Shown piece by piece: positions 1 through 52,592 of a stretch of DNA of 52,592 nt. The notes under the pieces were generated by a model. That model had not been told where the DNA came from, searched no databases, and saw nothing but the letters and a program-made list of their open reading frames with translations. Numbering within the stretch: position 1 is the first letter of the stretch; each line of letters begins with the position of its first letter. Both the position numbers and the translations under genes were made by a program. Origin of the DNA: Candidatus Bathyarchaeota archaeon UBA233 (GTDB lineage Archaea; Thermoproteota; Bathyarchaeia; Bathyarchaeales; UBA233); assembly GCA_002507245.1 (NCBI GenBank), contig DAZI01000077.1, positions 1-52,592 of the forward strand. Reading direction: 5' to 3'.

Positions 1-845
1 CATGGGAGAATCTGTCTAGAATCAAAAGGTTTCGCATACGATATGTAGGTCTAACTAAAGAAGGCCTTTTGGATTACAAAGCTTTCAATGAAGCTATTAA
101 TAGCAGAACACGAATGGTTTGTGTTCCTCACGTTTCAAATGTTACCGGTATAATTAATGACTTGAAGAAAATAGTTAAATCAGCGCATGATTATGAAGCA
201 TTGGTCCTTGTGGATGGCGCTCAGTCCGTGCCCCACATGCCTGTAGACGTAAAAGAGTTAGATGTAGATTTCCTGGCTTTTTCTGGACATAAAATGCTTG
301 CACCCACTGGTATAGGAGTCCTTTACTGCAAAAAGCAATTACTGGAGAACATGGAGCCCTTTCACGGCGGAGGCTCCATGATTAAGCAAGTAAAGTATGA
401 TTCGAAATCCGAAAGATGCATCATAGAATGGAATGATTTACCGTGGAAATTTGAAGCTGGAACACCCAATATCAGCGGAGGAATAGGGTTAATGGAAGCG
501 GTCAAGTACTTGCGAAAAATCGGAATGGAAAACATCGAGCAACACGAGAGAGAATTGACGAGATACGCGTTAGAAGAATTTAACGAGCTGGAAAAAATCC
601 AAATTGTTGGTTCGAAGGATGTTTCAATCAAGAGTGGCATTATACCATTCCTTGTTGAAAACTTCGATTCACATGACATAGCGCTTTTTCTAGACAACTT
701 TGGAATAATGGTTAGAAGCGGCTTCCACTGTGCCCAACCTCTACATCAACAGCTGGGAATAAGGCACACAGTACGCGCTAGTTTCTATCTATACAATACT
801 AAAGAAGAAATCGACAAGTTGATTGAAACCCTAAAACAGCTATGA
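1..845 (+). CDS. Cysteine desulfurase (class-V aminotransferase, SufS/NifS-like), C-terminal part; 5' end outside window
   Basis: The frame stays open to the window edge upstream of the listed ORF (WENLSRIKRFRIRYVGL...). PHVSNVTG, the PLP-lysine motif FSGHKMLAPTGIG and the active-site Cys loop RSGFHCAQP are hallmarks of SufS/NifS enzymes. Confidence 0.85.
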   Translation, partial: WENLSRIKRFRIRYVGLTKEGLLDYKAFNEAINSRTRMVCVPHVSNVTGIINDLKKIVKSAHDYEALVLVDGAQSVPHMPVDVKELDVDFLAFSGHKMLAPTGIGVLYCKKQLLENMEPFHGGGSMIKQVKYDSKSERCIIEWNDLPWKFEAGTPNISGGIGLMEAVKYLRKIGMENIEQHERELTRYALEEFNELEKIQIVGSKDVSIKSGIIPFLVENFDSHDIALFLDNFGIMVRSGFHCAQPLHQQLGIRHTVRASFYLYNTKEEIDKLIETLKQL

Positions 846-1126
846 GGAATAAACAAACAATGCCCATCCAGCAATACATAGCTAGAATTGAAGAAACATG
901 CGGAGAAGAGAAAGACTTCATAATAGTGTTAAAATATGAGAAGAAAGAAGAAGCCATAAACAAAATCTTAAAAAACGCCACATTAATCCGATCTATTTCC
1001 GGAATAATCTATGACTTAAAATTTCAAAAAGCCTCTTTTCGCCTCTACAAAAACGGGAAAATCATATTCAAAAAACTAAAAGATAAAAAAGAAGTAGAAA
1101 CCCTTCTCGAAAACCTTTTATCCTAA
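842..1126 (+). CDS. Small conserved hypothetical protein (94 aa), paralog of 50321..50671
   Basis: Its ATG overlaps the desulfurase stop (ATGA at 842-845), suggesting translational coupling. It shares blocks with the 50321 ORF: QQYIARI vs PQYLIRL, and FRLYKNGKIIFKKLKDKKEVETLL vs VTFSREGRILIKKVLDKEEAEKV. No family was recognised with certainty. Confidence 0.6.
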   Translation: MRNKQTMPIQQYIARIEETCGEEKDFIIVLKYEKKEEAINKILKNATLIRSISGIIYDLKFQKASFRLYKNGKIIFKKLKDKKEVETLLENLLS

Positions 1127-1202
1127 CATCGTTGGTTAATAATCATTTATTATTTTCGTGTGTGTGAATGAAAAAATTTAAAAGCTATGTGGGGGAATCT
1201 TT

Positions 1203-1221
1203 TGGATGGATTATCCATCCA
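1203..1221 (+). promoter_or_regulatory. Perfect 8-bp inverted repeat TGGATGGA-TTA-TCCATCCA just upstream of the membrane-protein/DUF4430 operon
   Basis: Read directly at 1203-1221. It lies between a TTTAAAAG TATA-like element (about 1180) and the start codon at 1235. Confidence 0.35.
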
Positions 1222-1234
1222 AGAGGAAAGGTAA

Positions 1235-1771
1235 TTGGATACACGAGAGATAACACTCTTAAGCGTTATAACTGCCCTCTGTATTGGAATACAACTAACT
1301 CCGAGACCGCCAAACGTTGAGTTCACATCTTTGCTTGTTTTTCTAACAGGATTTTTATTTGGAGTCAGGTTTGGAATCTTCTTGGGAGCCTTAGTTATGT
1401 TTGTTAATGGTTTATTATCACCATGGGGTTTCGCTGGGGGGATATTGCCTTTTCAGATATTAGGTATGGCAATAATTGGTCTTGCTGGAGGGGTCTACAG
1501 ACGAACTTTTAAAAGCATTGATTTTTCCTTAGAACATCTCTTAGAGGTTACCCTACTCGGAGCTTTTTTCACTTTAGTCTACGATTTCATAACAAATGCT
1601 GGGCATGCTCTTCTTTTCGGCCCAGATTTAATAGCAGTGATCATAACAGGGGCGTTATTTACTCTAATACATGTTTTGTCAAATACTTTGATGTTTGCGT
1701 TTGCCTTCATTCCATTGGTGGAGGTAATCAAAAAATTCTTGGGTGGTGATGTAAAATGGAGAAAAGGTTAG
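1235..1771 (+). CDS. Polytopic membrane protein, ECF-transporter S-component-like
   Basis: 178 aa with 5-6 hydrophobic Gly-rich helices. TTG start in the ORF track. It overlaps the next gene by 16 nt (operon). The family assignment is tentative. Confidence 0.45.
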   Translation: MDTREITLLSVITALCIGIQLTPRPPNVEFTSLLVFLTGFLFGVRFGIFLGALVMFVNGLLSPWGFAGGILPFQILGMAIIGLAGGVYRRTFKSIDFSLEHLLEVTLLGAFFTLVYDFITNAGHALLFGPDLIAVIITGALFTLIHVLSNTLMFAFAFIPLVEVIKKFLGGDVKWRKG

Positions 1772-2202
1772 TGATAATCCTTAGTTTCGGGTTGATAACG
1801 GCTATTTATTTGGGAGTTTCTGTGGCGGGATACTATTACATGCGATATCAACATGCAATTAGACAGTTAGAGGAATATAAGGAGGTTACTAGGTTGGTGA
1901 ATATCTGCATAGACTATGGAAATGGCACTATAAAATGGTATAATGATACATTGATACCCTTGGGTTATGACTTACTTAAAACAACAGAACTCATTGCAGT
2001 TGTGAACTCTACTTATTGGGAGGCTTACCAATCATACAGCGTAGATGCGATTAACGGAGTCTGGAATAATCAATCGAACTACTGGATGTGGTTGAGGTGG
2101 AACAATGAAATAAAAGAGTGGGAATATGTATGGCTGGGAGCTGATCAATACATGCTTTCTGAAGGTGAAACAGTTATGTGGCGCTACGAAAGGACAAGCT
2201 AA
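1756..2202 (+). CDS. Signal-anchored DUF4430-like protein
   Basis: N-terminal hydrophobic anchor. The C-terminal Trp/Tyr-rich block (WMWLRWNNE...GADQYMLSEGETVMWRY) resembles the DUF4430 pattern, which often partners with ECF S-components. Confidence 0.5.
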   Translation: MEKRLVIILSFGLITAIYLGVSVAGYYYMRYQHAIRQLEEYKEVTRLVNICIDYGNGTIKWYNDTLIPLGYDLLKTTELIAVVNSTYWEAYQSYSVDAINGVWNNQSNYWMWLRWNNEIKEWEYVWLGADQYMLSEGETVMWRYERTS

Positions 2203-2244
2203 TAAGAAATCATTTTCTAATGTTGATTATCTTTTTATAATACA

Positions 2245-3180
2245 ATGATTTTTACTCTTCGGAGGGACAGCCACACTGTGAAAATCAGATTTTTCACGGA
2301 GAAAGATGCATCTAATGTGGTTAAACTTCTTAACGAGCATTATAGAGATTCCTATGAATTTATCCCCTACACGGAGGAAGGACTTCTATCTGAAATTCGG
2401 GAAAGGAAGCTTCAAGTGCTTATAGCTGAGGAAGTCGACGCAATTAAGGGATTAATCGCTTACGCTTCAGGACCTTGGGGCGAGGAAATCGAATGGCTTT
2501 CAGTTCAACCGCAATTTAACAGTCGAAAAGTTGAGGATTTGTTGGTGCAAGAGGTTGAAAAACTTGTTAAGGGCGACAAAGTCTTTACAGTAGTTGACGC
2601 AGATAGTCCGGAAATCCAGAAATGGATTCAGAGGGGTTATAAAGTAGAAGGGGGGCTTTATCACATGACCGCTGAATTGGATGTTCCGAAGCCGCTACCG
2701 CTGGTTCCAGAGAAAGCCATACTCCGAAGTTTACGTAGAGGCGAAGAACAAGAAATGGTTGATCTAGTGAACAAAGCCTATGGATGGGAGCGTTTACGCC
2801 TTGAGAGTATTAAAAGATGGAAAGAACGAGATCCCGCTTTTAGCGAAGAGTGGATTCACGTGGCAGAATTTGACGGAAAACTTGTCTCTGTAGTGGTTTC
2901 TCGGATAAATCGAGAGTATAACGAGTATTTTGGTGGCAAACGAGGTTATCTTGGACCAGCAGCAACATTACCCGAATATCAACATAGGGGCTTCGCTTCA
3001 GCGCTTACATGTAAAGCAATGAATTTCCTCTTGGATAAAGGAATGAACTCTGTAGCGCTTTATACTTCAGAAACTAATAAGGCTTCAGTTCCTCTTCTAA
3101 AGAAGTTAGGTTTCAAGATATCGCATCACTGGAAGTTCTTGTACAAATATTTCTCTGAGAAGAGCAAAACTAACTCTTAA
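2245..3180 (+). CDS. Tandem GNAT-family N-acetyltransferase (two acetyltransferase domains)
   Basis: 311 aa. The second half carries a typical GNAT motif A region (LPEYQHRGFASALTCKAM...LLKKLGFK). The first half has EWLSVQPQFNSRKVEDLL. Confidence 0.7.
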   Translation: MIFTLRRDSHTVKIRFFTEKDASNVVKLLNEHYRDSYEFIPYTEEGLLSEIRERKLQVLIAEEVDAIKGLIAYASGPWGEEIEWLSVQPQFNSRKVEDLLVQEVEKLVKGDKVFTVVDADSPEIQKWIQRGYKVEGGLYHMTAELDVPKPLPLVPEKAILRSLRRGEEQEMVDLVNKAYGWERLRLESIKRWKERDPAFSEEWIHVAEFDGKLVSVVVSRINREYNEYFGGKRGYLGPAATLPEYQHRGFASALTCKAMNFLLDKGMNSVALYTSETNKASVPLLKKLGFKISHHWKFLYKYFSEKSKTNS

Positions 3181-3181
3181 C

Positions 3182-3880
3182 TTATAGGAAACTAAGTAAT
3201 TCCCAAAAGCTATGAATTTTTTCCACTTCGCAATTCGTAACGTTGTTACGTCTACTAATTAACAATGCCCTTATTCCGGCATTTCTTGCACCTTCATAGT
3301 CATTTTCCAGAGAATCACCAACAAACAGAGTTTCTTTCGGCGATACTTGTAGCAGTTTCAAAGTCTTCAGAAAGACTTCTCTATTTGGCTTCATACACAT
3401 AAAAGTGTCAACACCTACCTCGACGTCGAAAAAGCCTTCAAGATTAACTTTTTTCATCACATGTTCTATATCGCTTTCCAATCCATTGGAAACTATACCC
3501 AATTTTAGTTTTCTAGCCTTCAACTCATGCAACACTGGTAAAACATCCGGATAAAGTTCAACATCGGCGTAATCCCACCATTCACGATCAATAGTTTTGG
3601 CTAAATCCAAAGCTTGATTCTTGTCCATGCCCAGATCTTTTAAAAGAATTAAATTGAACATTACCCAGAAGTCCTTTCCTACATCTGCAAGCCGACTAAT
3701 ATCTAGCTGTCTACTCGCTTTCTGATGCGCCTTAGCTATTCTATCTAAAGAATAACTCATTCCGTAGGCTTGAAGAATCTTGTCATAAATTTTTATTACC
3801 TCTTCTAGCGTAGCAGCTGTTATTAACGTTCCGCCCATATCAAATAACACAGCTTTTATCGTCAAGACCGAGTTCTCCAT
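3182..3880 (-). CDS. HAD-superfamily hydrolase (phosphatase/dehalogenase-like)
   Basis: Motif I is FDMGGTL (DxG variant of DxD). Motif II is GIVSNG. Motif III/IV is KP...VGDSLENDYEGARNAG. Confidence 0.8.
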   Translation of the reverse strand: MENSVLTIKAVLFDMGGTLITAATLEEVIKIYDKILQAYGMSYSLDRIAKAHQKASRQLDISRLADVGKDFWVMFNLILLKDLGMDKNQALDLAKTIDREWWDYADVELYPDVLPVLHELKARKLKLGIVSNGLESDIEHVMKKVNLEGFFDVEVGVDTFMCMKPNREVFLKTLKLLQVSPKETLFVGDSLENDYEGARNAGIRALLISRRNNVTNCEVEKIHSFWELLSFL

Positions 3881-3944
3881 GTATATTTGACTTTCTTAAA
3901 AGAAGAATTCACCTTTATATTCCTTTAACAAGGAATGAAAAGGC

Positions 3945-4463
3945 ATGCCTATGAAAAAGCTTGAATCCTTTTCAAAAAAGTTGCATGCAGAGAAGGATCC
4001 TGCACATGATTTTTCTCACATCAAAAGAATCGTAAAGATCTGCAAATGGCTTGCAACATCTGAAACGGATGTTGAACTTCTTGTGTGCGCTGCTTACTGT
4101 CACGGAGCATTAGACAAGGAAGAAGAAATTAGAGTATTCTTACGAAAGCTAAACTTTGAGGGTAATCGTATTGAAAACATCCTTTCTACTGCTAAGAATT
4201 CAACTTCTGCTTCGAAATGCCGAACCATGGAAGAGAAAGTATTGTATGACGCCAATGTCCTAGATGCTTTGGGTGCGATAGGCATAGTGCGAGCGTTTAT
4301 CAAAGGAGGATATGAAAAGCAAACCATACAACAGACAATAGAAACTATGAAAAGGAACATGAAGAGAAAGGTTTTTACACGAAAAGCGAAAGCCATTGCA
4401 AGGGAAAGAAAGCTCTTCATGGAAAAGTTCTTGAAACGTTTAGAAATGGAGTTAAGGTCTTAG
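3945..4463 (+). CDS. HD-domain-like metal-dependent phosphohydrolase
   Basis: 172 aa with an N-terminal HDFSHIKRI and later CHGALD/YDANVLDALGAIG, typical of small HD-domain proteins. Confidence 0.5.
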   Translation: MPMKKLESFSKKLHAEKDPAHDFSHIKRIVKICKWLATSETDVELLVCAAYCHGALDKEEEIRVFLRKLNFEGNRIENILSTAKNSTSASKCRTMEEKVLYDANVLDALGAIGIVRAFIKGGYEKQTIQQTIETMKRNMKRKVFTRKAKAIARERKLFMEKFLKRLEMELRS

Positions 4464-4538
4464 TTGAGTTGTCCGTTCATTTCGGGACATAAAATCATTA
4501 ATAAAAGGTATTGCTAAACTGGAAAAGGGAATGTTAAC

Positions 4539-5456
4539 ATGTTAGTCACAAACAAGGAAATTCTGCTTTCAGCGATGAGGCAAAGCTACGCGGTTGGCGC
4601 CTTTAACATTAGCAATTTGGAAACGTTCCAAGCTATAGTTGAAGCTGCAAAAGAAGAACATTCACCGTTAATAATTGCGGTTACTCCAAGCACTATAAAA
4701 TACGCGGGACTAAACAACATTGTTTCGCTTGTTATGACTACAGCCAAACAAATGCCTCTACCAGTTTCATTACATTTAGATCATGGCAAGGATGTAGAAA
4801 CGATTAAAATGTGTATTAAAGCAGGTTTCACCTCTGTTATGATAGATGGCTCTCATCTTAAATTTGAGGAAAACATAGCCTTAACTAAAAAAGTTGTAGA
4901 ATTAGCCCAAGAAAAAGGAATTTCGGTTGAAGCCGAACTTGGACGTTTAGCTGGAATCGAAGAAACCACTGTTGAAGAGCGAGAGGCTTTCTTAACTGAT
5001 CCGGAAGCTGCAAGAGAATTTGTTGATCGAACAGAGGTGGACGCGTTAGCTGTTGCTATTGGAACTTCGCATGGAGCCTACAAGTTCAAGGGTGAACCAA
5101 AACTTGACTTTGAAAGATTAAAAGCCATAAAAGAAAAACTGGGTATTCCACTGGTTTTGCATGGAGCTTCAAGTGTACCTCAAGACATAATTGAAAAAGC
5201 TAACAGATATGGAGCCAAGCTTAAAGGAGCCAGGGGAGTACCAGAAGAACACATTAGAAAAGCAATTTCTTTAGGTATTTCAAAAATTAACATCGACACT
5301 GATCTTCGCCTAGCGTTTACGGCAACTGTAAGAGAAACATTGGCGATTTCACCGGAAATTTTCGATCCTAGGAAAATTTTAAGTCCAGCCAGACAAGCTA
5401 TGAAAGAAGTTGTGAAAGCAAAAATGCGGTTGTTTGGGAGTTCTCATAAAGCCTAA
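4539..5456 (+). CDS. fba: Class II (metal-dependent) fructose/tagatose-1,6-bisphosphate aldolase
   Basis: AVGAFNISN, LHLDHG, AIGTSHGAYKF, VLHGASSVP and ISKINIDTDLR are the conserved class II FBA/GatY-family blocks. Confidence 0.88.
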   Translation: MLVTNKEILLSAMRQSYAVGAFNISNLETFQAIVEAAKEEHSPLIIAVTPSTIKYAGLNNIVSLVMTTAKQMPLPVSLHLDHGKDVETIKMCIKAGFTSVMIDGSHLKFEENIALTKKVVELAQEKGISVEAELGRLAGIEETTVEEREAFLTDPEAAREFVDRTEVDALAVAIGTSHGAYKFKGEPKLDFERLKAIKEKLGIPLVLHGASSVPQDIIEKANRYGAKLKGARGVPEEHIRKAISLGISKINIDTDLRLAFTATVRETLAISPEIFDPRKILSPARQAMKEVVKAKMRLFGSSHKA

Positions 5457-5474
5457 TGGAGGCGAAGGAGAGCT

Positions 5475-6503
5475 TTGAAAGTTGGAATATTAAGTGGAGG
5501 AGGAGATGCCCCGGGGATAAATGCCGTCATACGCGCTGCGGTAAGAAAGGGAATAGCCTACCATAATTTCAGAATGATAGGTATTCGTGATGGTTGGCGC
5601 GGACTTCTTGAGAATCAAACATTTCCACTTACATTGGAATCGATATCAGGAATACTACCTAAAGGTGGTTCCATACTTGGAACTTCAAGAACTAATCCCT
5701 TCAAACATAAAAATGGGGCTCAAAAGATCTTGAAGAACGTTGAAAAACTGGAGTTGGATGCTGTGGTAGCTATAGGAGGAGATGACACCCTAACAGTGGC
5801 TTGTAAACTATATGAGAAGGGCTTACCCTGTGTAGGAGTTCCAAAGACGATTGACAACGACTTGTGGGGTACTGATTATACTTTTGGGTTCAACACAGCA
5901 GTTTCCATAGCTACCGAAGCCTTGGATAGACTTCATTCTACAGCGGAAGCGCATCATCGAGTTATGATAGTAGAAGTCATGGGACGTAATGCTGGATGGA
6001 TAGCTCTAGAGGCAGGAATAGCGGGTGGAGCTGATGCCATATTAATACCGGAAATTCCTTTCGATATAGACGAAGTTTGTCAATACATTAAAGCACGTCG
6101 AAGGCGGGGAATAACCTTCAGCATAATCGTTGTAGCCGAAGGAGCCAAACCGAAAGGTGGAAAAGAAATATTTTATAGTAAAACTGTAGACGAGTTCGGA
6201 CATGCAAAACTCGGTGGAGTAGGTTATTACGTAGGCAAAGAAATAGAGAAAAGAACTGGAATTGAAACTAGAGTCGTAGTTCTCGGGCATTTACAACGTG
6301 GCGGTTCACCAACGGCTTTTGATCGAATTTTAGCCACAAGGTATGGCGTAGCAGCTATAGACCTTGTAAAGAAGAAAAAATTTGGGAGAATGGTCGCCTT
6401 AAAAGGCAACAAGATAACGTCCGTTCCGTTAAAGGAAGTTATGGCGCGAAAAAAGACGGCGGATCTAAAACTTTACGAACTTGCAAGTGTGTTTTTCGGT
6501 TAA
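5475..6503 (+). CDS. pfk: PfkA-family 6-phosphofructokinase, predicted PPi-dependent
   Basis: GILSGGGDAPGINA, AIGGDDTL, GVPKTIDNDL, VMGRNAGW and GHLQRGG. Starts 19 nt downstream of fba with a GGAGG-like motif in the spacer. TTG start. Confidence 0.88.
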   Translation: MKVGILSGGGDAPGINAVIRAAVRKGIAYHNFRMIGIRDGWRGLLENQTFPLTLESISGILPKGGSILGTSRTNPFKHKNGAQKILKNVEKLELDAVVAIGGDDTLTVACKLYEKGLPCVGVPKTIDNDLWGTDYTFGFNTAVSIATEALDRLHSTAEAHHRVMIVEVMGRNAGWIALEAGIAGGADAILIPEIPFDIDEVCQYIKARRRRGITFSIIVVAEGAKPKGGKEIFYSKTVDEFGHAKLGGVGYYVGKEIEKRTGIETRVVVLGHLQRGGSPTAFDRILATRYGVAAIDLVKKKKFGRMVALKGNKITSVPLKEVMARKKTADLKLYELASVFFG

Positions 6504-7567
6504 CTCTCCACTTTAACAATTTTGTAACCTGAAGCTTTTCGCAGTCGGTTCATAACAGCTAATCCCAAACCCTTTAACGGTAAGCCCTCAGCTACTATTA
6601 TATCTACTCCTTCATCATCGAATTCACGTAAACAAGCGAAAAGTCTTTTGGCGATTACCCTAAAATTTCTTCTACTGCCTAAAGATTTAACGACATCTGC
6701 TTCATATTCCTCCATAGTTTCATCAGTAGCTAAAACACCAGTTCGTTTCTTATCATCCATGAATCGGTTAACCAACTCTTGAATTTTCTCTGAAACTGCA
6801 ACTGTTGAAGATCCTTCAACGAGTATCAACTTCGCCCTAGGCGCGTAATGCTTATGTTTTACTCCAGGAGAACGCGCTCGTAACATCTTTACCTTTTTGT
6901 CAGCTATGGCTACAGGATGCAGCCTAACTTTGCCTAAAATCTTCACAAGTCGCTCATAGGTTACCCCGCCTGGCCTAAGAACTTGGGGGGGATTAACAGT
7001 TAAATCAACAACCGTGGACTCAACACCTATTCGTGTAGACCCGCAGTCTAGAACCAAATCGATCCTACCATCCAAGTCTCTCAAAACATGTTCCGCCGTT
7101 GTCGGACTTGGTCTTCCAGCTAAATTCGCGCTTGGAGCCGCTATTGGAGACTTGGATTCTCGAATTAAGGCCAAGGCAACTTTATGTCGTGGCATTCTTA
7201 TAGCTACAGTATCAAGTCCAGACACGGTAATATTAGGCAAAATTTTTGAACGTTCCAGAATAATAGTTAACGGTCCAGGCCAGAGGGCTTTCATTAGCTT
7301 TTCAGCTTTTTTCGGTACCTTTTTGGCTAGCATGTATACGTCGTTCTTATCAGCTATATGAATTATAGGCGGGTTATCAGGCGGGCGCTTTTTTGCTTTA
7401 AACATAGCTTTTACGGCTTTGGGATTCAAAGCGTCAGCCCCTAGTCCATAGACGGTTTCAGTTGGAAAGGCCACAAGTCCTCCGTTCTGGATTATTCTCG
7501 CCGCTAAACGAATAAGTCTGATTTCTGGTTTTGTTGAACTAACTTTTAGTACTATAGTTTTTTTCAT
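6500..7567 (-). CDS. sua5: L-threonylcarbamoyladenylate synthase Sua5 (YrdC + Sua5 domains)
   Basis: GGLVAFPTETVYGLGADA and SANLAGRPSPTTAEHV form the YrdC fold, followed by a C-terminal Sua5 domain of about 130 aa. Confidence 0.88.
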   Translation of the reverse strand: MKKTIVLKVSSTKPEIRLIRLAARIIQNGGLVAFPTETVYGLGADALNPKAVKAMFKAKKRPPDNPPIIHIADKNDVYMLAKKVPKKAEKLMKALWPGPLTIILERSKILPNITVSGLDTVAIRMPRHKVALALIRESKSPIAAPSANLAGRPSPTTAEHVLRDLDGRIDLVLDCGSTRIGVESTVVDLTVNPPQVLRPGGVTYERLVKILGKVRLHPVAIADKKVKMLRARSPGVKHKHYAPRAKLILVEGSSTVAVSEKIQELVNRFMDDKKRTGVLATDETMEEYEADVVKSLGSRRNFRVIAKRLFACLREFDDEGVDIIVAEGLPLKGLGLAVMNRLRKASGYKIVKVES

Positions 7568-7743
7568 ATCATTTTCAACGCGTGAAAGCGTTATCTCTTC
7601 TCTAGAACAAACTTCTTTAAAAAATAAGCGACAAAAGTGGGAGCCAAAACCTTTCGTTTATTTATTCAAAAAATTATGTTTTTTAAGATTAAACAACAAA
7701 ATTTTTGAAAATATGAAGTAGAAAAATTTTATATGTAAAATCT

Positions 7744-9480
7744 ATGCGAACTATTTTCTCTAAACCGGGAGAGGAAAGATTGAGCAAAAGAAGGATACTG
7801 CTCTTAGCCTTTGCTACTATTTTGATTTTCGCCTTCGTTGCGCCCATTACGATGGCGCTTCCAACCTCTTTGCCTTCCATGGAAGTCAAAGTTAAAGGAA
7901 ACTTCCCTGAAGGACAATGGAGCCGAGTAATAATTCACCTACGCGAAAAAGCAACAATAGAAAAAGCTAAAGTTTTAGATCAGCTCCCCTACTTCAAACT
8001 TGGATACGCTGTAGATGGAGAACCCTACATTTTTAACATAGGAAACTTTCATGCGATCGCTGGAGAAATATACGTACCCTCAGGTATTGAAACACTTGTA
8101 TCAAGTTATTATCAAATGGTTTCAGCAATCGTTAAAGAACAGGAATTTCACGTTACACTTGACACAAGCGTAGACTACATAAAGGCCAAACAAGTTTGGA
8201 ATTTCGGATATAAAGGCGCTGGTGAAGTAATAGCCATAATTGACACAGGAATAGATGCAAACCACATGGACTTAGATGAGGGAAAAGTCATAGCTTGGAA
8301 AGACTGGATAAACAACAATCCATCACCTTATGATGATCACGGACATGGAACACACTGTGCTTCTACGGCTGCCGGAACAGGAGAAGCTTCCGGCGGGCTA
8401 TACACAGGAGTAGCTCCCGAAGCTTCATTAATAGGCTTAAAAGTTCTAAACTCAGCTGGAAGCGGAACTGAGGCTGACATCATCGCAGCCGTACAATGGT
8501 GTGTAGACAACAAAGACGTTTACGGAATCGATGTTATCAGCATGAGTTTAGGAGCATCCCGTGACGATGATGGCACATGCAGCCTATGTCAAGCCGTAGA
8601 TAATGCTTGGGATGCGGGATTATTCGTTGCAGTAGCCGCTGGAAACGATGGGCCGGGGAGAAACACCATTGGATGTCCAGGAAACGCGTGGAAGGTAATG
8701 ACCGTGGGCGCCATAGATGACTCCACTGGCTCTATAGCTTCCTTCAGCAGCCGTGGACCCACGATAGACACGCGGCTTGATCCTGACATATGTGCTCCAG
8801 GAGTAAGCATAACAGCAGCCAAAGCTGGAACAACTAATCAATACACAACAATGTCCGGAACTTCCATGGCTACTCCACATATTGCCGGGGCCGCTGCATT
8901 ATTAATTGATGCAAAGGGCGGAAGTGTTTCACCAAACCTTGTTAGAGGCGCCATGATAAGCACAGCGGTTGATCAGGGCGATGCTGGCCCGGACATAGTT
9001 TATGGTTGGGGAATCATAGATGTACAAGCCGCCTACAATTGGATACTTAACCCGCCCAGCGCTGATGTTAAAGCGGCAAAAATCAGCTTCGACGCTGAAG
9101 TTTCCACAGGTGGACAAACAGATGTTTCTGTTCAGCTTTGGAGCGTTGGAACTGGTTCCGCCTACAGTGTTTACATTGATGATACCCTTCCAAGCGGTTT
9201 CACCCTTGTAAGTGGACAACTCGATGTTTCAGTAGGCACCATGGCTTCAGGAGGCATATTCAAAAACACATACCGAATAGAGGCTCCAAGCAGCACCGGA
9301 ACATATTACCTTGGAAAAGCCTATATTACTTGGAGTGGTGGTGAAACCTACACCAACGACGTTAGACTTGATGTAACAAGCGGAGGAGGAAGCTGTCTCG
9401 GAACAATTCTGCTAGCAGTTGTACCTGCGGTAACATTTCTGACGGTAGAAGTAAGGAAAAGAAGGCGAAAAAGGAAATAG
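7744..9480 (+). CDS. Secreted subtilisin-like (S8) serine protease with C-terminal Ig-like domain and Gly-Cys/TM/poly-basic tail
   Basis: N-terminal signal peptide. Catalytic triad contexts are IDTGID (Asp), HGHGTHCA (His) and GTSMATPH (Ser). A CARDB/DUF11-like domain follows. The C-terminus is TSGGGSCLGTILLAVVPAVTFLTVEVRKRRRKRK. Confidence 0.9.
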   Translation: MRTIFSKPGEERLSKRRILLLAFATILIFAFVAPITMALPTSLPSMEVKVKGNFPEGQWSRVIIHLREKATIEKAKVLDQLPYFKLGYAVDGEPYIFNIGNFHAIAGEIYVPSGIETLVSSYYQMVSAIVKEQEFHVTLDTSVDYIKAKQVWNFGYKGAGEVIAIIDTGIDANHMDLDEGKVIAWKDWINNNPSPYDDHGHGTHCASTAAGTGEASGGLYTGVAPEASLIGLKVLNSAGSGTEADIIAAVQWCVDNKDVYGIDVISMSLGASRDDDGTCSLCQAVDNAWDAGLFVAVAAGNDGPGRNTIGCPGNAWKVMTVGAIDDSTGSIASFSSRGPTIDTRLDPDICAPGVSITAAKAGTTNQYTTMSGTSMATPHIAGAAALLIDAKGGSVSPNLVRGAMISTAVDQGDAGPDIVYGWGIIDVQAAYNWILNPPSADVKAAKISFDAEVSTGGQTDVSVQLWSVGTGSAYSVYIDDTLPSGFTLVSGQLDVSVGTMASGGIFKNTYRIEAPSSTGTYYLGKAYITWSGGETYTNDVRLDVTSGGGSCLGTILLAVVPAVTFLTVEVRKRRRKRK

Positions 9481-9529
9481 TAGCATAACAGACCTCCAAT
9501 CCCCCATTTTTCCCATCTTCCCTTTTAGT

Positions 9530-10771
9530 TTAGAACGGAATTGTGTAAATATTTCCAGTGTATACAAGTAAATCCCAAAGAGAATGAGTTGTAGCTGGAG
9601 CCACCAAACTACGACTTCGAACAAAGAGATAGTTCAAAATTATACTTCCAGAAAAATTGATTAGAGAAAACTCGGTGATTGCCGGCAAGACTTTTAATTT
9701 CCAGTTTAAAACTACCTGAAAAAATGTTGCTTGATGAGACAAAGCGAAGAAAAGAGAACAGAGAAAAACTGAAAGATGCATATCCAAGCCTTTCTCTAAA
9801 GTTGGAAACAATATTCCACGGAAAAGGAGTTCTTCCGAAATTACAACAACAATTATCACAGGCATCCAATGCCAATTTCCTCTAACAAGCATTTCCGATA
9901 AATTATAGTGACGAAAGACAACATAATAAACTACAAAAAGCGAATAAAGGATTATTGCCCATAGAATTCCATTAACCAAATTCTTTCGCCAATTATTCGT
10001 TACTAAGCCCATCTCCTTCAACGATAAATCATTAACCATCCAAGCCAAGAAACCGAGACTTAAGAAGGTTAAGACAAATCCTAATATAGTCAAAGCTGAA
10101 TCGTGGATGAATAGATACTGTAAGGCGCTAAAGGAAAAAGTGAAAACGGTTACTTTAAAAAGAGAAGAAGCTATAACAGTGTTAAAGTTTTTATGCGTAG
10201 TAATTTTCAATAAAAGCTTCGTAGTAAAAGCAATTATTGCCGCAAGTAACGTTACCAACCCAACTAGGAAGAGAAGACTTAGAGTGAAAACTATTGAGAC
10301 GTCTGTGGAATAAAAAGGCAAAGCAAGAATAAAGGAAGCGATTAAAGCTAGCCAAACAATGGGATAAAATCTCAAAGCTTTATGGAATAGGGTTACCTCC
10401 AGTTCTTGGGCCAGTTGGTAACCGAAATTGAAAATTTCGAAACCAAAAAGAATCCCAAAGGAAAAGTAAATCACTTTAACACCAGGGATCAACCACATGT
10501 TTAAAGCCCTTTCGATATTAAGGATGATAAAATAGACGATCATAGGTATAGTAAACAGGGATGCCCACCGTATAGAATAAATCTTCTTAGAAAACGTTTC
10601 TAGACGGGGTAAAACTGAAGCGCCAAGTAGAACTCCTAGATATATGCCTAAACAGCCCGAACACACAGGTAGCCAATGCCCACCGATTTCAAAAGTAGCA
10701 TAGTCCTCTTGAAAACAAAGTAAGGAGCCTAAAAAATTAGTAAAATCTATTATAATTGAAACGAGATTCAT
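9530..10771 (-). CDS. DUF2085-CPBP fusion: polytopic membrane protein with intact CAAX-protease-family (CPBP) intramembrane protease domain
   Basis: The N-terminus LCFQEDYATFEIGGHWLPVCSGCLGIYLG matches the DUF2085 Cys pattern. The C-terminal third has CPBP motifs EELLFRG, FFALSH and HSLWD. About 10 or more TM helices. Confidence 0.75.
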   Translation of the reverse strand: MNLVSIIIDFTNFLGSLLCFQEDYATFEIGGHWLPVCSGCLGIYLGVLLGASVLPRLETFSKKIYSIRWASLFTIPMIVYFIILNIERALNMWLIPGVKVIYFSFGILFGFEIFNFGYQLAQELEVTLFHKALRFYPIVWLALIASFILALPFYSTDVSIVFTLSLLFLVGLVTLLAAIIAFTTKLLLKITTHKNFNTVIASSLFKVTVFTFSFSALQYLFIHDSALTILGFVLTFLSLGFLAWMVNDLSLKEMGLVTNNWRKNLVNGILWAIILYSLFVVYYVVFRHYNLSEMLVRGNWHWMPVIIVVVISEELLFRGILFPTLEKGLDMHLSVFLCSLFFALSHQATFFQVVLNWKLKVLPAITEFSLINFSGSIILNYLFVRSRSLVAPATTHSLWDLLVYTGNIYTIPF

Positions 10772-10810
10772 GTATGCTCTCTCCGGCTTTGGAGAGAAAT
10801 TTTAAAGCTA

Positions 10811-11716
10811 TTGACTGTTAAACTTTGCTGTGGAAAAGACTTGAAGCTGTTAACCAAAATTTGGGCTATCATCTACATGGGGAGACCCTTTCTCTGGATT
10901 TTTTCTATAGGAACTGCCTTATGTGGGGCAATAATCGCCTTAAAAGGGGTGCCGCCGTTCGCTATTTTCTTGGCAATGGTTTTGGGAATTGGCCCTTGCA
11001 CCACCACAGCAATAAACGTTTTGAACGGGGTTTTTGATATTGAAACTGACAGAATTAACAAACCTGACCGCCCGCTTATTCAAGGAAAACTCAGCAAAAA
11101 TGAGGCGATCTTTGCTTCAGCTTTCCTTTACACTGTTTCACTCGTTGCAGCGTTTTTCTTCGGATTCTGGCCTTTTACCTTTATGAGTTTAGGGGTTATC
11201 CTTTCAATAGCCTATTCCGTTCCTCCCATTAGGCTTAAGAATTTAGGACTTGCCTCCAACATAGCATTGGCTGTTGGCTATTCGGGTATAACGTTCATTG
11301 GTGGATGGAGCCTTTTCAAAAGCCCCTTTGAGATTACACCAGAGGCATTAACTATTCTGTTTTTAATAGTGATTCAAGTAACTGGCGCTAACGTTGTAAA
11401 AGACTTTGTCGATTATGAAGGAGACTTAAACATTGGAATAAGAACTATTCCTGTGCGTTTCGGGATTAAAAAATCAGTCTTCATAATCCTTCCATTAATG
11501 GTAGGTGTTTATCTCACTATTCCGGTAATAGTATTTCTCGGAGTGTTCAAGCTACATTACCTATTCTTGAGCGCCTTTAGTCTATGGGGAATCTTTATAC
11601 TTAAAAAATTATATACGGCTAATCCCTCCAAAAGGTTAAGGAAGAAAATGTTTGTTCACGCCTTTTTCATGTCCCTTCTCACGGAAATTGCCTTTGCAGC
11701 TGCTTATCTCCTATAA
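10811..11716 (+). CDS. UbiA-family prenyltransferase (DGGGP-synthase-like)
   Basis: First Asp-rich motif NGVFDIETDRINKPDRPL and second motif KDFVDYEGDLNIGIRTIPV, with about 8 TM helices. The start is uncertain (TTG at 10811 vs ATG at 10877). Confidence 0.8.
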   Translation: MTVKLCCGKDLKLLTKIWAIIYMGRPFLWIFSIGTALCGAIIALKGVPPFAIFLAMVLGIGPCTTTAINVLNGVFDIETDRINKPDRPLIQGKLSKNEAIFASAFLYTVSLVAAFFFGFWPFTFMSLGVILSIAYSVPPIRLKNLGLASNIALAVGYSGITFIGGWSLFKSPFEITPEALTILFLIVIQVTGANVVKDFVDYEGDLNIGIRTIPVRFGIKKSVFIILPLMVGVYLTIPVIVFLGVFKLHYLFLSAFSLWGIFILKKLYTANPSKRLRKKMFVHAFFMSLLTEIAFAAAYLL

Positions 11717-11725
11717 ATGTATTTA

Positions 11726-12769
11726 TCACCACTGCCTAGAAACTATAAGTTCCGCCATTTGTCCCAATATCTGTTTTGCTCTAGTCTGAGGTAAAGTTTC
11801 CAGCTTTTTTTTAGCCTCTGAAGCATAATTCCTAGCTAACCCATAAGCATAATCAATTGAACCACATTCCTTCAAAATCTCGATAATTTCCTCTACCTCA
11901 ACTTTTTCAGCCTCTCTATTTCCCAAAGTTCGAAGAATTGCTCTTTTCTGGCTTTCTGAGCACGTATTAAGACAGTGGGCAATTATGACGGTTATCTTCC
12001 CGTTTCGTATATCAGAACCTATTTCCTTTCCTAAAGTTTGAGACAGACTTGTAAGCCCTAAAATGTCGTCAGCTAGCTGGTAGGCCACTCCTATCGAATC
12101 CCCATATTCAGACAAAGCTTCTCTTTCGGTTTGAGCCGCATTCCCAATGATTGCTCCTGCTTCCAGGGATACTTTTATAAAGGCCCCTGTCTTTTTCCTG
12201 GCAACTTCTAAGCATTCTTCAATCGACGCAATTTTTCTTTGGCTTATTATTAAATCCAAGTATTCCCCTTCTATCGCTTTAAGCCCAGCCTTGACAAATA
12301 AGTTCAATATTTCGATTACTTGTTGTTCCTTTCCTTTTAACAGGTTCGCTAAGCTAGTTACTGCCTCCACGCTTTTTAGAAATAAGAAGTCAGATGCAAG
12401 AATGGCATTGTGAATGCCCCAAACTATATGAACTGGTTTTTTCCCACGTCGTGTTTCTGCATTATCAAAAATGTCATCTTGAATCAACCCCATGGTGTGA
12501 GCAAGTTCCACGGCTGCTGAAACGGATAACGCGTTTTTTATGTTTCCGTTTACTGCTTCACATGCAAGTAATAACAGGAGGGGACGAATACGTTTTCCTC
12601 CAGCGTTTAGAGTATATGCGCACATTTTAGCTAATTCGCAATCATCAGAAATGAAACGGTTAATCTCATTTTCAACAATTAATAAATATTCAGAAACATC
12701 TTGATAGAAGCTATTAAATAGTCTCGTCAGCGAATTTTTCGACATTTCTCTTCGACAGAATAATCCCAC
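11726..12769 (-). CDS. idsA: Polyprenyl (geranylgeranyl) diphosphate synthase
   Basis: FARM is LIQDDIFD and SARM is QLADDILG, plus GGKRIRP. The true start may be the internal Met (MSKNS...). Confidence 0.88.
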   Translation of the reverse strand: MGLFCRREMSKNSLTRLFNSFYQDVSEYLLIVENEINRFISDDCELAKMCAYTLNAGGKRIRPLLLLLACEAVNGNIKNALSVSAAVELAHTMGLIQDDIFDNAETRRGKKPVHIVWGIHNAILASDFLFLKSVEAVTSLANLLKGKEQQVIEILNLFVKAGLKAIEGEYLDLIISQRKIASIEECLEVARKKTGAFIKVSLEAGAIIGNAAQTEREALSEYGDSIGVAYQLADDILGLTSLSQTLGKEIGSDIRNGKITVIIAHCLNTCSESQKRAILRTLGNREAEKVEVEEIIEILKECGSIDYAYGLARNYASEAKKKLETLPQTRAKQILGQMAELIVSRQW

Positions 12770-12849
12770 TACTTGTTATTTAAAAATTGGTTTGAATTAT
12801 GCCAAGAAAAGCGTTATACTGTGGAATATGGTAGATATTATGTTGAAGT

Positions 12850-13962
12850 CTAACTAAGAGTATCTTGAACAAGTTTTCGGAGTTTTGCTATATGGTTTTT
12901 ATGCTGGTATATCCACTTGTTTTTCTCAAAGAGGTTGTACGGAAGCGGTTGACGAGAATGTGTTCTGATGTCAGCGATCACATATCGGTAGTTCTTCAAG
13001 ATTTTCTTTCTCGCTAGATTGGAGAGTATATCCATAAGTTTGCGGAATTCTTTTCGCGGTAGGCTTACAGACACGATTAGAGAGTTTTCGCCTAGGATTT
13101 TCCCTAAACCTCTTACAAAGTGTTTGTCCATTACAGAGTTTGCAAATTTGGCTAGATATTCATGGTTGTAAAATTCTAGGAAGAGAAGAATTTCGTCAGA
13201 GTATTCAGGATCATATGGAAATATGAATACTTCAAAGCCTTCTAATAGTTTTCTCTCAACTAAATGTTTTTCATAGTGATATCTCGCTCTTTGTAGGCTT
13301 ATCCCTAGTTTACGGGCAATGCTTTGAAGGTGTTGTAAAGCGTCTTTTTCTAGCTCTCCTAAAATAAAAACATCTATGTCATCGCCATAATTTGGGAACT
13401 TGTCTGGATCAGTCAATGTGAAAGGAAGTTCAGTATCGGCTTTTTCAATTTCCTTTAACAATTCGTCCCACGGCAGGCTCCAACCCAGGGTTTTCTCGTC
13501 GAACCATTCTGGGGTGATCTTTCCAGCTTGGAAACAAGTGGACCAGTAAATTCTGGTTTCCTCCGCTACACCCAAGTCTTGTATGGTCTGTATGAACTCT
13601 TCAAATTCTTGTTCATGATTTACGGGTATTGTATAAACGGCTAGGCACCCTTCGCATTCACCGTAGCTTCTAACTAGATGCATCCAAAAATCATTTGCTT
13701 TCATGCAGTCATAAAGGAGTTGTTCTTTTCCTGGGGAAGCTTTTGCGACGACTATAGCTTTTTTCATGCCTAAGAAATTGTGGTAAACCGTTGCATTGCA
13801 TTTGAAGGATACTTTTGGGTGGCTAATCATACGATTTATCCGGAAACGAAGAGTTGCACGTGGAATACCGATGGCTCTAGCTACCTCGCTTAAGTTTCGA
13901 GGACCAACCTCGGTTAATGCTTGTAGAATCTTAACATCCAACGGGATTAATCTTTTATTCAT
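12850..13962 (-). CDS. Tandem Lrp/AsnC-like winged-helix transcriptional regulator (duplicated HTH + effector-like module)
   Basis: The first HTH is LDVKILQALTEVGPRNLSEVARAIGIPRATLRFRINRM. A second HTH-like block is DVFILGELEKDALQHLQSIARKLGISLQRARYHYEKHL. Each is followed by a domain of about 100 aa. Confidence 0.6.
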   Translation of the reverse strand: MNKRLIPLDVKILQALTEVGPRNLSEVARAIGIPRATLRFRINRMISHPKVSFKCNATVYHNFLGMKKAIVVAKASPGKEQLLYDCMKANDFWMHLVRSYGECEGCLAVYTIPVNHEQEFEEFIQTIQDLGVAEETRIYWSTCFQAGKITPEWFDEKTLGWSLPWDELLKEIEKADTELPFTLTDPDKFPNYGDDIDVFILGELEKDALQHLQSIARKLGISLQRARYHYEKHLVERKLLEGFEVFIFPYDPEYSDEILLFLEFYNHEYLAKFANSVMDKHFVRGLGKILGENSLIVSVSLPRKEFRKLMDILSNLARKKILKNYRYVIADIRTHSRQPLPYNLFEKNKWIYQHKNHIAKLRKLVQDTLS

Positions 13963-14027
13963 GTTTGCTCGTTCGTTGTATTGTCATCATCTTCCTTTTA
14001 TAGTTTATTTTTTTAGCGATAGATAGG

Positions 14028-14864
14028 TTAAAAGTTGTGTTTTCCTATCAAACTTGGAAAGAACCAACGTTTCCTTTGTTTCTGCTTTTCTATAGTCCAA
14101 TCTGCCAAAATTTTGACCGCTTCGTTCGCCACTTTTATACAATCTTCTTCCCCTGCGTTTGGCTTAAATTCGTCTGTGATTCGGTTAGCGTAAACGGCAC
14201 ATATAGCTCCGGCCTTCAAGCCATAAAGATTGGCTAGAGTAAACAGGGTAGCAGCTTCCATCTCAAAGTTGATAACATTAGCCTTCTGAAGAACTTCAAC
14301 AAAATTCTTAGTTTGCTCAAACGTTACATCTTCCATAGTTTGTCTTGCTTGTCCAGCGTAAAAATCAGCCGTGGTAGCTGTTAACCCCACGTGATAATTA
14401 GTTATTCCCAAGCTTTCACAAGCTTCAATCAAAGCTAAAACAACCTCATAACTAGCCACAGCTGGATATTCCACCATAACATAACAGTTGCTTGTAAAAT
14501 CTAATCGAACTGCGGCAGTAGAGATCACTAAATCTCCACATTTAACATTTCTTTGGATTGCTCCACAACTTCCAACACGGATAAAAGTCTTCACTCCTAT
14601 TCGCGATGCTTCATTGACAACAATGGCCATACAAGCCGGGCCAATACCGCTTGAGATGGCGGACACATCAACGTCTTTATATTTTCCAGTGAAGGCCCTA
14701 AACTCACGATGCATGGATATCTCTTTGGCTACATCCCAGAAACCAGCGATTTTAGGCACCCTATCTGGGTCTCCGGGGACAAGTAAGTATTCAGCTAAGT
14801 CACCTTTTCCACAGCGAATATGGTATTGTTTATCATCCTCCAGTTTATGATGCAAGCTTCTCAC
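14028..14864 (-). CDS. Nucleoside phosphorylase, PNP/UDP family 1 (uridine phosphorylase-like)
   Basis: GDPDRV, IRVGSCGAI and NFEMEAATLF blocks. Confidence 0.8.
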   Translation of the reverse strand: MRSLHHKLEDDKQYHIRCGKGDLAEYLLVPGDPDRVPKIAGFWDVAKEISMHREFRAFTGKYKDVDVSAISSGIGPACMAIVVNEASRIGVKTFIRVGSCGAIQRNVKCGDLVISTAAVRLDFTSNCYVMVEYPAVASYEVVLALIEACESLGITNYHVGLTATTADFYAGQARQTMEDVTFEQTKNFVEVLQKANVINFEMEAATLFTLANLYGLKAGAICAVYANRITDEFKPNAGEEDCIKVANEAVKILADWTIEKQKQRKRWFFPSLIGKHNF

Positions 14865-14962
14865 CGCTTTCTTTTGAAGAGATGTTCAATTAATTGTTTG
14901 TCTTTAAAACGTAGCAAATATAAAGGTCTGTGGTAAATACATTTTCAATTTCGGAGAAAAGC

Positions 14963-15148
14963 ATGATGGCGGAGAAAACGTTAGTCTTAACTGTTTGCAC
15001 AAGCTGTAATAAACCTATTCCACCACGAAGCGAAGCGACAAAATTCCAGTGCCCCAACTGTGGTGAAATCACCATTTGGCGATGTAAAAAATGCCGAAAC
15101 TTTGGTCGAACTTATAAATGTCCAAAATGTGGATTCATTGGCCCTTAG
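14963..15148 (+). CDS. Zinc-finger micro-protein with C(P)XCG knuckles (COG2888 / HVO_2753-like)
   Basis: CTSCNK...CPNCGE...CKKCRN...CPKCGFIGP gives four CxxC knuckles in about 60 aa. The likely start is ATG at 14963, inside the listed ORF 14930..15148. Confidence 0.7.
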
Positions 15149-15170
15149 AAAAGGTTCCTTCGCCTTATTC

Positions 15171-16274
15171 TCATCTATAAACCTTAATTGGCTTACCAAG
15201 TTTTCCATGAAATATTTTTTGTATGCCTATTCCCGGCTGGTTGGGTGGAATTCGGAGAGACCCTTCAAGTTCCGCGCAGCCTTTTTCTATTAGCTTGTCT
15301 TTCAGTAGGAGGTCAGAATCTAAATCAGCGTAGCGTATGTTCTTGGTAGCCGCCGCTAAGTGAACAGCAGCTGTTATCCCGAGGCCAGACTCGCCCATGC
15401 AGCCTATCATACAGGGAACAGCAGCGGCTTCAGCTATTGCAGCTATTTTCCTCGCATTTAATATCCCCCCGCATTTCATGAGCTTTATGTTAATTAGATC
15501 CACCGCTTCAGCTTCCACCGTTTTTAATGCGTCTCTGGGTGAATGAACAGCCTCGTCCGCCATGATCGGGATTGTAGAGTTTTTTCGTACGTAAGCTAAG
15601 CCCTCGAGGTCATTGGCCTTTACTGGTTGTTCTACGAACTCTAGGTCGAATCTTTCAAGCTTCTTAAGTACGTTTACAGCCTGTTCAGGGGTCCATCCTT
15701 GATTTGCGTCTATTCGAAGGGCCACTTTGTTGCCTACAGAGTTCCTTACCATTGCAACCCGTTCCACATCTTCTTCGGGATTGATGCCCACTTTAATCTT
15801 TAAGGCTCTAAAACCCTGTTCTATGGCTTTAACTGCTGCTTCAGCCATTTCCTGCGGGGATTTTATTCCGAGGGTAAAATCCGTTAACACTTTGGTTCTA
15901 TAACCACCTATGACGCGATAAAGGGGCCTTTGCGCAACCTTTCCCAAAATATCATGTAATGCCATATCGATAGCAGCTTTGGCGGAAGGATTTCCAGAAA
16001 CAGTTTCATCCATAATTTCAACAACATGCTCAATTCTTAAGGGACACATACCAATAAGCTTGGGCGATATTTTGTCTAACGCTTCCATTACTGTTTGTGG
16101 TGTTTCGCCGGTTATTCGTTGTGAAGGTGAAGCTTCACCCCAACCCTCAATTTCGAAATCGGTTATTACTTGTACAATAACGTTATGGCTTTCAGTACTT
16201 GTGCCTAAAGCTATACGAAAAGGTTCTTTATATTGAAGTTTAACCGAATACACACGAATTTCCTTAATACCCAT
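15171..16274 (-). CDS. Enolase-superfamily enzyme, MR/MLE family (dipeptide epimerase-like)
   Basis: KIKVG, RIDANQGW, FVEQP and MADEA metal/acid-base blocks. Confidence 0.8.
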   Translation of the reverse strand: MGIKEIRVYSVKLQYKEPFRIALGTSTESHNVIVQVITDFEIEGWGEASPSQRITGETPQTVMEALDKISPKLIGMCPLRIEHVVEIMDETVSGNPSAKAAIDMALHDILGKVAQRPLYRVIGGYRTKVLTDFTLGIKSPQEMAEAAVKAIEQGFRALKIKVGINPEEDVERVAMVRNSVGNKVALRIDANQGWTPEQAVNVLKKLERFDLEFVEQPVKANDLEGLAYVRKNSTIPIMADEAVHSPRDALKTVEAEAVDLINIKLMKCGGILNARKIAAIAEAAAVPCMIGCMGESGLGITAAVHLAAATKNIRYADLDSDLLLKDKLIEKGCAELEGSLRIPPNQPGIGIQKIFHGKLGKPIKVYR

Positions 16275-16442
16275 TTTCCAGCACCAAACCTTTCTCTTTC
16301 TATATTAATCATCCTTAAACGTTTTTACTTTCCTAGCAGTCCATAGGTAGAAGCCTATTGCCCAATTGGATTTAACAAATGGGCGTTTAAGGGGACAAAC
16401 CCTTAAATAAAACAATATCCGCTCGGTATTCTCCGGGAAATC

Positions 16443-16904
16443 ATGAAACAACTTAAAAGAATGCTGACAAGAGCATTGGCCGCGCTGTTCATCATGTTTA
16501 TCTTCTGGTTGGCTGCAATTTCCGAAGGGTTGGGATATTCTGCAAAAGTAAAGGTTTCTTCGGTATGTAATCCTGTAGAGGGACACTATTGTAGCGGGGC
16601 GATCGTAGATGGACAATGTAACGTTTCCCTCAATCCTTTTCTATTTTTCATCAGTCATATCCGTGGTGACGGAACAGTCCAGTACAATTTTAAGATGGGC
16701 TTTGGCCCTTATGTTATTTATTCGCCGGAGAAAATAAAGGAAAAGGTAGGAAGTATGATCGCCATCCAGGAGTCATTTTGGAATCTTCCATTTCTCTTCT
16801 TAATGGGGCTATCGATAGTTTACTTGGTGGAAGAACTCTTCAAAGTTGTTGAAAACTTAGTTAAAGAGAAGCCGTTGAAGAATGGGAATTTCAGATCTAT
16901 TTAG
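16443..16904 (+). CDS. Hypothetical membrane-anchored protein
   Basis: N-terminal signal anchor, Cys-containing extracytoplasmic segment and C-terminal TM helix. No family recognised. Confidence 0.4.
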   Translation: MKQLKRMLTRALAALFIMFIFWLAAISEGLGYSAKVKVSSVCNPVEGHYCSGAIVDGQCNVSLNPFLFFISHIRGDGTVQYNFKMGFGPYVIYSPEKIKEKVGSMIAIQESFWNLPFLFLMGLSIVYLVEELFKVVENLVKEKPLKNGNFRSI

Positions 16905-18222
16905 TTTTCTTTTTCCGTCTGAAACTTTTCATTCGAAGTTTGACGGTTAATATTTTCTCCGTTGCGAACAGTTTTGCAGCAACATAAAGGATGGCTACAG
17001 TAAAGGCTGAGACATAGAGAATGCCTAGAACAGCTGTTAAATGGTCTCCCATAATTACAGCTTTGGATGTTAATATAGGGTGACTATATGGAATAGCCAG
17101 TATGAGAATCCTTAACGGAAACGGAAGCAAACTTATGTCCAAATACATTAGCACAAAGGAAGGAACAAATATGAGGGGATATATAAAGCCTATAAGTGAT
17201 TGTGCGCTTCTAACGTTTTCCGCGAACGCGGACAAGATTATTGCCAAAGCCAAAGCTGAGAGAAGTGAAACAAAAAGCGAAGTCCCCAAGAGTACATATC
17301 CCAAAGCTGATGGTGCAAGTCCTAGAGAGGCTAAATCCAAATTTAATTCTTCGGTTGGAATTGCTCCAATAAAGGATCCCATATAAAAGCTGAACCCCAC
17401 TAGATAGGCCAAGGCCCCAACAGCAGCTACTATAATTGAACCAGCAAGTTTACCAGCCAAAATAGTGAATCTACCTATGGGTAAAGTAAGTAAAGTTTCC
17501 AGCGTTTTCTCTTCCTTTTCCATAGCTACTGAAGTAGCGGCGATTTGCATAGCGAATGTTAAAAGCATCATAATCATTATGGGCAACATTATTGACTGCA
17601 TCATCATTAAACCAGCCACCATAGAGGGATCAACCCCAAAAAGGATCTCGCCTTTAACAACCGTGCTTTTTCTCAAACGAATCGGGTTAGGAGCTTTCCG
17701 CCGATTATAGCTTTCAATTAAAGAATCAATAACGGAAACACCTATTTCTTCGAACACCCCACCACCGCCAAAGACCCCAAAAACTTCCACTTCAGCCCCT
17801 ACCAAGGCGTTTCCCTCTAGAACATTACTGATGTTTTTGCTGAAGTCTTCAGGAATAACAATAAGTAAAGTGGCATTGTAGTTTAACATGAGGCTTACCG
17901 CTTCTTCCAAAGTCGAAGCTTCTATCTCGTGAATCTTTATTCCGGAATTGCTCAGATATCGAGTGAAGTTTCTTGCATAGCTTCCATTATCATGATTCCA
18001 AACCATAATCGACATTTCAGCAAGTTTTTCTTTAGCGGCTTCCATGGATGCGCCCACAATACCGCCTATTATCGGAAATATTATGAGAGGCATTAAAATC
18101 ATGCCTATCAAGATTTTAGGATCTCGCATCAGCTCCTTTAACTCTTTAAGCACTAAATTCCCTAAGCCTTTAAGCAATTTTAACCACCTTTGCGAACACT
18201 TCTTCAAGATTTTTACTTTCAA
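16897..18222 (-). CDS. ABC-2-type transporter permease (NatB-like)
   Basis: N-terminal KELKELMRDPK + TM helix, a large extracytoplasmic loop and 5 C-terminal TM helices. The listed start overlaps the ATPase gene by 53 nt. A TTG at about 18177 (8-nt overlap with the ATPase stop) is a more plausible start. Confidence 0.75.
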   Translation of the reverse strand: MKVKILKKCSQRWLKLLKGLGNLVLKELKELMRDPKILIGMILMPLIIFPIIGGIVGASMEAAKEKLAEMSIMVWNHDNGSYARNFTRYLSNSGIKIHEIEASTLEEAVSLMLNYNATLLIVIPEDFSKNISNVLEGNALVGAEVEVFGVFGGGGVFEEIGVSVIDSLIESYNRRKAPNPIRLRKSTVVKGEILFGVDPSMVAGLMMMQSIMLPIMIMMLLTFAMQIAATSVAMEKEEKTLETLLTLPIGRFTILAGKLAGSIIVAAVGALAYLVGFSFYMGSFIGAIPTEELNLDLASLGLAPSALGYVLLGTSLFVSLLSALALAIILSAFAENVRSAQSLIGFIYPLIFVPSFVLMYLDISLLPFPLRILILAIPYSHPILTSKAVIMGDHLTAVLGILYVSAFTVAILYVAAKLFATEKILTVKLRMKSFRRKKKTK

Positions 18223-18901
18223 ATTTTTCCTTGAGTTGTTTCGGTGAACCCTCGGCCACTATTTTACCTTTGTTTAAAAGCACAACTCTGTCGCAGAGAT
18301 AATCCACTTCAAGCATGTTATGGCTTGAAAGAAGCACCGTAATACCATGGTTTTCTACATATCGTTTTATTGTTTCTCTAACATGATAAGAATGAAGGAC
18401 ATCCAAGCCGCTTGTCGGTTCATCTAAAACAGCGAGCTTCGGCTTACCCATCAATGCCCGTGCTACAAGAAGCCTTCGTTTCATTCCTTTGCTGTAAGTT
18501 TTAACCTTATCCTTTAAACGTTCACCTAAACCTGAAATAGTTACTGCCTCCTTCACCAGCTCCTTCACTTGAAGCTTCGTTTCCGCTTTAAAACGAGCCA
18601 TAAACTCCAAATATTCCAAACCTGAAAGATTCGGATAAGCCCCAGCTTCTTCAGGAAGATAACTTAAAATCATACGCACTTCATTGGCTTTTTCCACAAC
18701 ATCCAAGCCAAAAACGCCCACCCGTCCAGAATTGGGCAAAAGAAGAGTAGAAACAATTCTTAAAGCAGTAGTCTTACCCGCACCGTTTGGCCCAATAAGC
18801 CCGAAAATTTCCCCCTTCTTCACATGAAAACTTAGTTCATCTAAGGCTTTTACACCGCCGAAAACCTTTACTAGCCTTTCAGCCTCAACAGCATAATCCA
18901 T
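18170..18901 (-). CDS. ABC transporter ATP-binding protein
   Basis: Walker A GPNGAGKTT, signature YSKGMKRRL, Walker B LAVLDEPTSGLD and H-loop SSHNM. Confidence 0.92.
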   Translation of the reverse strand: MDYAVEAERLVKVFGGVKALDELSFHVKKGEIFGLIGPNGAGKTTALRIVSTLLLPNSGRVGVFGLDVVEKANEVRMILSYLPEEAGAYPNLSGLEYLEFMARFKAETKLQVKELVKEAVTISGLGERLKDKVKTYSKGMKRRLLVARALMGKPKLAVLDEPTSGLDVLHSYHVRETIKRYVENHGITVLLSSHNMLEVDYLCDRVVLLNKGKIVAEGSPKQLKEKFESKNLEEVFAKVVKIA

Positions 18902-19002
18902 AACCGTAACTCACCTTATCGGAAACCCTAATTTTAGAGTCTACTTAAATCTTGTGTATCAGAGAAAAACCGAAATTTCCTTTTCTACAGAGTTCGGTCA
19001 CA

Positions 19003-19027
19003 CGTAAGACTTATAAATCGTAAGACT
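19003..19027 (+). promoter_or_regulatory. TATA box (TTATAAAT) bracketed by a perfect 9-bp direct repeat CGTAAGACT
   Basis: cgtaagact (19003-19011) - tataaat - cgtaagact (19019-19027), about 17-30 nt upstream of the 19044/19056 start codons. Confidence 0.4.
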
Positions 19028-19043
19028 CCATACCGCTTTTACG

Positions 19044-19466
19044 TTGGGGAAGAAAATGGAATATGAACAAATAGCACACTATGCGTTTATGGCATTTGTT
19101 GCTATAGCAATACTTGCAGGCTTGGCAGTAGGCTTCATGGCCTATGACGTACGTAACTGGCACGACCCCGCTGTAAAGGACATCAACGGATACATAACTC
19201 TACTTATGCTAATTCTTGGAATAATCGTCGGACTAATAAGCATAACCGCAAAAGAAGTTCAACCCTTCCTAATCGCCGCAATCGCCCTAATGGTTACTAG
19301 GGTAGGTGTAGGCACACAATTTGATGTCTGGAACCCGCTTACAAATCTTCATGAACTCCTATATTACTGGGCAACCGCCATCCTGAACTATATAGTCGCT
19401 TTTGTAGCCCCCGCAGCAGTAATAATCGCCATAAAAGCAGTCTACACAATGGCAAAAGAAAAGTAA
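19044..19466 (+). CDS. Hypothetical 4-TM membrane protein
   Basis: 140 aa with four hydrophobic helices. TTG start at 19044 or ATG at 19056. Confidence 0.5.
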   Translation: MGKKMEYEQIAHYAFMAFVAIAILAGLAVGFMAYDVRNWHDPAVKDINGYITLLMLILGIIVGLISITAKEVQPFLIAAIALMVTRVGVGTQFDVWNPLTNLHELLYYWATAILNYIVAFVAPAAVIIAIKAVYTMAKEK

Positions 19467-19514
19467 AATTCTACAAACCCCCTCTTCTTTTTCTAACCTT
19501 AAAACCAAAATTTT

Positions 19515-19592
19515 TGGTGGGGCTGCCCGGATTTGAACCGGGGTCCCGAGAGCCCGAGTCTCGGAGCCTAGACCAAGCTAGCCGACAGCCCC
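19515..19592 (-). tRNA. tRNA-Pro (anticodon CGG), CCA encoded
   Basis: The reverse complement folds as a cloverleaf. Acceptor is GGGGCUG/CAGCCCC. Anticodon stem is CGAGA/UCUCG with loop CUCGGGC. T-arm is CCCGG-UUCAAAU-CCGGG. Discriminator A is followed by genomic CCA. Confidence 0.9.
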
Positions 19593-19764
19593 ATTATAGG
19601 TTTCTGTACTTTAAGGATTATTTGGATTCTTTAACTTTAGGTTTACTGGAAAAATTCTTTAGATGAGTGACCTAAACTTTTTCTGTTATATAGAAATCTT
19701 CTATAAAGAGATTCCTTACGCATTAATATGATACGCTTTCACTGCTTGATTATAGGGGAAGGCC

Positions 19765-20442
19765 ATGAAAATAATAAGAATTGCTAGTGTAATCATCGCA
19801 ATAACGTTTATGCTTTCTGCGTCAGTGATGCCTCCGGTTTTAGGTTCTCTGACTAACATTATGGGAGACTTAGATGGAAACGGTGTTGTAAACATAAAAG
19901 ACTTAGCTATACTCATGCAAGCTTTTGGTGCTTATCCGGGACACATAAGATGGAACGCAGAAGCTGACTTAAATAGAGACGGGAAGATTGATATAATTGA
20001 TGCAGCTTTGCTCTTTAAACATATAGGTGAAACTGCTCCGACTAAAGTTGTAACTACAAGGGTTTTCGTGAAACCTCACAAATTAAAACTGAGTAGCCAC
20101 GGAAAATGGATTAAATGCATAATCGAAATTCCCAAGGATTATAACATAAGGGAGGTAGACCCCTCAACAATTAAGCTTAATGAAACAATTGGCATAGACT
20201 CCAATGCGCCTATTATTGCAGTAACTAAGGGTTGCACAAAGACTCCTCGATTAATGGTTAGATTTAGGAGAAATGAAGTAATAAGATTAATCAAAAATAC
20301 TTTAGACGAGATAGAAATAGAGGACCATGAAGAAGAGGAAGTTATAGTTCACCACGTCACATTAACAGTCACAGGTAAACTATCCAACAAAGTGTGGTTT
20401 AAAGGACATACAAGGATTCATGTTATCTTCAAAGAAGAATAG
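19765..20442 (+). CDS. Secreted dockerin-domain protein
   Basis: Signal peptide, then two dockerin-type Ca-binding repeats: GDLDGNGVVNIKDLAILMQAF and ADLNRDGKIDIIDAALLFKHI. An Ig-like C-terminal domain follows (KPHKLKLSSHGKWIKCIIEIPKDYNIREVDPSTIKLN). Confidence 0.75.
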   Translation: MKIIRIASVIIAITFMLSASVMPPVLGSLTNIMGDLDGNGVVNIKDLAILMQAFGAYPGHIRWNAEADLNRDGKIDIIDAALLFKHIGETAPTKVVTTRVFVKPHKLKLSSHGKWIKCIIEIPKDYNIREVDPSTIKLNETIGIDSNAPIIAVTKGCTKTPRLMVRFRRNEVIRLIKNTLDEIEIEDHEEEEVIVHHVTLTVTGKLSNKVWFKGHTRIHVIFKEE

Positions 20443-20571
20443 GGCTGTTTTCTCTGTAATTATATTCAGTTGAGAGAGAAACGTTTAGGAAGTATAATTT
20501 CTCTTCTTTACTATATTTTTAACGTAATGCGGAGAGATTTTAGCAAGTGATATTTAAAAGTTATATTTTAG

Positions 20572-20713
20572 TGGGGCCGGCCGGATTTGAACCGACGACC
20601 TACGGGTTTCCCTAACCGCTCCAGAAACTCGTCATCCCATGATGGTCCGCAAACCCATAGCCTTGCAAACACTTTCTGGAGCCCGTCGTCATACCTAGCT
20701 AGACTACGGCCCC
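20572..20713 (-). tRNA. tRNA-Trp (anticodon CCA) with a ~68-nt intron at the canonical 37/38 position
   Basis: The 5' exon (about 20676-20713) is GGGGCCG..ACGGG-CUCCAG. The 3' exon (about 20572-20607) is A-CCCGU-AGGUC-GUCGG-UUCAAAU-CCGGC-CGGCCCC-A. Acceptor, anticodon and T stems all pair. A relaxed bulge-helix-bulge is possible (CUC/GGG helix flanked by AGA and AAA bulges). No encoded CCA. Confidence 0.85.
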
Positions 20714-20878
20714 ACCAATATTTGAGACTACAAAATTTGGATATATAGGTTTCTAAGGTAAAGTATCCAGTCTTGATTGTGTATATGAATCATGATTTCA
20801 CAATCCTAATTAATCATAGCCTAACACAACTTTACGGACAGTGGTATTGAGTAAAATTCGCTATAAGGCGCTACGGAA

Positions 20879-22630
20879 ATGCAGAGAAATAGAAGGTTAA
20901 AGAGAGATAAGCGTAGTTCTTCTAAATCTTTAGAACTTGAAACTACCGTGATTGATGCTGTTAAGAGAAAAGGAGAAATTGAACGCCTTAAAGATTTTAA
21001 TGAACGTATTATTCGATGCATCGAAGAAGGCATACTCATCAACGACGTTAATGGTTACATAACGTTTGTTAATCCTAAAATGGTAGAAATGCTTGGTTAT
21101 ATGGAACATGAACTTTTAGGTAAACATTGGAAAAAGATAGTGCCACCAGCTTACTATAAGAAGGTTGAAGAAGAAATTAGTAGAAGACCCAGAGGAGAGA
21201 AAAGTAGTTACGAAATTTGTCTATTATCTAAAGACGGAAAGGAAATACCCGTAATTGTAAGTGCCACACCAATCTTTGAAGATGGAAGGTATGCTGGAGA
21301 TTTAGCAGCATTCACTGATATCACTGAAAGAAAGAAGGCAGAGGAAGAAATAAACTACATGCGATTATTAGACCAGTGTCAAAGTCTCATTTCGACAAAA
21401 TTCATCACCGAAAAGAAAATCGACAGGGCAATTAACGAATCGCTAAAAATCCTCGGGGAAACAGTAAAAGTAAACAGGGTATACCTCTTCATGATTAGAG
21501 AAAACGAGGAAGTTATAGATAACACCCATGAGTGGTGTAGCAAAGGAACAACTTCCCAGATTGAAAACATGCAAGGCTTAAAAGGTGAAACCTTTCCATG
21601 GTGGGCAGGAAAACTACTCAAGAACGAAGCAATTATCGTTTCAGATATCAATAAACTTCCGCCAGAGGCTGAAGCTGAAAGGAAAGTCTTGGAAACACAG
21701 AACGTTCGTTCCCTAGTAGTGGTGCCGATTTACCTCGAAGGAGAACTAAAGGGATTCATAGGATTTGACGATACAAAAAGAAAGAGAAAATGGAAAGAAG
21801 AAGAAGTAGCCTTGCTTAGAACAGTAGCTGGAATATTAATATCAGCCATTAGAAGAAAACAAGCTGAAAAAGAACTGAAAGAATACGCAGAAAACCTTGA
21901 GGCTCTAGTTCAACAACGTACAAGAGCTCTAAAAGAATCCCAAGAAAAACTATTGAAATCCCAACGAATGGCAACCATCGGAGAAATAGCTGCAATGGTT
22001 GGACATGACTTGCGCAACCCGTTGACAGGTATTGCAGGCGCTGCATACTATCTGAAAATGCATCTAGGCCCAAAAATCGATAAGAAATCGAGAGAAATGT
22101 TAAAGGTAATTGAAAAAGACATCGAATACGCAAACAAAATTATAAATGACCTACTAGAACTTTCAAAGGAAATTCGGCTAGAGCTAACTCCAACCACACT
22201 CAAGTCAATTATCAGAGAAACCCTTTCTCAAATCGAAATCCCCAAAAATGTGCAAATAAGAAACAAAATACATGCGACATCAAGAAGGATAATTGTTGAT
22301 AAAAACAAGATAAAAAGAGTATTTCTCAATCTGATTAAAAACGCGTTGGATGCCATGCCTAACGGAGGCAGACTCGAAATAAGATCAGAAGAAGAGGAAG
22401 AGGCGCTGAAGATAACCGTCTGCGACACTGGAATAGGAATACCTAAAGAAATGATTAAGAAGATATGGACGCCTTTCTTTACGACCAAGGCTAAGGGGTT
22501 AGGACTTGGATTACCAATATGCAAACGTATAATTGAAGCCCACGGAGGCACAATAACCGTCAAAAGTAGGAAAGGAAAAGGCACATGTTTTACTATCAAG
22601 ATTCCTTATAGGATGAAAGGAAAGAAATAA
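20879..22630 (+). CDS. Cytoplasmic sensor histidine kinase (PAS-GAF-HisKA-HATPase_c)
   Basis: PAS block (GILINDVNGYITFVNPKMVEMLGY), GAF-like middle region, H-box VGHDLRNPL, N-box NLIKNALDA and G-boxes DTGIGIP / GLGLGLPICK. No TM segment and no adjacent response regulator. Confidence 0.88.
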   Translation: MQRNRRLKRDKRSSSKSLELETTVIDAVKRKGEIERLKDFNERIIRCIEEGILINDVNGYITFVNPKMVEMLGYMEHELLGKHWKKIVPPAYYKKVEEEISRRPRGEKSSYEICLLSKDGKEIPVIVSATPIFEDGRYAGDLAAFTDITERKKAEEEINYMRLLDQCQSLISTKFITEKKIDRAINESLKILGETVKVNRVYLFMIRENEEVIDNTHEWCSKGTTSQIENMQGLKGETFPWWAGKLLKNEAIIVSDINKLPPEAEAERKVLETQNVRSLVVVPIYLEGELKGFIGFDDTKRKRKWKEEEVALLRTVAGILISAIRRKQAEKELKEYAENLEALVQQRTRALKESQEKLLKSQRMATIGEIAAMVGHDLRNPLTGIAGAAYYLKMHLGPKIDKKSREMLKVIEKDIEYANKIINDLLELSKEIRLELTPTTLKSIIRETLSQIEIPKNVQIRNKIHATSRRIIVDKNKIKRVFLNLIKNALDAMPNGGRLEIRSEEEEEALKITVCDTGIGIPKEMIKKIWTPFFTTKAKGLGLGLPICKRIIEAHGGTITVKSRKGKGTCFTIKIPYRMKGKK

Positions 22631-22733
22631 TCTTTAATGATGTTGTTCAGCTGTCTAACGTCCAATTTTTTAAAGAAACAATTCGGCAGAAGAAAAGCGA
22701 AAAGTTAATGTGTTTAAACTTCACGTGTATTTT

Positions 22734-22859
22734 GGGGTTAGCCGGCCATAGGGCGCGGGTTCCACCCGAACTCATTCCGAACTCGGAAGTTAAACCGCGC
22801 TCCGTTCCCGGCTGTAGTGTGGTCTTCGGCCACGCGAACCCGGGAAAGCCGGCAGCCCC
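22734..22859 (+). rRNA. rrf: 5S ribosomal RNA (stand-alone, not linked to 16S/23S in this window)
   Basis: The ends GGGGUUAGCCGGC...GCCGGCAGCCCC form helix I. The internal CCACCCGAACUCAUUCCGAACUCGGAAGUUAAAC is the classic 5S loop B/helix III signature. Confidence 0.9.
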
Positions 22860-22942
22860 ACTTAAACGTTAAACTACATACGTGTTTAATGTGGAGTGGA
22901 AATCCCCAAAATTTATAACCGTGGTTTACCAGTGGTGAACGT

Positions 22943-24088
22943 GTGATAGGGTTGATGTTCCCAGCAGTTGTCAATGTTTCGCAGATTGCCCAGCCGTTTC
23001 TGGACGAAAACTTCGGCTGGATCGTTAATGTGCTCTTCTATCTTTTCTTCATAGTGTTCATTTTCTATGGACAGAGAATCCAGATGTATGTTATGCTTAA
23101 AGAAGTGGAAGGCTCGCTTCTCCGTTTGAAATATATAAAAGAAGAAGGAAGGAAAATAGCTATTGAAACTATTAAGGAGATAGGTAAACCTCAGGATGAT
23201 CCTTCCCAACGGGTAGACAGGTTCCTTGAATATTTCGCCCTTCCGCCAGAAAGTATGGATCCAGCTGGAATCGTCTGGAAGCTGGAGCATATTCTTGATG
23301 TTAGGGACAACCGTTTCAAGGATGAAGTCAGACTGATGGCTCCTGCAGCAAATGAAACACAGATAAACAATTTAGAAAATACTTTGGAGGCTGCATTAGC
23401 TCTAAATTACATTTACAAGGTTGTTCGCCACTTCTATATTCTCGGCAAAAAAACGTTAAGTCTCTACATTATTATGCAGCTTCAGATGATTCTACCCCTT
23501 GTGATGCGAGAAGCTGAAGCCTATGCCAGCGCGCTTAAGGCCTTTGCTTACGGACAACCTATAGGGGATGGAATAGGCGCGTTAGTGGCAGCCAAATTGA
23601 TGTATGGGCACGAGAAAAGGAAGATTGCTAAGGATTGTGTTGTAGCAACTGTTCCGCTTGAGGGAAGAACAGCCTATGTGGTAAAAGCTGAAGGCCCAGG
23701 TGGAAACGTTGGAAAGCCAGGGGAAGCCATGAAAACAATTATTGAAGAAAACGGCGGAAACATAGCCACCATAATCGTCGTTGACGCAGCTTTGAAACTT
23801 GAGGGAGAGAAACCTGGCGAAGTAGCTGAAGGAATAGGAGTGGCAATAGGCGGACCGGGAGTTGAAAAGTTTAAAGTTGAAGAATCGTTATTAAAATATC
23901 GTATTCCAATAAATGCGGTGATAATTAAGGAAGATGTTGGAGACGCAGTCTCGCCAATGCGAAAGGAAATTTTCGAAGCTGCTAATGAGGCGATTAAACG
24001 TATAAAACGCGTTATACAGGAGAAAACTAAGGAAGGCGATTCACTTATAATTGCTGGGATAGGTAATACCATCGGAATTGGGCAATAA
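22943..24088 (+). CDS. Conserved archaeal hypothetical protein (possibly DUF1512 family), N-terminally membrane-anchored
   Basis: About 377-381 aa with N-terminal hydrophobic helices then a soluble domain. The size and architecture recall archaeal DUF1512, from memory only. GTG start at 22943 or ATG at 22955. Confidence 0.45.
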   Translation: MIGLMFPAVVNVSQIAQPFLDENFGWIVNVLFYLFFIVFIFYGQRIQMYVMLKEVEGSLLRLKYIKEEGRKIAIETIKEIGKPQDDPSQRVDRFLEYFALPPESMDPAGIVWKLEHILDVRDNRFKDEVRLMAPAANETQINNLENTLEAALALNYIYKVVRHFYILGKKTLSLYIIMQLQMILPLVMREAEAYASALKAFAYGQPIGDGIGALVAAKLMYGHEKRKIAKDCVVATVPLEGRTAYVVKAEGPGGNVGKPGEAMKTIIEENGGNIATIIVVDAALKLEGEKPGEVAEGIGVAIGGPGVEKFKVEESLLKYRIPINAVIIKEDVGDAVSPMRKEIFEAANEAIKRIKRVIQEKTKEGDSLIIAGIGNTIGIGQ

Positions 24089-24111
24089 TTAAGGAAAAAG
24101 GAGTTGAGAGT

Positions 24112-24543
24112 TTGGCTGATAAAAGCTCTGAAACAACAGGAACCACTGAAACTACAGCTAGGAGAATTTCCTCTTTCGTTCTTGTTGTAATATTCGTCAC
24201 GTTAGCGCTTTCTTTAGTGGCGCTATATTTCTCCATGGAAATATACCCAAGAAACGAGGCGGCTGCTGGGTATTTCCTCCTAATAGGATTTATCGGTTTA
24301 GCTCTGTCTTCCTATATGTTGCTCCAGATGAGAAAACGTGTTCTAAAATGGCGGCTAAAACTTCCACCAATAATGACAATCATTGAATGCCAGAAATGTG
24401 GCTTTAAGAATGTTAGAGAATTCAAACGTGGGGACTATGTTTTCAAGCAAATGGGTGCATGCGAAAAATGCAATGAACCAGTGATGATCACGGGAATTTA
24501 TCGTGAAATAAAGGAGCAAAAGAAGAAAGAAGAAAAGTTTTAA
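24112..24543 (+). CDS. Membrane protein with C-terminal zinc ribbon
   Basis: Two TM helices followed by CQKCGF...CEKCNE (CxxC-x22-CxxC). Confidence 0.5.
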   Translation: MADKSSETTGTTETTARRISSFVLVVIFVTLALSLVALYFSMEIYPRNEAAAGYFLLIGFIGLALSSYMLLQMRKRVLKWRLKLPPIMTIIECQKCGFKNVREFKRGDYVFKQMGACEKCNEPVMITGIYREIKEQKKKEEKF

Positions 24544-25445
24544 GTTAAAACTTGACAAGAGTCTTCCAAAATTAGCACTGTGTGTTCAGCCTGTGCAACA
24601 GGTTTTCGGCTGACTTCTACGAAAACGGGGTATTTCATCACACTTCGGGATGAAATAAGTTCCTTAAACGCTTTCTCGTAGCTTTCTTCGACTGTGAATT
24701 TCTTAAGCCATCTTTCAGTAAATGGTAAGGTATAGAAGGTTTTTTGAATGTATTCGAGGAGCCTTTTTGCCAAGGAACTCTTTACAGATTTTTTCTTAAT
24801 AAAACGGAAGATGTGAGCTTCTTTCCCATTTCGAACTTTTCCAACAGCGCTAGGAAGCGTTACGAAGGGTTCTATAGCGTAGACTTCACCAACCTTAATC
24901 TTTGAAAGTGACAAATGGGCGACGTTTGGCAAGGATTTTCCAGCATGGACTTGGTATCTTCCAATTAAGTGTCCGGTTAGGTTAGAAACTGGTTTGAAAC
25001 CTCGCGAGGTTATAGCTTCTTCGATTATTGCTCCTAATTTAGAAACAAACATGCCTGCGTGAATCGTTTCTATAGCTTTCTTTAACGCTTCCTCAGCGGT
25101 TCTTACCATACTTTCGTACTTAGGGTTGAAGCATAAGGTTATGGCGGTATCGGTTAAGTATCCGTCTATATGAGCGCCTAGATCAATTTTTACTATGGAA
25201 TTCGCTGGAATTGTTTTTTCATCATCAAGCGGAGACGTGTAGTGAGCAGCTATTTCGTTAACTGAAACATTACAAGGAAACGCTGGATGAGCGCCTTTCT
25301 CTCTTATGAGAGCTTCAGCTTTTTCGCAAATTTCTATAATTGGCATTCCAACCTTAACAAACCGTCTAAGTTCCTCTCTTGTCTCAGCTAGAATTCTTCC
25401 AGCCGATTCATATCGTTTCAAGACCTCTTCGTCTAAAACACTCAT
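24540..25445 (-). CDS. map: Methionine aminopeptidase, type 2 (archaeal)
   Basis: The pita-bread fold blocks AFPCNVSVNEIAAHY, KIDLGAHIDGY, NLTGHLIGRY, YAIEPF and AQAEHTV are present. The start is taken at the internal Met (MSVLDEE), because the 25-aa extension to 25520 would collide with the divergent gene. Confidence 0.85.
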   Translation of the reverse strand: MSVLDEEVLKRYESAGRILAETREELRRFVKVGMPIIEICEKAEALIREKGAHPAFPCNVSVNEIAAHYTSPLDDEKTIPANSIVKIDLGAHIDGYLTDTAITLCFNPKYESMVRTAEEALKKAIETIHAGMFVSKLGAIIEEAITSRGFKPVSNLTGHLIGRYQVHAGKSLPNVAHLSLSKIKVGEVYAIEPFVTLPSAVGKVRNGKEAHIFRFIKKKSVKSSLAKRLLEYIQKTFYTLPFTERWLKKFTVEESYEKAFKELISSRSVMKYPVFVEVSRKPVAQAEHTVLILEDSCQVLT

Positions 25446-25512
25446 TTTTTCACGTATTCTTTTTAAGCGAGTTAGAAACCTAAAAAGTTTAGGATGGGAC
25501 GGGGCGAACAAG

Positions 25513-26184
25513 TTGGCCAAAATAAAATGGTTAGGACATTCAGCTTTTGAGCTTAAGCTAGCTGAGAAAACGGTTTTTATAGACCCTTGGATTGAAGGAA
25601 ATCCTAAGTCACCAATAAAATTATCTGAGGTAACTCATGCAGATGTTATCTGTGTTACACATGACCACGGCGACCACTTAGGTGATGCTTTCAGCATATG
25701 CAAAAAAACAAAAGCTGTTTTAGTTGCAACCTTCGAGTTGTGTAACTATGCTCAAAGTAACGGCGTCCAAAATGTTGTTGGAATGAACATCGGCGGAACA
25801 GCTGAGGTAAAAGGCCTAAAGATAACAATGGTTCAAGCGTTTCATACAGCTGCAAGGGGAGCGCCTACAGGATTCGTTCTCCAAGGAGGGGGAAAGATCG
25901 TTTATCATGCCGGCGACACTGGACTATTTGGGGATATGCAGTTAATCGGCAAGCTTTACCATCCAAACGTGGCACTTCTTCCCATGGGAAGTTACTACAC
26001 CATGGGTCCGTTGGAAGCAGCTGAAGCTGTTAGGTTAATTACTCCTGAAATAGTAGTTCCCATGCATTATCAAACGTTTCCAGTGTTGGTGCAGTCCATC
26101 GATGAATTCACAAAATTTGTGAGGGAGAAGGCGCCTCAGGTGAAAGTAGTAGGGTTAAAGCCTGGCGAATACTTCGATTTTTAG
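25513..26184 (+). CDS. UPF0173-type metallo-beta-lactamase-fold hydrolase
   Basis: KIKWLGHSAFELK and the VTHDHGDHLGDA (HxHxDH) motif. The likely TTG start is at 25513. The listed ORF start at 25306 is an antisense read-through of the map gene. Confidence 0.8.
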   Translation: MAKIKWLGHSAFELKLAEKTVFIDPWIEGNPKSPIKLSEVTHADVICVTHDHGDHLGDAFSICKKTKAVLVATFELCNYAQSNGVQNVVGMNIGGTAEVKGLKITMVQAFHTAARGAPTGFVLQGGGKIVYHAGDTGLFGDMQLIGKLYHPNVALLPMGSYYTMGPLEAAEAVRLITPEIVVPMHYQTFPVLVQSIDEFTKFVREKAPQVKVVGLKPGEYFDF

Positions 26185-26199
26185 TCCATTCTTTTTTAC

Positions 26200-26778
26200 T
26201 TATGTCTCCGGCGTCATTATTTCCGGATTAAGTGTCGTAAATTGATTTCCACCCATATGATAGATTAGTTTAATTTTTTCAAGATCGTATGTTTTATTGA
26301 AAGCATCTTTATCCACATAGGCAGCTAGGACTTCACCGATAAATAGGGTGTGATCTCCTGTTGGCACTTGATTGAAAAGTTTGCATTCCAAAAAGGTCAC
26401 ACATTCTTTTATAATCGGTGGTTTAACTTTTCTAGCTGGAAGTGGTGTCAATCCAGTTTCTCGGAACTTGTCAATATCTTTGCCGCTTTTCCTTCCGCAG
26501 AAGAACATTTCGTTTAAAATTTCTGTAGTTGGGATGTTTATGACAAATTCTTTTGTTTTTTCAATTAAACCATGAGAGTGCCTAGAAGGAGATATGCTCA
26601 CTGCTATCAGAGGGGGATTAATCGATGTGGGTATAGCCCAAGCCAGAGTAATTATGTTAGCTCTTTCAGCTTCATCAACACAAGTCAGAAGCACGGTAAG
26701 CTTTGGGTGAAGCAATCTGAAAAACGAAGGCCCGACAATATCTATGGTTGATTTCTCCAAGTTTTTTCCTCCAATCAT
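26200..26778 (-). CDS. Flavin reductase-like (FMN-binding split-barrel) protein
   Basis: 192 aa with ITLAWAIPTSINPPLIAVSISPSRHSH and TGDHTLFIGEV, as in the flavin reductase-like domain family. Confidence 0.7.
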   Translation of the reverse strand: MIGGKNLEKSTIDIVGPSFFRLLHPKLTVLLTCVDEAERANIITLAWAIPTSINPPLIAVSISPSRHSHGLIEKTKEFVINIPTTEILNEMFFCGRKSGKDIDKFRETGLTPLPARKVKPPIIKECVTFLECKLFNQVPTGDHTLFIGEVLAAYVDKDAFNKTYDLEKIKLIYHMGGNQFTTLNPEIMTPET

Positions 26779-27004
26779 CTTAAGAGAGAATGTAGAAAAG
26801 GGGCTGGACGCTTAAAAGGTTTAAGATTATTCGAAATAAAGTTTAAGTATTCCAATGTATATCTAAAGCTTGAATTGGTGAACGCCTTGGAATGGCCTTA
26901 ACTCCGCGGTTTCATTCATGTTTTGTTTTGTTAATCTACACGCTTAACCTTAAAAGCTTCTTCTGCCACACATTCTCGCTTAAGTCAACGGAGGTTCTAG
27001 TATA

Positions 27005-28126
27005 GTGTCCGAAAATGATGGAAAGAAAAGTGAAATGATTCTCCTTGATCCGTTTGGCACCACAATAGTTAAGGATTATGAAAGGCTCTACAAGGAGTTT
27101 GGCATAGAACCACTCAAACCATTGCTTTCAAGAATCAAGAACCCGTTCATGGCTATGCGTAGAGGAATAGTTTTTGGGCATAGGGATTTCGGAAAAATTG
27201 TGGAATGCATGGAGGAAGGAAAGGAATTTGCGGTATTAAGCGGGATAAAGCCTACAGGCGAATTTCATCTTGGAACACTGATGACAGCCAGAGAGATCAT
27301 TTACTTCCAGCAGCAAGGCGCTAAAACCTTCTATTGCATAGCCGACATCGAAGCCTACGAAGATAACAAAATCCCCTTCGAAAAAAGCGAAAAATACGCT
27401 ATAGGTAACATAGCCGACGTACTAGCCCTAGGGCTTGATCCGAAAAAAGCTTACATTTACCGTCAATCTAAAGAAAACCGCGTGAAAGATCTCGCCATAA
27501 TTTTCGGAAGAGCAGTTACTCTAGCTACTATGAAAGCCATCTATGGTGAAAGACATATGGGGCTCTACCTATCCGCCCTAATACAAGTGGGAGACATACT
27601 TCTTCCACAGCTCCCAGACTTCGGAGGCCCCAAACCAACTATAGTGCCCGTAGGGGTTGACCAAGATCCCCATCTGCGTTTTTCTCGAGACTTGGCTCAG
27701 AAGTTCCGTAGAAAATACGGGTTCGAATCTCCTTCCGCCACTTACCATAAGATAATCAAGGGATTAGATGGTTCACCTAAAATGAGCAAAAGGTCACCTA
27801 TGGGTTACTTTACACTAGATGAAAAACCAGAAATTATTGCGGAAAAAATTTCCAACGCCTTTACTGGAGGGAGACCTACCATAAAAGAGCAACGGGAAAA
27901 AGGCGGAATACCAGAGATATGCCCAGTTTACGAAATTGACATGTTCCATTTTGTTGAAGACGATAAGGAGGTAGCGAAAACCTATCGTGACTGCAAAACT
28001 GGAAGGCTCTTATGCGGTGAACATAAAAAACGAACCATTGAATATGTCTTAAAATTCGTTAAGGAACATGGAGAGAAACGCAGGAAGTATTTAGATAAAG
28101 CCCGGGAAATACTTCAAGTGGAATAA
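27005..28126 (+). CDS. trpS: Tryptophanyl-tRNA synthetase (archaeal/eukaryal type)
   Basis: N-terminal LDPFGTT..DYERLYKEFGIEPL, HIGH-like PTGEFHLGT, KMSKRSP (KMSKS) and a length of about 370 aa fit archaeal TrpRS rather than TyrRS. GTG start. Confidence 0.8.
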   Translation: MSENDGKKSEMILLDPFGTTIVKDYERLYKEFGIEPLKPLLSRIKNPFMAMRRGIVFGHRDFGKIVECMEEGKEFAVLSGIKPTGEFHLGTLMTAREIIYFQQQGAKTFYCIADIEAYEDNKIPFEKSEKYAIGNIADVLALGLDPKKAYIYRQSKENRVKDLAIIFGRAVTLATMKAIYGERHMGLYLSALIQVGDILLPQLPDFGGPKPTIVPVGVDQDPHLRFSRDLAQKFRRKYGFESPSATYHKIIKGLDGSPKMSKRSPMGYFTLDEKPEIIAEKISNAFTGGRPTIKEQREKGGIPEICPVYEIDMFHFVEDDKEVAKTYRDCKTGRLLCGEHKKRTIEYVLKFVKEHGEKRRKYLDKAREILQVE

Positions 28127-28324
28127 AACATAAATCCTTCTATGCATATAATAGGTGCGGTTGAGAAGGGATGTCCTGCCAATTTACCTTAAACAGTTAT
28201 TAAACGTTCAAACAGGTCAACCTAAAGCTATTTTTGAAAAGTTTCACTTTTGCAAACTTTTATTGCCCTATTCATCTACTACACTAGCAATTCAGCAGCT
28301 AAAAAATTCAAGGAGAAAAACCTA

Positions 28325-29833
28325 ATGGGTGAACTTAGGCCCCATGAGCGAAAAACTCTGCTTGTGCTAAAAGAGCTTGGTGGAAAAGCTAATGTGAATC
28401 AACTCACAACTAAAAGCGGTTTGTCCGAAGCAGCTCTAATGCGGGCTGCTCTTGTTTTACAAGATCAGAAGCTAGTGGAAATCAGGGAAAGGAAACAGAC
28501 AATTCTTACAATCACTCAAGAAGGAAAGATATACGCAAAGAAAGGATTACCCGAAAGACAGCTAATCAATGTACTTTTAGAATTGAAAAGTGAAGCTCCG
28601 CTTAAAAAGGTAATTAAGAAAGCAGGTTTAAGGGAAAATCTAGTTCCTATAGCTCTAGGTTGGCTTCGACGAAAAGGCTGGGCAAAACCGGAAAAAGGAT
28701 ACTTAAAAATATTAAAGACCCCGGAAAAAGAAGGATCTGATGAAAAACTGCTAAAACTTTTGGGGAAAAAACTTTCCGTAATCATCGAAAACCTCGATCC
28801 AGAGATGAAAAAAGCTGCAGAACTTTTAAAAAGACGAAAACTTGTTGAAATGAACCGAAAAACAGTAAGAACCCTGGAAATCACAAGGAAAGGACTGAAC
28901 CTTATAAAGCGTGGAGTCCATGCAGCAACAGAGATAAGTCAGCTCACACCAGAAATCATCGTAAGCGGCAAATGGCGAAAAGCAAAACTCCGAAAATACA
29001 ACATAAAAGCACCTGTAGCTAAAACTTGGCCTGGCAAGAAACATCCATACCTCCGTTTCATAGACGAAGTTAAAAGGAAACTTGTAGCGTTAGGATTCAA
29101 GGAAATGTATGGCCCCTTAGTTGAACTATCCTTCTTTAACTTTGACGCCTTATTTATGCCTCAGGATCATCCTGCCCGTGAAATATTCGGCATATACTTC
29201 GTTAAATCTCCAAAGCATGGAAACCTATCTCGTTATAAAAAAGTCGTTACTAAGGTTAAGGAAACACATGAAAACGGATGGAAAACAGGGTCAAAAGGCT
29301 GGGGATACAAATATTCAGTTAGAGAAGCCAGTCGCTTAATCCTCCGCGGGCATGGAACTGCGCTTAGTGTCCGAACATTGATAAGCAAGGATTTAGAAAT
29401 TCCGGGGAAGTACTTCTCCATCGCACGTTGTTATCGTCCCGAAGTCGTGGATAAAACGCATCTAACAGAATTCAACCAAGTAGAAGGAATAGTAGTGGAT
29501 GAAAATATCACGTTACGTGACCTTCTTGGAGTCCTAGAAAAATTTGCGATAGAAATAGCTGAAGCCGACAAGGTAAAGTTTCGACCTGACTACTTCCCCT
29601 TTACTGAACCAAGCGTGGAATTGAGTGCCTACAAGGAAGGATATGGCTGGATAGAATTTGGCGGTTCAGGCATATTCCGCCCTGAGGTTACTTTGCCCTT
29701 AGGCATAAAAGTTCCAGTAATAGCTTGGGGGTTGGGCATTGACCGCCTCTTCATGATGCGAGCTGGAATAGACGACATTCGATATGTATTCACTCAAGAT
29801 CTAGATTGGATAAGACGGAAGGGAAGAATTTAG
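28325..29833 (+). CDS. pheS: Phenylalanyl-tRNA synthetase alpha subunit
   Basis: N-terminal winged-helix repeats plus a class II core (FMPQDHPARE, RGHGTA, FSIARCYRPE, FPFTEPSVE, GLGIDRL). The start is taken at MGELRPH (28325) inside the listed ORF. Confidence 0.9.
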   Translation: MGELRPHERKTLLVLKELGGKANVNQLTTKSGLSEAALMRAALVLQDQKLVEIRERKQTILTITQEGKIYAKKGLPERQLINVLLELKSEAPLKKVIKKAGLRENLVPIALGWLRRKGWAKPEKGYLKILKTPEKEGSDEKLLKLLGKKLSVIIENLDPEMKKAAELLKRRKLVEMNRKTVRTLEITRKGLNLIKRGVHAATEISQLTPEIIVSGKWRKAKLRKYNIKAPVAKTWPGKKHPYLRFIDEVKRKLVALGFKEMYGPLVELSFFNFDALFMPQDHPAREIFGIYFVKSPKHGNLSRYKKVVTKVKETHENGWKTGSKGWGYKYSVREASRLILRGHGTALSVRTLISKDLEIPGKYFSIARCYRPEVVDKTHLTEFNQVEGIVVDENITLRDLLGVLEKFAIEIAEADKVKFRPDYFPFTEPSVELSAYKEGYGWIEFGGSGIFRPEVTLPLGIKVPVIAWGLGIDRLFMMRAGIDDIRYVFTQDLDWIRRKGRI

Positions 29834-31537
29834 ATGCCAACCATAGAAATAGAATATGAAGACTTTGAGCGGCTTCTAGACGTGAAACTTGAAAAAGACA
29901 TGGAGAAACTAGATGAAATTCTCGCTTTCGTAAAAGGCGAAGTCAAAGCCTTTAATGAAAAAGAGGGAATCTTAACCGTTGAAATAAAGGATACTAACCG
30001 TCCAGATCTATGGAACGTTGAAGGCCTAGCTCGAACACTCCGTGGTTTCTTAGGTTTAGAAAAAGGGTTAAAGAAGTATAACGTCGCAGGGAACTCTAAC
30101 GTCGAAGTACAAGTAGATAAGCGCCTCTGGAAGATCCGTCCCTACATAGCATGCGCAGTGATACGCGACCTAAAGCTAAGCGATACTATAATTCGGGGGA
30201 TAATGCGCCTCCAAGATAAGCTTGACCAGACTTACGGCAGAAACCGACGTCGAACATCTATAGGCCTTTACAACTTCAACCTAATCGCTCCTCCACTTCA
30301 CTATACGGTTACAAAACCCACAGAAACAAACTTCGCCCCTCTAGGATTTGAGCAGGAAATGACCCTAAAAGAAATTTTGGAGAAACACCCAAAAGGCTTA
30401 GAATACGGCAGTATAGTCCGCAGATTCGACATGTACCCAATCCTACTCGACTCAAAGAAAAACGTGTTAAGTTTCCCACCGATAATAAATTCTAATGATT
30501 TAGGAAAAATAACCACCGAAACCAGAAATGTTTTAGTTGAAGTTACCGGAACAGTTCTGGAAACAGTGCTAAACACTTTGAACATGGTTGTTTTCTCACT
30601 TGTCGACCGAGGGGGAAAACCGTATTCTACGACTATAAAATATGCGTACGGCACCAAAAAGGAGAACATCGTTACACCTGCAATTAAAACTTCAACTATG
30701 CACTTAGACATAAAATATGTGAATCAAGTCTTAGGTTTAAAGCTGACCACTAAACAGGTAGCCGAATTATTGAAAAAGGCTCGTTTTGACACAGAAAAAA
30801 GGAGCAACGACAGCCTTTTAGTGTGCATTCCGCCTTATCGAATTGATATAATGCATCCAATAGACTTGGTTGAGGATGTGGCTATTGCCTATGACTATAA
30901 TAATATCCAACCTTTGTGGCGGAGACTACCCACAACAGGAGCCATAACTCCCCAAACAGAACTTCATGATTTCGCGAGAGAAATAATGATCGGGATGGAG
31001 TTTCAAGAAATTCTTACATGTACATTGACAAATAAGCAAAGCCTTTTCAGTAAAATGAATCTCAAACCGGAGAAAATCGTAGAGATAGCTAATCCGAAAG
31101 TTCAAACTTTAACATGCTTAAGAAGTTGGCTTTTGCCTTCGCTTATGGAATTCCTAAGCAATAATCAACATGTGGAATATCCACAGAAGATATTCGAACT
31201 AGGCATCGTAGTAGTTCCTGACAAAAGAGCTGAAACACGAACCTGTGAAGAACAGAAACTGGCTGCAGTGATAACCCATGCCATCGCTGGGTTCACAGAG
31301 ATCAAATCAGTCTTAGACGCCTTCCTAGCCGCCTTAAATCTTAAGGGGCAAATAGAGGAAACTGTTCACCCAAGCTTTATAGATGGAAGAGTTGGCAAAA
31401 TAAAAATAGACAAAATGGACATTGGAGTGATAGGGGAGATTCACCCGAAAATCTTAGAGGCATGGAATCTGGAAAAACCTGTTGCAGCATTCGAAGTAAA
31501 CATGAGTAAAATATTTAGATTAAGTAAATTGAGCTAA
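29834..31537 (+). CDS. pheT: Phenylalanyl-tRNA synthetase beta subunit (archaeal type)
   Basis: The ATG immediately follows the pheS stop. B3/4 and B5 domain blocks are present (DTNRPDLWNVEGLAR, DIMHPIDLVEDVAIAYDYNN). 567 aa. Confidence 0.9.
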   Translation: MPTIEIEYEDFERLLDVKLEKDMEKLDEILAFVKGEVKAFNEKEGILTVEIKDTNRPDLWNVEGLARTLRGFLGLEKGLKKYNVAGNSNVEVQVDKRLWKIRPYIACAVIRDLKLSDTIIRGIMRLQDKLDQTYGRNRRRTSIGLYNFNLIAPPLHYTVTKPTETNFAPLGFEQEMTLKEILEKHPKGLEYGSIVRRFDMYPILLDSKKNVLSFPPIINSNDLGKITTETRNVLVEVTGTVLETVLNTLNMVVFSLVDRGGKPYSTTIKYAYGTKKENIVTPAIKTSTMHLDIKYVNQVLGLKLTTKQVAELLKKARFDTEKRSNDSLLVCIPPYRIDIMHPIDLVEDVAIAYDYNNIQPLWRRLPTTGAITPQTELHDFAREIMIGMEFQEILTCTLTNKQSLFSKMNLKPEKIVEIANPKVQTLTCLRSWLLPSLMEFLSNNQHVEYPQKIFELGIVVVPDKRAETRTCEEQKLAAVITHAIAGFTEIKSVLDAFLAALNLKGQIEETVHPSFIDGRVGKIKIDKMDIGVIGEIHPKILEAWNLEKPVAAFEVNMSKIFRLSKLS

Positions 31538-32325
31538 CTTGGAAGAAACCTCATTTTTTTCAAAACTGATAAGATTTCTAAATCCATTTTTTCCTGCTGG
31601 TCAGCTATTGTTTTGTGCCGTATATGATCTGAATAGTGATATGTAGATTCCCTATTAGCATACTTTTGATAGTATCCTTCTTTTTCAAGCGTATAGTTCA
31701 TGTGTTCCAAGAAAGCCTTCATCTCTTTTTCTGTGGGTTTTTTGTAGCTGTCGATGTGAAGGATGGAAGATAAGGGCCATCTTGGTCTCGTCGGTGGTTG
31801 TTCGTTGGGATAGCCAACACAGAGAAGAGTTAGAGGAATCACGTTTTCTGGAAGCTTTAATGTTTCGATTAACTCGTCATTTGCAAACGCAGATCCTATG
31901 TATACCGATCCAAGCCCTAAGCATTCAGCAGCCATAGTCATGTTCTCAGCTACGAAACAAGCGTCCATTATACTCATAAATTTAATCAAATATCCATGAC
32001 CATGTCTAAAGCAGTGGTTATGTCCCAAATAGTCAAGAACTTGACTTAACCTGTAAACGTCTGCACAAATCACGAAGATAATGGGCGCTTCCCGAATTGC
32101 TCCTGAAATCTTACATGCATCCAAAACTTTGTTTTTGAGCTTATCGTCTCTAACCCAAATTACTGAGTAGGTTTGAAGGTTACACGCTGTGGGGGCACGT
32201 TGTCCAGCCTCAACTATTCTCTGAACAACCTCTTCAGGAACCGGCTTAGAACTAAACCGCCTAATTGTTCTTCTTTTGAAAAACAAATTCAACAATTGTT
32301 GGGAGACGGTGGACATATTTTTCAC
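31534..32325 (-). CDS. Nitroreductase-family flavoprotein
   Basis: RRTIRRFSSKPVPEEVVQRIVEAGQRAPTACNLQ is the canonical nitroreductase N-terminus. The stop codon overlaps the pheT stop (convergent). Confidence 0.8.
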   Translation of the reverse strand: MKNMSTVSQQLLNLFFKRRTIRRFSSKPVPEEVVQRIVEAGQRAPTACNLQTYSVIWVRDDKLKNKVLDACKISGAIREAPIIFVICADVYRLSQVLDYLGHNHCFRHGHGYLIKFMSIMDACFVAENMTMAAECLGLGSVYIGSAFANDELIETLKLPENVIPLTLLCVGYPNEQPPTRPRWPLSSILHIDSYKKPTEKEMKAFLEHMNYTLEKEGYYQKYANRESTYHYSDHIRHKTIADQQEKMDLEILSVLKKMRFLPS

Positions 32326-32471
32326 GTTTCAAGAAATATTTGGCACAATCATTTAGCTTTTACCCAAAACAGTAGAGTCAACTTCCACTTTTATGAATGA
32401 TTGCAGAAATTTAAGAGATGTTATTTTCCCTATGATTTAATAGTGGTTCAATTCGAGCTTTAACTTGTAAA

Positions 32472-33632
32472 TTATCCACGTAAGGTGTCGAGAAATTCTC
32501 CAGTTCTCTTTATCTGTTTAATAAGAAGTCGAAGAACATTTTCGCCTAAGTTTGTGATCAATTTAAAGGTAATTTTTTCCTTTCTAGATAAGCCGTAGTT
32601 CCATACGCCTACTAGACGATTGTTGAACAAAATAGATGGAGCTGCTGAAGAACCATTGTAATAGAAAATATGTTCATTTTCAGCTTCAACAAATCTCCTA
32701 CGATCTTTGTAACCTTTCAAATAGAGGTCTTCATATGGAAGAAGCTCTAAACTGACTTCTTCCGGTTTCTCTGTTGCCATTAATTCTTTAACCTCTTTGT
32801 AAGCCATCCAGAATATTCCTTTCAATTCATCAATTTCTAATCGGCAAAATTTGTCGCTTCTCTCCTGCAGCAATTTTTTTACCACGCTTGCCTTGAAGCC
32901 AGTCCACCAAGTAATGTCTCTTGTACTTACTGGACCGAAAGCAGTGATATATCTTTGTATTAGTTGTTCTTTCGCCTCATCTTTAGAAATTGAATGTAGA
33001 TTAATTGAAGGGAACAATTTCTGCGTCAAGAAATATTTGTTTGGATGGAGAGGTGACCATGTTCCCTTACCTTTGTATGAAACAATCTTTCCTTCAATCT
33101 CTAGAATGTTTAAAATCACGGAAAGATTAGTTGCGGAATATTTCCTACGTCCTACGATTCTTTGCACTGTCCGTTTCAGTCTGGCCGGTAGAACGCGTTT
33201 TATTTCTTGAAGCGTTTTTCCATCTTCCTGCAGAACTTCAAATATTTTTTCAGAAACCTTGCAATATTCCTTTTCGCGTATTCCCCAGTTCTTTAACACT
33301 TTAAGCTTTGCATTGTTTTCTCTAGTGGCTTGATAAACTAAAGGAAAATCCTCAACTTTGATTATGAAGTAGGTTCCTCGCATTCCTTTTACTCTAACCA
33401 GTTTTTTGTCCTCGTACATTAGTCGGTCAAAAGAATCCTTTCGAAATGAACGAAGCCTAGCAAAAAGAGAAAGATATGGTGTTTGAGGGTTAGTTGCGTG
33501 AAGAGCAAAAACGTCTTTTAAAACTTCAAGGATAGAATTGCCTTTGCAACTATCAAAAAGATGCTGTTTCTTAAGGTTATAACAATGAACTTTACTAAGG
33601 GATACTTGTAAAGTATCTGAAGCCCTATTCAT
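32472..33632 (-). CDS. Winged-helix AlkZ/YcaQ-like protein (putative DNA glycosylase family)
   Basis: LHATNPQTPYLSLFARL, MRGTYFII, QRYITAFGPVSTRDITWWTGF, LLPYEDLYLKGYKDRRRF and NNRLVGVWNY match the conserved blocks of the AlkZ-like/HTH_42 family. Confidence 0.65.
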   Translation of the reverse strand: MNRASDTLQVSLSKVHCYNLKKQHLFDSCKGNSILEVLKDVFALHATNPQTPYLSLFARLRSFRKDSFDRLMYEDKKLVRVKGMRGTYFIIKVEDFPLVYQATRENNAKLKVLKNWGIREKEYCKVSEKIFEVLQEDGKTLQEIKRVLPARLKRTVQRIVGRRKYSATNLSVILNILEIEGKIVSYKGKGTWSPLHPNKYFLTQKLFPSINLHSISKDEAKEQLIQRYITAFGPVSTRDITWWTGFKASVVKKLLQERSDKFCRLEIDELKGIFWMAYKEVKELMATEKPEEVSLELLPYEDLYLKGYKDRRRFVEAENEHIFYYNGSSAAPSILFNNRLVGVWNYGLSRKEKITFKLITNLGENVLRLLIKQIKRTGEFLDTLRG

Positions 33633-33705
33633 TAAGATTCCTAATCAAAAGAAGGAAACCCTCATGAAATAAGATTTTCCGAAACCATTAAGTGATAATG
33701 TACAT

Positions 33706-34881
33706 TTAACGATAAATTGTTTGTAACAAGGTTTTGGGGTTACTGGGTAGGTACAAATCGAGTGTGGGATGTTTTTCTATGACTCCTCTTCGCTTGAGCC
33801 CGTTTAATGCTTTTCTCAACGCCTTTAGGCTTGGGGTGTCTTTTTTATCTGCCCACTTTAAATCAACTCTTATGTCCTTTACTGAGCTTGCTCCTGTCCT
33901 TAGGAGACTTCTATAAACTCTTATTTCCAAATCTGTAAACGCGTATTCCCTTAATTTAGAACAAACAGTTTCCACGATTTCTTCAAAGCCTAGAACCACT
34001 GTTTCTGTGGGTTTAGCTTCCCTCCATAAGGTTTCGAAGTGCTGCTCAAAAATTCTTGCAATGGATACACTTTCAATAAGTATGGCAGTAGCACTGTGTA
34101 TCCCAGTTTCCGGATCTCGTAGATTTACAAGAACCTTACTTCCATCAACAATCACATATTTTTCAGAAATCTTATCATCTTCAATGAAACGTCTGGGAAG
34201 ATAAGTAGCTCGAGTATACCCTATGTAGGAGGGAATAGCGCTTAAAGAAGTAAGCCACCTAACATCAACCCCTTTCACATCAATTGCTTCATACCACTCG
34301 CTTAAAGATCTCGGCTGAATTATGCCAAGTGTTGTCAGATCTCGCCAATCTGGAGGCCGAGAAACCCCCCAAAAAGAGTAATCTGCCTCTTTAAGAAGCT
34401 CTATCAGCAATTCTTGAATATTATCCCAACCTTCAATCTGGACAGCAATCTTGGTTGGTTCAGTCTTAGGCCTCCTATGGAGAGTTTTCATCACTTCTAA
34501 CAAAGCAAAGCTTTCCCGTTTAAGGTGATTAAGACGTTTTCTCTTCTCTTCCTCTATCCGTTTAATTTCCTCATGCGCCCATTTATTTAGCCACATTCGT
34601 TCCTCTATGAATCGTTTCTTCAAAAGCGATTCTAAGTTTTTCACGGTGTAGGTTTTTGGAAACTTGATTGTTTGAACAACTAATCCCTTTCTTTTTAGTT
34701 CTTCTAGAATGTCGTAAACCCTTTGTATGGGTACTGTTGACCTCTGCGAAATCTCTTTCGCAGTTTGAGGGTGTGGGCTAAGGATTAAAGCTAGAATTAC
34801 TTTGGCTTCATATTGATTCAGATTTAAGGTAATCTTGAGCTTGTCAATTATCTCGGAAAACCCGGAAATATCTCGACTCAT
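33706..34881 (-). CDS. TrmB-family transcriptional regulator with N- and C-terminal winged-helix domains
   Basis: The N-terminus is LNQYEAKVILALILSPHPQTAKEISQRSTVPIQRVYDILEELKRKGLV. A coiled-coil and effector-like domain follow. The C-terminal wHTH is TDLEIRVYRSLLRTGASSVKDI...GLKRRGVIEK. Confidence 0.7.
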   Translation of the reverse strand: MSRDISGFSEIIDKLKITLNLNQYEAKVILALILSPHPQTAKEISQRSTVPIQRVYDILEELKRKGLVVQTIKFPKTYTVKNLESLLKKRFIEERMWLNKWAHEEIKRIEEEKRKRLNHLKRESFALLEVMKTLHRRPKTEPTKIAVQIEGWDNIQELLIELLKEADYSFWGVSRPPDWRDLTTLGIIQPRSLSEWYEAIDVKGVDVRWLTSLSAIPSYIGYTRATYLPRRFIEDDKISEKYVIVDGSKVLVNLRDPETGIHSATAILIESVSIARIFEQHFETLWREAKPTETVVLGFEEIVETVCSKLREYAFTDLEIRVYRSLLRTGASSVKDIRVDLKWADKKDTPSLKALRKALNGLKRRGVIEKHPTLDLYLPSNPKTLLQTIYR

Positions 34882-34971
34882 CTTTCACCACTAATACATC
34901 TTTTAGAGTGAAGAATAGTTAACGAGGTTTTATATCTTACTCCTTACAGCTGTAAAATTGAGGAGATAAAA

Positions 34972-35871
34972 ATGATAAGAGAATTAGAAGGCTATATTCA
35001 ACAAAACAAAGAAAACTTGGCGAAACTACCCACAGTTTCTTGGTATGGCGGACTTTATCGATACTTGTTAGATACAAAAAAAGCAGATGCCCAGCAACTT
35101 CAAGGGATAGTGGAAAGAATCAAAGGTTACCAGAAGAACGATGGAGGCTACCAAGTGGAAACAAAGGGAACAACCAGCTCAGTCGTGGAAACAGCCGTAG
35201 TCATAGACTTGCTCCTAGATGTTGGAGGCTCTTGTGACTCTGACATGGTGTCGCAGGCTGTTGAGTTTCTTCTCACACAACAGCGAGAAGACGGGGGATT
35301 TGCTGAAAACATCAGCGTGAAACATCCGATTGAGTGGGATGACAAGTATATTTACGAAAAAAGGGTTTCAACACCGCATGTGACTGCTTGGGTATTGAAG
35401 GCACTTTTAAAAACAGGTTTGTCAAAAGAGAATCCGGCAGTCGCCAAGGCTTTACGATATCTTGCAGTTTCTCAAAAGAAGGACGGCGGCTGGTCGCATT
35501 TCAAAAGCGAAGTCAAAAGTTCTTTATACCTAACAGCATTGATAGTAATCGCACTCGGTGAGTTTAAAGAGTTCAAGCATGCAGTAGATGTTGATACATT
35601 GAAAAACTATTTTATTAGCCACCAAAAGGAAAACGGAAGTATAGGCGACTGTCTAGATGCGAGTCTTTTGGTTGCCGAAGCTTGGCATAGCCTTGGAGTG
35701 AACAAAGAAAATTCTAACATGATTCGATTGTTAAAGTGGATAATAAAGCAACAGGATTCTGATGGTTCTTTCATAGATAAAGACTGTGGTTGGCCTGATA
35801 CACTAGAAAATCGTGTTACCTGTTCAATGAACACGATGAGAGTTTTATATAAAACCGGGTTACATAGGTGA
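34972..35871 (+). CDS. Prenyltransferase/squalene-oxidase-repeat protein (single alpha/alpha-toroid domain), copy 1
   Basis: Five spaced repeats: QKNDGGY, QREDGGF, QKKDGGW, QKENGSI and QQDSDGSF. Each is followed by a helix ending in xxAL/xxLG. No signal peptide. Confidence 0.7.
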   Translation: MIRELEGYIQQNKENLAKLPTVSWYGGLYRYLLDTKKADAQQLQGIVERIKGYQKNDGGYQVETKGTTSSVVETAVVIDLLLDVGGSCDSDMVSQAVEFLLTQQREDGGFAENISVKHPIEWDDKYIYEKRVSTPHVTAWVLKALLKTGLSKENPAVAKALRYLAVSQKKDGGWSHFKSEVKSSLYLTALIVIALGEFKEFKHAVDVDTLKNYFISHQKENGSIGDCLDASLLVAEAWHSLGVNKENSNMIRLLKWIIKQQDSDGSFIDKDCGWPDTLENRVTCSMNTMRVLYKTGLHR

Positions 35872-35877
35872 AAAACT

Positions 35878-36765
35878 ATGAAATTAAGAGTAGACCCTGT
35901 GCCTGTTTTTTGGAGGAAAGCCAGTTGTTGGAGAAAACTGCGATTACTAAGATATTTTGGTAACATGGAAACGTTTATTGCGCAAAAATACTTGAAGGAG
36001 ATGAATAATCTTCGACGTGAAGACGGTGGTTTTTCCAGAACTTCTGACGAACAATCTTCAGTTACTGTAACAGCTGAAGCGATAATGAACTTGATATGTT
36101 CAGGCGTAAGCCCAAACTCGCCATCTGTCCAAAAGGCCTTAAACTTTCTCTTAAGTCTGCAAAAAGAGAATGGAAGCTGGCGTGAAAATCCCAAGCTCTC
36201 AAAGGATAGGATACCTTTCTGGTCAAGCTGTGAGAAAGGCGTTCCAATACTTACTGCGGATTGTATAGAAGCATTTGTGGAGGCTGGATACCGAAATGAT
36301 GAACGAATAATAAAGGCAGTAGAATGGCTGAAACAAATGCAATCTCCAGATGGAATGTGGTTAAGCCTTGAAGATACCGATCCGAACGACACTGAACCAG
36401 ATTCCACGCAAAGAGCAATATCAGCACTGATAAAATTTGGTTTGCCAAAAGATTCTCACATAATAAAAAATGCCTGTGTTGCGTTAGAGAAATTCATCCT
36501 AAGAGAAGCTGCAGAATGGGCTAAAACCCATCCGCCAGTTTGGCCTTGGATCGCCTCTTTGGACGGATTAGTAGCCGCAGGTTATACTGTTGAAAATAAG
36601 GCCGTAAATTATGCGTTAAAGAACATAGTGGAACAGCAACAAGAAGATGGAAGCTGGCCTAACAACTATGAGCTAAGAGTAGTCCCCACGTTAATTAAGC
36701 TTGATATAATCCAAAAGGAACAAGCTTCGGAGACAATCAAAGTGGTTGATTCAGAACAAGCTTGA
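35878..36765 (+). CDS. Prenyltransferase/squalene-oxidase-repeat protein (single alpha/alpha-toroid domain), copy 2
   Basis: Repeats RREDGGF, QKENGSW, QSPDGMW and QQEDGSW. GGTGA lies 8 nt upstream of the ATG and 6 nt after the copy-1 stop (operon). An alternative start is MET at 35965. No signal peptide. Confidence 0.7.
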   Translation: MKLRVDPVPVFWRKASCWRKLRLLRYFGNMETFIAQKYLKEMNNLRREDGGFSRTSDEQSSVTVTAEAIMNLICSGVSPNSPSVQKALNFLLSLQKENGSWRENPKLSKDRIPFWSSCEKGVPILTADCIEAFVEAGYRNDERIIKAVEWLKQMQSPDGMWLSLEDTDPNDTEPDSTQRAISALIKFGLPKDSHIIKNACVALEKFILREAAEWAKTHPPVWPWIASLDGLVAAGYTVENKAVNYALKNIVEQQQEDGSWPNNYELRVVPTLIKLDIIQKEQASETIKVVDSEQA

Positions 36766-36791
36766 CATTCTCTTTTTATTAGAGAAATTGC

Positions 36792-36820
36792 ATTCTTGAT
36801 TAGTTATGTTTTTCAAGAAT
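36792..36820 (+). promoter_or_regulatory. 8-bp perfect inverted repeat ATTCTTGA-N13-TCAAGAAT upstream of the giant surface-protein gene
   Basis: attcttga (36792-36799) and tcaagaat (36813-36820) lie in the AT-rich 150-nt spacer between 36765 and the ATG at 36916. This could be an operator or an RNA hairpin. Confidence 0.3.
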
Positions 36821-36915
36821 ATGTAAACCTTAGTTTTATTATGATCTCTAAAGTTAATATAAAGTTGACAATAAATTTTTTTATTATAATAAATAGAAAA
36901 AACTTTCTGATAAAA

Positions 36916-39900
36916 ATGTTAAGAAGAATTTTGTTTACAATAGTTAACGTTTACATATTGTGTTTTCTGATTTTTACTCCATGGATGGAATTAAAAACTT
37001 CATCTGAGAATAGCATAATGATTGAAGGAGATTGGATAATCAATGATACTGTATGGATGTTCAATGAAATTATTATTGTGGGTGGAAGTGTAATAATCCT
37101 AGATGGGGGTAAATTATTTTTAAGAAATTCAACTTTGTTTATAGGAGTTTCAGAAGCAGCACTTGTACCCAAAAATCTGACAGTAAAGACTAATGGACTT
37201 TTAAGCGTTGTTGACTCCACAATAACGTCCAATTATCGTGGTAGATACTGGATCTATGCCGAAGAACAATCTGCTGTTGAAATCCTATATTCTAAAATCT
37301 GTAATGCAGGTCGAGCCCCTGTCAGTAGTCCAATGTACCTATTTATTAGGCCACCTTATACAAATGACAGATCAAAATTCGGTCACGGTATTGAACTAGA
37401 AACTCCCGTTTGGATTAAGGAAACTACATTTGTTAATGTAAGCAGTATAAGATTTTATGCGTCAGGTAATATTGTTGAAAATAATACTATAATTAATTTA
37501 AGGCATGAAGGATTTGCATTCATGGAATCTTCAACAAATAACATAGTAAAGTACAATAGGATATTAAATGCTAGCGTTGATTGGGGGAATCCTTTAGGTC
37601 AAAACTTTGACAAAGAAACATTTGGCATAAGATTTTATCCACCAGAGAATATAAACCTTTCAGACCAGTATGATGAAGTTTATGGCAACTTTATTCAAAA
37701 TGTTACCTTCGGAATATTTATTTCGACTGTTCCGCCATGGACTTCTCGATCTAACTTGGTAATACATGATAATTATGTTAAAAATACCATAGCTTGTTTA
37801 GTAGGGGCGTTAAATAATTCGAAAATTTATAACGAAAGGTACGAGAGGTTCTGGGCCTGGGGAATGCATATTCGTGTATCTAATACGTTAATTGAAAATA
37901 ATACCATTGTGAATGCAACATTGCAGATTCCTTACATCTGGAATGACACCGACAATTATACGCCTATAAACTACTGGAAGCATTTTTGGGAATTTACTCG
38001 TAGACATAGGGTTAGTCCGGGAGAAGGCACTGATATGTTCGCTATTTCAACCCCATTTCAACGCAAACTTTGGAGCATTGGTAGCCAATTGTTGTTGTTC
38101 TATTCCAATGGTACACATATGGTGTATACCTATACTTATTTCGATGAATATGGTATCCTACGTTGGAGTGAGCCAGCATGTATTAGGGAAACACTAGAGG
38201 GGGGCAGTTTCTCCGTGTGGTTAAGTCCTTCGTACTATGTCCATTATGTGTATTCCAGTGGATTATGGAGCGACCCTATCTATTATCGAAGGGGTAGGTT
38301 CACAGGTAACACGATTAACTGGGATACTGAAACAATAGCTGTGCCAGGAAATGAAAACAAAAAGTATATAAATCCATTTATATCAGTCGATGACAATGGT
38401 TATCCGTGGATAGGATATACTGAGGTAGTATCCCCTCCAGTTGACACAACGGGTATTCCATACGTGACAAAATCATCAACAAATGACGGAACATGGCAAA
38501 CAACACCAGGATTCCCGTTTAAACTTTCGAGTAGTCTCGGAACATGGGCTGTTCAAGTTCACCCGTTTTCGTTGAACGAGGTATATGCCGTTTATGCTCG
38601 TGGATTTGACACAGTGAAGGGTAGACTTTGGAATGGTTCTGTATGGTTGTATGAGGAAGAGGTTTCGTCAAGTAAAATTATTGATGGAACCTACCATAGT
38701 GTTGTTTGCGTAAATAACGTGATACATCTAGCTTTTCTGAGTTCTAACAATAGCATTGTATATCTCAATCGAACAGAAAATGGTTGGAGCTCCGAAGAAC
38801 TTATTCAAACAACAGTTTCATCCACATCTGCTCCAGTTTTAGGCTTTGATGATTACGCATCCGAACTCTACTGCTTCTGGATAGGTTCTCCAGAAACAAA
38901 CAAGATTTACTACAAAAAATACAGGGAGGGAAAATGGACCCCCTTCCCAATAAGATATTCTGACGGATTTAAAGTAGATGAATTTCCAATAACTAGAAAT
39001 GACTTGATTGCTTGTCCGATAAAAGGTAACATTGCCCTCACTTTCACAAAAAATGAGGGGCAGAGATATAAGCTTGATGTTTTTGTATCTTTTTCTACTG
39101 GTTGGAGCTTGATAGTATCTCAAGTTTACTATCGGTTTATGTTCAGAGTTCGACACGGAATACTTCTAACCGAAGGAGGCGATAATATTTCAATATGTAA
39201 AAATTCTATTAGATACATTCCCACGCATGGAGGGGGTATAGGCATGGATGTGGGGGGAACCCTAACTAATGTCATGATTTTTAACAATTCCGTTTATCAC
39301 ATTGCTGATGAAAACTATGCATATCCTTGCCCCACTACTGTACCCTCCTTATATAAAAGCCAGGAACCTGGTGGCGCTATCGAACTTGAACATGTTGATA
39401 ACATAACAATAAAGATGAATTTAATGATAAATGTAGCTCAAGGAATTACAACAACTTTTGCAGATTCAATAGGATTTCGTGGGCGAATATTTATTCAGAA
39501 CAATTCAATAATCAACGCTTCGTCATATGCCATCCGATTCGACGACTTCTGGGAAGCACCTTCTACAGAAAATTACACGGTTTCAATTAAAGGAAATGAA
39601 ATAACTAATGCACAAGTAGCTATAACAGTATCTAACTACAATAACATTTTAAATAAAACGATAATTTCAACAAATAACATCATTAATTGTGAAAAAGCTC
39701 TCTGGTTTGGCCGCAATGGGCCCCCTGTTCGTAATTGTACAGTTATTGAGAATAACATTGTCAATTGCACATATATCGTCGATGTAAATAATAAAGCTTC
39801 ACCTTACGACATTCTATTCTACCATAACAACTTTGTCAATTATACATACATCAATACACGAAGTATGGAAGGTCTTTACTGGAATTTAACCTACCCAATC

Positions 39901-40440
39901 GCGGGAAATTACTGGAGCGATTATACGGGAGAGGATAATTATTGGGGGCCTGACCAAAACTTGCCTGGCCCAGACGGTATAGGCGACGCCCCATACGTCA
40001 TAGATTCAAATAATATCGATTATTATCCGTTGATGTACCCATGGACACCTCAAGATATAATTGCCATTACAAATATGTGGTTCTCAGAGCCACCTCACTA
40101 CGTCGGAGAGCCACTAGGCATCTGCGTAGAGGTTAAAAACCAAGGGGGCTACAACATAACCTTCTCTGTAAACATTAATTACACAACGAAAATTATGTCT
40201 TTCCCAGCCGAAGGGTTAATTGGAACACAAAATATAACATTAATTCCTGGAGAGTCAAGAACAATATTGTTCATTTGGACGCCTCAATTACCTGGCACGT
40301 TTAACATAATTGCATACACAAGTGAAATCCCCTGTGACATAACCCCTGAAAACAACATGTTCAAAAAATACATTATCATTTATAGTACTCCACCGCATCC
40401 AACCCCCAGTGGCGGAGGAGGACGGTGTTACCCGATCTAA
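36916..40440 (+). CDS. Giant secreted surface protein: right-handed beta-helix (NosD/PbH1-like) repeats - beta-propeller-like middle - second beta-helix - CARDB domain, ending SGGGGRCYPI
   Basis: The start is taken at MLRRILFTIVNVYILCFLIF (signal/anchor) inside ORF 36796..40440. Repeated N-x-I/V-x-N-N beta-helix rungs. The NosD-type closing block is NYWSDYTG..GPDGIGDAPYVIDSNNIDYYPLMYPW. The CARDB-like block is VEVKNQGGYNITFSVNINY...PGESRTILFIWTP. About 33 N-x-S/T sequons were counted by eye. Confidence 0.8.
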   Translation: MLRRILFTIVNVYILCFLIFTPWMELKTSSENSIMIEGDWIINDTVWMFNEIIIVGGSVIILDGGKLFLRNSTLFIGVSEAALVPKNLTVKTNGLLSVVDSTITSNYRGRYWIYAEEQSAVEILYSKICNAGRAPVSSPMYLFIRPPYTNDRSKFGHGIELETPVWIKETTFVNVSSIRFYASGNIVENNTIINLRHEGFAFMESSTNNIVKYNRILNASVDWGNPLGQNFDKETFGIRFYPPENINLSDQYDEVYGNFIQNVTFGIFISTVPPWTSRSNLVIHDNYVKNTIACLVGALNNSKIYNERYERFWAWGMHIRVSNTLIENNTIVNATLQIPYIWNDTDNYTPINYWKHFWEFTRRHRVSPGEGTDMFAISTPFQRKLWSIGSQLLLFYSNGTHMVYTYTYFDEYGILRWSEPACIRETLEGGSFSVWLSPSYYVHYVYSSGLWSDPIYYRRGRFTGNTINWDTETIAVPGNENKKYINPFISVDDNGYPWIGYTEVVSPPVDTTGIPYVTKSSTNDGTWQTTPGFPFKLSSSLGTWAVQVHPFSLNEVYAVYARGFDTVKGRLWNGSVWLYEEEVSSSKIIDGTYHSVVCVNNVIHLAFLSSNNSIVYLNRTENGWSSEELIQTTVSSTSAPVLGFDDYASELYCFWIGSPETNKIYYKKYREGKWTPFPIRYSDGFKVDEFPITRNDLIACPIKGNIALTFTKNEGQRYKLDVFVSFSTGWSLIVSQVYYRFMFRVRHGILLTEGGDNISICKNSIRYIPTHGGGIGMDVGGTLTNVMIFNNSVYHIADENYAYPCPTTVPSLYKSQEPGGAIELEHVDNITIKMNLMINVAQGITTTFADSIGFRGRIFIQNNSIINASSYAIRFDDFWEAPSTENYTVSIKGNEITNAQVAITVSNYNNILNKTIISTNNIINCEKALWFGRNGPPVRNCTVIENNIVNCTYIVDVNNKASPYDILFYHNNFVNYTYINTRSMEGLYWNLTYPIAGNYWSDYTGEDNYWGPDQNLPGPDGIGDAPYVIDSNNIDYYPLMYPWTPQDIIAITNMWFSEPPHYVGEPLGICVEVKNQGGYNITFSVNINYTTKIMSFPAEGLIGTQNITLIPGESRTILFIWTPQLPGTFNIIAYTSEIPCDITPENNMFKKYIIIYSTPPHPTPSGGGGRCYPI

Positions 40441-40552
40441 AGGCTTAAACTAAAATAATAAATTCTATGGTAGTCCGATTTGCGTTCAAATTGATTTAAA
40501 TTTTCAGTTTTCATAAGAAAAATCTGAGCTCTTATATCGAGCGTTTATTTGC

Positions 40553-41014
40553 TTGGTGAGTAGGAGAAGTGTCGTAAGTGACTCTACGCGTCCAAAAGAT
40601 CTCGCAATGGCGTTCAAATCCTTGGGGTTTGACGAACTTTATAGCAGACTTAGATGCGATCTTAGGTAAATATGCTACTCCTCTTTTACGAAGAGGTGAA
40701 AGCCACTACTGATCTTGACTTGATGGTAGACGCTGGTGTAACAAATTTAAAGGAAGCAGAAGAAATTATTGGAAATCGGCGTTTCAAGAATTATTATAAT
40801 TGGAACTGAAACTCTGCACGACCTGAATTTTGTGAAACAGGTGATTAAGTCTTTTGGTAAAGATCGAATTATAGTTAGCATTGACTTGAAGGAAAGAGAA
40901 CTGATTAGTAGATCCGAAGCCATAAAGTTCATGAGTCCAATATCACTTGCAAAAACGCTTTCGAAAATGAATGTTACTCGTCTAATTGTACTAGACTTAG
41001 AGGTCTTAAGGTGA
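40553..41014 (+). pseudogene. HisA/HisF-family (beta/alpha)8-barrel pseudogene, multiply frameshifted and C-terminally truncated
   Basis: Homologous blocks lie in successive frames. DSTRPKDLAMAFKSLGFDELY is in the frame of 40553. ADLDAILGK is in the +1 frame from 40644. EEVKATTDLDLMVDAGVTNLKEAEEII is the next +1 frame. EIGVSRIIIIGTETLHDLNFVKQVIKSFGKDRIIVSIDLK is ORF 40769..41014. Each block ends in a stop codon. Confidence 0.7.
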
Positions 41015-41270
41015 GGTCTATAGCATAGCTATTGATTTACCAGAAATGGAAGACGAAATAAGCAAAGCGGAGGCATTAAGCAACTTATAGCCTTGAAAAC
41101 ATAACTTAATGTGAAGAAACACTTTAGAACGGAACTTTAAGTCGTTCATTACTTTAACCTTTAAAAGGGATGCTATTGTTTATTTTGCATTTCATTCCAT
41201 CCGGCAAAGTCTAGCTAATATGTCATGCTAGTAAAATAAGCGAAGCATCACAAAGTAGCAAAGCGACACA

Positions 41271-42182
41271 TTATCTTTGCTTATTTGTTCCCTTGGACGT
41301 TTCCGTTCTGATTATCCAAAATGCAGATATAGAGCATATTAACATCCTTAAGATGAGAGAAGCAGTGAACGCCATTTCAGTCTTTGACCCGAAGGTTACT
41401 ATTGTCCACCATAGAGGATTTTCATTTAGAAGATATGCCATTAAAATCCCGATGATGTTTCTTGTCTTATGATAAGCCCATGTAAAAAGAAATCCAAAGA
41501 ATATGACATCAAACGGGTCAAATTTTCCTGTTGACAGAGGAGTGTTATATAGACCTGCCCATAAAACCACTATCAAAGGTATTACAAACTTCTTGGGAAA
41601 ATCTTTTAGAAAATCGTAAGGAAAAGTTTCCCAGAATATAAACGCTAAAACGCCCGCCATAATCCATAAAACTAATGCAGACATCAAAATTTGAAGCGAA
41701 ATTGGTGGACTAGCCCAAGAAGGTTTGGCAGCAATTAACATTGTATCAACACCTACAATTAGTGTGCCAATAAACCAGAGCAGAGGAATTGGTGTCGAAA
41801 AAGCCGCTGCCCACAAAAAGCTATTACCTAAGTTATATTTTCTAATCCCAAAGGTTGAAAAAGTACAGTTTTCATTACTTAACTTTAAAATTGCAAAGAC
41901 TGTTGAGAACATTGCAACCAATGTAAATATATGAATCCATAGAAGGCTGGCAAGCGTGTTTGATAATTCCAGATGTGAAACTAGAAAAGGATTCATGATA
42001 TAAGCAATTAAATAAGCAAGTGAATAGAAGAGTGTTATACCGACTATTTTCTTTCTTAGCATTGCTATATACCTTCCTGAAACTCGATTTCGCTTAACGA
42101 GTATGGCTTTGTTACACATTCTCCAAAGGGGGAGGTGAACATAAGATTCTCCCTGAGGGTTTCGTTCTTCCGCGTGGTCCAT
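41271..42182 (-). CDS. Polytopic membrane protein, possibly a degenerate CPBP/CAAX-protease-like protein
   Basis: About 8 TM helices. The motif positions are only partly kept: FWETFPYDF instead of EExxxR, FTWAYHKTRN (FxxxxH) and MAYLLNEN. The likely start is the internal MLRKKIVG (about 42062). Confidence 0.35.
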   Translation of the reverse strand: MDHAEERNPQGESYVHLPLWRMCNKAILVKRNRVSGRYIAMLRKKIVGITLFYSLAYLIAYIMNPFLVSHLELSNTLASLLWIHIFTLVAMFSTVFAILKLSNENCTFSTFGIRKYNLGNSFLWAAAFSTPIPLLWFIGTLIVGVDTMLIAAKPSWASPPISLQILMSALVLWIMAGVLAFIFWETFPYDFLKDFPKKFVIPLIVVLWAGLYNTPLSTGKFDPFDVIFFGFLFTWAYHKTRNIIGILMAYLLNENPLWWTIVTFGSKTEMAFTASLILRMLICSISAFWIIRTETSKGTNKQR

Positions 42183-42594
42183 ACGCTCCGTGAAGGACTG
42201 GATATCACACGCGCTTATATTTAGAATTAGAAGGTTAGAGGTTTATTTTTAGATATGGGTTAAATTGGTCTTGAAATTTTGCCCCGAGCTCTAAAGGGGT
42301 AGTAAACCAGTCTGTTTGAGTCACTACCACTTCTAGTATAAGCATCAAATAAACTATGAGATCAACTGAGGATGAAGCAATTGTGATTCAATTACAAATA
42401 GACATTCAAATTCCACAATCGGCCGTAAAATCTCAAGAAAATCTGTGGTAGGTTCAAATATCCGTTTAAATTATCGGGGTTCAGGTTTTCTATTCTGATT
42501 GAGTAGGCTAAGCCCGCTTTTTCCTTAACTGTGCGCTAAAGTAGCTGATTATTTTAAGAGTGGAAGTTATAGAATATAAAATGGAGAAATCTAT

Positions 42595-43158
42595 ATGAAG
42601 CCTTTTGAAAAAGATGTCAAAATCCTTGATCAACTGGTTGCTCATATTCATCTGCTCACTGAACGTAACGGCATATTGACGGAAAAGCTAAACTTGGATT
42701 ATTACGAGTTTGAAGTTTCAAAAGGAAAGGTTCAAGGAATCTGTCTATATTATTCCAATAGTCCTATTCGAATCCAACATAGTAAGAACGTTTGGTACAC
42801 AAGGGGTCTATCACCAATCTCCTTACAGACACCAAGGTGGCAACAGACTCTCCCAGGGTATCTAAAACTATTGATGGGCAATTCCGATTGGTACAAGGAT
42901 CAGCATCACTTACGTATGATTGGACAAGCAAAGCCAGTTGGTTTCTATGGTGCACGAATGGCATGCCATGGCGAACCCTATGCAGTATTCTTCAAAATGC
43001 CCCGAAACACTCGATTGTATAGATGCTCTCCACAACCAATGGAATGTTACGCCGACGATAGTCGCCTCAATCTCCTGTTTGTCCTTACCACCATGTCGCC
43101 AGACTACCAACCAAGAAGCTTGGATCTTTCCTACGATATCTCTGAGGAACCTATTTGA
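42595..43158 (+). CDS. Orphan hypothetical protein (187 aa)
   Basis: Longest ORF in a stretch that is open in five of six frames. No recognisable motif. Coding status is uncertain. Confidence 0.35.
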   Translation: MKPFEKDVKILDQLVAHIHLLTERNGILTEKLNLDYYEFEVSKGKVQGICLYYSNSPIRIQHSKNVWYTRGLSPISLQTPRWQQTLPGYLKLLMGNSDWYKDQHHLRMIGQAKPVGFYGARMACHGEPYAVFFKMPRNTRLYRCSPQPMECYADDSRLNLLFVLTTMSPDYQPRSLDLSYDISEEPI

Positions 43159-43337
43159 GTAGAGACCTATCGTGCCCACGCAGATTCATGAAGAATAAAT
43201 TTAGGGCTTCTTAAAATGTTGTATGGGGGATATGAAGAAGGCTCTATGATCAGTCTTTGGATGGATCACACTCCCATAGGTGGTTCACTGTAGCTTTCTA
43301 TAGTGTTCCCCTCATGTTATTGAGCGCGCAAGAAAGT

Positions 43338-43373
43338 TGGTGCTCCGGCCGGGATTTGAACCGGGTCCGCAGC
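43338..43373 (-). pseudogene. Orphan tRNA 3'-half-like element (T-arm + acceptor 3' strand + ACCA) without a matching 5' half
   Basis: The reverse complement reads GCUGCGGA-CCCGG-UUCAAAU-CCCGG-CCGGAGC-A-CCA. The T-loop is canonical and the T-stem has one C-C mismatch. No GCUCCGG 5' acceptor strand lies in the 46 nt before tRNA-Gln. The element is flanked by complementary AAGAAAG/CUUUCUU (43330-43336 / 43373-43379). Confidence 0.5.
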
Positions 43374-43426
43374 TTTCTTCCGTGATGGTCGAAAAGAGTT
43401 CAAACAGTGCCAGGAGTAGGGTTTGT

Positions 43427-43502
43427 TGGTAGCCCGGGGGAGATTCGAACTCCCGTCAGCGGGTCCAGAGCCCGCCATGCTTGGCCGCTACACCACCGGG
43501 CT
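43427..43502 (-). tRNA. tRNA-Gln (anticodon CUG), A1-U72, CCA encoded
   Basis: The reverse complement is AGCCCGG-UG-GUGU..GCAU-G-GCGGG-CUCUGGA-CCCGC-UGAC-GGGAG-UUCGAAU-CUCCC-CCGGGCU-A-CCA. All four stems pair. Confidence 0.9.
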
Positions 43503-43527
43503 TTGTTTGCCGAGTTAATTAGGGAGC

Positions 43528-43725
43528 TTATTGTGTGTTTTTAGCGTTTTGTTTGGCTTTTTCCAGGCAGAAGCATGGTTGGGGGTCATATTTCCAGTGG
43601 GGGCAGCACCATAAAGTGTCTACTATGGGGTTTTCTCCTTTCAGGTAGCGTAGTTGGCAGAAGACTTTGTCTGGATAGTGATACATATCATGTTGGGTGC
43701 AGTTTCCGCAGTATTTCTCTTTCAT
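43528..43725 (-). CDS. Cys/His-rich micro-protein (65 aa) translationally coupled to deoxyhypusine synthase
   Basis: Its ATG overlaps the dys stop (ATGA at 43722-43725). It has seven Cys (CGNC...C...CC...CFC) plus several His/Trp/Tyr. No family recognised. Confidence 0.55.
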   Translation of the reverse strand: MKEKYCGNCTQHDMYHYPDKVFCQLRYLKGENPIVDTLWCCPHWKYDPQPCFCLEKAKQNAKNTQ

Positions 43726-44735
43726 GTTGTCTTGCCCCTTGTGCTTGTTAGTGTTGGATTTCTAGTGAAGTTTTCTTCTAGTCTTTCTGTTACAGCTGCG
43801 ACTATTACAGGGAAGGTTATTAGCATGTCGCCTATTACCATGATTTTTCGTGCTTCTTTCTTAAGTTTTCCCCAACTCACTGTTTCTTCGAGGGTTGAGC
43901 CTGAAAGCCCGCCGGTTTCCGGCCTGTCCATGGTTAGGACTATGGCGTAGTCTATTCCCTTTCTTGAGGTTACGGCTGCATGTTGTACCGTGTTGCGGGG
44001 GACCCCTCCGCCTAGGACTATCATTCCGTTTCGCGGAGAGTTACTGAACATTTCGATTAGGGAACTCACCTCTTTGAACGCGTCTATTTTCAGAGTGTTT
44101 TGCGGGTTTCTTTGGGAGTGCATCCAGTAAATGTAGCCGAATTCGGAGTCGCGGAGAGCAGGCATAAATATGGGTACCCTTTTTTCGTAGGCGGCGCGCA
44201 GTATGGAATTAGGATCCTTTAGGCGTTTGCCCATTTCCCAAGCTAGTTCATGGGAAGATAGGGATTGCCCGTTAGCTTCTTTGGCGATTTCAGTGAACAT
44301 TTCGGTGCATTGGTAGTCCATTTTTATGAAGTCTTCTTCTGGAACGAAGATGTCGTAGATGCGGTAGATGTGGTATTGGTAGAGGAGGAAGTCGTTTGCT
44401 GCCCAGTGTCCTTTGTAGTGATGTCCGCCTATGGCTTCGATAAAGTCGTGAACCATGTTAGCCGCGGTTGTTATTAAAGCGTCTATTAGTCGTTTACGGA
44501 TTAGATTTGTGATTATGGTGCGGAGTCCGGCTGGAACCGCTGCGCCAGCTAGCGCTAAATAAATTGTGCATTCTTCGTCTCGCACCATTCGTTCAAAAAT
44601 GTTGCATGCAATTGCAAGTCTTCCAGCTCCAAAAGAGCCAGATTTTTCGAATTCTAGGATTAGCTGGTTAACGGTCATTTTTGGGCTTATTTTGATGTGT
44701 TCTACAGGGCTAGCGAGAAGATCTTCTCTCCGCAT
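43722..44735 (-). CDS. dys: Deoxyhypusine synthase
   Basis: About 337 aa with NLIRKRLIDALITTAANMVHD, MIVLGGGVPRN and the C-terminal SWGK lysine block typical of DHS. Confidence 0.88.
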   Translation of the reverse strand: MRREDLLASPVEHIKISPKMTVNQLILEFEKSGSFGAGRLAIACNIFERMVRDEECTIYLALAGAAVPAGLRTIITNLIRKRLIDALITTAANMVHDFIEAIGGHHYKGHWAANDFLLYQYHIYRIYDIFVPEEDFIKMDYQCTEMFTEIAKEANGQSLSSHELAWEMGKRLKDPNSILRAAYEKRVPIFMPALRDSEFGYIYWMHSQRNPQNTLKIDAFKEVSSLIEMFSNSPRNGMIVLGGGVPRNTVQHAAVTSRKGIDYAIVLTMDRPETGGLSGSTLEETVSWGKLKKEARKIMVIGDMLITFPVIVAAVTERLEENFTRNPTLTSTRGKTT

Positions 44736-44856
44736 TTCCTTTTCCTCTTAAATGTTGCATAATGCAAGGTTTGTTATGAAAAGGTTTTCCCTAACTGAAT
44801 TAGTTTGAGCAGAAGAATTTGCAAGAGCGTTTGCGGCGTTTGTCATGGAGAGATTT

Positions 44857-45129
44857 TCATGCTTCTTCTGTTTCTTTTGCTTCAGCCTCTTCAGCGGGGG
44901 GTTGGGCTATGACTTCGCCTTCTGCGCATCTCCGGCTGATTCGGGTTATTTTTATTCTTACGCGGTCGCCAGGCTTGGTGTTCGGAACAAAGGTTACTAG
45001 CCCTTTTATCCTCGCGATTCCTTCGCCCCTTCGGCTGGTTTCTTGGATTTCCACAGTGTACTCCTTTCCCAGTTCCACTGGTTTAGGGGGCATTCGGCCG
45101 AAGCCTCTCCTTCTTGGCCTTCTTTCCAT
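44857..45129 (-). CDS. TRAM-domain RNA-binding protein (copy 1)
   Basis: Arg-rich N-terminus. The TRAM core is EYTVEIQETSRRGEGIARIKGLVTFVPNTKPGDRVRIKITRISRRCAEGEV. The tail is acidic. Confidence 0.8.
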   Translation of the reverse strand: MERRPRRRGFGRMPPKPVELGKEYTVEIQETSRRGEGIARIKGLVTFVPNTKPGDRVRIKITRISRRCAEGEVIAQPPAEEAEAKETEEA

Positions 45130-45183
45130 TTATTTCACCTCTTGTCTTAAAGCTTAGTAGTCGCGAACTACGGTTTGAGACGA

Positions 45184-45477
45184 TTATTCTACTACTGTTA
45201 ATTTTCCGTATTTGCCGACGTTTAGTTGGATTTCGCCCCGAAAGCTGGTGACATAGCCGTTTTCTATCTTTACCGTGTCATCAACGTTTACCTGGTTTAT
45301 CTGATCGTTCCACAGTGTCAGTTTTATGGTGCCTGTTCCATCGGTTATTGTGGCTGTTGCAACATGGAGTAGGGTATTCCGGTATCTTGATCTGACTTCT
45401 CTGGTTTCAGATTTTTCGATTACCTTTCCTTCCACGTCTACGCGTCTCATACCGTTTCTTAAATCTTTTATTTTCAT
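45184..45477 (-). CDS. OB-fold nucleic-acid-binding protein (small SSB/RPA-like)
   Basis: KIKDLRNGMRRVDVEGKVIEKSETREV....ATITDGTGTIKLTLWNDQ...VKIENGYV..FRGEIQLNVGKYGKL is the single-OB SSB pattern. The start is taken at MKIKDL. Confidence 0.7.
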   Translation of the reverse strand: MKIKDLRNGMRRVDVEGKVIEKSETREVRSRYRNTLLHVATATITDGTGTIKLTLWNDQINQVNVDDTVKIENGYVTSFRGEIQLNVGKYGKLTVVE

Positions 45478-45493
45478 CCGGTTTCCTCCTATC

Positions 45494-45772
45494 TTATGCT
45501 TGTTTTTCCGCGACAGCGAATTTTCTGCCAACTTTTATGATTCTGACTTTTAGTCGCTCGCCAATTTTTGCTTCAGGCACAAAAATTAGGTATCCCATTA
45601 TTCGAGCAATTCCGTCACCGCGGCTTCCAATGTCGTCTATTAAGACTTCAAGTTCCTGTCCTACTTTTACTGGTGCTGAATGGAAAAGTGGGGTTCGAGC
45701 ACCATATCTACGCTTGAATCTTCTTGGTCGCCTTCCCGTACTCCTTGTTTTTTCGGGTAACCTTCTAGGCAT
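45494..45772 (-). CDS. TRAM-domain RNA-binding protein (copy 2)
   Basis: Arg-rich N-terminus. The TRAM core is ELEVLIDDIGSRGDGIARIMGYLIFVPEAKIGERLKVRIIKVGRKFAVAE. Confidence 0.8.
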   Translation of the reverse strand: MPRRLPEKTRSTGRRPRRFKRRYGARTPLFHSAPVKVGQELEVLIDDIGSRGDGIARIMGYLIFVPEAKIGERLKVRIIKVGRKFAVAEKQA

Positions 45773-45919
45773 TTAATGTTTCGTCCTCGTCGCGGAAACT
45801 TTACCAAAACATCAGAGCAAAAGGCAGAAGCAGGAATTCTGCACGTTTGCCCTTACGTCTTGGTAGACTGGTGAATGAAAAGCTTACGAAACATATAAGC
45901 TTTCTTATCATGTTTTACT

Positions 45920-47080
45920 TCAAATTCCTACTAATAGCGCTATCAATGCTCTCAAAAAGATGGCAGCGATATAAGCTATCGCTGAAATCCCAAGGGCTTT
46001 CAGCCAAGAAAATTTATGTAAATGGCGCAGCGCTATAGCTGTTAGATGAATTACCCATACCATGATCACGACATAGAAAATTGATATTATCTGGTAAGTT
46101 AGGAGTGGAGCCCAGTTTTGGCTTATTGCATTTTGAAGGGTGAATGCATAGCCAACATATATTGTTGGAAAGGTTGATGCTAGCAAAAGGGAGACGAGGT
46201 TTTGAAGTATTTCCACAGAAAAGGTATAGCCTATTATCGCAAACAATGCCTTGCCAGACATTTCTAGTTCAAATACGAAAGTTTTTAAGAAAACCAAGAG
46301 AACAGCGAAGTATGCTGCCCAAAAGATTAGAAAGTTCGAAACTGAATAGAGGAAATTATCTAAGTAAAACATGTAAGTTGTCCAGGGCTTAAATTTCCCG
46401 CCGAAAGCTAGATCGTCGACTAATAGGGTTAAGTTTCCAGGGTTAAAGGCGGTCCAGTTTAACTCGAATTTTATACTCGTGATTTTTTCCCATGTAGGGG
46501 CGCCTTGTTTAAGCCAGCTGTTTCCTTCGTTTACATTTAATGTTATGTTTGACCAGATGCTGCCTTCTTGCAGTAACTTTGTTATGTTTAGTTCGAAGAA
46601 GCTTGTTTCATTTGAAGAGAGCAGCTGTATTTTCGCGTTAGCTGGGGCAAGGTTGCGGGAGTGGTTCCATTTTAAACTGAAGTATAATTTTGTGATTTCC
46701 TTTTCAGAACAGTTTAATGTCTGGTCGGCTTTTGATATATCGAATTTCATCCATATGCGACTTGCATTTTCAACAAAGGACTGTATACTTTGGTTACCCA
46801 TAAGCGCGTCCTTTGTGTTATTGCTGAGAGCCCCGTTTGAAGTCCAAAACTTTGTGGAACTTGTCCATTCCTCATTTTCTGGAACTAGGCTTTCCACGAA
46901 AATTTTTGATTGAGCAACCTGTTGGAAGCCTGCGGCAATCAAGGAAGTTACAATGAGTATTATTAGAGGCCCAAGAAAGTCTGGTTTTTGGGTTATTTCC
47001 TTGAACGCTTTTATGGGAGAGTACCAGACTTTAAGAATCCAGTTTAAAGCCAAAGATGGTTCAACTCTTTTGTTTGACAA
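45920..47080 (-). CDS. Yip1-domain-like membrane protein with large sequon-rich extracytoplasmic loop
   Basis: An N-terminal WYSPIKAFKEITQKPDFLGPLIILI helix, an extracytoplasmic loop of about 200 aa with roughly 10 N-x-S/T sequons, then 4 TM helices. Confidence 0.5.
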   Translation of the reverse strand: MSNKRVEPSLALNWILKVWYSPIKAFKEITQKPDFLGPLIILIVTSLIAAGFQQVAQSKIFVESLVPENEEWTSSTKFWTSNGALSNNTKDALMGNQSIQSFVENASRIWMKFDISKADQTLNCSEKEITKLYFSLKWNHSRNLAPANAKIQLLSSNETSFFELNITKLLQEGSIWSNITLNVNEGNSWLKQGAPTWEKITSIKFELNWTAFNPGNLTLLVDDLAFGGKFKPWTTYMFYLDNFLYSVSNFLIFWAAYFAVLLVFLKTFVFELEMSGKALFAIIGYTFSVEILQNLVSLLLASTFPTIYVGYAFTLQNAISQNWAPLLTYQIISIFYVVIMVWVIHLTAIALRHLHKFSWLKALGISAIAYIAAIFLRALIALLVGI

Positions 47081-47081
47081 G

Positions 47082-48605
47082 TTAGTCTGTTTCTAGTCCT
47101 AGTTTTAGTTTACGGTACGTTCCATAGTCCACATATTCAATGTAGGGATTTTGAGCCTGATACTGGATTGTGAATTTTTGGCGTTCTCGTTTTTCTGGGA
47201 GTTGACTTGTAGTTCGGAATAGGTAAGCGTCGCTTCCGGCTCCAGATCCATAGCTGACAACAAGAATTCTCTCCTCGGGTTTAGCTATGTCGAGAACCGC
47301 TGCTAAACCTAGAGGGGAAGCTCCGGAATAGGTGTTGCCAAATCGTGCTACTTGAAGTCCGGGCTGGTACTGCTCTTCCTTAAAGCCTAATGTTTTAGCT
47401 ATTTTCACCGGAAAACGAATGTTGGGTTGATGTGAAACGAAATACCGTATATCGCTGGGTTGGAGTCTGAGTTTTTCCATTAGTTTTTTCGCTGCTTTTC
47501 CTACGTGTTTGAAGTAGGCGGGGTCTCCAGTGAATCTTCCGCCATGCCGCGGGAAGGGTTCGCCATCTCTTCGCCAAAAGTCAGGTGTGTCGGAAGTGCA
47601 TGAGTGCCATCCTTCGATTTCCGCGATTACATCCCGCATTCCGAATATGAAGGCACATCCGCCATATCCAACAAAGAAGTCAAGTTCGCCTCCGGGGGCT
47701 CCTCGGGGGGCTGCTTGACTGTTATCGGTTCCAATCACCATAGCGCAGGGAGTATGTGAGTCTGGATAGAACACTAGTGAGGCTGCATCCTTGAACATGC
47801 TTGTAGCGGCTTTGCAAGCGAATTCTGTGTCCACAGCGTCAACGTATTGAACTCCGTCGGCTTTGTCCTCTTCGCCTAACTTTAGGACTTGCGCCACTTT
47901 AGAGGCTATGGGTTTCACTGCGTATGGATTAGACTCTGATCCCACGTAAACTTTCCCTATAAGGCGGCTGTCTACTCCAGAATGGATTAATGCAAGTTTG
48001 CCAGCTTCAACAGCTGCTGTAATGGCATCTTCGTCTATAAATGGGACAGAACGCTCCATAAAACTCTCCTTTATTCTGAAACGTGAAACGTATACGCCGT
48101 ATCCAACTATGCCTGGTTTTTCATACTCCTTATTAGGCTTTACCGCCTGATATTCTTGATAGGGGTAATATTCATCTGCGAAGGTGAAAGCCAAGGAGAT
48201 TGTTGGAACTATCTCGCTCTTTTTCACAGCGTACCGCCGTCTGAACCTGGGAACCACCTCTCGTCCTTCTAGGCTTGAGAGGTCAATTTCCTCGTTTTCT
48301 TTCCAAAGCCTGTCTGTTAGCCGTCCAGGAACGCGGACTTTTCCGTTGTGAAATGAAACTATGCCGTAAATGTAGTTTCCTAGCTTCGTAAATTTGTTAG
48401 TAGGCTTGTTAACAAAGGTGCATACCTCAAGTTGCCCCTTTTCAAAGAAGAAATCGATGGGCGCCATTTTTCCATAGCTTTTTCTTCCACAGTTCCCACA
48501 GTAGTCACGTAGGTCAAAGTATTCTTTGCCGCAGAAGATACATCTGCTTCCCCTGAGGCGGTCGCCAACATAGGATACTCTGCGTTCTATAGGCTCGCTA
48601 CTCAT
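47082..48605 (-). CDS. DUF35 (Zn-ribbon + OB fold) fused to archaeal HMG-CoA synthase
   Basis: The N-terminus is CIFCGKEYFDLRDYCGNCG + OB fold (GIVSFHNGKVRVPGRL). The C-terminal roughly 340 aa is a condensing enzyme (VGSESNPYAVKP, catalytic DTEFACKAAT, SHQPN, GNTYSGASPLGL). The start ATG at 48605 overlaps the thiolase stop by 8 nt. Confidence 0.85.
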   Translation of the reverse strand: MSSEPIERRVSYVGDRLRGSRCIFCGKEYFDLRDYCGNCGRKSYGKMAPIDFFFEKGQLEVCTFVNKPTNKFTKLGNYIYGIVSFHNGKVRVPGRLTDRLWKENEEIDLSSLEGREVVPRFRRRYAVKKSEIVPTISLAFTFADEYYPYQEYQAVKPNKEYEKPGIVGYGVYVSRFRIKESFMERSVPFIDEDAITAAVEAGKLALIHSGVDSRLIGKVYVGSESNPYAVKPIASKVAQVLKLGEEDKADGVQYVDAVDTEFACKAATSMFKDAASLVFYPDSHTPCAMVIGTDNSQAAPRGAPGGELDFFVGYGGCAFIFGMRDVIAEIEGWHSCTSDTPDFWRRDGEPFPRHGGRFTGDPAYFKHVGKAAKKLMEKLRLQPSDIRYFVSHQPNIRFPVKIAKTLGFKEEQYQPGLQVARFGNTYSGASPLGLAAVLDIAKPEERILVVSYGSGAGSDAYLFRTTSQLPEKRERQKFTIQYQAQNPYIEYVDYGTYRKLKLGLETD

Positions 48606-49803
48606 TCCATCCCCTCCCGAAAACGTAAACATACCCTTTTGTTCCGAAGCCTTCCAACTCAAGGGTACAAGCATAGAAAGGCTCTGATTGGATTTCTATC
48701 TGTCTTTCGCCAGCTTCATTCCTTAACTGTTTGAAAACCTCGAAGACTTGAGCCCCGCCAGTAGCGCCCAATGGATTGCCATCCGCTTTAAGCCCGCCAT
48801 TTGTGTTCACGTATAATCGTTTCCCGTCTATTTCATAATACCCTTTATAGTCTTGACAGCTTTCATAAATGTCCATCCAAGCTTTGCCTTCCTGCACGAA
48901 GCCTAAATCTTCGAGAGAAACCATTTCCATAACGGTAGATTGATCATAAAGTTCAACAAGCTGAATGTCCTTACGTGAAATTCCAGCCATTTTCAAAGCG
49001 TCTTCTATACAAATACGAGTAACTAGAAAATGGGTTAAGTCTTCCCGTGAAGGGAAAGTTATGTAATCTGTGGCGGAAGAGCATCCGAGAACGTAAACGG
49101 GATTATCTGTATATTTTTTGGCTACTTCTGAATTCGCCAGGACAACAGCGGTGGCACCATCTGAAATAGGGGCGAAATCGTAAAGTCCAAGGGGTTTTCG
49201 AGCTATCTTGCGCTGTTTTAAAACATCTTCAACTTTTATTTCCCTGCGGTATTGGGCATACTCGTTTTTCAAGGCATGCTTATGATTTTTGACGGAAATG
49301 TAGGCGAGGGCATGATTAAACTTCTCTAGTTCTGAACCGTTAATTCCGTATTTCTTTATGTAAGCCCTTAACATGAGTTCATGATTAGCTTCTGGTGTGC
49401 ATCCAGCGTAGTAACTCCATGGGTCTTCTAAGAGCATTAGGTCGTCGCGGATTTTATCCCATCGGTCAGTCATTTTTTCCATTCCTCCCACAAGCACAAG
49501 GTCGTATCTTCCGGCTTGAATGGCGTTGCAAGCGTTGAAAAGCGCGGAGCTAAAGGAACGGGTTATTTCCATTTGAACATGAAGCTCGGTCAATTCTGAA
49601 AGAAAGCCTTCCTCTAGCCCGAACTTGTTGGTTATTGGAAGAAAATAATCGGCTACATATCCAGCTTGCAGATCCTTACGTTCTATTCCAGCCTCTTTCG
49701 AGGCTCTAAGCCAAGCCTCTTCGATAAGTTTTTCCGGCGATCGTTCGTAATGTTCGCCGAAGCGGGTTCTACCTACGCCTATTATCGCTGGAAATTTACC
49801 CAT
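48598..49803 (-). CDS. Acetyl-CoA acetyltransferase (archaeal thiolase)
   Basis: Thiolase-fold protein of 401 aa (RSFSSALFNACNAIQAGRYDLVLVGGMEKM, NTNGGLKADGNPLGATG), placed immediately upstream of HMGCS. Confidence 0.85.
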   Translation of the reverse strand: MGKFPAIIGVGRTRFGEHYERSPEKLIEEAWLRASKEAGIERKDLQAGYVADYFLPITNKFGLEEGFLSELTELHVQMEITRSFSSALFNACNAIQAGRYDLVLVGGMEKMTDRWDKIRDDLMLLEDPWSYYAGCTPEANHELMLRAYIKKYGINGSELEKFNHALAYISVKNHKHALKNEYAQYRREIKVEDVLKQRKIARKPLGLYDFAPISDGATAVVLANSEVAKKYTDNPVYVLGCSSATDYITFPSREDLTHFLVTRICIEDALKMAGISRKDIQLVELYDQSTVMEMVSLEDLGFVQEGKAWMDIYESCQDYKGYYEIDGKRLYVNTNGGLKADGNPLGATGGAQVFEVFKQLRNEAGERQIEIQSEPFYACTLELEGFGTKGYVYVFGRGWNE

Positions 49804-49965
49804 GACCAGTTTTCCACCATAGATTCTATCCTCTGCCCTATCCTTTTTAAGTGTTCCCCAACTTTAGGGAGAAAAATAGAAAGTGATTTCAAGAGGTGGA
49901 ACGTTTGAATAGCTTTAAATTATTCCCATTGTATTCCTACTAAAATAGGAGAGAGAATGTAAAAA

Positions 49966-50301
49966 TTGAGTAGTAAGAAAAAGAAGAAACAGCGCATAAG
50001 GGTTTTTGCGCCTTTCAAACCCGTTATTCACCCCGAGGAGGAGGAAATAAGAACTCAAGAGAAGAGACTGGAAGAGGAGAGACTAAAGGTTTTAGAGTTT
50101 TCTCGGAAAACAAGAAAAGGGTTTGGAGTATTTTCCATGGCGGTTGGAGCCTTTATCTTCGGTTTCTTCGCATACTTTGTATGGACAGGCATGACCCTCA
50201 AGGCAGTAACAACCGAAATAAAAATCGCATTGCTGGCATTGGCGGTTCTTCTCGGAGCGATAAACATAATCACCGGTCTCCTACTCATAGGCGAATATTA
50301 G
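49966..50301 (+). CDS. Hypothetical small membrane protein
   Basis: Lys/Glu-rich N-terminus followed by two TM helices. Confidence 0.45.
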   Translation: MSSKKKKKQRIRVFAPFKPVIHPEEEEIRTQEKRLEEERLKVLEFSRKTRKGFGVFSMAVGAFIFGFFAYFVWTGMTLKAVTTEIKIALLALAVLLGAINIITGLLLIGEY

Positions 50302-50320
50302 AAGATAACCAAAATGCCTT

Positions 50321-50671
50321 TTGGAAAATATTACACTAATTTTAGAGAGGCTTCTACCAATGCAAGATAAGAATGAACGCTTACCACAGTATTTAATAAG
50401 ACTATGCTCGGATAAAGCTGCCTTTGAAGTTAAATTCTCTCAAAGGCTGCGTTTGAACATGGAGACTGTTAAAAAGGTATTTGAAACTTCAGAACATTGT
50501 GAAATAATGCTTTACACGCCCCACATAATAATTTTAAAGCACAAAACTGGAGCCGAGGTAACTTTTTCCAGAGAAGGAAGAATATTAATAAAAAAGGTTT
50601 TAGACAAGGAAGAGGCAGAAAAAGTGACAAAGAGCATATTGCGCGAAGTTGTGAAAAAAGCTCCTTTCTAA
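50321..50671 (+). CDS. Small conserved hypothetical protein, paralog of 842..1126
   Basis: See the 842..1126 entry. The likely start is MQDKNERLPQYLIRL at about 50360. Confidence 0.55.
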   Translation: MENITLILERLLPMQDKNERLPQYLIRLCSDKAAFEVKFSQRLRLNMETVKKVFETSEHCEIMLYTPHIIILKHKTGAEVTFSREGRILIKKVLDKEEAEKVTKSILREVVKKAPF

Positions 50672-50699
50672 AAACAGCTGATTTCAATAACGGAGGCCT

Positions 50700-51374
50700 C
50701 TAGAACAGAATTACCGTGGTTTTGTCTAAATCCCGTTGAACCATATGGGCTATATCCAGATTTTTCTCCGCGTCGAATACCTCACTCATCTTTGCGAAAG
50801 TTCTAGGTTTTCTCGGTGGGGCACTACAGCAAATGGCACGTCGGGTAGAGATTTCGAAAGTTCCTATCTTGCGCGCAAGTTTCTCAACTTCATGTTTATT
50901 GAACCCAAGCAATGGACGCAGGATAGGAATACTGTCGATTGCTTGATTTTCCACCCGCAAGTTTCGTAAAGTCTGACTTGCTTGTTCTCCAATAATCTCG
51001 CCTGTAACAATAGCATCAGCGCTTTCCCGCCTAGCAATTTCCTCACCTAAACGGTACATCATTCTTCGACAAAGTAAACACGTCAGGTTCCTAGGACAGT
51101 TTCTCAAAATATCTGCAAGATCTTCCCCGTGGGGAACAATGTACAGCTTAGCTGATTTAGTAGATGAAAATTCTGTTAATTTCTTAATGACATCTATAGC
51201 CCTTTTCTTAGTAGTTTCATCAGTAAACGGGTGATTATCATAAAAAACGAAGATGGGAGTGTAGCCCTTTCTAATTATAAGCCAAGCTGCGACTGGGGAG
51301 TCTATACCACCTGAAACGAGACACACCACTTTACCTTTACTAGTAGGTGATCTATCTTCAAATATTGAACCCAT
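50700..51374 (-). CDS. thiI: ThiI-like PP-loop sulfurtransferase lacking THUMP/ferredoxin-like N-terminal domains
   Basis: PP-loop CLVSGGIDSPVAAWL, CLLCRRMMYR, IVTGEIIGEQASQTLRNL, ILRPLLGFNKHEV and CCSAPPRKP. Only 224 aa. Confidence 0.8.
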   Translation of the reverse strand: MGSIFEDRSPTSKGKVVCLVSGGIDSPVAAWLIIRKGYTPIFVFYDNHPFTDETTKKRAIDVIKKLTEFSSTKSAKLYIVPHGEDLADILRNCPRNLTCLLCRRMMYRLGEEIARRESADAIVTGEIIGEQASQTLRNLRVENQAIDSIPILRPLLGFNKHEVEKLARKIGTFEISTRRAICCSAPPRKPRTFAKMSEVFDAEKNLDIAHMVQRDLDKTTVILF

Positions 51375-51397
51375 AACAATTACACCTAAAACGCGCT

Positions 51398-52192
51398 CTA
51401 GGGGATTCCAATCCTTTCTGGATGGCTATAAACATTAATTCTCCGCCCTCTAGCAAAACAGATGAGGGAAATTCCTGTCTTCAAAGCAGCTTCTATTCCG
51501 GAGTGAACAGGCCCTGCAATCGAGGCGACTATGGGGATTCCTACACGGGCAGCCTTTAATACCATGTTAGCGGTTTGTCTACCACTACTAACTAAAACAC
51601 ATGCGGGAAAATCGACTTTTTTTATGGCGGCTAAACCGATAACCTTATCGACAGCATTATGTCTTCCAACATCCTCGGCAAATGCAACAAGTTCCTCTTT
51701 GTGGAAAATGGCAGCTGAGTGAGTTCCACCAGTTTGCCTAAATAACGCGGATTTTTTGTTAAGTATTTTTACGAACTGCAAAATTTTTTCTGCTTCAACT
51801 GTATAATTGGAGTTTACGAAGGGTTTAACCATTCGATCAATCAGAAAAGCGAAATCTTCGCTAGTTGAACCGCATGAAGAATCAATCATTTTTGGGAGTT
51901 TCGCTGCTTCTATTCGAGCTTTAACATCCCCTGTACATCGGATTTTCACTTTGTTATCTTTAACGTAGACATTAGATATTTCTTCAACAGAGTTTACTAT
52001 GGCGTGGCTTAGAAGCCACCCTATCCCTAATTCCTTCAAGTGGTTAGGTGTGGAAAATAGGGTAACCACATGTTGATTGTTTACGTGAATTTCAACCGGA
52101 ACTTCAGTGGCCACAAAATCATTAACCATTCTTATATCTTTTTTATCTAGGCTGAATCTTTTGACTTCTACCTTAACTTTTGATGAAAGCAT
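51398..52192 (-). CDS. fdhD: FdhD-family sulfurtransferase (formate dehydrogenase accessory protein-like)
   Basis: EVPVEIHVNNQ, DSSCGS loop, RQTGGTHSAA, EDVGRHNAVDKVIG and VSSGRQTANMVLKAARVGIP are FdhD blocks. Confidence 0.8.
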   Translation of the reverse strand: MLSSKVKVEVKRFSLDKKDIRMVNDFVATEVPVEIHVNNQHVVTLFSTPNHLKELGIGWLLSHAIVNSVEEISNVYVKDNKVKIRCTGDVKARIEAAKLPKMIDSSCGSTSEDFAFLIDRMVKPFVNSNYTVEAEKILQFVKILNKKSALFRQTGGTHSAAIFHKEELVAFAEDVGRHNAVDKVIGLAAIKKVDFPACVLVSSGRQTANMVLKAARVGIPIVASIAGPVHSGIEAALKTGISLICFARGRRINVYSHPERIGIP

Positions 52193-52289
52193 ATGATTCC
52201 CTTAAGCTAGCTAATAGTTTCCTAAGCAATAAAACTATGTTACTAAAACCTTGAAGGCAACCTTCACCTATTTGAAAGGAGGCGGGCAA

Positions 52290-52592
52290 CTATGGAGTTT
52301 TCTTTCCGAGTTTTTCAATGAGTATTTGAGCAACTTTCTTTCCGCTTAATAACATTCCTCCAAATATGGGGCCCATTCTTGGAGTGTTATGTAAGGCAGC
52401 TACGGCCATTCCAGCAGCATACAGCCCTGGGCATACTTCCCCAGTTTTTTCAACGGTTAGTTTTTCTGCTTCTGAGCTCCACATTGACTTTTCTCCTTGA
52501 ACGAATAGGTTAAGCTCTGGAATCTTTCTTGACGCTACGGATAGAACTTCAGCGTCATGTCCAGTGCAGTCAATTACTGCCTTTGCCTTAAC
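52290..52592 (-). CDS. thi4: Thiazole synthase Thi4 family, C-terminal part; 5' end outside window
   Basis: The frame is open to the window edge ([16 protein letters not shown]...). The C-terminal block is [35 protein letters not shown]. Confidence 0.8.

Follow-up and report, generated by a model that had tools for sequence, protein, structure and literature searches.

The window, a stretch of 52,592 nucleotides of a Bathyarchaeota-labelled genome, encodes an S8 subtilase and, convergent with it, a membrane protein in which a DUF2085-like module is fused to a CPBP-type intramembrane protease domain, followed by a UbiA-family prenyltransferase and an isoprenyl diphosphate synthase (Table 1). 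In current annotation the subtilase and fusion genes carry either no name or generic names only. The order of parts in the subtilase is a signal peptide with a signal-peptide-like h-region at the N-terminus, a pro-region, the S8 domain (Pfam Peptidase_S8, residues 158-423, 217.6 bits), a beta-sandwich with weak Pfam matches to TRAP_beta/DUF11 at residues 441-535, and a C-terminal tail. The catalytic motifs are DTGID at residues 167-171, HGTHC at 201-205 and GTSMATPH at 372-379. The protein ends in DVTS-GGGSC551-LGTILLAVVPAVTFLTV-EVRKRRRKRK, so that the tripartite layout described in the original prediction, a Gly-rich motif with a cysteine, a transmembrane helix and a basic cluster, is borne out by the open reading frame and the tail sequence. 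Over its best 17-residue window the tail has a mean Kyte-Doolittle hydropathy of 2.28, and Lys or Arg accounts for 8 of the last 12 residues. The convergent fusion gene lies 49 nt away (9481-9529), as had been noted.

Table 1. Features of the subtilase, fusion and prenyltransferase region; coordinates are those of the window.
Feature	Coordinates	Strand	Basis
S8 subtilase gene, candidate cargo, 578 aa	7744..9480	+	ORF and Pfam Peptidase_S8
Tail signature G547-G-G-S-C551-L-G-T554 (Cys551 codon 9394-9396)	9382..9405	+	sequence
Tail hydrophobic transmembrane segment LGTILLAVVPAVTFLTV, residues 552-568	9397..9447	+	hydropathy
Tail basic cluster EVRKRRRKRK, residues 569-578, predicted cytoplasmic	9448..9477	+	sequence
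DUF2085-like/CPBP fusion membrane protein, 413 aa, candidate sorting protease	9530..10771	-	Pfam, AlphaFold2
C-terminal CPBP (Rce1-like) glutamic intramembrane protease domain	9533..10186	-	Pfam Rce1-like, motifs
N-terminal DUF2085-like module, ~residues 1-195, 6 predicted TM helices	10187..10771	-	Pfam DUF2085
UbiA-family prenyltransferase, divergent from the fusion gene; candidate lipid-supplying component	10811..11716	+	Pfam UbiA
Isoprenyl diphosphate (GGPP-type) synthase, short-chain; context gene	11726..12769	-	Pfam polyprenyl_synt

Both halves of the fusion protein are what they had been taken for. The Cys-rich N-terminus matches DUF2085 (PF09858) at residues 19-113 with 29.7 bits against a Pfam cut-off of 25. 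The C-terminal half is a member of the Rce1-like/CPBP family (PF02517), both by its Pfam score (residues 300-402, 55.1 bits, cut-off 22.4) and by the EExxxR, FxxxH and HxxxN/D motifs, all three of which are intact (E313-E314-LLF-R318-G, FFALS-H346 and H396-SLW-D400). The N-module, with its motifs C19-F-Q and P-V-C37-S-G-C40-L-G-I-Y, belongs to a divergent DUF2085 subgroup that has C-F-Q and C-S-G-C-L-G-I-Y in contrast to the canonical C-H-Q and C-x-R-C-x-G-I-Y. Related proteins such as P0008, P0012 and the fusion on contig L063 score just below the DUF2085 cut-off, and in the Cys-less variants P0014, P0027 and P0045 the cysteines are replaced by Thr/Ser, Asn and Asp. The AlphaFold2 model of the fusion (mean pLDDT 91.6, pTM 0.75) places its C-terminal half close to MmRce1 (PDB 4CAD; Foldseek probability 1.00, target-normalised TM score 0.52), with SpdC (6U0O) as a further structural match; a search of PDB sequences with the DUF2085-like module returned no relatives. 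By a crude positive-inside topology the loop bearing C19, C37 and C40 is predicted to face outwards, and E313 and H346 to lie in the outer half of the membrane, level with the expected position of Cys551.

The prenyltransferase and synthase genes flank the fusion gene as first reported. The prenyltransferase (Pfam UbiA, 141.9 bits) possesses both Asp-rich motifs, and it probably starts in fact at M23 (10877). It scores below all NCBIfam equivalog cut-offs (PRK12882, 98.3 bits against 296; PRK12883, 83.3 against 353), ChlG-type and PRK12884 models give equal or higher scores that are likewise below cut-off, and among PDB sequences it matches ChlG (73.7 bits) and MjDGGGPS (72.7 bits). Because the DGGGP synthase models are narrow, a divergent DGGGP synthase still fits, and the enzyme could be the DGGGP synthase of the lineage. 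The synthase (polyprenyl_synt, 212.8 bits; NCBIfam IdsA 281 and GGPP_syn 253 bits, neither reaching its cut-off) possibly supplies the prenyl donor; its adjacency is confined to the window lineage. A UbiA gene adjoins the fusion gene in every fusion-bearing contig, the two overlap by 4 nt (ATGA) in L063, and P0027 is a fusion of a homologous DUF2085-like N-module to UbiA itself, so that the UbiA neighbour, which had been considered a possible coincidence, probably is not one.

The tail is not unique to the subtilase. A blind scan of metagenome contigs with the DNA pattern GGGxC[LF]GTx[LF]h yielded, among the 120 matches listed in 119 stretches, 7 tripartite tails ending long open reading frames, carried by S8 proteases, an SBP_bac_5 protein, an LVIVD propeller and a small secreted protein. 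Two more tails fell outside the pattern selection, on the protein encoded at 268-903 of contig L058 (..VGACLGT..) and on the M14 carboxypeptidase of L063 (..NGGSCLGT..); they share contigs with pattern-found tails and keep C-L-G-T, which is invariant in 11 of 11 aligned tails including these two. An N-terminal signal peptide is present in all full-length carriers. The tail-bearing contigs range from 38 to 49% GC, and single contigs carry two or three tail proteins: an S8 protease and an M14 carboxypeptidase on L063, an LVIVD propeller and two proteins without a family name on L058. A tail HMM gives true tails at least 31 bits and random pattern matches at most 22.6 bits; in viral contigs the same pattern had 6 matches, none of them a tail. 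The tail is kept with its C-L-G-T in four S8 orthologues, and the adjoining fusion goes down to 33% identity. The signature G-G-x-C-L-G-T opens the membrane helix of a proposed signal that a variety of secreted proteins from uncultured archaea carry. The ~61 kb examined of the window organism hold one tail only, that of the S8 protease, which counts against a sorting function. A giant protein (36796..40440), in which the signature had been thought to recur, does end in the string ...PSGGGGRCYPI; it was rejected as a carrier, since this is a separate motif lacking a transmembrane segment, and the Cys is not conserved in homologues ending in GGGGGKMPYMD, GGGGGRVPYMD and GGGGKMPCMN.

The fusion architecture is not widespread: the family comprises 7 clusters at E<=1e-30 and 14 at E<=1e-10 among 1.84 billion representatives. 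The 7-kb contig L063 was retrieved by the tail pattern only, yet it encodes, on one strand, the tailed S8 protease, the tailed M14 carboxypeptidase, UbiA and a homologous fusion in the reversed CPBP-DUF2085 order. With a contig picked by its tail alone and a fusion family of ~14 clusters in 1.84 billion, chance co-localisation is very unlikely. Co-occurrence was assessed at the level of contigs, and the fusion gene adjoins tail genes in the window and in contigs L001, L008, L162 and L063. In the window lineage the order, with UbiA divergent from the fusion gene and the fusion gene convergent with the tailed S8 gene, is kept in four genomes; the convergent pair is not co-transcribed, and since the whole region is syntenic these four loci amount to roughly one observation. 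The tail and the rare fusion co-localise in two lineages that have diverged deeply. Fusions of the two modules exist in either order, and Borrarchaeota/Promethearchaeota (Asgard) MAGs encode the modules as separate genes. All forward fusions and the Asgard stand-alone halves strictly conserve the CPBP motifs, which argues for real proteolysis; in the reversed fusions of L063 and P0012 a Lys replaces the motif-2 His, making the protease activity of that form uncertain. Within 10 kb of the Asgard split genes there was neither a tail-bearing gene nor a UbiA gene, a further point against the sorting reading.

The window tail has the layout that defines Cys-type C-terminal signals, a signature Cys abutting a transmembrane helix that is followed by an Arg/Lys cluster at the extreme C-terminus. 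Nevertheless, the full subtilase has no match among the NCBIfam CTERM models, and the tails alone (hmmscan, E<=10) match only PExPT-CTERM, whose cut-off is 40 bits, with scores of 12.7-13.5 bits in the helix and basic region. None of the curated HMMs for CGP-CTERM (TIGR04288), MYXO-CTERM, PGF-CTERM, PEF-CTERM and GlyGly-CTERM matches the tail. Of the myxosortase models compared (Mrt_core NF040914, MrtA NF040590, MrtS, MrtX, MrtC and MrtP), MrtS and Mrt_core score the window fusion at 22.7 bits (cut-off 130) and 19.2 bits (cut-off 100) and the L063 fusion at 35.1 and 30.4 bits, and MrtA does not match the window fusion. Generic CPBP proteins give equally weak matches, so these scores are uninformative, and with the CPBP domain far short of every Mrt cut-off its membership of the myxosortase family is not supported. 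The best reading is that the proposed system is analogous to the myxosortase systems and stands outside that family by the curated cut-offs.

We consider it probable that the subtilase tail represents a new C-terminal sorting signal of the Cys type, served by a CPBP protease of its own. The core of the original prediction, an archaeal Cys-containing sorting signal with a fused CPBP enzyme, is supported in part, by the other carriers, the rarity of the architecture and L063; the giant protein has to be given up as a carrier, and the curated cut-offs do not support myxosortase membership. The subtilase would reach the cell surface by Sec export, and its last ~34 residues would act as the sorting signal: a Gly-rich spacer, G-G-x-C-L-G-T, a membrane helix of ~17-20 residues and a Lys/Arg cluster. 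After export the tail would hold the subtilase in the membrane, and Cys551 would come to lie on the outer side, where its thiol would be lipid-modified. The CPBP domain would then cleave at or just after the Cys, ahead of LGT, in the manner of a myxosortase or Rce1; the helix and basic tail would be removed by this cut and the lipid anchor would retain the subtilase at the cell surface. The sorting system is probably linked to the UbiA gene. More speculatively, the DUF2085-like module may dock or modify the Cys, and UbiA, together with the GGPP synthase, may make or transfer the isoprenoid lipid. The full form of this idea, an extracytoplasmic CaaX-like machine in which UbiA makes the isoprenoid or transfers it onto the tail Cys, the DUF2085-like module docks the Cys or transfers the lipid and the CPBP domain cuts after the lipidated Cys, is possible but doubtful. 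The Asp-rich loops of UbiA are predicted to be cytoplasmic and Cys551 extracytoplasmic in the same crude topology, which makes direct prenylation by UbiA topologically awkward. We know of no protein substrate of an integral-membrane UbiA enzyme.

Two other explanations are unlikely. The tail might be a stop-transfer anchor that is kept on the mature proteins, with C-L-G-T as a helix-start or packing preference of the lineage and with the CPBP/DUF2085 and UbiA proteins engaged in an unrelated membrane job. Many homologous archaeal surface proteins do end in a transmembrane helix and basic tail without a Cys, the window genome offers a single tail in ~61 kb, its S8 and fusion genes converge within a stretch of general synteny, and the processing of the tail is something that we infer. 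However, an invariant four-residue Cys motif at the helix start in unrelated families, on contigs of such different GC content, is not expected of a generic anchor, and neither is the finding of so rare a fusion on a short contig picked by its tail. It is similarly improbable that UbiA, the DUF2085-like module and the CPBP domain form an isoprenoid-lipid or quinone module, or a DsbB/VKOR-like thiol module with a prenylated cofactor, that helps the neighbouring secreted hydrolases while their tails stay in place. UbiA is indeed linked more tightly than the cargo genes, as the L063 overlap and P0027 indicate, the N-module has a C-x-x-C where one of its TM helices ends on the outer side, and the Asgard halves lack nearby cargo genes; but the strict conservation of the CPBP catalytic motifs speaks against such a module, the Cys-less variants argue against an obligatory redox C-x-x-C, and the DsbB/VKOR assignment is without a sequence relative in the PDB. 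An Abi-type role for the CPBP protein that is specific to the adjacent subtilases, in self-protection or regulation, like that of CPBP immunity proteins or the pseudo-protease SpdC and in place of general sorting, is highly improbable: subtilases adjoin the fusion in both lineages, SpdC is a CPBP relative that partners a hydrolase, and the L063-type protein lacks the motif-2 His, but the tailed M14 carboxypeptidase indicates that what the neighbours share is the tail and not the S8 domain, and binding proteins and propellers, which need no protease partner, carry the tail too.

The proposed sorting system resembles several known ones in part. Processing of Cys-containing tripartite signals by CPBP enzymes has been shown for the bacterial MrtX (PMC11980579) and is predicted for the archaeal MrtA, which is paired with CGP-CTERM in Thermococcales (Haft, bioRxiv, 10.1101/2023.06.07.544157). 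The latter pair has in common with ours an archaeal signal, an invariant Cys abutting the TM helix, a basic cluster, secreted proteins of ~500-600 aa and a proposed CPBP enzyme. It differs in having C-G-P instead of G-G-x-C-L-G-T, in the enzyme, to which our system adds a DUF2085-like module, fused or separate, and a linked UbiA gene, and in its Thermococcales hosts, in contrast to the Bathyarchaeota-labelled or Asgard hosts here. In the MYXO-CTERM/MrtX system of Myxococcus xanthus the signature Cys is experimentally required, and a lipidation step has been proposed whose enzyme the authors left open (PMC11980579). There the CPBP enzyme removes the TM helix and basic tail, as it would here, but the system is bacterial and needs a T2SS and an outer membrane, both absent here, and the N-terminal extension of our fusion is an independent, separately encodable module. 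Eukaryotic and archaeal CaaX processing, in which Rce1 follows a protein prenyltransferase, shares the CPBP fold, a Cys with small or aliphatic residues after it, so that C-L-G-T resembles C-a-a-X, and, through the genes next door, a prenyl-supplying context of UbiA and GGPP synthase; it acts, however, at the extreme C-terminus of cytosolic proteins with a soluble alpha/beta prenyltransferase, whereas here a TM helix follows the Cys, the Cys is predicted to lie outside the cytoplasm and an integral-membrane UbiA is the associated prenyltransferase. PGF-CTERM of Haloferax volcanii is also an archaeal tripartite C-terminal signal, replaced there by an isoprenoid-derived lipid anchor as we suggest for ours, but its signature lacks a Cys and its enzyme ArtA is an exosortase-family Cys-protease and not a CPBP protein. 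Homologues of the lipid synthesis proteins PssA and PssD are functionally tied to the Haloferax sortase. Lipobox lipoproteins (bacterial Lgt/Lsp; archaeal AliA/AliB) likewise have an invariant Cys, placed where a cleavable hydrophobic segment meets the membrane boundary, and thiol lipidation precedes cleavage, an order that may also apply to our tail, but their signal is N-terminal and its helix has the opposite orientation. AliA and AliB are Lgt-like arCOG02177/02178 proteins and not DUF2085 proteins (PMC12462473).

CPBP-processed, Cys-containing C-terminal signals have been recognised only recently, with one bacterial case proven and one archaeal case predicted. The putative signal reported here is previously undescribed and comes from uncultured archaea whose closest MAG relative is Bathyarchaeota-labelled. 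To our knowledge DUF2085 has no assigned function, and the coupling of a putative protease to DUF2085 and UbiA, through fusions in both orders, the operon overlap and the UbiA fusion, provides a short list of candidates for Cys lipidation. If true, the CaaX-like machine would represent the first protein-directed role of a UbiA enzyme and the first function of DUF2085, and would supply the missing lipidation step of the Cys-type C-terminal sorting systems. A tail HMM would better annotate the surface proteomes of these MAGs. Such archaea abound in sediments and are believed to feed by degrading protein outside the cell, a mode of life to which the cargo found, subtilases, a carboxypeptidase and peptide-binding proteins, is suited.

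A tripartite, cysteine-containing tail, made up of a G-G-x-C-L-G-T signature, a transmembrane helix and a basic cluster, recurs at the C-terminus of secreted proteins. An intact CPBP protease is fused to, or partnered with, a DUF2085-like module, and the genes for tailed proteins, CPBP/DUF2085 protein and a UbiA prenyltransferase are coupled in the genome. In the window the tail is carried by an S8 subtilase, which is convergent with the gene for a DUF2085-CPBP fusion protein (the fusion) at a spacing of 49 nt; ORFs, Pfam assignments and motifs bear out both genes exactly as the original prediction gave them. Neither protein carries a name in public sources. The subtilase begins with a signal-peptide-like segment, contains a beta-sandwich (about residues 441-535) and ends in ...DVTS-GGGSC551-LGTILLAVVPAVTFLTV-EVRKRRRKRK (nt 9382-9477). 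The N-terminal part of the fusion is DUF2085 (Pfam, 29.7 bits; cut-off 25) and the C-terminal part is Rce1-like/CPBP (55.1 bits; cut-off 22.4), with all three CPBP motifs present (E313-E314-x3-R318, F-x3-H346 and H396-x3-D400). No tail-bearing ORF besides the subtilase was found in the window, and 8 kb more of the same genome, screened on one side of the window, held no additional tail. The UbiA ORF as listed begins with TTG (10811-10876); since the orthologues are of 278-291 aa, translation probably begins at the ATG of position 10877 (M23).

Features of the window and of the homologous loci and proteins
Feature	Position or identifiers	Strand or placement	Description
S8 subtilase	7744..9480	+	578 aa; Pfam Peptidase_S8, 217.6 bits, residues 158-423
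Fusion	9530..10771	-	413-aa polytopic membrane protein, opposite strand to S8 subtilase
UbiA prenyltransferase	10811..11716	beyond fusion, away from S8 subtilase	
GGPP-type synthase	11726..12769	beyond UbiA	
Asgard split-gene loci	L003/L006 (Borrarchaeum weybense JAHQJS010000006.1), L004, L005, L007, L009		DUF2085-like ~230 aa; CPBP 232 aa
Beta-helix homologues with PVGGYS tail	P0160, P0162, P0174, P0198, P0200, P0211, P0234, P0248		

The convergent subtilase/fusion pair is kept in all three orthologous loci, L001 (a hydrothermal-vent contig), L008 (a MAG labelled Candidatus Bathyarchaeota GMC4_bin_42_sub) and L162 (a short Logan contig), where the tails read GGGGTC-LGTILL..., SGGGGC-LGTALI... 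and SGGGGC-LGTIAL..., respectively. Across these loci identity falls to 33% for the fusion and is still 67% for the S8 protease. Orthologues are by themselves insufficient to show a sorting signal, and metagenomes were therefore scanned with a degenerate DNA pattern encoding GGGxC[LF]GTx[LF]h, which matched at least 119 stretches. The majority of the 120 matches listed are out-of-frame noise; seven lie 24-34 codons before a long ORF terminates, and a hydrophobic run plus a K/R cluster comes after each. The carriers of these seven tails are three S8 proteases, two SBP_bac_5 solute-binding proteins, an LVIVD beta-propeller and a 208-aa protein of unknown family. Two further tails, outside the reach of the pattern, were found in the flanks of contigs L058 (..VGAC-LGTLFI.. 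on a 211-aa protein) and L063 (..NGGSC-LGTFLL.. on an M14 carboxypeptidase). C-L-G-T is invariant in 11 of 11 aligned tails, an N-terminal signal peptide is present in all full-length carriers, and an HMM built from the tails scores them at 31 bits or more vs 22.6 bits or less for random pattern matches. The identical pattern run as a negative control on a viral-contig collection gave six matches and no tails.

The suspicion that the tail is an unannotated signal is supported by its recurrence on unrelated secreted proteins, S8, M14, SBP_bac_5 and LVIVD among them. None of the NCBIfam CTERM models, including CGP-CTERM, MYXO-CTERM, PGF-CTERM and PEF-CTERM, recognizes it, and a literature search found no published description. 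A two-sequence tail alignment searched against an index of 5.8 billion proteins returned 20 word-sharing candidates, none at E<=10; the empty result is probably due to a limit of length and composition and is not counted as evidence. L058 (SMTZ1_10011740) encodes three tail-bearing secreted proteins inside 5.6 kb (268-903, 2128-3228 and 4290-4916), two of them small and of unknown family and one an LVIVD propeller, which suggests a cargo island.

The link between tail and protease is drawn most directly from L063, a 7-kb contig picked up solely through the tail pattern, which is blind to the fusion. It encodes on one strand a tailed S8 protease, the tailed M14 carboxypeptidase, a UbiA, a CPBP-DUF2085 fusion of reversed domain order and a second S8 protease. 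Chance co-presence on this contig of the tail and a member of a family of about 14 clusters in 1.84 billion is not credible; the tail-bearing genes are therefore linked to the CPBP/DUF2085 pair, and this in two lineages whose fusions do not even share the order of their domains. The evidence for co-occurrence is at the contig level. The loci of the window lineage are syntenic throughout, with the S8/fusion pair convergent.

As the original prediction required, the DUF2085-CPBP architecture is not widespread. When 1.84 billion representative proteins were searched exhaustively with a profile, only seven fusion clusters scored at E<=1e-30 and 14 in all reached E<=1e-10; past these lie generic CPBP or DUF2085 proteins. 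With one genome searched per GTDB species, the full fusion was found only in the Bathyarchaeota-labelled MAG. Borrarchaeota and Promethearchaeota (Asgard) MAGs encode the nearest relatives of both halves as individual genes of ~230 aa at different loci, in Borrarchaeum weybense 232 kb from each other on a single contig, with no tail and no UbiA close by. The Asgard CPBP half, which carries no annotation beyond generic CPBP endopeptidase, is also present in a Sifarchaeia MAG. P0012 shares the opposite domain order, CPBP first and DUF2085-like module second, and both reversed-order fusions (L063 1483-2712 and P0012) have Lys at the CPBP motif-2 His (..LFGLYK.. vs ..FFALSH..) with motifs 1 and 3 intact. 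Two stand-alone variants of the DUF2085-like module, P0014 and P0045, are Cys-less, the three Cys being replaced by T/S, N and D.

It had been thought possible that the UbiA and GGPP synthase neighbors are coincidental lipid context. For UbiA this reading is unlikely: its gene adjoins the fusion in all fusion-bearing contigs, in L063 the two genes overlap by ATGA and are translationally coupled, and in the 576-aa protein P0027 a Cys-less DUF2085-like module (..LPFNSGDLGMYMG..) is fused to a UbiA domain (Pfam, 121 bits, residues 288-544). UbiA thus probably belongs to the system. The P0027 domain shows 27-28% identity to the UbiAs of the window and of L063, on a par with the identity of these two to each other, and both Asp-rich motifs are kept in the window and L063 proteins. 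Neither of these two reaches any NCBIfam equivalog cut-off, and the ChlG-like, PRK12884 and DGGGPS models give them comparable scores; judged by sequence, the UbiA neighbor may be a dedicated paralogue or the DGGGP synthase of the lineage. Only the window lineage has the GGPP synthase next door, so this gene may indeed be ordinary lipid context.

The fusion was modeled with AlphaFold2 from a 147-sequence alignment as a confident single body (pLDDT 91.6, pTM 0.75); a model from four sequences (pLDDT 59.5) was discarded. In Foldseek the C-terminal half aligns structurally with MmRce1 (4CAD, probability 1.00) and SpdC (6U0O). Foldseek and PDB sequence searches gave no solved counterpart of the N-terminal DUF2085-like module by fold or sequence, and a DsbB/VKOR-like identity is accordingly unsupported. 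From simple hydropathy and the positive-inside rule, the N-terminus of the fusion is predicted to lie inside and the C19/C37/C40 loop outside; E313/E314 and H346 would fall within the outer halves of their respective helices, at the depth expected for Cys551 of a substrate helix. The Asp-rich loops of UbiA are K/R-rich and predicted to be cytoplasmic, and direct prenylation of an exported Cys would therefore be awkward; we infer that a role for UbiA in making the lipid donor is to be favored.

The giant beta-helix/CARDB surface protein (window 36796-40440), whose SGGGGRC end had been linked to the tail, does not belong with it. Its end, ..PSGGGGRCYPI (about 40396-40437), aligns with those of homologues (P0154, GGGGGKMPYMD; P0203, GGGGGRVPYMD; P0227, GGGGKMPCMN) as a separate TM-less motif in which the Cys is not conserved; a search for close orthologues of the giant protein, meant to show whether they have the full tail, found none. 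The recurrent extreme C-terminal G4-5-[KR]-x-P-x-x-x of these homologues, which comes with no TM helix, is possibly another unrecognized signal. Eight homologues of the beta-helix region (window 38896-40437) share a different tail, PVGGYS(I/F)PIQ...TEP..PY.AL.A.LTAIFT..KRKTKRK, and seven others (P0165, P0169, P0217, P0226, P0244, P0262 and P0270) have PEF-CTERM-like tails, IPEFPSFLILPLFM... Immediately upstream of the giant protein (34972-36765) are two adjacent alpha-alpha-toroid proteins of ~300 aa (Pfam SQHop_cyclase_C, TED_complement, Prenyltrans), to which a 530-aa gene in L001 is related.

Rce1 cleaves after a prenylated Cys. Identification of DUF2085 with the archaeal lipoprotein lipidation enzymes AliA/AliB was rejected, these being Lgt-like (arCOG02177/02178). 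Kinship to myxosortases from weak NCBIfam Mrt matches was likewise rejected, as generic CPBPs give the same matches. The fusion scores 19.2 bits against the Mrt_core cut-off of 100 and does not match MrtA, and on these curated sequence models the system is not a member of the myxosortase family. It differs from the myxosortase class in signature, host lineage, separable DUF2085-like partner and UbiA link, but would work in a manner analogous to MYXO-CTERM/MrtX and the predicted archaeal CGP-CTERM/MrtA. Cleavage of MYXO-CTERM by MrtX is Cys-dependent and has been reproduced in E. coli (PMC11980579). On the model of MrtX and Rce1, the exported protein would be anchored by its tail, the tail Cys would be lipidated, speculatively with an isoprenoid supplied by UbiA and with the DUF2085-like module docking or modifying the Cys, and the CPBP domain would cleave at C|LGT, so that the mature protein would be kept at the surface by its lipid.
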